From a virus (taxonomy: Duplodnaviria > Caudoviricetes), in IMG/VR virus record IMGVR_UViG_3300027627_000219, positions 1 through 28,686 of that record: a stretch of DNA of 28,686 nt. The stretch is one strand, 5' to 3'. The notes under the pieces are model-generated. The model did not search any database. It was not told the origin of the DNA and saw only the letters and a list, made by a program, of their open reading frames with translations. This document shows, piece by piece, positions 1 to 28,686 of this stretch (positions are counted from its first letter, which is position 1; the number at the start of each line of letters is the position of its first letter). Both the position numbers and the translations under genes were made by a program.

Positions 1-2
1 AT

Positions 3-302
3 GCGCATTTCGAGGCTTTGCAGCCGAAGATGATCACGTTGCTGGAGAACCCGGTATTTCTAGGGGACATCAGCAACATGAGCAATGGCGAAAAGCTGAA
101 GGCTGCATACGATGTTGCGTTGCGACTTGATGAAACGATCCCGAAAACTGTTCAACAACAGACTTCCGTTGCACAAGTCCAAAAAGCAAAAGCAGCAGCA
201 ATACAGGTCAGAGGCGCACCTAGTTCCTCTGCGAGTGCTGCTCCAAATGTAAATGATCGCCGGTCCGTTATTGCGAATGCGATACGGCAGGCACAACATT
301 GA
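3..302 (+). CDS. capsid scaffolding protein, C-terminal part (5' truncated by window edge)
   Basis: Frame open from the window edge (AHFEALQPKMITLLE...); Ala/Gln-rich helical tail ending ...RRSVIANAIRQAQH, directly before the capsid gene RBS (gaggt, 301-305). Confidence 0.65.
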   Translation, partial: AHFEALQPKMITLLENPVFLGDISNMSNGEKLKAAYDVALRLDETIPKTVQQQTSVAQVQKAKAAAIQVRGAPSSSASAAPNVNDRRSVIANAIRQAQH

Positions 303-313
303 GGTAAACGCTA

Positions 314-1525
314 ATGGCTTACGCAAATAGCAATTACAGCGATGTTCTTGCAACCACGATTGAGTCTCGGTCAGGCATCGTTGCGGATAACGTAACGAAA
401 AACAATGCCCTGCTGACTCGGCTGCAGGAGAAAGGCCGTTATAAGCCCGTCTCCGGTGGCTCGACAATCCTGCAAGAACTGTCGTTCCAAGGCAACTCGA
501 CTGCAATGTATTACTCTGGCGCAGAGGTGCTCGACATCTCTCCCGCCGATGTGATCAGCGCGGCTCAGTATCCGATCAAGCAGGCCGCGGTTGCGGTGAC
601 GATCAACGGTCTGGAAATGCTGCAGAACGCTGGCGAAGAGCAGATCATCGATCTGTTCGACGCACGGCTGGATGTCGCAGAAGCCAGCATCGAGAACCTG
701 ATCTCCACCGGCATCTATTCTGACGGCACGGGTTCGAACGGGAAGCAGATCACGGGTCTGCAGGCGATGGTTGTAGCTTCGCCTTCAACCGGGACGGTCG
801 GTGGCATTGACCGCTCAACGTGGAGCTTCTGGCGCAACCAGGTCTTCGACTTCTCGACAACCTTGAGCGCGTCAGCTTCAGCGTCCAACATCCAGACGGG
901 CTTTAATGCTCTGTATGCGAAGACAAGCCGCGGCTCTGACGTTGTTGACCTGATTCTGCTGGACAACAACTTCTGGGGATTCTTTATGTCCTCGATCCAG
1001 AATCTGCAGCGTTTCCCGACCTCGAGCAAGATGGCGGATCTGGGATTCGTTGCATCAAAGTACATGAACTGCGATGTGGTTCTGGACGGTGGTATCGGAG
1101 GCAACGTGCCTGCGAATACCGGATATTTTCTCAACTCGAAGTACATTTTCTTCAGGCCTATGGCGGCAAGGAATTTCGTACCGATCGGGGACGAGAGGAT
1201 GTCTACGAACCAAGACGCTAAACCAACTTTGCATTAACGCACAAAGATGGCGTCTCTAAATCTTCTCTTATTGACTTGGAAACCCAGAAGTGGGCAACAG
1301 GGCGCAAGCAGCGAAAGTGTGCAGCGTGAACGACTAAGTGAGAAGACCGGCAATGCCGGATGCGATAGTCTGAACTTGGGTATAACCAAAGAAGCCCAAG
1401 AGTGTAATCCGAAGCGGTTACACCACATCGAAAGATGGAGTAACAAATTGATCGTGCGTTTGATTGGGTGGGCAGGCAACATGACTGCCTCTGGCTTGCA
1501 GTTCCAAGGCATTCTTACTGAATAG
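314..1525 (+). CDS. major capsid protein, spliced: exon 1 314..1219 + exon 2 1451..1525 (326 aa)
   Basis: Capsid-like sequence (IESRSGIVADNVTKNNALL, GGSTILQEL, GIYSDGTG, GGIDRSTWSFWRNQ). The unspliced ORF stops at 1237; joining 1219 to 1451 restores in frame ...ERMSTNQDA|IVRLIGWAGNMTASGLQFQGILTE, a typical capsid C-terminus. Confidence 0.9.
1220..1450 (+). ncRNA. group I self-splicing intron (231 nt, no homing endonuclease)
   Basis: 5' exon ends in U and intron ends in G; P1 gacgcu (1214-1219) / ggcguc (1249-1254) with U.G at the splice site; P3 ucuucuc (1261-1267) / gagaaga (1340-1346); P7 gacua (1332-1336) / uaguc (1366-1370); P8 ccggc-aau-gccgg; P9-region hairpins including cauc-GAAA-gaug. 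Confidence 0.92.
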
Positions 1526-1534
1526 GAGAAGATC

Positions 1535-2068
1535 ATGGCTGACTATGTTACTGATGGAAAAATCGGCGTAGATCTGACGGCTATTTATGCGTCTGTCTCT
1601 GCGGGTTCGACTTCGACGTTCCCCGCTACGCCTGGAGAGACTGTAATGACCAGCAATAACGGTCGCTACATTTTCGCAAGGGCTGAGTCCACGATTGCCC
1701 AGTTCGACGCGGTGGTCTTTAGCACGTTCTCTGATTCGGCATCCGCTACGCCGATTCTGAGGGCTGTGCCGATCACAACGACGAATGCGGCAGCTCTGGG
1801 ATTTTCGATGGTCGGGGTCGCTCAAACGGCGATCACCAGCGCGTACTACGGCTGGATCGGCTTGAACGGAGTTCTTAGGACAAACCTGTTGATCGCTTGC
1901 AATCCCAAGGTGCCGCTGTACACCACCGCTACCGCGGGATCGCTTGATGACACAACGGTGAGTTCTGGGTATATCCAAGGCATCGTTGCCAACACTTCGG
2001 CAACGTCTGCTTCGGCTCCGTTCTGCATTGTCAACAATGCTGGCTTGATGACCTCTAATCCGGTCTGA
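1535..2068 (+). CDS. capsid decoration/cement protein, Ser/Thr/Ala-rich
   Basis: Immediately after the capsid gene, strong RBS (aggag), followed by a terminator; beta-rich with GVAQTAI...YYGWI motif typical of cement proteins. Confidence 0.7.
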   Translation: MADYVTDGKIGVDLTAIYASVSAGSTSTFPATPGETVMTSNNGRYIFARAESTIAQFDAVVFSTFSDSASATPILRAVPITTTNAAALGFSMVGVAQTAITSAYYGWIGLNGVLRTNLLIACNPKVPLYTTATAGSLDDTTVSSGYIQGIVANTSATSASAPFCIVNNAGLMTSNPV

Positions 2069-2074
2069 TGAAAA

Positions 2075-2108
2075 GGGGAACCCTTCTAGACGTAGAGGGG
2101 TTTTTCTT
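2075..2108 (+). terminator. intrinsic terminator after capsid/decoration genes
   Basis: aacccttcta-gacg-tagaggggtt hairpin followed by tttctt. Confidence 0.75.
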
Positions 2109-3746
2109 ATGACATTTGTTCCTCTCAAAATCGTTGGCAAATGCGTGATGGATGACGACACGTTATTCAGCGCAATGGACTTCGCTATTGCCAAAGGTTT
2201 CCCAGAGATCAAGCGCATGGAGCCAGCGCGGGATGGCGTTGTTGCCATCATTGCGTCTGGGCCGAGTGTGGCGGGTCAAATAGATGTCATAAGAAAAATG
2301 CAGCAGGCAGGGACACCTCTTGTTGCGGTGAAAGACGCGCATGACTGGCTGATAGAAAACGACATCATCCCCGAGTTTGCTCTGGCGATAGATCCACAAG
2401 AGCATCGTTGGAACTGCTTCAAACGCAAGCACGAGGCTGTAAAGTATCTGATTGCCAGCCAATGCCACCAGGCGATGTTTGAGCACCTTGATGGCTACGA
2501 TGTCACGATCTGGCATCCGTACATCACCAAGGGACAGACGAGACCTCTGAACCGCATGGTGGTCGGAGGTGGAACGACTTCCGGCTTGAGGGCAATAAGT
2601 CTGTTCTACACGCAGGGCTGGCGGCACTTTGCGCTGTTTGGGTTTGACTCATGCAATGACGGTCCGAGCCTGCGGGTCAACGGCGATCGGATCAAGGCCG
2701 ATGACAAGCTGCACGAGGTCAGGATCGATCTGGAGGGTGAAACCTTCTACTGCAACGCAGCGATGGCATTGCAGGCAGAGCACTTCCAGACCTATTACGA
2801 TGCCATCCCAGACGCTCAATTTTACGGGTACGGGCATGGACTGATTCAGTCCATCATTGCCAAGCGGGAGAAGAATCTCGAACTGTTACAACAGCAGAAG
2901 AACGAGCCTCCAGATAACAGGGTTTCTTTCATCCATTTCGGGAATGCAACGTCTGCATCGTGGCGTTATCGGGCAAACATTCCCGCCGATGGCTGGGCAA
3001 CGCTCAATGATCTGACTGCCGGGACGCTGGTATTTGCAAAACCACAAGCCACCGAATTGATGGCAATGGCGGCAGCAAAGATGCAAGGCAAGCGGGTTAT
3101 TGTAGATTTCTGCGACGATCATTTTGATTGGACGCACTATGCCGAGGCTTTGCGGCTTGCGGATGTTGTGACTTGCCCGACAGAAGCCATGCAGCAAAGA
3201 ATTGCAGAGCTCGGCAAACAGGCAACGGTCATTCCAGATCCGTTCGAATATCCTGAGTGCGGTCCACACAGCCGCGGGAAAAATCTTCTGTGGTTTGGTC
3301 ATGCGGTCAACAAAGCCAGCCTGGACAGAATCCTGCCGGATCTGAACGACTACCCGCTGCGGGTGGTGAGCAACTTTGCAGGGGCAATCCCGTGGAGCCA
3401 TGAAACGATGCTTGATGAATTCATGGTTGCAGACATCGTTGTTGTGCCTGCGACCGACGAAAAGAAAAGTGCGAACCGAGTTATCGAGTCGATCAGGCAG
3501 GGCTGCTTCGTGGTGGCAGAGCCCCATCCGGCGATCAAAGACTTCCCCGGCATCTGGATCGGCGACATCAAAGAGGGCATCGAATGGGCGCTACAGAACC
3601 AGCACGAAGCAAACCGGCGCATTGGGAAGGCTCAAAGATACTTGAAGGCAAAATATACGCCGCGAATATGTCGCGCCATGTGGAAGACGATTACGAAACT
3701 GCCTACAACCTCGGATGCGGCAAAAAGAACTGGCACGGATGGATAA
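2109..3746 (+). CDS. fusion of MptE/Maf-like (DUF115) domain and GT-B glycosyltransferase domain
   Basis: N-half: AIIASGPSV, AHDWLIENDIIPEFALAIDP, GGTTSGLRAISLFYTQGWRHFALFGFDSC. C-half: IVDFCDDHF, ADVVTCPT, VIPDPFE, LLWFGH, KSANRVIESIRQGCFVVA. Confidence 0.8.
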   Translation: MTFVPLKIVGKCVMDDDTLFSAMDFAIAKGFPEIKRMEPARDGVVAIIASGPSVAGQIDVIRKMQQAGTPLVAVKDAHDWLIENDIIPEFALAIDPQEHRWNCFKRKHEAVKYLIASQCHQAMFEHLDGYDVTIWHPYITKGQTRPLNRMVVGGGTTSGLRAISLFYTQGWRHFALFGFDSCNDGPSLRVNGDRIKADDKLHEVRIDLEGETFYCNAAMALQAEHFQTYYDAIPDAQFYGYGHGLIQSIIAKREKNLELLQQQKNEPPDNRVSFIHFGNATSASWRYRANIPADGWATLNDLTAGTLVFAKPQATELMAMAAAKMQGKRVIVDFCDDHFDWTHYAEALRLADVVTCPTEAMQQRIAELGKQATVIPDPFEYPECGPHSRGKNLLWFGHAVNKASLDRILPDLNDYPLRVVSNFAGAIPWSHETMLDEFMVADIVVVPATDEKKSANRVIESIRQGCFVVAEPHPAIKDFPGIWIGDIKEGIEWALQNQHEANRRIGKAQRYLKAKYTPRICRAMWKTITKLPTTSDAAKRTGTDG

Positions 3747-4183
3747 ACGTCGATCAATGCGAAACGGCAGACCTCCGATGCGACATCCGCAAGCTGGAGA
3801 TTGCCAATGATTCAGCCGATGCGGTTGCTGCAATCCATGTTCTGGAACACTTCTACGATTGGGAAGCGTTCGATCTGCTCACGGAATGGAAACGCATCTT
3901 GAAACCTGACGGCAAAATGATCATCGAGGTGCCTTGCCTGGACAAGGTATTTGCCTACATTGCGGATCAAATATCAAAAAACGAAATCTTAGAAAAGTAC
4001 ATGACTGTGCATCCGATATTCGGCGATGGAAAATATAAAAACCCAGCCATGATGCACAAGACAGGTTATTTCGTGAACAGCCTGAACAATTTGTTGATCG
4101 ATGTTGGAATGCGCGAGGTCACCCTGTGCGAGCCGCGCTACCACTTTCCGCACCGCGACATGAGGTTTGAAGCAATCAAATGA
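3668..4183 (+). CDS. class I SAM-dependent methyltransferase (Methyltransf_11-like)
   Basis: NLGCG motif I, CDIRKL, IHVLEHF, EWKRILKPDGKMIIEVP. Start uncertain (ATG 3668, GTG 3680, or 3584). Confidence 0.85.
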   Translation: MSRHVEDDYETAYNLGCGKKNWHGWINVDQCETADLRCDIRKLEIANDSADAVAAIHVLEHFYDWEAFDLLTEWKRILKPDGKMIIEVPCLDKVFAYIADQISKNEILEKYMTVHPIFGDGKYKNPAMMHKTGYFVNSLNNLLIDVGMREVTLCEPRYHFPHRDMRFEAIK

Positions 4184-5016
4184 TCGGCGTGATGACAAAC
4201 GAGGACCGGCACAACCAGATGGCGAAAGCCATAGGTCTGTTCCCTATGCTGCAAAAGCGAGGCAAGTTCCTGCCTCGCCGAGCCTCGATTGCCTGCTACG
4301 GGCCGAGCCTTGCCGATACCTGGCAGAAGCTGCGCCGCCCCATCATCACCGTTTCTGGTGCGCACGATTACCTGGTGGAGCGCGGGATCGTGCCTGATTT
4401 CCATGTGGACTGCGATCCCAGACCGCACAAGCCAGAAATGCTCAGGAAGCCCCAGAAGGCGACGATTTACCTGATGGCTAGTGTCTGCCATCCCCGGTTC
4501 TGGGAAGCCCTGCAGGGGCGTTCTGTGCGGTTGTGGCACCTGATTAACGGGGACGACTTGGAAACGGTGGCATGGGTTGCCCAAAACCATCCGGTGGGCA
4601 TCAAAAGCATGATCGGCGGCGGTTCGTCGGTAGGAATGCGAGCGATGAACGTGGCGGCGGCGCTTGGATACCGGAAATTCGACATCCACGGGATGGATTG
4701 CTCGTTCACCGAAAACCGTCACGCTGGGGCGCATACCGGCGGCAAGCAAGTCGAAACTCTGGTGCAAGCGGGTGACAGGATTTTCAAGACAACCAAGCAA
4801 ATGCTGCAAGCGGCGATCGAGATGGAGCATTTCCTGCAACAGCAGGACGCGGAAGTACGGTTTTACGGTGATGGACTCATGCAAGCAACTTCTAAAATTC
4901 TGAGGCAAAGAGATGAAACAAGAAACTGCGGGATGGACGAACGAACTGTTCATGGCAGAAACCCAAGGGAAAAACGCAGTCTTTTTCCATCCGGTGCAAG
5001 TGCAGAACGATTTTAA
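4180..5016 (+). CDS. second MptE/Maf-like (DUF115) protein
   Basis: IACYGPSL, AHDYLVERGIVPDFHVDCDP, GGGSSVGMRAMNVAAALGYRKFDIHGMDCS; paralogous to the N-half of 2109..3746; ATGA overlap with the methyltransferase. Confidence 0.8.
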   Translation: MIGVMTNEDRHNQMAKAIGLFPMLQKRGKFLPRRASIACYGPSLADTWQKLRRPIITVSGAHDYLVERGIVPDFHVDCDPRPHKPEMLRKPQKATIYLMASVCHPRFWEALQGRSVRLWHLINGDDLETVAWVAQNHPVGIKSMIGGGSSVGMRAMNVAAALGYRKFDIHGMDCSFTENRHAGAHTGGKQVETLVQAGDRIFKTTKQMLQAAIEMEHFLQQQDAEVRFYGDGLMQATSKILRQRDETRNCGMDERTVHGRNPREKRSLFPSGASAERF

Positions 5017-5527
5017 GACTGCGGAAGCTGGGAGGCCCATTTTCCAAGAGCAGATATTCATCAAAAAGCTGATCTCTGGGGACAACACGCTCATCATTGA
5101 TCGCAAGATGAGGGCCACCGACGAAGACGAGCATCCGAAAGAGTGGGAGATGTTCAAGAACAAGCGGCTGAACATCGTGCCGGGAACGCCGATTGATGCG
5201 TGGCACATCCTGAGCGAAACGCAGAAAGCCGAGTTCAAGGCTCTGAACATTTTCACCATCGATCAGTTTGCCCAGCTGCCTGACATTGCCGGCTTGAAGA
5301 TCATGGGGTTCAACGAACTGCGAACCAAGGCTCGGACATTCATTTCGGCAAGCAAGGACTCGGAAGTCTTTGCCGCGATGAAAACCGACATGGATGCTAA
5401 ACTGGAAACCAAATCCAAAGAGATCGACGAGTTGCGGAAAATGATCGAAAGTTTCCAGCAAAAACCCAAGAAACTCGGCAGGCCGAAAAAGGTTAAAAAT
5501 GAGCTACACGCTGCTGCAACTGGTTGA
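4913..5527 (+). CDS. conserved phage protein of the head-tail region
   Basis: AEAGRPIF...GTPIDAW...LNIFTIDQFA pattern, C-terminal coiled coil and basic GRPKK tail; located before the adaptor. Confidence 0.7.
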   Translation: MKQETAGWTNELFMAETQGKNAVFFHPVQVQNDFKTAEAGRPIFQEQIFIKKLISGDNTLIIDRKMRATDEDEHPKEWEMFKNKRLNIVPGTPIDAWHILSETQKAEFKALNIFTIDQFAQLPDIAGLKIMGFNELRTKARTFISASKDSEVFAAMKTDMDAKLETKSKEIDELRKMIESFQQKPKKLGRPKKVKNELHAAATG

Positions 5528-6416
5528 CCAGGTCTCCGGTGAGCTGGGTCTGACTCAGCCCACCGCGGTGATCGGCTCAAGCACCAATCAGACGGTTCAG
5601 TTCCTTGCCCTGGCGCAACGCCTCGGCAAGGATCTGGTGCGCGACTTTGAGTGGCAGAGGCTGGTGCAGGCGTACATCTTCCAGACTACCGCCGCGACAA
5701 CCACCACAGGAACCATCACAGCGGCTTCTGCGGTCATCACTTCCATCCCCAGTACCGCAGCCCTCGCCGTTGGAAACGTGGTCACAGGGACAGGGCAAGC
5801 CCCCTACGCGCAGATCCTGACGATCGACAGCGGGACGCAAGTGACTCTAGACACGCCGGTAACCACCTCGACCGCGGCTGTCAGCATGACGTTTGCAAAA
5901 CAGGACTATTCCTTGCCCAGCGGCTTTGACCGGATGATCAGCGACACGCAATGGGATCGGACGGACCATTGGCGGAACATGGGGACAAAAAGCAGTCAGG
6001 AATGGCAATACTTGCAGGGCGGGGTGATTTCGGTGGGACCGAGAGAGCGTTACCGTATCTACAACCAGAAATTCAGGATATTCCAAGCGTTGACAACGGT
6101 TTATACGTTTTCGTTTGAATATGTCAGCAACTATTGGGTCATGGCTACGGGCGCGACTGTCGGATCAAAATCAGAATATACCGCCGATTCGGACGTTTCG
6201 GTGTTCCCTGATGACCTGATGTTGGCGGGACTCAAGTATTACTTCCTGAAGGCGAAAAAGCTCGATTATGGGATTGAGTTGGGTGAATTCACACGGGCGC
6301 TGAGTTACTGCAAGGCGCAGGACGTTCCGGTGCCGAGCGTCAGTCTGGCTCCGACAGGGATGCACGAGCTCGTCGGGCCGTGGTCGATCCAAGATGGCAA
6401 CTGGCCTGCCGCCTGA
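5499..6416 (+). CDS. head-to-tail adaptor (tail tubular protein A-like) with Thr-rich insertion
   Basis: TLLQLVDQVSGELGL N-terminal helix, DYSLPSGFDR, FPDDLMLAGLKYYFL; position upstream of the nozzle. Confidence 0.7.
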   Translation: MSYTLLQLVDQVSGELGLTQPTAVIGSSTNQTVQFLALAQRLGKDLVRDFEWQRLVQAYIFQTTAATTTTGTITAASAVITSIPSTAALAVGNVVTGTGQAPYAQILTIDSGTQVTLDTPVTTSTAAVSMTFAKQDYSLPSGFDRMISDTQWDRTDHWRNMGTKSSQEWQYLQGGVISVGPRERYRIYNQKFRIFQALTTVYTFSFEYVSNYWVMATGATVGSKSEYTADSDVSVFPDDLMLAGLKYYFLKAKKLDYGIELGEFTRALSYCKAQDVPVPSVSLAPTGMHELVGPWSIQDGNWPAA

Positions 6417-7333
6417 TGGCTGACGAGCGCCTTGTGGCTGCTTTACTCCAGCAAGAGCTGGATGCAGCCCAGCGCCCCTATTTCGGCAATCCAAACCTTG
6501 CCGCGCAGGGACGAAGAGCAAATATTGCAGAACGCTCAAAAGCGTTTCCTTTTATGGAGGCTGCAAATGCTCAGTTTGAAAAAGAAAAGTCGAGCTTGTC
6601 AGATCGAGGCGCAGTCACCGATCTGATTAACAAAGGGTTCATTGCTGGGCTGGGTGGTGCGCCGGTGGACATAATTAACATGGGTTTGACTCCGCTGGGC
6701 ATGGGTTCGGCATTCCCTTTTGGTGGGTCTGAACACATCAAACGGGCGATGGAAGATTACGGAGTTGCCACGCCGACAGAACGACCGATCTTTGAAGGCA
6801 TAGCCAGCCTGACCCCGCCGAGGGCTGTGATGGGTGTTGCGCGGGTTGCAGGGCAGGGTGCCGAGGCTTTAGGCAGGGCAGCGGTTCCGGTGGCTGGGCA
6901 GGCACTTGAGAACTACATGGGCAGGACGGGAATGCAGTTAAGTGTTGCTCCAAAAGCAATAAAAGACTTAATGCCAACAGAATATAAATCTGCCATGTCT
7001 ATTGAACCGCCGCACAACGTTAGAGACGCAAAAAAATTATTGTCACTTACCGAATCAATGAAAAATACTGGGTGGCAAGGAAGGCCAATTCTTACATATG
7101 ACGTTGGCAGAGGAGAAGAAGCATTAACTGGATCACACAGAATTGAAGCAGCAAGAGAAGCAAATATTGAAGTGCCAATATACAGAATTGAAAACGCTGG
7201 TGATTACGTTGATAAAAATGGAAAGTCAATCGTAGATGTTGGGTTTATGGAGTTAGATGACCAAGTTAAATGGTTAAATAAATTTGGTGATAAAAATGCT
7301 GCAAAATTGTTAAAACAAGAACCGGAGTTGTAA
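6416..7333 (+). CDS. putative virion/ejected protein with C-terminal ParB/Srx-like domain
   Basis: TGATG coupling to the adaptor; Gly/Ala-rich N-part (GLGGAPVDIIN); C-part LTESMKNTGWQGRPIL...LTGSHRIEAAREA matches the ParB-N GxHR signature. Confidence 0.7.
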   Translation: MADERLVAALLQQELDAAQRPYFGNPNLAAQGRRANIAERSKAFPFMEAANAQFEKEKSSLSDRGAVTDLINKGFIAGLGGAPVDIINMGLTPLGMGSAFPFGGSEHIKRAMEDYGVATPTERPIFEGIASLTPPRAVMGVARVAGQGAEALGRAAVPVAGQALENYMGRTGMQLSVAPKAIKDLMPTEYKSAMSIEPPHNVRDAKKLLSLTESMKNTGWQGRPILTYDVGRGEEALTGSHRIEAAREANIEVPIYRIENAGDYVDKNGKSIVDVGFMELDDQVKWLNKFGDKNAAKLLKQEPEL

Positions 7334-7379
7334 ATAAATGGAACCAACCAGCACAGGTGTACAGAAATGGCATTAAATA

Positions 7380-8942
7380 ATGCTTAATTCTTTCTCCCGC
7401 GCACCGCAGACGCAACGCTCACAGAGCATCAGCGTTGCTGCGCCTATCGGCGGCTGGAATGCCAGAGATGCGCTGGGTGCGATGGAGCCGATGGATGCGG
7501 TTACCCTGACCAACTTCTGGCCCGGTACAAACAGCGTCATCCTGCGCAACGGCTACACGAAATTTGCTACAGGAATCACGGGACAGATCGAATCCCTGAT
7601 GGCGTATTCGTCCGGCACAGCCAACAAGCTCTTCGCCGCGGCAACCACGAAGATCTACAACATCACCGCTGGAGGCGCGATCGGCGCGGCTGATGTCAGT
7701 TCCCTGACAAACGCCAGGTGGCAGTACGTCAACTTCACCACCTCGGCAGCAAGCTATCTGATGTGCGTGAATGGTGCAGACAAGCTCCGCATCTACGATG
7801 GCACGAACTGGCACAAAGATGGTGACGGTTCACCTTATGACATCACGAACGTGGATACCGCAACCTGTCCCAACATCCACATCTTCAAGAACCGCATCTG
7901 GCTGATCCAGACAGGAACCCTGAAGGCCTGGTATCTGCCGATTAACGCGATCGGCGGTGCTGCCGTTGCTCTGGATATGTCTAGCCTCGCCATGCAGGGT
8001 GGTTACCTGATGGCGGCAATGACGTTCACGCTCGACGGCGGCTACGGTGTGGACGACTACCTAGCCTTCATCACCAGCAAAGGCGAGGTATTGACCTGGC
8101 GGCTGACAGATCCGACCACGCCATCTGGAATCGCTTTAATCGGGGTTTACAGCCTCGCTGCGCCTGTCGGAAGGCGGTGCTTCATCAAGTACGGCGGCGA
8201 TCTGTTGATCATCACGCAGGACGGTGTGGTGCCTTTGTCGCAAGCCCTGCAATCCGCTCGTACAGGTCCGAGGATCAGCATCACCGACAAAATACAGTTT
8301 GCGGTGGGCGAGGCGACTGATACCTACGGGAATAACTTCGGCTGGCAGTTGCTGTTGGTGCCAAAGTTTAACCAGCTCTACCTGAACGTGCCGGTGATGG
8401 AAGGCAGTCAGCAGCAGCAATACGTCCAGAACAACATCACGAAATCATGGGCGAATTTCACAGGCTGGACGGCAAACTGCTGGGAGATCTACGAGGAGAA
8501 TCCGTATTTCGGTGCTGATGGGTATGTAGGTCTGGCATGGAATGGGACGGTCGATGACACGAGCGACATTGCAGGATTCGGGTTGCAGTCCTTTCAAAGC
8601 TATGGAACTGCGACACAAAAGCAATGCAAGATGATCCGTTACCATTTCCTGACTAACGGCACTCCCAGCGTTTTCGGGAATGTGAACGTGGATTACAACC
8701 TCGCCGATCAATCAGCGCAGTTGTCGTTTTCTGCCTCTGCCTATGCAATCTGGAACACGAGCGTCTGGGGCGTTCCTCCATCGACTGCCATTTGGGGTTC
8801 CGATCTCGTACCGAATGCGGATTGGCAGGGAACGACAGAAATCGGCTACACCTTTGCTCCGTTGATCAAGACCAGCACTCAGGGTATAGCGTTGCAATGG
8901 GTCGCTACGGATCTGGTCTTTGAAGTCGGAGGAATACTCTGA
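7380..8942 (+). CDS. tail nozzle / DNA stabilization protein (tail tubular protein B-like)
   Basis: 520 aa, beta-propeller-like with Trp/Gly-rich strands (APIGGWNARD, FKNRIW, KYGGDLLIITQDG); podovirus gene order. Confidence 0.75.
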   Translation: MLNSFSRAPQTQRSQSISVAAPIGGWNARDALGAMEPMDAVTLTNFWPGTNSVILRNGYTKFATGITGQIESLMAYSSGTANKLFAAATTKIYNITAGGAIGAADVSSLTNARWQYVNFTTSAASYLMCVNGADKLRIYDGTNWHKDGDGSPYDITNVDTATCPNIHIFKNRIWLIQTGTLKAWYLPINAIGGAAVALDMSSLAMQGGYLMAAMTFTLDGGYGVDDYLAFITSKGEVLTWRLTDPTTPSGIALIGVYSLAAPVGRRCFIKYGGDLLIITQDGVVPLSQALQSARTGPRISITDKIQFAVGEATDTYGNNFGWQLLLVPKFNQLYLNVPVMEGSQQQQYVQNNITKSWANFTGWTANCWEIYEENPYFGADGYVGLAWNGTVDDTSDIAGFGLQSFQSYGTATQKQCKMIRYHFLTNGTPSVFGNVNVDYNLADQSAQLSFSASAYAIWNTSVWGVPPSTAIWGSDLVPNADWQGTTEIGYTFAPLIKTSTQGIALQWVATDLVFEVGGIL

Positions 8943-9376
8943 GTGAGATCATTAAAGGACACGAGGTTGGAGAATGGGTTGCGAAACGTGTTCGCGGTGG
9001 ATACTTTGCAGAACGCAGTCAGGCAATCGGACTCAAGCGTGGCGAGATCGTTGCCGGTGTTATCTACGAGAACTGGAACCACGCGAGCATCTGGTGCCAC
9101 ATTGCAGTTGAAGGCAGGCTCACGCCGGAATACCTGGCGGCGATATTTGATTACCCGTTCAACGTGTGCCAAGTGGAAAAGATTATCGTGCCGGTCGGAA
9201 GCGAGAATGACGAGAGCTTGCGGCTGGTGAAGAAGATGGGTTTTGTCGAAGAGGGCAGAATCAAAGACGGTCGCCCAGACGGTGACATTGTATTTTTGAC
9301 GCTGGCACGGGATTCGTGCCGGTACACAGGAGAACGATATGGGAAAAGACTCACCCAGCCCACCCGCTGTGCCTGA
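8939..9376 (+). CDS. GNAT-fold acetyltransferase-like virion assembly protein, probable CTG start
   Basis: Frame open from 8924: LSEIIKGHEVGEWVAKR...IVAGVIYENWN...IFDYPFNVCQVEKI...NDESLRLVKKMGFVEEG. The ORF track shows only the last 70 aa. Confidence 0.8.
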   Translation: MSEIIKGHEVGEWVAKRVRGGYFAERSQAIGLKRGEIVAGVIYENWNHASIWCHIAVEGRLTPEYLAAIFDYPFNVCQVEKIIVPVGSENDESLRLVKKMGFVEEGRIKDGRPDGDIVFLTLARDSCRYTGERYGKRLTQPTRCA

Positions 9377-11003
9377 CTACCCCGGAGCCGCTCAAGCACA
9401 AGGAGTTGCAAACGAAGCTGCAGCGCGACTGAGTGGACGGCTAAGCAATCCGAACATCTATGGCCCGTATGGGAGCCAGACGGTAACTTTCGGATCGCCG
9501 AGTTTCGACCAGGCGAACTACGACAAAGCAATGTCTTCGTATCAAGCCAACCCCCGCGGGGCGGTGCCGATGCAGAACCAATTCTACACAGAGGAAGGGT
9601 TCGATACCGCTGGCTATCAGAATGCAATGAACAAATGGGCGGCAGGGACGAATGCGCCGACGAGGGAGCAATACACAACCAACGTCAACGCAGACCAGCC
9701 GACAGTAACTCAGACTCTGAATCCGCAAGCGCAAAAGACTCTAGACGCGCAGCAACGGGTGCAGACAAATCTTGCCAATCTTGGCGAGCAAGGAATCGGA
9801 ACTGCACAGAAGATTTTGGGAACGCCATTTTCCTTTGGTGGGCCTGGAATACAAACCTCACTCGGCAACGCTGGGCCGATCCTAACAGGAGTCAATCCTG
9901 CGGGTTATGAGGCTCAAGGACGAGTGACTGCCGGTCCCATACAAACCGGAGTCAATCCTGCTGGATACGAGGCGCAAGGACGGTTAGACACATCAAGGAT
10001 CGCTGCGATGCCTGTGAATGCAGGCACAACCGCACAGCAGGCGATCATGTCGCGGCTAGATCCGAGCATTGCCAGAAACAGGGTAAGCACGGAAACGCAA
10101 CTGATCAACCAAGGCTTGCGACCTGGCGGCGAGGCGTACAACAACGCCATCAATCTTCTGGGACAGCAGGAAAACGATCAGCGAACGCAAGCGGCTTTGC
10201 AAGGTATCGGTTTGGACTTTTCTGCCAATCAGCAAGGTTTTGGGCAAGCGACTCAACAAAACGCAATCGCAAACCAAGCCTCGGCGCAGAACCTTCAGAA
10301 TCTCCAGAACTACCAGCAACAGCAAAATGCTGCTCAAGGCTTGAAATTTGGGCAAGATTTGCAGGGTACACAGTTTGCCAACCAAGCCGCGGCGCAGAAT
10401 CTCCAGAACTTGCAAAACTATCAGCAGCAACAAAATGCCGCCCAAGGGCTGCAATTTAATCAAGGCTTAGTAGGAAAGCAGTTTGAGAATACGGCAGAAC
10501 AGAATGCGTTCGCTCGGGCAATGCAACTTCGCGGGATGCCGTTGAACGAAATCACCGCGCTTATGAGCGGATCGCAGATCCAGAATCCGACATTCCAGCC
10601 GTATCAGGGCCAGAGCGTGGCACCGGCTCCGGTTGCTCAAGCCGCGGCGCAACAGGCTCAGTACGGACAGAATATCTACAACCAGCAGATGGGCCAATCA
10701 AACGCAAACACGGCTGGGTTGTACAGCTTGGGTGGTGCTGGGTTGGGGGCTCTCGGAACGATGGGATCAACAGCATCGGGAAGTGCTGCGTTGGCTGGAA
10801 TGTTTTCTGATCGGCGCTTGAAATCAAACATCGAAAGAATTGGAACGCATCCGCTCGGAATAGGAATCTACGAGTACGACATATTCGGAAAACGAGATGT
10901 TGGCATGATGGCAGACGAAGTGGAAAGCGTTTCTCCTGCATCTGTAATAACCCATCCTAGCGGGTTCCAGATGGTTGATTACAGGAGCATTCCAAATGGC
11001 TAA
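9339..11003 (+). CDS. internal virion/ejection protein with C-terminal Peptidase_S74-like chaperone domain
   Basis: MGKDSPSPP start, Gln/Asn/Ala-rich body, Gly-rich hydrophobic segment, then SDRRLKSNI...GMMADEV...VDY. Confidence 0.75.
   Translation: MGKDSPSPPAVPDYPGAAQAQGVANEAAARLSGRLSNPNIYGPYGSQTVTFGSPSFDQANYDKAMSSYQANPRGAVPMQNQFYTEEGFDTAGYQNAMNKWAAGTNAPTREQYTTNVNADQPTVTQTLNPQAQKTLDAQQRVQTNLANLGEQGIGTAQKILGTPFSFGGPGIQTSLGNAGPILTGVNPAGYEAQGRVTAGPIQTGVNPAGYEAQGRLDTSRIAAMPVNAGTTAQQAIMSRLDPSIARNRVSTETQLINQGLRPGGEAYNNAINLLGQQENDQRTQAALQGIGLDFSANQQGFGQATQQNAIANQASAQNLQNLQNYQQQQNAAQGLKFGQDLQGTQFANQAAAQNLQNLQNYQQQQNAAQGLQFNQGLVGKQFENTAEQNAFARAMQLRGMPLNEITALMSGSQIQNPTFQPYQGQSVAPAPVAQAAAQQAQYGQNIYNQQMGQSNANTAGLYSLGGAGLGALGTMGSTASGSAALAGMFSDRRLKSNIERIGTHPLGIGIYEYDIFGKRDVGMMADEVESVSPASVITHPSGFQMVDYRSIPNG
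9873..9983 (+). repeat. 60-nt (20-aa) tandem coding repeat x2
   Basis: GPILTGVNPAGYEAQGR at 9873 and GPIQTGVNPAGYEAQGR at 9933. Confidence 0.9.
10269..10457 (+). repeat. 108-nt (36-aa) period coding repeat x2
   Basis: ANQASAQNLQNLQNYQQQQNAAQGLKF at 10269 and ANQAAAQNLQNLQNYQQQQNAAQGLQF at 10377. Confidence 0.9.
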
Positions 11004-12723
11004 TACAGACATCAATCTCAGCCCGTACACCGCAGAGAGCGAGGCAATTGCTCGACGCATGAAGATGGCAGAACTGCTCCAGCAGCAGGCGATGCAGCCG
11101 CTGGAGACTCCAGGCATGGCGGGTGGCTACCAGCTCGCTGTGAGCCCATACGCTGGCCTTGCGAAGATTCTGCAGGGCTACAACTCGATGCAGGCTGGAC
11201 GGGGCGCAGAGGCTGAAAGGAAGGCGCTGGGAGAACGGTATCAATCAGACCTTATTTCTACTCTAAACCGCGCAAATGAACTTTCATTTGGCAAGCCAGC
11301 CATTGCAGAACAAGCACCGGTCACTCAAGTTGATGATGAAGGTTATCCAAACCCTGTTGTTGCAGGATCTCCTGCGGTTGCTCCTAACCCAGAAGCTGCC
11401 GCAAGGGAGTATTTCAAGCATCCTGCTACGCAAGCAATGGGCATGAATCAACTACAAAAAATAGCACAAACACAGCAATTTATAAATGCAGGAAATGCAG
11501 GAAACGCGCCGCCTATTACATCAGTCACTAATGCAGGCGTAACGCCAGCAACATCAACTTCTGGATCAACAGTTGTTCCACAAGGTGGTTCGCAAAAATT
11601 AGCCTCTGCATTGACTGGGTTCGGCGGTCTTGCTGGCGGTCAACGTATGGAGCTTTACTTGCAAACAGATCCAACCGGGAAATCTTACCTTGAACAACTT
11701 GCAAAAGACTTTTCTGATGCAAACAAGCCAACAGACAAAATAAGGGAGCTTAGCGCTGCTGGCGTAAAACCGGGTTCCCCACAATGGAACGCTGCTTTGA
11801 CCAACATAAATACCGCTGGTGGCATTTTCCAACCAAATGCACAAGGTGGCGTAGAACTTGCGAAGGGATTTGCGGTTGGAGCAGGAGACATAAAACGCGC
11901 AGAAGAAGAGGCAAAAGCAGAAAATGAAGTAGTTACGAGAATGGTTGGTGGGCGAGAAGTATTAGGGACAAATCGGCAGTTCAAGATTCTTGCCACAGGC
12001 GATGCTGCCACCGTGGGAGAAGCGAAAAGTGTTGCTGCTTGGGCCAATAGAAACAAAATACAATTAGGCATAGATATTCCTTCGACAGGCGGGACTCCTC
12101 AAGGAGCGAGTGAAGGAAGCGCACCTGGACAAACAGGTTCTGTTAGTAATCCAACCTCTGCAGAACTAGCAGAAGCGAAAGAATTTGCAACAGGTGGAGC
12201 TGCTTCAATAAATAAAAAATTAGACGAATCTTATGCTCTTGCAAGAAATTCGGTTGATAGGATCGTCACGCTCAATGAGTTGAAATCTTCCATTGCACTT
12301 CCAGCATTTAGTGGGCCTGGCACTTCAACGCAACTGACGTTAGGGCAACTGGCAAATAAATTTTATGGAGCAAAAAATTCTGAGGTTCTTGTAAACACTA
12401 CCGCAAAACTGCAAGGTCTTGCTGATTTAAGTTTGAAAGCAGCAGGACTCATGCAAGGGCAGGGAGCAATTACAGGGCCAGAACGAGACTTGCTGGAAAG
12501 AGCAAAATCCGCACCAAAGGATTTGACAGTTCCAGAGTACAAAGCAGTATTTGCAATTCTTGAAAGACAAGATGCAGCAATAATAAAACAACATCAAGAA
12601 ATTATAAACAGAGCAAAAAGAGCAGGATCAAGAAATACGGACTTTTATATTGTTGATGTTCCCATTCCTAATGAGTTGAATTTATCTCCTAGAGCTCGGG
12701 AACTTCTGGGAGGGAAACCATAA
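10996..12723 (+). CDS. ejection (DNA transfer) protein
   Basis: RBS aggag at 10983; helical protein IARRMKMAELLQQQA..., GQGAITGPERDLL motif; position among internal virion genes. Confidence 0.65.
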   Translation: MANTDINLSPYTAESEAIARRMKMAELLQQQAMQPLETPGMAGGYQLAVSPYAGLAKILQGYNSMQAGRGAEAERKALGERYQSDLISTLNRANELSFGKPAIAEQAPVTQVDDEGYPNPVVAGSPAVAPNPEAAAREYFKHPATQAMGMNQLQKIAQTQQFINAGNAGNAPPITSVTNAGVTPATSTSGSTVVPQGGSQKLASALTGFGGLAGGQRMELYLQTDPTGKSYLEQLAKDFSDANKPTDKIRELSAAGVKPGSPQWNAALTNINTAGGIFQPNAQGGVELAKGFAVGAGDIKRAEEEAKAENEVVTRMVGGREVLGTNRQFKILATGDAATVGEAKSVAAWANRNKIQLGIDIPSTGGTPQGASEGSAPGQTGSVSNPTSAELAEAKEFATGGAASINKKLDESYALARNSVDRIVTLNELKSSIALPAFSGPGTSTQLTLGQLANKFYGAKNSEVLVNTTAKLQGLADLSLKAAGLMQGQGAITGPERDLLERAKSAPKDLTVPEYKAVFAILERQDAAIIKQHQEIINRAKRAGSRNTDFYIVDVPIPNELNLSPRARELLGGKP

Positions 12724-14606
12724 TGGCTGAAAAAGTTATCAGCTCGCCATCTATGCGGCAAATTGAAGCCGCAATAAATGCAGAGGCAGAAAAACCAAAT
12801 CCTGATTTGAACGCGATGAAAGAATTGCTTGATATGTCGCGCAACTTTCTCAATGCAAGTGGCGTACAACAACCAGGCCCACCAAGTGCGCAAGAAAAAT
12901 TTACAGAGGTAATGAAGGCAGAACCAAACTACAAACAAGCATTAATTGGGGCTGGGACTGTTTTGCCCAGAGCTGCACAAGGAATCAGAGGGATATATGG
13001 TGAAGTACCAAAACAAGAAATAGATGAATTAAAAATGGCACGAGACGCAACTCTTGCGTCTTCGATGGGAGCAGTTGCTGGGGATATAGCCTTTGGTGGA
13101 AGTTTACCCACAAAAATATTGGGCGCAATTCCTGGCATAGCAAAAACAATACCGTCCTTGTTTTCCCGTCCTGGTCAAATTGGCGACTTGATGGTAACAA
13201 ATGCCGTGACACAGGCAGCATTAGCTCCAGAAGATAAAGGAATTGCGGCTGCGTGGGGGGCAGGGGCTGGAGTGTTGCCTGGTGTATTTGGCGCAGGACA
13301 GAGGGTGCTTCCTCAATCCGTTGGAGGTGTAAGCAGGCCTCAAGTTGTTGGTGAAAACCTGTTGCGGGATTTGGGGCCTAATTCAGAAAGAATTATCAGT
13401 CAACTTGAAAGAAAATATAACGCTGTTCCAGGCGTTTCAGGCACCTCGTCTGTAGTCACGCAAAACCCATATCTTAGAACTTTGGAAACAGGTTCCAGAG
13501 TTGGGAATCCTCAATTGTGGATGCCGTTAGATGAGTCCAATGCAACGGCAAGGCTTGTTGAATTGTTGAGATTGTCTGGAACAAAAGCAGAACGTGATTC
13601 GTTGAGAGATGCTCGAACAGTAACTACAACCGGACTTAGGAACGAGGCTTTTGACGCAGCAAAAACAATCGAAGGAATGAGCAGACAGGAAACGCTTTTG
13701 CCGCTCAGAAGCAGTCTTGATTCTTTGGCAAAGGGTGAGCAAAGAGAAAATCCGGCTGTCCAAAAAATTGTCAAATATGTTCTTGGTGCAATGGACAATC
13801 CTGCTGGTATTACTCCAGAACAAATGTACACGGTCAGAAAAATATTAACTGGTCAATTAAAAACAGGCGCAAATGATGATCTTGGTGCGGCAGCAGCAGC
13901 AGCAAGGAGAGAAACGGTAGGCATTGTCAAAGGCATTGACGACAGCCTTGATAATTTGTCCGGTGGTATGTGGTCTGATTATTTGAAAGCATATGGTGCA
14001 GCCAGCAAAGATTTGAACAGTAAAGAGGCTTTGCAAGAAGTTATAAACAGAATTTCAAAAGGCCATGCAGAGGGGCGCACTCCAGCAGCTTTGTCTGGAC
14101 AAACTGGAGAACTAACACTAGGCCGAGCAACAGAAGATTTAACCAAACAGCAATTTGGTTCAAAAATGATTGATTTGCTTACACAAGAAGCAAGGCAGTC
14201 AATTGAACAAATGAAACAAGATCTAATGCGAACTGGTCAAGGAATGAACGCAAGGGCTACTGGTGGATCACCGACAGCCACATATCAAGCAGCGAGAGGA
14301 CAGGCTAACGATCTGGCGAGCCAGTTGGCTGGCTATACAGGAGCAGCGGCTGGCGGCGCGATGGCTGGCAATGTTGGTGCTGCAATAGGTGGAACCGTTG
14401 GTGGAACCCTTGGCAAAGGAATGACTGGTCAATCTGGATTAAAAAACCAAGAAATTCTTGCAAGGCTTTTGCAGAATCCAGAATACATGGCAGAGATGTT
14501 GAAGAAAGCCAGACAATCACAATTTCTTCTTGATATATCAAAACGACTTGGTGCTGGTTCTGCTAACGCAGCCAATTCTTCAAACGTACAAATCCCAGAT
14601 TTATAA
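12723..14606 (+). CDS. ejection (DNA transfer) protein
   Basis: 627 aa helical with glycine-zipper segments (GAAAGGAMAGNVGAAIGGTVGG); TAATG coupling; precedes the tail fibre. Confidence 0.65.
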   Translation: MAEKVISSPSMRQIEAAINAEAEKPNPDLNAMKELLDMSRNFLNASGVQQPGPPSAQEKFTEVMKAEPNYKQALIGAGTVLPRAAQGIRGIYGEVPKQEIDELKMARDATLASSMGAVAGDIAFGGSLPTKILGAIPGIAKTIPSLFSRPGQIGDLMVTNAVTQAALAPEDKGIAAAWGAGAGVLPGVFGAGQRVLPQSVGGVSRPQVVGENLLRDLGPNSERIISQLERKYNAVPGVSGTSSVVTQNPYLRTLETGSRVGNPQLWMPLDESNATARLVELLRLSGTKAERDSLRDARTVTTTGLRNEAFDAAKTIEGMSRQETLLPLRSSLDSLAKGEQRENPAVQKIVKYVLGAMDNPAGITPEQMYTVRKILTGQLKTGANDDLGAAAAAARRETVGIVKGIDDSLDNLSGGMWSDYLKAYGAASKDLNSKEALQEVINRISKGHAEGRTPAALSGQTGELTLGRATEDLTKQQFGSKMIDLLTQEARQSIEQMKQDLMRTGQGMNARATGGSPTATYQAARGQANDLASQLAGYTGAAAGGAMAGNVGAAIGGTVGGTLGKGMTGQSGLKNQEILARLLQNPEYMAEMLKKARQSQFLLDISKRLGAGSANAANSSNVQIPDL

Positions 14607-14617
14607 GGAAATCAACA

Positions 14618-16144
14618 ATGAGCTACAACGGCAGCGGTACATTTGCAATTAACAGTAGTGGTCAGCCCGTTGTCGCGGGTACGGTGATCAGTTCCACAGT
14701 CTTCAACTCTCTGACGGCAGACCTTGGGACGGGGCTCTCGACTGCGATTACGAAGGACGGGCAGACCACCACTACCGCTCGGATTCTGTTCGCCGCGGGG
14801 ATTAGTTCTACCCTGGCAACCGATGCTACGAGCATCTCTACAGGCTCGATTCTGACGCTGGGTGGGCTGGGAGTGACGAAGGCTGCGTGGATCGGTGGGC
14901 TGATGAACGTAGCAGGCGCAGCCACGTTTCAGTCCACGATCGGCATTACGGGGGCTCTGACCGCAACGACGATCAACGCTTCCGGCCTTGTAGCAATGGC
15001 AGGAGCGGCTACGGTTGGGACGACTTTGGGTGTGACCGGAACCGCTACGATGGCGGCGATCAATGCGAGTGGGGCGATTACTGGAACCACGATATCAAGT
15101 TCCAGCGGGGCAATCACTACAACCACCGACTTCAAAGTACCGACCCTTGGCTACATTTACGCCTATACCGGGGCTGGCGGTGGAACTGTTAAAGCTGGCA
15201 TCCAACTGGACGGTGCTGGGTCTATTTATTCAAAGATTGCGGATACAACAGTTACGCAGGTTACAAGTAGTGGCTTGATCGTAACCGGCACCCTCGGCGT
15301 GGGCGCTGCGCCTGTTTCCGAAAAATTCCGCGTTCAAGCGGCGGCGGGGTTCAACTTCGTTGTTGATAGTGCATCAAGTTCGATGCGTATCAGCGCAGTA
15401 AATGACGCTGATAGCTTGAACGTGCCAATGATACTGCAAGCCACTAGTATAAATATTGGTGGGGCTAATTCTCCTCCGATAACCATACCCGGCACCCTCG
15501 GCGTGACGGGGGATTTTTCCGTCAACACAAACGTAGTTTCGTTGTCTGCGAGTGCTGGCGCAAATGCGTTGAAACTGAGTTCAACGGGGTTTCTGACGGT
15601 TGGCACCGCTACCGCAGCGGGAAACGCTCACGGGTTCAAAAGCACAGCAGCGGGCTCTCAAACGCTGTCTATAGAAAACGCAAACGCCAGTACACCTTTT
15701 GCTGCATATATGTATTACTCGGCAGCGGCTCCAAACGGAACTGGAAACGAATTTCTCATCTGTGCGGATACCGGCGCTACGCGGGCAACGATTCGCTCCA
15801 ACGGCGGTATTGCTAACTTCTCCGCAAACAACGTCAACCTGTCCGATATCCGCACGAAGAAAGACATCCAACCCGCTGGCGCATACCTGCCGAAGATAAT
15901 GGCAATTCCGGTCAAGACGTTCCTTTACAACGATCAGACGGACACCGACCTCAATCTCGGCGTGATCGCACAGGACGTTGAGGCAGTAGCGCCTGAATTA
16001 ATCGACAACAGCGGGTTTGGTGAAACGCCGGATGACGGCATCCCGCTCAAAGCCATCTACCAGACCGATTTGCAATATGCGTTGATGAAGGCTCTGCAAG
16101 AACTCGCCGCAGACTTTCAAGCCTACAAAAACTCCCACCCGTAA
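14618..16144 (+). CDS. tail fibre / receptor-binding protein with C-terminal S74 intramolecular chaperone
   Basis: Anchor-like N-terminus (MSYNGSGTF...ITKDGQTT), Gly/Thr/Ala beta repeats, SDIRTKKDI...LGVIAQDVEAVAPELI...LMKALQEL. Confidence 0.85.
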   Translation: MSYNGSGTFAINSSGQPVVAGTVISSTVFNSLTADLGTGLSTAITKDGQTTTTARILFAAGISSTLATDATSISTGSILTLGGLGVTKAAWIGGLMNVAGAATFQSTIGITGALTATTINASGLVAMAGAATVGTTLGVTGTATMAAINASGAITGTTISSSSGAITTTTDFKVPTLGYIYAYTGAGGGTVKAGIQLDGAGSIYSKIADTTVTQVTSSGLIVTGTLGVGAAPVSEKFRVQAAAGFNFVVDSASSSMRISAVNDADSLNVPMILQATSINIGGANSPPITIPGTLGVTGDFSVNTNVVSLSASAGANALKLSSTGFLTVGTATAAGNAHGFKSTAAGSQTLSIENANASTPFAAYMYYSAAAPNGTGNEFLICADTGATRATIRSNGGIANFSANNVNLSDIRTKKDIQPAGAYLPKIMAIPVKTFLYNDQTDTDLNLGVIAQDVEAVAPELIDNSGFGETPDDGIPLKAIYQTDLQYALMKALQELAADFQAYKNSHP

Positions 16145-16152
16145 GGACTACC

Positions 16153-16311
16153 GTGAGCGAAGAACTGAAAACTGAGCCGCAGGACATCGTGCAAGCAGTC
16201 CAGATGCAGCGGGACACGGCGTTAAACGAAGTGGTGCATCTGAGGGCGCTGCTGTCTGCGGCTGGGCGTAGGATTGAAGAACTGACCAAACCCGTAGTCA
16301 AAGAAGAGTGA
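16153..16311 (+). CDS. small coiled-coil protein (52 aa)
   Basis: GTG start after aagga; MSEELKTEPQDIVQAVQMQRDTALNEVVHLRALLSAAGRRIEELTKPVVKEE; TGATG coupling to the next gene. Confidence 0.65.
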   Translation: MSEELKTEPQDIVQAVQMQRDTALNEVVHLRALLSAAGRRIEELTKPVVKEE

Positions 16312-16478
16312 TGGCTACAACCAACGAACTCGACGTTCGTCTGACCTCGCATGAAGCGGTCTGCGAGTTGCGGTATGAAACCATCAACGCCCGGTTGAAG
16401 CGGATTGAGCATATCGGCTTGAGCGTTGCTGGTTTCATCATTGCCTTGCTGCTCCACCTGACGATCAAAGGACTATGA
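16311..16478 (+). CDS. small membrane protein, XhlA/holin-like (55 aa)
   Basis: MATTNELDVRLTSHEAVCELRYETINARLKRIE followed by one TM helix; coupled at both ends. Confidence 0.7.
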   Translation: MATTNELDVRLTSHEAVCELRYETINARLKRIEHIGLSVAGFIIALLLHLTIKGL

Positions 16479-16999
16479 TGAAAAAGCTGCTCCTCCTCTT
16501 GCTGCTGCCGGTCAACGTGTTTGCTGCCGACTTGATGATCTGCAACGGCGAGTATGCGCTCTGCGCTGCGTCTGGTTCTACGCCCACCGGAAAGACGATC
16601 ACCGTTAAAGGCAAGGTTTTCCAAGAGGGAATGGCGGTGTGTCCTGTCCTTACGGGCCGCAGTATCGCCAACGGTGCGCTGATGAATAACAGTTGCGATG
16701 CTCCTGCCGGGAAGGTCTGGTCGCTGTTTAGCACCGTATCAGAAGCCCCCCAAGCGCCGACATGGGCTGTTGCTCCGCTGGTTCACCGCACCTTTGTCCT
16801 GAGTAAGACAGAGGGCATGAGCAATATGTGGTCATTCATTTGCGATAAGCAAACGAAGAAAACCAACGGCGTACAGCTTGCGTCCTGCTACGGGCCGATC
16901 AATGAGTCCCCGCTGACTAACGGTCATGTGAAGATGGGATCGACAATTGTTACTGATGCTCCGGTTGGAACGCTAAACCCTGTGGGAGGTAATTTCTGA
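16475..16999 (+). CDS. secreted cysteine-containing protein of unknown function
   Basis: Signal peptide MMKKLLLLLLLPVNVFA; six Cys in the mature part. Confidence 0.75.
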   Translation: MMKKLLLLLLLPVNVFAADLMICNGEYALCAASGSTPTGKTITVKGKVFQEGMAVCPVLTGRSIANGALMNNSCDAPAGKVWSLFSTVSEAPQAPTWAVAPLVHRTFVLSKTEGMSNMWSFICDKQTKKTNGVQLASCYGPINESPLTNGHVKMGSTIVTDAPVGTLNPVGGNF

Positions 17000-17229
17000 T
17001 GTATTCGATTAAAGCCATGTTGCAAAGCAAGACGCTCTGGTTCTCTGGGGGCGTTACGGCCCTCGGCGTTGTGGGCTGGATCAGCGACCATTCGGGAATC
17101 ATTCTTGCGCTGGCTCCCCAGCTTGGGCCGTTGCTGACGTGTATCGGCGCGGTCGGGGTTGTGCTGCGGGTGCTGACGGAAAACTCGGCATCGTGGAAAG
17201 CGCCCGTAGAAGACCGTGAAATTAAGTGA
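16999..17229 (+). CDS. holin
   Basis: SKTLWF N-terminus, two TM segments, LRVLT C-terminal motif; directly before the endolysin. Confidence 0.7.
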   Translation: MYSIKAMLQSKTLWFSGGVTALGVVGWISDHSGIILALAPQLGPLLTCIGAVGVVLRVLTENSASWKAPVEDREIK

Positions 17230-17656
17230 GCATTTCAGCCTAGAAGAACTGACCCGTACCGATCACCGCAGCCTGGACAACTCCCCAGATCCCGCTGCAC
17301 TAGCAAATCTACACCGCTTGGCGGCGTTCCTCGAACAAGTTCGGGAGGTGCTGGGCGATAAAATGGTGATGATTACGTCTGGATATCGGTCAGCCGCAGT
17401 TAATGCAGCCTGTGGAAGCCGCGAAAGCAGTCAGCATCGCGTTGGTTGCGCGGCTGATGTCATAGTGCCGGGGATGAGTCCTGACGCTGTGGTGAGGGCT
17501 GTAATGGCCTCTGGGCTGGCTTATGACCAACTCGCCAACGAGTTCAATAGCTGGACGCATCTGAGCATCCCCAACCTCGCTACAGCGGCCCCGCGCAAGA
17601 TGGCGCTGATTATCGACAAACAAGGAACAAGGCTATTTCCCGCTGATCTGGCGTAA
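17216..17656 (+). CDS. endolysin, peptidase M15A family
   Basis: LSEHFSLEEL, ITSGYRS, SQHRVGCAAD, WTHLS zinc-peptidase motifs. Confidence 0.9.
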   Translation: MKLSEHFSLEELTRTDHRSLDNSPDPAALANLHRLAAFLEQVREVLGDKMVMITSGYRSAAVNAACGSRESSQHRVGCAADVIVPGMSPDAVVRAVMASGLAYDQLANEFNSWTHLSIPNLATAAPRKMALIIDKQGTRLFPADLA

Positions 17657-17698
17657 AAAAATGGCGGCTGACCTGTGCAAGAGCCAGCCGCCAAAAAA
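17655..17698 (-). terminator. intrinsic terminator of the leftward operon
   Basis: ggcggctg...cagccgcc stem preceded by an A7 run on + (U tract on -), at the convergence of the two operons. Confidence 0.7.
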
Positions 17699-17730
17699 CG
17701 CTGCGGGTGATAGGAGCAGATCCCGCTACG

Positions 17731-18282
17731 TCAAACCGAACCTTCGACCGAATAGCTGCGGGTGGGAGTCTGCCACTCCTTATTCGGTGCTGGCGTGATC
17801 CACGACAGGTCGTGCCAAATCAACCTGTTGTTGGGGTACGCAATCCACGGGCCTGACTCTAGCGCGATGATGTGATGGTTCTTGTGCTGATCTGGCACCT
17901 CGGCCCATCCACCATTCATCCAATCCACAGTAAACAGGTAGTTTCCCTTGCGGATTTGCCCGTCCCGGCCCAACGCGGTGACCGCATGGTTTTTCAGGAA
18001 CGGCAGCGCGATCACGGTGAACTCGTACCCATAGGAATCCCACCAGCAGGACTGCTCTATCGGCAGCGGGTCGCAGGGCTTGCTGCATATCATGTGAATC
18101 GGCACTCTGGCCCATTGAGCGCCGCTGTCCAGCATGACTTGGAACATCGGTACACGCGCTGGCTCGGCGCGGAACGCAAACGCTACGGCAGGCGTAAATT
18201 CTCCATGCCCCCGCTTTTCGTCAAACAGAAATTCGTTACGGACAAAGCATTCGATGTATGGCGTGTCGCCTAGCAGAATCAT
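17731..18282 (-). CDS. conserved hypothetical phage protein (183 aa)
   Basis: RBS aagga; ECFVRNEFL...GNYLFTVDW...HKNHHII...AYPNNR pattern resembles a family seen in aquatic phages. Confidence 0.75.
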   Translation of the reverse strand: MILLGDTPYIECFVRNEFLFDEKRGHGEFTPAVAFAFRAEPARVPMFQVMLDSGAQWARVPIHMICSKPCDPLPIEQSCWWDSYGYEFTVIALPFLKNHAVTALGRDGQIRKGNYLFTVDWMNGGWAEVPDQHKNHHIIALESGPWIAYPNNRLIWHDLSWITPAPNKEWQTPTRSYSVEGSV

Positions 18283-18291
18283 ATTAGTCCT

Positions 18292-18375
18292 TTATGTGAA
18301 CAGGGCAATGCCAAAGCTTGCGACCAGGCACAGGACAAACAACGTCCAGAGCGCCCAATCGGGCCACGGTTTCAC
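18292..18375 (-). CDS. small membrane peptide (27 aa)
   Basis: MKPWPDWALWTLFVLCLVASFGIALFT; GTGA coupling, RBS aggag. Confidence 0.55.
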   Translation of the reverse strand: MKPWPDWALWTLFVLCLVASFGIALFT

Positions 18376-18692
18376 GCGGCGCTCTCCTTTGCAATAAGAG
18401 CGCTTAGGCGTTGCGCCGACACATTCTCGCCGTCCACGATTTCGCCTTCAGCTTCCTTGATGGCCTTCTCCAGCGCTTTAACTGCGGCGCGAACATAGGT
18501 CGGCACATTTGCTGCCTCTTGGTATGACTCGACAAGCCGCTTGACCCCGCCGTCGCTGATCGGCCCTATCTTTTGGCTGAGTTCATTCATCATGTTGACC
18601 ATTTCCTTAGGCGACTGCCATATTTCGCAGCGCACATAGCCAAGCAAGCGCCGTAGGTGATTGACATCGGATGTGGAAAGGTTAGTTGCCAT
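18372..18692 (-). CDS. hypothetical protein (106 aa)
   Basis: Fits operon tiling on the - strand. Confidence 0.6.
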   Translation of the reverse strand: MATNLSTSDVNHLRRLLGYVRCEIWQSPKEMVNMMNELSQKIGPISDGGVKRLVESYQEAANVPTYVRAAVKALEKAIKEAEGEIVDGENVSAQRLSALIAKESAA

Positions 18693-18737
18693 CGCTGCCC
18701 TCGCGTATGGGGGCGCTGCCTTTCAGGGTGGGGGCGC

Positions 18738-19307
18738 TCATTTCGGTAGTCCCCCTGCGTCACGATAGCGATCCACCACATCGTCGAACCGCTCACCGCG
18801 CAGCGCCGCGTCATACAGCGCCGCGAACTGGCGCAAGTTGAGTGTGCGGATGTACTCGTACCGTGCTGCGCGGTCGTAGAGTTCCGCCCCCGGCAGTTGT
18901 CTCGCCCAGTCCGGGCGATCCATCGCTGCCGTTGCGGATGGGGCGCACGGCATTGAGGTCGCCGCCCGCAGCTTTTCCAGCATCTCGTCCCGCTCAACAA
19001 CCGCCATCTGCCGCGCTTTCTCGGCCCTCTGCGCCCTGCCATTCGCTTGCGGCAGGAGCCTCTGCTTGAGGTCGGCGAGTTCGGCAACAGCAGAGCAACT
19101 GCCCGGTGTCGGGCATCCCCTCGGCTCAACCGTTGCCACCGTCTCCGACGAGAGCGCAGCCAAAGCAGCATCAATCGTGTTGATGTAGGTGCTCAACATA
19201 GAGTCGTGGCCCTTCACCTCCTCGCCTCCGTCGATTTGCTCCAGCAGCCAGCACCGGATATCCTCTAGATCAAGCCGCAAGGGTTCCCGTGGGGCAGGGG
19301 GGCTCAT
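18738..19307 (-). CDS. hypothetical protein (189 aa)
   Basis: ATGA overlap with the DUF551 gene; contains LYDRAARYEYIR, a DAARY-type motif common in phage accessory proteins. Confidence 0.6.
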   Translation of the reverse strand: MSPPAPREPLRLDLEDIRCWLLEQIDGGEEVKGHDSMLSTYINTIDAALAALSSETVATVEPRGCPTPGSCSAVAELADLKQRLLPQANGRAQRAEKARQMAVVERDEMLEKLRAATSMPCAPSATAAMDRPDWARQLPGAELYDRAARYEYIRTLNLRQFAALYDAALRGERFDDVVDRYRDAGGLPK

Positions 19308-19660
19308 GCCGCCACCTTCAACGGAGGGCATGGCAAATGCTGCCAATGGGTTACCTTCGCCTCCATTGGATCGCCGCTGACGTACAACCATTGGTCGCCG
19401 TCTACATACCCAGTCCAGACCTCGCCATCGTCCAGCGAAATCAGTACGGTCGTTTCGTCGTCCGGTAGTTGGACCGCCGCATCAAACCAGATCGTTTTCG
19501 ACAGATCGTCGAGTTCGATGAACGTGCTGGCAGCGTCAACCGCCGAAATGTGCGCCGTTACAGATTGGTCGCGGGAGCGTGTTTCGGGAGATCCGTCGAT
19601 TTGACGGACAAGGAATCTGCGAAGATCGGCAAGCCTTTCAATAATTGGGTTCGGGTTCAT
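19304..19660 (-). CDS. DUF551-family protein
   Basis: WFDAAVQLPDDETTVLI...VTHWQHLPCPP. Confidence 0.75.
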   Translation of the reverse strand: MNPNPIIERLADLRRFLVRQIDGSPETRSRDQSVTAHISAVDAASTFIELDDLSKTIWFDAAVQLPDDETTVLISLDDGEVWTGYVDGDQWLYVSGDPMEAKVTHWQHLPCPPLKVAA

Positions 19661-19674
19661 GATGGCTGTTTTTC

Positions 19675-19911
19675 CTAACGGTGGCCCTGCGCCGCATTTG
19701 AGTCCCCGAGTTGTGGACTTGAACCACAGACCTCCCGATTATTAGTCGGGCGCTCTGCCGCTGAGCTACCACGGGGGTTGGCAATCGCTTCAGCAATCGC
19801 TTGCTTTACCGCCTCCGAATAAACTGCCCTTGTTGTCGCCAGCCATTGGCTCCCGAGGTTTATCACGGCCCATTGATCGTCTTTCGGGCCAAGCAGTTTG
19901 ACTTCGATCAT
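19675..19911 (-). CDS. hypothetical protein reading through the tRNA-like element
   Basis: RBS ggag and ATGA overlap at 19908-19911; MIEVKLLGPKDDQWAVINLG... Confidence 0.45.
   Translation of the reverse strand: MIEVKLLGPKDDQWAVINLGSQWLATTRAVYSEAVKQAIAEAIANPRGSSAAERPTNNREVCGSSPQLGDSNAAQGHR
19704..19775 (-). tRNA. tRNA-Ile-like element, anticodon AAU, possibly degenerate
   Basis: CCCGTGG TA GCTC-AGCGGCA-GAGC G CCCGA-CTAATAA-TCGGG AGGTC TGTGG-TTCAAGT-CCACA ACTCGGG G; D, anticodon and T arms pair fully, acceptor stem has two mismatches, no encoded CCA. Confidence 0.75.
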
Positions 19912-20069
19912 TTTTTCTCCTTGCACTCGTAGACCTTATCCCCTGCAACACGCAGACCGGCTTTCTGGCAGTATGTTTCCCAGCTATTGCTGGTTATCGT
20001 TCCACCCAAAATGCTTCCAAGCAAAAAAGAGACAATAATAAAACACAGGATTACGGCTCCTTCATTCAT
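19908..20069 (-). CDS. small single-pass membrane protein (53 aa)
   Basis: MNEGAVILCFIIVSFLLGSILGG...; RBS aggag; coupled at both ends. Confidence 0.6.
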   Translation of the reverse strand: MNEGAVILCFIIVSFLLGSILGGTITSNSWETYCQKAGLRVAGDKVYECKEKK

Positions 20070-20218
20070 TTCTTCGCTCCTTTTTTCAGCACCTTCGGAA
20101 CCCACCGGAACGTGTCCGGCAACGGCTCTTTGAGTTTCGGAACCCTATTTTCGGGATGCAAAACCCATCTGTTGTCGAGCCATTCAATGGCGGCTGCTAA
20201 CTTTTCCTCGGTCGTCAT
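20066..20218 (-). CDS. small hypothetical protein (50 aa)
   Basis: MTTEEKLAAAIEWLDNRWVLHPENRVPKL...; RBS aggtg; ATGA overlap with the downstream gene. Confidence 0.6.
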   Translation of the reverse strand: MTTEEKLAAAIEWLDNRWVLHPENRVPKLKEPLPDTFRWVPKVLKKGAKK

Positions 20219-20226
20219 TTCAGCAC

Positions 20227-20502
20227 CTAAAACGGAATTTCGTCATCGCCGGACTGCGCCGAAACAGCGGGGCGCGAGGCTTTTGCGATCTCAACCACCT
20301 TGTCTTGGAACGGTTTGTTCGCCCAGACATGATTCCAATATTTCCCCGTTTGCTCAATTTTGCGCGATGGGAAGCTGACGAATTCGCCTTTGCTGGACTC
20401 GACCAGGCGGCATCCCTTGATCGAAAGGAACGCCTCTTTGCCTTCCGCAGAAGCCAAATCGAGGTTGAACTGCTTATCATGCCAGGTGACGGAAATGTGC
20501 AT
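20227..20502 (-). CDS. SpoVG-like nucleic-acid-binding protein with SSB-type acidic tail
   Basis: IKGCRLVESSKGEFVSFPSRK (SpoVG signature), ends DDEIPF; downstream of ERF and exonuclease. Confidence 0.75.
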   Translation of the reverse strand: MHISVTWHDKQFNLDLASAEGKEAFLSIKGCRLVESSKGEFVSFPSRKIEQTGKYWNHVWANKPFQDKVVEIAKASRPAVSAQSGDDEIPF

Positions 20503-20504
20503 TT

Positions 20505-21107
20505 TTAAGCCTTTTTGAGTTGATTAATCATTTTATCCACGGAGTCCAAAAAGGCGATCACCGCGGTTTCCAGTTCAAGAATTCGCGCTGGATCGCGTTT
20601 GTAGCGAATGATGAAAAGCTGAAGGTGCTCAGGCAAATCGGGCCTGAAACTGACGAAATCGCACCAATCTCGATTCGTACACGACATTTGCCACATCATC
20701 TGGTTTTTGTACCCCACCGGGACAATTCCGGCGATTAGGTAAGCCAGATGGGTGGCGACCTTCGGGCATTTAATCTCTACCAAGCCAGAATTGCCCACCA
20801 GACCGTCTGGAGAGGCTCCAGCGCGTTCGATAGTTGGGTGCTGGCAGAACCCTACCTCGTCCACGCTAAACCCCGTCTCAGCCTCGTATGCGCTTCGGGC
20901 GAGGGGTTCCATTTCCGTCCCGAATGCCATTGCCGCGTTGACGTAATCCGAGCCCTGCGGCTTGCCGGTCAGGATCTCAGCGACAAGCTGCGCCTGGTAG
21001 TCCCGATAACCAGCCGTTTCTGGCTTCGCTAGGACCGCCGAAACCATGCTGGCGGTGACTTTGCCAGCACGTTCAGCAAGCCACTCTGGGCTTCCCTGAA
21101 TGCTCAT
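20505..21107 (-). CDS. YqaJ / lambda-exonuclease family protein
   Basis: QGSPEWLAERAGKVTAS, GTEMEPLAR, GASPDGLV, EIKCP, QMMWQM. Confidence 0.92.
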   Translation of the reverse strand: MSIQGSPEWLAERAGKVTASMVSAVLAKPETAGYRDYQAQLVAEILTGKPQGSDYVNAAMAFGTEMEPLARSAYEAETGFSVDEVGFCQHPTIERAGASPDGLVGNSGLVEIKCPKVATHLAYLIAGIVPVGYKNQMMWQMSCTNRDWCDFVSFRPDLPEHLQLFIIRYKRDPARILELETAVIAFLDSVDKMINQLKKA

Positions 21108-21703
21108 TGGCTACCCTCGAGGAAGCCCTCGGTGCGCTGGAGAACCTCTTTGCGCTTGTTTTTTGCGTTGGTCAGGGTTGCCATGCCCATCGTGTCCTGC
21201 GTAACTTGTGCGCTCTTGTAGGCAGTCTTGAACACAACTTGCAGATCGTCCATTGACGGGGCGGCAGCAAGGGCCAGCAAGTGCTTGGTGTAATCCGCAG
21301 TAGGCTTAGTTGCGCTGGCTGCGTTGCCATCGTCATCCTCGGGCGCGACCCCTACCGCAGCCGATAGACTGTACCGCCTAGCGTATGTCAGGGCCGAGCC
21401 GTATCCCTGAGCGTCTACCTTGCTAACAGGCAGCGACAGGACACCACAGGAAATCCACTCGCCTGAAGCGTGGAGCAAGGTTGTCTCGATCCGCACCTCG
21501 TCCTTGTCGCTCGGCTCGACCGTCTGGATGTAGCTCAGTCCGTTCGCAGAAAACGCAGCGCGAATCGCTTCGACTACGCTGGCAAGATCCGCATATTTTG
21601 ATTTGAAAAACGGATTGGCAGAGTCTTTAACCGCGCCTTTCATTGCGCCCTGCGCTTTTGCCAACGCTGCTGCCAAACCCGCAATGCTTTCTGATTTATT
21701 CAT
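21104..21703 (-). CDS. erf: ERF-family single-strand annealing protein
   Basis: KDSANPFFKSKYADL, LLHASGEW, GSALTYARRYSLSAAVGVAPEDDDG. Confidence 0.92.
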   Translation of the reverse strand: MNKSESIAGLAAALAKAQGAMKGAVKDSANPFFKSKYADLASVVEAIRAAFSANGLSYIQTVEPSDKDEVRIETTLLHASGEWISCGVLSLPVSKVDAQGYGSALTYARRYSLSAAVGVAPEDDDGNAASATKPTADYTKHLLALAAAPSMDDLQVVFKTAYKSAQVTQDTMGMATLTNAKNKRKEVLQRTEGFLEGSQ

Positions 21704-21783
21704 TTGTCGCCCCAAATTAAGATTGAAAAACATATCACCGCGCCAATGGCGCAGGCGTAGCTGCAAATCTCGCTGATGCTCAT
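21700..21783 (-). CDS. small membrane peptide (27 aa)
   Basis: MSISEICSYACAIGAVICFSILIWGDK; ATGA overlaps at both ends, RBS ggagg. Confidence 0.55.
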   Translation of the reverse strand: MSISEICSYACAIGAVICFSILIWGDK

Positions 21784-22124
21784 TCGTCCTCCGAGGCGCG
21801 TTCGTTTGCGAGGTCTTGCACCATGCCGGAGTCTTTCAAGTGCGTGAGCAGAATCGCTTCGACCGAGGCGCGTTCGCGCTTAATGCGCCTCTCTAAGGCT
21901 TCGCTGTTGTCGCTAACAGAGCAGAGGTACATTTCCCAGGCGTAGCTGGGATCGCGGTTCTCCATCAGATAATCGTAAAGGTCAAACTGGGCGCGGCCTT
22001 TGCGGGGCCATTGACCGTACTCGAGGACGCATTCAACGATCTCTTCAAGCGCCAGTTCTAGTTCGCGCTCTGTTAATTCGCGACGCTGGTCTTCGTCCCC
22101 GTGGGCTTCGTTTTGACGGCTCAT
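21780..22124 (-). CDS. acidic hypothetical protein (114 aa)
   Basis: Translationally coupled within the operon; Glu/Asp-rich. Confidence 0.65.
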   Translation of the reverse strand: MSRQNEAHGDEDQRRELTERELELALEEIVECVLEYGQWPRKGRAQFDLYDYLMENRDPSYAWEMYLCSVSDNSEALERRIKRERASVEAILLTHLKDSGMVQDLANERASEDE

Positions 22125-22546
22125 GCTGCCACCGCCAGAACAACAACCTGTTGCACCGAAAACTTTGCGGTGAATTTTGCAAGTGCAATGTCGCGTTGTG
22201 CAGGAGTCAGACTCAGCCGATTTTTGCTTGCGTTGCCGTAAATCTCAACGCGCTTCACGCTAGTCAAATACCAATCTGAGGCACCGCGCTCGATCTGGTA
22301 GCTGTTGACGATGCGGCTGTACTTGTATGCAGACGGGACGTTGCCGCCAGACATACCTGACGCGGTTGCTCCGATCTGATCTTTTTTTGCAATCGACAAA
22401 TCGTTGAGTTGGTTTTGCATAGCCATTGCCAACTCGTCGATGTCTGAGTAATCGGCGGTATGAGCCAGAGGTTTGCCGTTTATTGCAACGATGGCTGCGT
22501 ATATTTTGCTGCTGTTTTCAGTACAAATTTTGATTTTCATTTCCAT
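22121..22546 (-). CDS. hypothetical protein (about 140 aa)
   Basis: RBS ggag; open frame containing SGGNVPSAYKY. Confidence 0.7.
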   Translation of the reverse strand: MEMKIKICTENSSKIYAAIVAINGKPLAHTADYSDIDELAMAMQNQLNDLSIAKKDQIGATASGMSGGNVPSAYKYSRIVNSYQIERGASDWYLTSVKRVEIYGNASKNRLSLTPAQRDIALAKFTAKFSVQQVVVLAVAA

Positions 22547-22615
22547 CTCCGTTTATTCGCTAGACTCGCTCTAGCTGCGTATTCCGAAACCCCCGCGTAA
22601 GCAGGGGCAGCGGAA

Positions 22616-22804
22616 TTAGGCAATCGAGAATCCTGCAAGTTTTATTTGCTTGACGCAATCGGGCAACTGCGACTTTCGTACATTGATCGAAGTGCAGCAT
22701 TCGCCAAATCTGCGCTGCAACTCTTTTGCTGCTTTTTCGTTTGCCGGTTCAATGGTGAATTCGGTGGCAGAAAATTCGGCGTGGATGATTAGGAAGTCTT
22801 GCAT
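22616..22804 (-). CDS. first gene of the leftward operon, hypothetical (62 aa)
   Basis: RBS ggag at 22811-22814, just downstream of the predicted leftward promoter. Confidence 0.6.
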   Translation of the reverse strand: MQDFLIIHAEFSATEFTIEPANEKAAKELQRRFGECCTSINVRKSQLPDCVKQIKLAGFSIA

Positions 22805-22836
22805 TTTGTTGCTCCGGTTGTTTGCTTCGATGACCC

Positions 22837-22865
22837 ATAGTAATTCAACTTATCTTGTCAGTCAA
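22837..22865 (-). promoter_or_regulatory. leftward sigma70 promoter
   Basis: On - strand TTGACT-N17-TACTAT. Confidence 0.7.
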
Positions 22866-22871
22866 CTCTTT

Positions 22872-22900
22872 TTGACAAATAGTTTTTAAGGGTATATTGT
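22872..22900 (+). promoter_or_regulatory. rightward sigma70 promoter
   Basis: TTGACA (22872-22877)-N17-TATTGT (22895-22900); ttgtca...tgacaa inverted repeat spans both -35 regions. Confidence 0.7.
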
Positions 22901-22906
22901 GCTCAC

Positions 22907-23095
22907 ATGAAAACACTTGACGCGGTGCAACATTTTGGGAGTCGGCGAGCAATTGCTGACGTTCTGGGAATCAGCAGGCAGGCGGTCTACGCTTGGGGAC
23001 AGTACGTTGCCAGAGGTGCAGCGTACCGACTCCAGGTGATGACCGCGGGGAAGCTGGTGGTGGATGAGGCTAAGTACAAGCGGAGGAAAAAGTGA
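22907..23095 (+). CDS. cro: Cro-like HTH regulator
   Basis: AVQHFGSRRAIADVLGISRQAVYAWG...AYRLQVMTAGKL. Confidence 0.88.
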   Translation: MKTLDAVQHFGSRRAIADVLGISRQAVYAWGQYVARGAAYRLQVMTAGKLVVDEAKYKRRKK

Positions 23096-23289
23096 GCAAC
23101 GACGAGCTGAAGGTGCTGGCGCAGGAATACAACGACATGGCAGAGGAGGGCCGCGCCATGTGGGAGGATCTAGATAAATACGCGGTACGGATGAAGGAGA
23201 TCCGAAAAATTATCGACGCGGAGAAGCCGGGGTGCTACGACGAACTTGTGCTGCTCTTTGGCGGCAAGCTGGATCTCGACCTTAAATAG
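23092..23289 (+). CDS. hypothetical protein (65 aa)
   Basis: GTGA overlap with cro, RBS ggagg. Confidence 0.6.
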   Translation: MSNDELKVLAQEYNDMAEEGRAMWEDLDKYAVRMKEIRKIIDAEKPGCYDELVLLFGGKLDLDLK

Positions 23290-23349
23290 TTGTTGCTTTG
23301 TTTCGTGTGCTTGGTTTATGCTAATAATTAACCAACAACGGAGGCAATT

Positions 23350-23586
23350 ATGGAAGCGAAGCGACTTGCAGCTGCAACGAACGGAGAAAAGTATTTCTTC
23401 GGATCTGAGTGCAGGAATTGCGGGACGACCAAGAGAACAACGATTAATAACTCCTGCATTTTTTGTTCAAACAATCGAGCAAGAATCTCAATGTCGAAGC
23501 AAAGGGAACAAATCAAACGGTTGATGAGTGAAGCAAAGTCTGAGGAGCGGGACGCGATGGGCCGGATTCGGGCGGAGTTGGCATAA
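23350..23586 (+). CDS. small C4 zinc-finger protein
   Basis: KYFFGSECRNCG...NSCIFC; RBS ggagg. Confidence 0.65.
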   Translation: MEAKRLAAATNGEKYFFGSECRNCGTTKRTTINNSCIFCSNNRARISMSKQREQIKRLMSEAKSEERDAMGRIRAELA

Positions 23587-24314
23587 TGTACGGCAAGATT
23601 TTCGACTCCATCTACACCGGAACCCTGTACGGGCAATGGGAGGCGATCGTTACTTTTCAGCAGATGATCGTCCTGTCCGACGCGGACGGGAATTTAGACA
23701 TGACCCCGCCCGCCATAGCTGCGGTTACGTCGATACCCCTAGAAATCATTCAGAAGGGCTTGGAGGTGCTTGCGGCCCCAGACCCGTACTCACGCACCCC
23801 TGGAGCAGAGGGGCGCAGGATCGAGCTTATAGACGGTCATAGACCGTGGGGCTGGCACATCATAAACCACGAAAAGTACCGGAGCTTGCAGGACGCGGAT
23901 ACCGTTCGCGCCCAAACCAGAGAGCGGGTAAGGAAGCATAGGGAGGAGAAACGGGCTGTAACGGATGGTAACGCCCAGAAACGCCATACAGATACAGATA
24001 CAGATACAGATACAGATACAAAAACAAAAGAAAAGAAACCCCGCGCCGCGTTCGCGCCGCCGGATTGGGTCGATATTGATAAATGGAATTCTTGGGTATC
24101 TATCCGCCCAGCAAAAGCTCGCACCCACGCCTCCCTAGAGGCCGCTGTTGTGAAGCTGGAAGCCTTCCGATCCTCTGGCTACAACGGCAACGAAATTATC
24201 GTTAATTCCCTAGCGAACGGTTGGCAAGGGTTGTTCGCTCCCGACAAATCCGGCGCTCAAGCGCAATCACTCTCCGCATTCATGGACGAAAGGGACAAAC
24301 GTGCAGCGAACTGA
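23586..24314 (+). CDS. phage replication initiator (O-like)
   Basis: YGKIFDSIYTGTL winged-helix-like N-part, RERVRKHRE, DTDTDT linker, C-terminal SLANGWQGLF. Confidence 0.8.
   Translation: MYGKIFDSIYTGTLYGQWEAIVTFQQMIVLSDADGNLDMTPPAIAAVTSIPLEIIQKGLEVLAAPDPYSRTPGAEGRRIELIDGHRPWGWHIINHEKYRSLQDADTVRAQTRERVRKHREEKRAVTDGNAQKRHTDTDTDTDTDTKTKEKKPRAAFAPPDWVDIDKWNSWVSIRPAKARTHASLEAAVVKLEAFRSSGYNGNEIIVNSLANGWQGLFAPDKSGAQAQSLSAFMDERDKRAAN
23986..24020 (+). repeat. (GATACA)5 hexanucleotide repeat in the initiator linker
   Basis: ataca followed by gataca x5 (23991-24020), then an A-rich tract. Confidence 0.9.
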
Positions 24315-24816
24315 CCTCGACGCTTTTCAACGCCTGATGTGCGAAGTGCAGGAAATCTACGGACACCGCCCACCGTCGGCAGCCGTCTTGCAGCATTGGG
24401 TTGATGCCCTCAAGGACCACCCGTTTCACACCGTGGATTCTGTTCTGCGGAACTGGATTCGGACGAAGGCGAAGCCGCCCGTGATCGCGGACATTTCAAC
24501 GGTCTGCTCCGGGATGTTTTCGGACAGGGTGGAGCAACGCGCCGCTGCTGATAAACGCGCTTTCGGGCAGGAGATTGAGTGGCACGGCGTAACGCCCTAC
24601 GGCTCAGAGTGCATCCGCCGCATGAAAGCGATGGTCGCCAACCCCAAGAAGCCGAACAAGGAGTGGGCGCGGAAGATCATGGAGAACCCGAACAGCACAT
24701 GGGTTCAGCGGTCGATTGCTGGCCCTGTCTACGCAACGATGCAGCAACGCGAACCAGGCCAGGACGAAGAAGAATATTCTGCGCCCGTTCGTGAGGTTAA
24801 TGAGATCACGATATGA
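24301..24816 (+). CDS. helicase loader/inhibitor-like protein (G39P/P-like)
   Basis: HWVDALKDHPFHTV...KPPVIADI pattern; follows the initiator. Confidence 0.6.
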   Translation: MQRTDLDAFQRLMCEVQEIYGHRPPSAAVLQHWVDALKDHPFHTVDSVLRNWIRTKAKPPVIADISTVCSGMFSDRVEQRAAADKRAFGQEIEWHGVTPYGSECIRRMKAMVANPKKPNKEWARKIMENPNSTWVQRSIAGPVYATMQQREPGQDEEEYSAPVREVNEITI

Positions 24817-25022
24817 CAAAGGAAGAACTTCGCGCTGCCGCCCCGCAATCGGCGGCTTTTGTGGACGAGATGCGGGAATTATTTGGCCCAGATCTCCGCG
24901 TTCTGCGAATTGTTGAAGGCAAGGTCAACATCGACAAACGCCCAGCGTGGATGAAAGGCGAGAAGAAATGCCAAAAACAGCAGAAATCGTCGGATGGTTT
25001 TAAGAAGAGTTTGGGCAATTGA
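24813..25022 (+). CDS. hypothetical protein (69 aa)
   Basis: ATGA overlap; AAFVDEMRELFG. Confidence 0.55.
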   Translation: MTKEELRAAAPQSAAFVDEMRELFGPDLRVLRIVEGKVNIDKRPAWMKGEKKCQKQQKSSDGFKKSLGN

Positions 25023-25071
25023 AGTCAATACAAGCGCAAGAAGGAAAGTGGATTTTTTTCTGGGAGAAGAA

Positions 25072-25995
25072 ATGACCGATCTCGTAAAGTACGAAGCTGC
25101 TCGTCACGCTCTGCAAGAAGCGCATAGCGTCGATGAGGTTAAGGATATACGCGACAAGGCGCAGGCAATGCTTGCCTATGGAAAGCAGGCAAAGGATACT
25201 GAACTTATCTGGATTGCAACCGACATCAAGATTCGGGCAGAGCGCAAGGCTGGACAGTTGCTTTTGGAAATGAAGTTGAACGGGGAACGTGATAGCGGCA
25301 AGGGAAACAGAAACCCGATTTTGAAGTCGCAGGATACGACTCCAAAGTTAGCCGACTTCGGCATCAGCAAAGACCAATCCTCCCGCTGGCAGAAACTTGC
25401 TGCTGTACCAGAAAGGAAGTTTGAGCAGGCAGTAGCTGCGGCAAAAGAGATACAGGCCGAAGTCACTACCGCTTCGATGCTGCGCCTCAACACAACCCAC
25501 GTTTCGCACAACAGCGGGGAAAATGAGTGGTACACGCCGCCAGAATACATTAATGCCGCACGTTCTGCGATGGGTGATATTGACTGCGACCCTGCTTCTA
25601 GTGCCATTGCCAACAAAACTGTTAAAGCAGAAATTTATTTTACTGAAAAAGAAAATGGGTTAGCGAATAAATGGAACGGGCGCGTGTGGATGAATCCACC
25701 TTACGCACAACCGCTGTGTCAGCAGTTTTGTTCTGCGCTTGTTGAAAAATATCAAGCAAAGGAAATAGAACAGGCTTGCGTGTTGGTGAATAACGCTACG
25801 GAAACCGTATGGCAGCAGGAAATGCTATCTGCCTGTGCTGCGGTTTGTTTTGTGAAAGGCCGTGTTCGTTTTATTGATATAGCTGGGAATCCTGGCGCTC
25901 CACTACAAGGGCAAGTTTTGCTCTATTTTGGTGATAGCGTAACAACATTCAAAAAACATTTTGAATCGTTCGGCCTAATTTTTGTTCCAATATGA
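25072..25995 (+). CDS. phage DNA N6-adenine methyltransferase with N-terminal helical domain
   Basis: EWYTPP, DCDPASS, VWMNPPY, GRVRF; N-part VDEVKDIRDKA...RAERKAGQLL; RBS ggag before ATG 25072. Confidence 0.88.
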   Translation: MTDLVKYEAARHALQEAHSVDEVKDIRDKAQAMLAYGKQAKDTELIWIATDIKIRAERKAGQLLLEMKLNGERDSGKGNRNPILKSQDTTPKLADFGISKDQSSRWQKLAAVPERKFEQAVAAAKEIQAEVTTASMLRLNTTHVSHNSGENEWYTPPEYINAARSAMGDIDCDPASSAIANKTVKAEIYFTEKENGLANKWNGRVWMNPPYAQPLCQQFCSALVEKYQAKEIEQACVLVNNATETVWQQEMLSACAAVCFVKGRVRFIDIAGNPGAPLQGQVLLYFGDSVTTFKKHFESFGLIFVPI

Positions 25996-26426
25996 ATCCG
26001 CTTGGCTTCAATCCAATGCGTTGGAACTGCGAGAAGCGGGGATGCTACAACTTAAAGCACCGTCCTAAAATAGAAATGTTTGCCGATGTATGGCCTGGGC
26101 GAATAAGCATGGGCGATGTTGATGGCATTGTAGAAATTGCTGGAAACGCTTTGATGATTGAATGGAAAACCGAAACAACAAAACTTCCTACAGGCCAGCG
26201 CATCATGTATCAAAGAATTACAAACGGAAAACGCATAAGTGTATTTTGTATTTGCGGGGATGCTGAAACGATGGCGGTTTCATCGTATAAGATTTTTTTT
26301 GATGGTCGCGAAAATCCGCGTGACGAATGGATTTCGATTGATATGGCAGGCTTAAAACTTAAACTCCAAGGCTGGTGTAAATGGGCTCAACAGAATCCAA
26401 GGATAGGCAATTGCTTGCGATCTTGA
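25992..26426 (+). CDS. PD-(D/E)XK nuclease-fold protein
   Basis: GDVDGIVE...MIEWK...LPTGQR. Confidence 0.6.
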   Translation: MNPLGFNPMRWNCEKRGCYNLKHRPKIEMFADVWPGRISMGDVDGIVEIAGNALMIEWKTETTKLPTGQRIMYQRITNGKRISVFCICGDAETMAVSSYKIFFDGRENPRDEWISIDMAGLKLKLQGWCKWAQQNPRIGNCLRS

Positions 26427-26590
26427 AGGAGTTGTCTGGCGGCGATCTAAACACGCTCGACCGTTTCCAAAATTGGGCGCTTTCGCAGGAGCCAAACGAG
26501 TATTTAGAAATAATGAAATGGTCTGCCGATTATCGTAAGGCGGAGTTAGCGGAGGCGTATCCGATGCCGCTTAGAAGGGCGGCGGCATGA
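26381..26590 (+). CDS. hypothetical protein
   Basis: Fills the gap; ATGA overlap with ninB; start uncertain. Confidence 0.45.
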   Translation: MGSTESKDRQLLAILKELSGGDLNTLDRFQNWALSQEPNEYLEIMKWSADYRKAELAEAYPMPLRRAAA

Positions 26591-26934
26591 TCCCCAATTC
26601 CCTCCGCTGTGCAGTCTGTGAGGAACGCCGCAACGCTGGGCAGAACGCGGCGATGTGGCCCATCCTGCAAGCATGGGCCGCGCAGAAGCAATGGCCCATC
26701 AACGGGAGCATGACTACGCTTACCGACGAGGAGTGGAAGGACATCTTGACGGCGGCTTTTGAAGGCGAGACTTCCCCACGGATCTCGCCAGGGCTCGAGG
26801 GCGGGATGGTGATGCTCGGCAGGAGAACAAGCCGCTACGGGAAGCGCCGGTTTAGCGAATGGCTCGACTGGCTCAATGCTGCATCGCATCATGCCGGCAT
26901 CAAGATACCCGCCCCCGAAAGCATGATTCCATGA
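26587..26934 (+). CDS. ninB: NinB/Orf-family recombination protein (short N-terminus)
   Basis: RNAGQNAAMW, EEWKDILTA, PGLEGGMVMLGRRTS...FSEWLD. Confidence 0.8.
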   Translation: MIPNSLRCAVCEERRNAGQNAAMWPILQAWAAQKQWPINGSMTTLTDEEWKDILTAAFEGETSPRISPGLEGGMVMLGRRTSRYGKRRFSEWLDWLNAASHHAGIKIPAPESMIP

Positions 26935-27221
26935 CAAAAGAGCAAAAGGCGTTTCAAGCCCTTGCGCGCGATCTAGGCTGCATTGTGTGCAAAGGTGAGG
27001 GGGTAGATAGTCCCTGCGAGATTCATCACATCCTGAGCGGTTCTAGACGGCTTGGTGAGGATTATGTGCTGGGACTGTGCCAGATCCATCACCGGGGGTT
27101 GATAAACACGCCCGAAGCGGTTAGTCGGCATCCCTGGCGGCGGGAATTTGAGGCTATGTACGGGACTGAGATGGAATTACTGGAAAAGACGAGGGAGCTA
27201 TGCGGCGAGCGGCTCGGGTAG
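26931..27221 (+). CDS. Ref/DUF968-like HNH nuclease
   Basis: LGCIVC, EIHHI, LCQIHHRG, FEAMYGTEMELL. Confidence 0.8.
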   Translation: MTKEQKAFQALARDLGCIVCKGEGVDSPCEIHHILSGSRRLGEDYVLGLCQIHHRGLINTPEAVSRHPWRREFEAMYGTEMELLEKTRELCGERLG

Positions 27222-27481
27222 ACAGTAACCACCTTCTGATCGTGTCAGCATTCTGCAAGCTAGGGTGCAGCGTCTTGTCTCTGGCGGCGGTTGGAAAAGG
27301 GGTTCCAGACTTGCTGGTGGCAACGCAGGGGATCACCTGGCTGGTCGAAATTAAGTCCGGCAAAGGCAAGGAAAACGACTTGCAGCTGGAGTGGGCTAAA
27401 AGCTGGCAGGGGGCGAAAGCGTTGGTTAGGGATACCCAAGGCGTAGAAACTGTGGTAAAAGCGATGCGTTTGACAAAATAA
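27200..27481 (+). CDS. VRR-NUC-like / resolvase-like endonuclease
   Basis: RAARVDSN, GKGVPDLLV, LVEIKS, Q..W...W. Confidence 0.8.
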   Translation: MRRAARVDSNHLLIVSAFCKLGCSVLSLAAVGKGVPDLLVATQGITWLVEIKSGKGKENDLQLEWAKSWQGAKALVRDTQGVETVVKAMRLTK

Positions 27482-27491
27482 TGAGGTTTTC

Positions 27492-28175
27492 GTGCTGAAA
27501 GTGTTCTGCGGCTACGATCCAAAGGAAGCGATCGGCTTCCACGTTTTCTGTCAGTCATTGATCGAGCAGTCATCGATTGACTTGCAGATCATTCCTTTGC
27601 AGGGGATGCAAAGGGACGGAACGAAAGCGTTTACCTACTCGCGGTTTCTTGTCCCAGAGATGTGCGGGTTCAAGGGCCATGCAATCTATCTCGATGCGTC
27701 CGATATGCTGATGCTCACCGACATTGCGGAGCTCGCCGAGTTGTTTGATCCGAGCCTGAGTTGCCAGGTCGTCAAACACGACTACGAGACTAAGCATTCC
27801 AAAAAATTCATCGGCAGCGACTACGAAAGCCGGAACGCCAGCTACCCGCGCAAGAACTGGTCAAGTCTGATCTTGTGGAATTGCGAGCATTTTCCGAACA
27901 GGCTGTTGACTACGGAATACGTCAGCAAGCAGTCGGGTGAGCATCTGCACCGTTTCGGCTGGCTCGAGGATTCGCGGATCGGTGATCTGCCGAGCTGCTG
28001 GAACGTCTTGGTCGGAGAGATGGATAACACAGACACGAAGATCGCTCACTTCACTTTGGGCATCCCAGATCTGTCGTATTACGAATTCTGCGATTACTCA
28101 AACCAATGGTACGACTCTAAAAACCGTATGCTTTACGGTCCGATGCGAAAGGAGAAACGCTATGCCGCACAATGA
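27492..28175 (+). CDS. GT-A glycosyltransferase (GT8-like)
   Basis: VFCGYDPKE, FTYSRFLVP, IYLDASDML, YPRKNWSSLILWNC, WNVLVGE, HFTLGIP. Confidence 0.85.
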   Translation: MLKVFCGYDPKEAIGFHVFCQSLIEQSSIDLQIIPLQGMQRDGTKAFTYSRFLVPEMCGFKGHAIYLDASDMLMLTDIAELAELFDPSLSCQVVKHDYETKHSKKFIGSDYESRNASYPRKNWSSLILWNCEHFPNRLLTTEYVSKQSGEHLHRFGWLEDSRIGDLPSCWNVLVGEMDNTDTKIAHFTLGIPDLSYYEFCDYSNQWYDSKNRMLYGPMRKEKRYAAQ

Positions 28176-28329
28176 GGGATTGAAGAAGATGCAGGGCTTG
28201 TATGCGAACATCAACGCAAAGCAGGAGCGGATCAAAGCCGGTTCTGGCGAGAAGATGAACAAGCCTGGCAGCAAGGGCGCACCGACCGCGGCAGATTTTA
28301 AGCAGTCAGCAAAAACCGCAAAGAAATGA
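28162..28329 (+). CDS. small basic conserved phage protein
   Basis: RBS aggag; GLYANINAKQERIKAGSGEKMNKPGSKGAPTAADFKQSAKTAKK. Confidence 0.7.
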   Translation: MPHNEGLKKMQGLYANINAKQERIKAGSGEKMNKPGSKGAPTAADFKQSAKTAKK

Positions 28330-28619
28330 GCGCAGCATGGCAACGCAAGGAAGGCAAAAACCCTGCCGGCGGGTTAAATGCAAAGGGTCGCGCCAGTTAC
28401 AAGGCCGAAACAGGTGGAACGCTAAAGGCTCCTGTAAAGGAAGGCGACAATCCGCGCCGAGCCTCTTTCCTCGCCAGAATGGGCGGTATGCCAGGGCCGA
28501 TGGTTGAACCTGACGGCGATCCGACGAGGCTGGCTCTGGCTCTGAGGGCGTGGGGAGCCAGCAGCAAAAGCGATGCGAAGAGCAAAGCCGCGGCGATTAG
28601 TGCAAGAAACAAAAAATAA
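28326..28619 (+). CDS. basic conserved phage protein (DUF6321-like)
   Basis: EGKNPAGGLNAKGRASY...RRASFLARMGG...LALRAWG. Confidence 0.7.
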   Translation: MSAAWQRKEGKNPAGGLNAKGRASYKAETGGTLKAPVKEGDNPRRASFLARMGGMPGPMVEPDGDPTRLALALRAWGASSKSDAKSKAAAISARNKK

Positions 28620-28630
28620 TGGAGATTAAA

Positions 28631-28686
28631 ATGCAATTAAAAGGACATCCTGAAGAATGTGCCACTAATGATGATGGCCCTTGCAC
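28631..28686 (+). CDS. start of next gene (truncated by window edge)
   Basis: RBS ggag then MQLKGHPEECATNDDGPL, open to the edge. Confidence 0.45.
   Translation, partial: MQLKGHPEECATNDDGPC

Follow-up and report, generated by a model that had tools for sequence, protein, structure and literature searches.

A group I intron in a phage major capsid gene and the conserved hydrophobic-histidine tail of its unspliced product, a candidate Lon-type degron

The DNA analysed here (the window) is a stretch of 28,686 nucleotides, positions 1 to 28,686 of IMG/VR record IMGVR_UViG_3300027627_000219, a linear virus DNA of 28.7 kb and ~70% completeness whose sequence is detected in freshwater and lake sequencing runs. 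Its major capsid ORF as called (314-1237) encodes 307 amino acids with the C-terminus KPTLH. The initial annotation read this as an early end (NQDA-KPTLH), with the final 24 residues in frame 231 nt on, and the exon and insert coordinates that we obtained agree. The features of the locus are as follows.

314..1219, plus strand: major capsid protein exon 1, 302 codons, HK97-type fold (phrog_9953, tblastn, model against the PDB)
1212..1256, plus strand: P1, exon 1213-1219 with guide 1249-1255, U1219-G1249 at the 5′ splice site
1220..1450, plus strand: group I intron, 231 nt, phase 0, no ORF (exon joining, relatives, covariation)
1220..1237, plus strand: in-frame read-through K-P-T-L-H-stop, His at 1232-1234 and TAA at 1235-1237; candidate Lon-type C-terminal degron
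1237..1248, plus strand: P10 partner (1237-1242 and 1246-1248) for exon 2 bases 1451-1459, 3 + 6 pairs
1261..1346, plus strand: P3, 1261-1267 with 1340-1346; both sides vary in 7 of 7 pairs across 72 cores
1275..1326, plus strand: P4 (1275-1278/1298-1301), P5 (1283-1286/1291-1294), P6 (1303-1305/1324-1326) and P6a with a GAAA loop
1330..1371, plus strand: P7 (1330 and 1332-1336/1366-1371, C1331 bulged) and P8 (1347-1351/1355-1359)
1372..1450, plus strand: P9.0, P9 (1375-1381/1394-1400), P9.1 (1402-1423), P9.2 (1426-1437) and terminal G1450
1451..1525, plus strand: major capsid protein exon 2, 24 codons and stop (frame joined to exon 1; predicted strands 302-315 and 322-325)

A PHROGs profile search matched the capsid ORF to the major head protein phrog_9953 (E 1.4e-96, profile positions 5-305 of 329), tblastn matched it to annotated capsid genes of BUCT555, Mx8, Mx9 and ppBjS10J-1 (50-58%), and a model of an intronless relative (L002; pLDDT 72) matched HK97-type phage capsids in the PDB (best E 7e-12). 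Residues 302-315 and 322-325, which exon 2 encodes, are strands in the best-predicted region of that model. A Pfam search gave no family for the capsid or for a 92-aa ORF at 1247-1525, a PDB search by sequence gave 0 matches, and a scan of 1-2300 gave 0 promoters and 0 terminators. Because exon 2 holds the last two predicted beta-strands, we infer that this allele must be spliced. Elsewhere in the window, a tRNA-Ile with anticodon AAT lies on the minus strand at 19702-19776; A34 isoleucine tRNAs are unusual in bacteria. After the capsid genes, a cluster at 2109-5016 contains two MptE-like domains and a methyltransferase, and ORFs 2109-3746 and 3584-4183 overlap by 163 nt.

Exon 1 ends in the NQDA codons with U1219, the intron ends in G1450 and exon 2 reads IVRLIGW...ILTE-stop; together the exons encode 326 amino acids, with the intron between codons 302 and 303. 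P1 has 7 pairs plus a terminal A-C, and a P1-extension hairpin lies within 1227-1246. The helices first named from the sequence (P1, P10, P3, P5, P7, P8 and P9) all pair, as do P4, P6, P6a, P9.0, P9.1 and P9.2. Following group I numbering, we take G1332-C1370 in P7 to be the predicted guanosine site. The window's intron has no P2, P5abc, P7.1 or P7.2, and with P7.1/P7.2 the mark of subgroup IA, to which most phage introns belong, between P7 and P3 is absent: the 28-nt spacer is P3′ and P8 only. Its architecture is presumably linked to IB. The window's sequence alone folds only moderately better than shuffles (z -2.06), which counts against the structure.

The structure was then examined in relatives. 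Scans with core patterns gave 21 loci, then at least 124 and at least 128 stretches, and 40 in bacterial and archaeal assemblies; among the matches listed, 72 of 83 short cores were aligned (MAFFT), 11 being omitted for long loops. In this alignment, 99.0% of cells pair; 18 of the 28 pairs show two-sided changes, among them 3 of 3 compensatory pairs in P8; the P4-P5-P6 domain is also paired, and P7 was fixed by the search pattern. None of 500 shuffles was as good, a control that related sequences inflate; the slid-partner controls (39-49%) and the named pairs stand. The 57 same-site introns, a set chosen by 5′ ends, pair in 98.4% of cells, with two-sided changes in 22 of 45 pairs, one of them in P10 and one in P7. 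Their third P10 pair is G-C in 5 and A-U in 52, and the exon-terminal U with its guide G is present in 57 of 57, letters that the search pattern fixed. A T-ending Ala codon is found at the site in 1 of the 72 intronless relatives.

The initial annotation had suggested group I covariance models as a check. Rfam gave no group I match in the window (E ≤ 1) or in 1150-1520 (E ≤ 10), and RF00028 was not matched; in PMC6125680 RF00028 likewise failed to detect any of the archaeal IB4 and IA3 introns. A model built from our alignment matches three GenBank phages outside its training set at 96-121 bits: one with a split P22-type coat gene, one with a split reductase gene and one unannotated record. 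In MW202674.1 (L103, coat) and OR420741.1 (L104, ribonucleotide reductase), the gene is given as two CDSs around an unannotated family member. Helix pairing, covariation and relatives uphold the identification as a group I intron; the qualifier 'minimal' was rejected, because same-site relatives span 223-248 nt and IB4 introns in the GISSD alignment 203-392 nt (PMC6125680). The IB4 introns of that source are rRNA introns, about half with LAGLIDADG ORFs, and IB4 is known in bacteria (PMC3984707); the window's intron resembles them in size range and in being missed by RF00028, and differs in its host gene. Taken alone, a functional ORF-less group I intron in the capsid gene is almost certain.

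Contiguous intronless homologues, which the first reading expected, are the rule. We compared the best 80 of 130 IMG/VR relatives: 72 are contiguous at the site, 7 stop short and 1 (L001) has the same insert, so that 72 of the 73 covering the site read on as a single 326-aa protein. Among the best 120 of 7,765 protein matches, 98 are contiguous by regex, 13 are contiguous with a variant start and 9 are unmatched. The same site is occupied at 143 matched loci (one probably the window's own record), 135 of them complete, with 57 distinct introns of 223-248 nt. The intron had been described as ORF-less, and none of the 57 contains a homing endonuclease ORF or any other ORF (longest internal ATG-ORF 64 aa), in a set retrieved with a pattern that is blind to ORFs within the P1 loop. 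A separate 92-aa peptide from ATG 1247 was considered and rejected: the open frame is not conserved among these introns. Within the record, part of whose ORFs were searched at ~70% completeness, no homing endonuclease was named among 22 ORFs (Pfam) or in 34 scans (PHROGs), and no second intron of the family was found; the record does contain a Ref-like nuclease and a resolvase-like gene. A second core occurs in 17 of 141 same-site loci. The P9 loop (window 1381-1394) keeps AUAAC...AA in same-site introns and is short in endonuclease-type members.

Some family members encode endonucleases. Among the matches listed, 122 intron clusters fall into 50 in capsid, 6 in ribonucleotide reductase, 5 in tape measure and 2 in portal genes, with 59 unlabelled. 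Capsid is therefore the commonest labelled host gene (50 of 63), a share biased upward by a search pattern derived from a capsid intron. Six loci (L082, L089, L121, L144, L169 and L381) each have three or more members within a few kb in a single gene region. In a quickly built tree of capsids, 37 with the intron and 93 without, the label changes 8 times, at least 5 of them forced by strong branches, and presence varies even between capsids 97-98% identical; the coming and going of an ORF-less intron is compatible with homing in trans, with recombination and with repeated loss.

The host gene, which at first seemed unusual, is not: besides being the commonest labelled one here, capsid genes with introns have been published for Tuc2009, LittleE and crAss-like phages. 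LittleE has an 819-bp capsid intron with an endonuclease and BAKA a 265-bp tail intron without one, both with splicing by RT-PCR as described in PMC3706429. Both resemble the window in lying in a virion gene, with an exon-terminal U and a terminal G; they score 20.1 and 11.6 bits on the family model (members 96-121), have a long insert after P3 and belong to another subfamily. The major head intron of Tuc2009 (AF109874; cited in PMC3706429) shares the capsid host gene but bears an ORF; it does not match the family model, and its first ORF ends FPAWS, with no His or Ala tail. Group I introns in the MCP genes of crAss-like phages, reported in PMC7886860, likewise share the host gene and, unlike the window's, carry ORFs. 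The intron itself is ordinary in size and host gene, and the His-ended tail is the new part.

To follow the joined message, three of six listed RNA runs and one DNA run were examined as contigs without matched DNA, four runs with almost none of the search words being left aside. A contig joining 1219 to 1451, with one base of ambiguity, occurs in all three RNA runs, from three studies (depth 29, 12.5 and 6.5), and in 0 of 1 DNA run, where the insert and both borders are covered. One RNA run also has an inner piece of the intron (1260-1394), and the RNA contigs share SNPs with intron-plus DNA. The window's 90% protein cluster (64 members, 15 listed) includes contiguous 326-aa forms on contigs of up to 46.5 kb, and intronless alleles at 97-98% identity occur, so the RNA joins could derive from these. 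All 8 full-length intronless forms within 10 differences, among those listed, carry Val161 and Ala168; the joined contig of run X17 has no change at codons 161 and 168 and therefore favours splicing a little. A search of IMG/VR DNA for intronless alleles close to the window gave no near match: 21 loci have a T-ending Ala codon at the site, the best at 73% nucleotide identity, ungapped, although such alleles are present among the proteins. We regard splicing in vivo as supported, not proven.

It is very improbable that the insert stays unspliced as a dead element, an assembly artefact or a region from which the C-terminus is made by the ORF at 1247-1525. The insert is covered in an independent DNA run and exists in 57 distinct same-site copies, the core as a whole is preserved by compensatory changes, only 4 of 56 same-site introns share with the window a single in-frame stop, and the length is not divisible by three in 29 of 56. 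These observations outweigh the frame that runs open from ATG 1247 into exon 2, the Rfam search without a match and RNA joins that are not decisive.

On the unspliced message, translation would meet a stop 15 nt into the intron, giving the 307-aa capsid without the exon 2 strands. Across 142 same-site loci, the 18-nt tail has 18 haplotypes, all reading K-[PQH]-T-[LIF]-H-stop, with its first four nucleotides fixed by the search pattern. Positions 5, 6, 9, 10, 12, 15 and 17 vary, and with them all four third positions and the stop (ACT/ACA/ACG, TTG/CTG/CTT, CAT/CAC and TAA/TGA). The terminal His is present at 142 of 142 loci; the residue at -2 is L or I at 135 and Phe at 7, and the residue at -3 is Thr at all 142, where the stated Lon consensus has L/I. 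The tail is kept in capsids that are as little as 45% identical across the final 100 residues of exon 1, and 121 of 20,000 shuffles of 1220-1260 give a hydrophobic-His end. Such conservation of KPTLH, which the initial annotation had treated as a by-product, looks like that of a protease tag, one that ends in the window in T-L-H and not in the hydrophobic-Ala-Ala of ssrA-like tags.

A possible, though doubtful, alternative is that this is an ordinary group I intron whose T-L-H is a by-product of an early stop, of P10, P1-extension or P2 pairing, and of shared descent. Exon 2 starts Ile-Val-Lys/Arg, and once a single U is bulged its complement spells hydrophobic-His-stop. The L-H-stop codons overlap the P10 partner in 43 of 58 same-site intron/exon pairs (the short-loop introns). 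In all 43 of these, six positions (11, 14, 15 and 17-19) are paired with exon 2, and much of the tail motif can therefore arise from RNA pairing. The count of synonymous against replacement changes on the 18 nt is 6 against 7 (P 0.097), and its lack of significance also speaks for this reading. Pairing accounts poorly, however, for C13, which is invariant though unpaired in 13 of 43, for G12, which is mispaired in 34 of 43 short-loop introns, and for A7 and C8 of the Thr codon, which are invariant though paired in only 5 and 0 of 43. The tail also persists in 15 long-loop introns, the window's type, whose P10 uses other bases.

The wider family shows two kinds of ending. Host frames were assigned by homology for 160 of 189 distinct cores among the matches listed, 29 being dropped; one frame (L313) was assigned wrongly and counts against the degron idea. 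The resulting 74 tail clusters, among the matches listed, comprise 14 hydrophobic-His, 26 [AVT]-Ala and 34 with neither, against 4 hydrophobic-His and 30 [AVT]-Ala in 516 off-frame stops and 3 and 15 in 344 natural ORF ends; the background of hydrophobic-His endings is ~1%. The tails are thus enriched as well as conserved. Of 12 sites assigned by hand, 6 have His tails; these belong to two capsid families and to phases 0, 1 and 2, with the tail in the P1 loop, as in the window, or in the P2 loop. As read by eye, a VTLH module is held in frame at both phase-1 and phase-2 sites by a one-base change in loop length. At the site after FHVD, YVH and YIH alternate with YFLLAA, YLLAA and FFALTA, and relatives have ssrA-like tails such as AANSAFFALTA. 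P2 loops vary freely where the stop lies elsewhere, which argues against pairing as the source of the ending, whereas losses of His in some relatives (VTLN, HSLGS and RSLGN) fit a by-product. One His-stop, in L125, is off frame, and some Ala-type tails use conserved core sequence before P7, for which separate selection is unneeded.

Four members (L106, L125, L195 and L211) have near-complete ssrA-like tails such as ANDEKFALVA. The F-A-L codons read L-H in the next frame, and L125 has such an off-frame L-H-stop, so the His and Ala types may be linked by frameshift. Reductase introns after N-P codons (L500, L512, L516, L518, L455 and L525) have an immediate stop and no tail.

The degron idea was formed before the literature look-up and before either of two hold-out sets. 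In the first, from bacterial and archaeal assemblies, 24 of 33 full cores had a frame from PHROG, giving 17 Ala-type, 1 His-type and 6 other endings; a second His tail, PVLH, lies at a new site in L386, which lacks a PHROG match. Both His cases are on contigs binned with one Burkholderiales assembly, a weak hint at the host. In the second, new IMG/VR introns among the matches listed, 54 of 62 introns formed 43 clusters, 16 of them Ala-type (P 8e-10). His endings were not enriched there (1 of 43 clusters, P 0.13), in a set with few members from the two His-tail capsid families, a result on the side of the by-product reading. Sites share ancestry, so these P values overstate independence.

A second intron family in phrog_9953 capsids, with a different core and an extra helix after P7, comprises the following members.

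L093:435-713; L101, L111, L173, L242, L274, L282, L321, L342, L347 and L360: second intron family

Hydrophobic-His endings occur in 9 of its 13 sequences, corresponding to 8 of 12 clusters at four sites, or 7 of 11 without the cluster that prompted the search; they read VYLH, INLH, RNLH, SNLH, SLIH, SLVH and VTVH. The same ending in a different intron family at four other sites, where the pairing partners differ, is hard to attribute to P10 pairing and shared descent.

We propose that the intron folds from P1 to P10, that exogenous guanosine cuts after U1219 and that the exons are then joined after G1450, presumably by standard two-step chemistry, with the joined exons restoring the 326-aa capsid. 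Ribosomes on the unspliced message would terminate after 15 nt of intron, and the 307-aa capsid that they release would end in T-L-H, an end that selection has probably kept as a Lon-type C-terminal His degron through which the host would clear the defective subunit. The His tail would then be the counterpart of the ssrA-like Ala-Ala tails in other family members. We consider this whole account, a spliced capsid intron with T-L-H selected as a Lon-type degron, probable, if with clear reservations; degradation, the protease and any benefit to assembly are what we infer.

The Lon degron is a terminal His, described in PMC11986505 on SulA, Y2853, Y2287 and Y0596 with the stated consensus x-L/I-L/I/V-H; validated ends include RVTLH (Y2287, KD 3.1 µM) and KFTVH, Thr is at -3 in two of the four, and His-to-Asp abolishes degradation by Lon. 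In most proteomes listed in that source, variants of the degron are present on 2-4% of ORFs. The last three residues of the window's tail are those of Y2287, and both have the terminal His after a hydrophobic residue; the Lon degrons are on native host proteins whereas the window's would be added by an intron, and the upstream residues, which also matter, differ. Selection on the tail as protein for another protease or purpose, such as HslUV, FtsH or exclusion of the truncated subunit from the shell, seems to us quite improbable. It would also explain the protein-level pattern, and Thr at -3 is off the Lon consensus, but a hydrophobic residue followed by a terminal His is the Lon signature, in alpha- and gammaproteobacteria according to PMC11986505, and the alternation with ssrA-like tails points to degradation.

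The proposed Lon-type tag has partial parallels. Like the ssrA tag of tmRNA (AANDENYALAA; PMC8138137), the intron tail would be a C-terminal mark for proteolysis on an unfinished protein, although one encoded in cis. In T4 td and nrdB, unspliced RNA is translated only as far as an in-frame stop codon close to the 5′ splice site, as described in PMC8565351; there the stop is immediate and, unlike in the window, no tail is added, and of the two only nrdB scores on the family model, weakly (14.7 bits). The introns of LittleE (L373) and BAKA (L374) add VATAAA and DLAAAAA in frame, which are of the Ala type, unlike the window's. We lean slightly towards the general view that virion-gene introns add a protease tag to the unspliced product, of the ClpXP-type Ala-Ala or the Lon-type hydrophobic-His kind, possibly by host group. 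In PMC open-access and bioRxiv full text, we found no intron-encoded degron of either type.

What keeps introns in phage genes that are both essential and highly expressed is a puzzle, and the distribution of phage introns is called mysterious in PMC12350094. Because the family evades Rfam, databases contain truncated capsids that stem from it. Should the tail be a by-product, the window holds an ordinary capsid intron. A truncated capsid lacking core strands could poison assembly; if the tail is a degron, it would remove this cost. It would then be a bacterial parallel, encoded in cis, to the removal of proteins made from unspliced RNA, and would make it easier to understand why the phage gene with the highest expression can tolerate introns. 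The natural tails, which number in the hundreds, would also sample Lon and Clp preferences in uncultured hosts.

Follow-up and report, generated by a model that had tools for sequence, protein, structure and literature searches.

A candidate glycosylation cassette with Maf-like enzymes in the head operon of an Mx8-like lake phage

The window, i.e. the whole stretch of 28,686 nucleotides that was analysed, comes from an Mx8-like uncultured lake phage; its features are listed in Table 1. A sequence-only reading had described three overlapping genes 3' of the decoration gene, and the open reading frames 2109-3746 (545 aa), 3584-4183 and 4180-5016 (278 aa) are present there and do overlap. They had been read as a fusion of a DUF115/Maf-like and a GT-B domain, a SAM methyltransferase and a second DUF115/Maf-like protein. 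These domains stand, by Pfam and, for the GT-B domain, by a structural model; the boundaries are corrected here. The methyltransferase most likely starts at the GTG at 3680 and not at 3584, and an ATG is found at the equivalent position in 4 of the 22 relatives listed. The conserved part of Enzyme C stops near residue 243 (~4908) and its final ~35 codons overlap the next gene. The cassette had also been placed between the decoration and adaptor genes, which is correct as an order, but an extra gene, the Mx8 p50 homologue, precedes the adaptor. The fusion in Enzyme A is a single frame of more than 500 aa in 32 of the 33 relatives examined, and no membrane helix is found in the four enzymes.

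Table 1. Features of the capsid and cassette region and the distal GT8-like gene; positions are those of the window.
Feature	Position	Strand	Basis or remark
Major capsid protein exon 1, Mx8-like	314..1219	+	phrog_9953 E 1e-96; 52% to Mx8 capsid
Candidate group I intron, ORF-less, 231-nt, splits capsid gene	1220..1450	+	P1, P3, P7 pairings
Major capsid protein exon 2	1451..1525	+	joined product 326 aa
Capsid decoration protein, inferred main acceptor	1535..2068	+	Mx8 p49 homologue; candidate sites T141, S143, S155, T157
Terminator-like hairpin adjoining Enzyme A start codon	2073..2108	+	-21 kcal/mol, z -4.3
Enzyme A: Maf-like domain (residues ~1-257; D95, D180) + minimal GT4-like GT-B domain (263-520)	2109..3746	+	
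Enzyme B: class I SAM methyltransferase (open frame from 3584)	3680..4183	+	Methyltransf_11 E 6e-9
Enzyme C: stand-alone Maf-like domain (D79, D173)	4180..5016	+	PF01973 E 3e-17
Mx8 p50 homologue, gene ahead of adaptor	4913-5527		
Thr-rich adaptor	5499-6416		
Enzyme D: GT8-like glycosyltransferase, probable fourth component	27492..28175	+	phrog_28018

Both Maf-like domains match PF01973 over the Pfam cut-off, at residues 44-183 of Enzyme A (E 8e-16) and residues 29-178 of Enzyme C. The Pfam name of this family is MptE-like, and the enzymes could be pterin or thiamine diphosphokinases, i.e. metabolic genes. Indeed, the archaeal MptE 8SD5 shares the core fold and is the second structural match to the Enzyme C model (Z 14.7). 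However, the top match is the Maf flagellin O-glycosyltransferase 5MU5 (Z 20.6, rmsd 3.1, 218 residues), with sialyltransferases lower, and Maf is also ahead in the profile comparison, with E 1.4e-7 (168 positions) against 0.022 (53 positions) for MptE. The aspartate-rich motifs of MptE and TPK enzymes bind metal and have a role in the kinase reaction. In the phage family these motifs are replaced, ADGA and DLD of 8SD5 corresponding to SGAH and xDPR, and the fusion partners are glycan enzymes. A diphosphokinase function is thus extremely improbable, and the earlier assignment as Maf-like rather than MptE-like is borne out.

The catalytic residues of Maf are E324 and D415 (10.1101/2020.06.03.131540). 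By manual counting along the HMMER alignment, their equivalents are D79/D173 in Enzyme C and D95/D180 in Enzyme A, and the two positions are acidic in 112/113 and 113/113 family rows. The Enzyme C model has the CstII-like modified GT-A fold. Maf proteins consist of three domains, with N-terminal Rossmann-like and C-terminal helical flanks (PMC11339370), and are 632-666 aa long, while the two phage paralogues are a catalytic domain only, of ~245 aa, without the flanking domains; only residues 238-503 of 5MU5 align to the Enzyme C model. Instead of a flagellar locus with flagellin and a nonulosonate pathway, the phage genes are found in a head operon, together with additional GT-B, GT8 and methyltransferase enzymes. 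Single-sequence searches against solved structures gave no match, and tblastn against 50,697 GenBank phage records found no relative of Enzyme A or C. The latter blank reflects limited sensitivity, as the family profile does reach PmgP of phage P1.

The GT-B domain has no Pfam match. Its AlphaFold model (pLDDT 96.9) consists of two Rossmann domains and matches PimA (Z 20.5, rmsd 3.2 over 243 residues) and BshA (Z 20.3). The fold is also common to the T4 glucosyltransferases (Z 17.9 and 13.4), and phage glycosyltransferases that modify DNA are described in passages of PMC12619734, so the cassette might hypermodify DNA ahead of packaging. However, this is very improbable: no thymidylate-synthase/hydroxymethylase was found in 32 records by a search whose control matched 10/14, the annotated neighbours of distant homologues include no replication gene, and DNA of this phage type has been assembled from many metagenomes. 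A search for TET/JBP was blank and is left out of this case because its control was likewise silent.

The GT8-like gene, absent from the sequence-only reading, is probably the fourth enzyme of the system. Enzyme D itself, which carries DxD-like and HFT motifs, matches PF01501 at a Pfam E of 0.05 only; of 15 homologues, 10 match this family, with a best E of 1e-5. Among its Atlas neighbours at 0.98, PF01501 is found on 24-30% of members. The gene is present in 33/33 clade genomes and 14/25 other Maf-bearing records and in 0/40 controls (39/40 of them without PF01973), and in other phages it sits within the cassette. Homologues of the Maf-like domains also occur as fusions with GT8, GT2, GT77-like and sugar-type methyltransferase domains, and two cassettes contain a nucleotide-sugar epimerase.

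The gene order of the cassette is constant in 47/47 close relatives and in all 38 clade loci with room for it; further rounds of locus searching led back to this clade. Outside the clade, virion genes flank the homologues on both sides in 25 and on one side in 10 of 36 viral loci (hand-counted), the remaining one being unannotated. These loci span at least four portal families, and fibre-like proteins are often neighbours. The proposed linkage to structural genes therefore extends to distant homologues in unrelated phages. As a pointer to capsid function, though, the late-operon position is weaker than had been implied, since BUCT555 has lysis genes in the corresponding slot, and other phages have fibres or mobile DNA there.

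GT8, GT4, Kdo- and WaaZ-type transferases build LPS cores. The chief alternative is that the enzymes instead remodel the LPS core or another surface glycan of the host envelope from the cytoplasm, and block superinfection or the sticking of progeny to debris of the lysed cell. The enzyme families are known from this setting: WaaZ is matched by 2/113 family members (best E 6e-4) and the best structure for the GT8-like profile is WbbM (E 0.008). Further, the slot takes non-head cargo, the P1 copies lie beyond the head operon, and cyanophage glycosyltransferases are given this reading in part of PMC12801897. However, PseD/Maf is the commoner match (30/113, best E 1e-10), no membrane anchor is present, and such a function would lead one to expect neither a place within the head genes of unrelated phages nor co-inheritance with the decoration type. 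We regard an envelope function as unlikely.

The candidate acceptor is the decoration protein, which aligns to Mx8 p49 ('major virion structural protein') with 30% identity over 87 aa (E 2e-8) and contains 24% Ser+Thr. Two of its Ser/Thr loops track the presence of Maf. The column of S143 is Ser/Thr in 20/22 Maf-positive vs 3/17 Maf-negative clusters and that of T157 in 20/22 vs 4/17, both columns having been picked post hoc; 3/16 Maf-negative decoration proteins are Ser/Thr-rich at those loops. The signal is confounded with lineage. The capsid tree gives only 4 independent pairs, for which a sign test yields p 0.25, and the decoration tree gives 1. To account for Maf presence, 3 changes are required on the decoration tree and 5 on the capsid tree. 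Maf-positive and Maf-negative clusters have the same bulk Ser+Thr in the decoration protein (0.19 vs 0.19, p 0.35).

The glycan might be placed elsewhere: on a capsid loop near residue 187, the adaptor, the fibres or a protein of the host, for example one that senses capsids. Capsid Ser+Thr is in fact greater in Maf-positive clusters (0.166 vs 0.149, p 0.001), capsid column 187 is Ser/Thr in 18/24 Maf-positive vs 2/29 Maf-negative clusters, and fibre-like proteins are among the neighbours. However, the Maf-positive rows that lie outside the all-positive clades (L406, L485 and L486) break the pattern at column 187, while the decoration loops hold there. Another acceptor thus seems distinctly unlikely.

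We suggest, with somewhat better than even confidence, that the two Maf-like domains, the GT-B domain, the GT8-like enzyme and the methyltransferase decorate Ser/Thr loops of the decoration protein with a short, methylated O-glycan late in infection, using a host CMP-ulosonate. Read-through past the hairpin would provide catalytic amounts of the enzymes. One Maf-like domain could then load Ser/Thr near residues 141-160 with an ulosonic acid from the host CMP donor. The other Maf-like domain, together with the GT-B domain and the GT8-like enzyme, might lengthen the chain at the expense of nucleotide sugars of the host, and the methyltransferase would cap it.

The hairpin is predicted to attenuate the cassette. 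It is kept with its T-run in 25/33 distinct relatives, and RNA contigs from two studies end at 2078, a weak hint. A promoter/terminator scan found no promoter and also missed the hairpin. The depth of the RNA contigs is unfit for ranking genes, and coverage gaps were not counted as evidence.

That the nucleotide sugars come from the host, as proposed earlier, agrees with 32 phage records in which no CMP-sugar synthetase (PF02348) or NeuB (PF03102) scores over the cut-off. Maf enzymes also accept CMP-Kdo (10.1101/2020.06.03.131540). The donor is possibly Kdo rather than a nonulosonate; CMP-Kdo would be the default guess, with a nonulosonate of the host as second choice. A Burkholderiaceae MAG with kdsB- and NeuB-like genes includes one clade contig, but binning is unreliable for the host because another cassette is binned with Saccharibacteria.

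Chloroviruses glycosylate their capsid protein with virus-encoded glycosyl- and methyltransferases, although these are eukaryotic giant viruses with N-linked neutral glycans and other enzyme families. Literature searches found no similar Maf-type virion-modification cassette; the virion glycosylation found in print concerns mycobacteriophages. There, as proposed here, phage-encoded glycosyltransferases act and the capsid is glycosylated (Freeman et al. 2023, PMID 37329881, as cited in passages of PMC11256854 and PMC12619734). According to these passages the hosts are actinobacterial, the glycans are on capsid and tail-tube C-termini, and the genes of Maravista lie near the genome 3' end; no Maf-type enzyme appears in them. 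In the pmgO-pmgP-ppp-pmgQ region of P1, PmgP matches the phage family profile (probability 95, 165 columns) and PmgO partly, while PmgQ, an annotated glycosyltransferase, matches neither our GT-B nor our GT8 profile. In P1 the homologues follow a C1 operator and are not part of the head operon, and a CRISPRi screen (passages of PMC10695390) classes them as non-essential.

More tentatively, phages of Gram-negative hosts may have widely repurposed a minimal Maf to place host Kdo directly on decoration Ser/Thr, extended by GT4-type, GT8-type and methyl transferases into an LPS-core-like coat, with enzyme set and acceptor as a swappable module of which P1 would have a version. A Maf-type route would extend virion glycosylation to phages of Gram-negative hosts, which are common in lakes. 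It would also give a function to more than 1,800 sequence clusters under the Pfam label 'MptE-like', which can be mistaken for metabolic genes, explain pmgO/pmgP of P1, and supply glyco-engineering with protein O-ulosonyltransferases of ~245 residues. New here are the GT8-like fourth enzyme, the decoration loops tracking Maf and the conserved hairpin.

The candidate capsid-gene intron lies outside the glycosylation system. An Rfam search gave no match for it; its pairings were read from the sequence, together with a 5' exon U in a U-G pair of P1 and a terminal G. With the exons joined, the capsid is as long as that of a relative (L081). A DNA contig runs across the intron, while 1219 is joined to 1451 in RNA contigs of 2/3 metatranscriptomes, for which an intron-less strain is a possible source.

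The three overlapping genes that a sequence-only reading placed after the decoration gene, A, B and C, are present and do overlap, and this cassette is real, conserved and widespread. Both A and C pass the cut-off of PF01973, the Pfam family of Maf/MptE-like domains, and B is a class I methyltransferase that probably starts at 3680. A and C are 27% identical and represent two subtypes, either of which may be the only Maf-like gene in the slot; the conserved portion of C stops near 4908. The second half of A has no Pfam match. Its model is a compact GT-B fold (pLDDT 96.9), closest to the retaining GT4-type enzymes PimA (Z 20.5) and BshA (Z 20.3), and the domain is also found as a separate protein of 250-295 aa on long contigs.

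Of the two relatives named earlier for the Maf-like domains, both profile and structure searches put Maf ahead of MptE. With a profile of 113 family sequences, the match to 5MU5, the Maf of Magnetospirillum, covers 168 positions (E 1.4e-7), and that to MptE 8SD5 covers 53 (E 0.022). The model of C (pLDDT 96.6) matches Maf best (Z 20.6, rmsd 3.1, 218 residues), with MptE second (Z 14.7), followed by SteA, sialyltransferases and thiamine kinases. E324 and D415, reported as essential in Maf (10.1101/2020.06.03.131540), align to D79 and D173 of C and to D95 and D180 of A, counted along the alignment, and these columns are acidic in 112/113 and 113/113 family rows. PseD matches 30 of the 113 members and the Kdo transferase WaaZ two. 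A and C are predicted to be Maf-like in action, yet they are not members of Maf, because they lack its flanking domains and flagellar context. The family comprises 1,864 clusters at 50% identity, and fusion partners among the 83 longer members scanned include methyltransferases and GT8, GT2 and GT77-like domains. Four Maf-like/methyltransferase fusions (P0142, P0237, P0238, P0256) are interrupted by inteins with LAGLIDADG endonucleases.

The proposed linkage to capsid genes holds: the order is fixed in the clade of close relatives, and virion genes are neighbours in unrelated phages. The order decoration-A-B-C-p50-adaptor is found in 47/47 close-clade loci with room (33 are too short) and, counted from the decoration side, in 38/38 (36 too short); the two sets overlap and belong to a single lineage. 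When distant Maf-like members served as seeds, the search gave 52 viral loci, i.e., 13 clade-like, three below 6 kb and 36 others, including some duplicates. By hand count, these 36 have virion genes on both sides (25), on one side (10) or are unannotated (1), a lenient test since virion genes make up much of such genomes. They cover at least four portal families and several capsid families. Among 160 capsid-anchored control loci, a Maf-like gene is present only in L406 and L422, in each case in this slot; other phages fill the slot with genes for fibre-like proteins, with mobile DNA or with lysis genes. The cassette is accessory, as it is absent from Mx8, BUCT555 and ppBjS10J-1. In another Maf-bearing phage, the capsid gene is directly followed by a gene whose multi-domain product includes a GtrB-like glycosyltransferase domain (L591:6666-8867).

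We suggest that the enzymes together probably attach O-glycans to the decoration protein of the virion; counting in other protein acceptors, protein O-glycosylation is likely. The main rival, modification of the host envelope, appears unlikely; hydropathy predicts no membrane helix in any of the four enzymes, the GT8-like one included. The gene 5' of the cassette is a homologue of the second major virion protein of Mx8. Its bulk Ser+Thr does not differ between the 23 Maf-positive and 29 Maf-negative clusters (p 0.35), but two loops do differ among the 39 alignable proteins (14/53 were excluded as non-homologous). In columns selected after the fact, Ser/Thr occurs at S143 in 20/22 Maf-positive vs 3/17 Maf-negative proteins, at S155 in 19/22 vs 4/17 and at T157 in 20/22 vs 4/17; three Maf-negative proteins are Ser/Thr-rich at the loops. 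Maf status requires three changes on the decoration tree and five on the capsid tree, and L406 combines a capsid of a Maf-negative clade with a decoration protein that groups with Maf-positive ones. Co-variation can be counted in only four independent pairs, none opposite (p 0.25), and a single origin is conceivable. At 305 aa, the adaptor exceeds its Mx8 counterpart (about 240 aa) and carries an insert rich in Thr at about residues 60-135; Maf-negative phages can have long adaptors too.

Virion glycosylation is already known in mycobacteriophages (cited in PMC11256854, PMC12619734), and P1 pmgO/P/Q are described as non-essential and uncharacterised (PMC10695390). No phage Maf/MptE-like system was found in the literature searched, whose coverage leaves out most subscription journals.

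In agreement with the claim that nucleotide sugars come from the host, no CMP-sugar synthetase (PF02348) or NeuB (PF03102) match exceeds the cut-off in 32 phage records. CMP-Kdo is general among LPS-making bacteria, and coliphage P1 has homologues of the Maf-like family. Maf enzymes use CMP-Kdo in E. coli (10.1101/2020.06.03.131540, PMC11339370). For these reasons we infer that Kdo is a better candidate donor than the nonulosonates first proposed. Weak PF02348 matches below cut-off lie within frames of ~530-560 aa in two clade genomes, L611/L612 (G008, G002), and two cassettes encode their own nucleotide-sugar epimerase (L487:4841-6055, L489:5109-6206).

The GT8-like assignment of the probable fourth enzyme comes from motifs, weak Pfam and structure matches and language-model neighbours. 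Its family repeatedly adjoins a Maf-like gene in distant cassettes. The gene is found in 33/33 clade genomes and in 14/25 other Maf-bearing records (most of the 14 inside or close to the query alignment), including 7/8 of the near-complete ones. It is absent from all 40 controls matched by capsid, and PF01973 is missing in 39 of these.

The gap before A is filled by a 36-nt hairpin (z -4.3), and a hairpin with a T-run is kept there in 25/33 relatives though the sequence differs. RNA contigs from two studies end at 2078, where a DNA contig runs on, a weak hint of attenuation of the cassette. Parts of A, B and C are covered by RNA contigs, which do not allow the genes to be ranked. The probable group I intron in the capsid gene has no Rfam match. 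Its removal gives a 326-aa protein, like that of intron-less relatives, and the exact 1219-1451 join is seen in RNA contigs, though an intron-less strain might also be their source. Only L160 (97.8%) shares it among the loci compared; 400 (redundant) loci have a continuous junction.

Features of the window
Feature	Position	Strand	Remark
Probable group I intron	1220-1450	+	ORF-less, 231 nt, in major capsid gene
Decoration gene	1535-2068		Mx8 p49 homologue
A	2109-3746		Maf-like domain fused to GT-B
B	open frame from 3584		SAM methyltransferase
C	4180-5016		stand-alone Maf-like
p50-like gene	4913-5527		
Adaptor	5499-6416	+	
Virion protein	9339-11003	+	endosialidase-type chaperone (Peptidase_S74) tail
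Second virion protein	14618-16144	+	endosialidase-type chaperone (Peptidase_S74) tail
tRNA-Ile	19702-19776	-	anticodon AAT
Dam-type methyltransferase	24994-25995	+	additional N-terminal domain
GT8-like glycosyltransferase	27492-28175	+	phrog_28018, far from cassette; probable fourth enzyme
DUF6321 small protein	28326-28619	+	adjoins GT8-like gene

The window is a linear virus record of 28.7 kb, ~70% complete, whose sequence is found in freshwater and lake metagenomes; complete relatives have 33-38 kb. Capsid, decoration, p50-like and adaptor genes and those after them follow the order of Myxococcus phage Mx8. The anticodon of the tRNA-Ile is unusual among bacteria.
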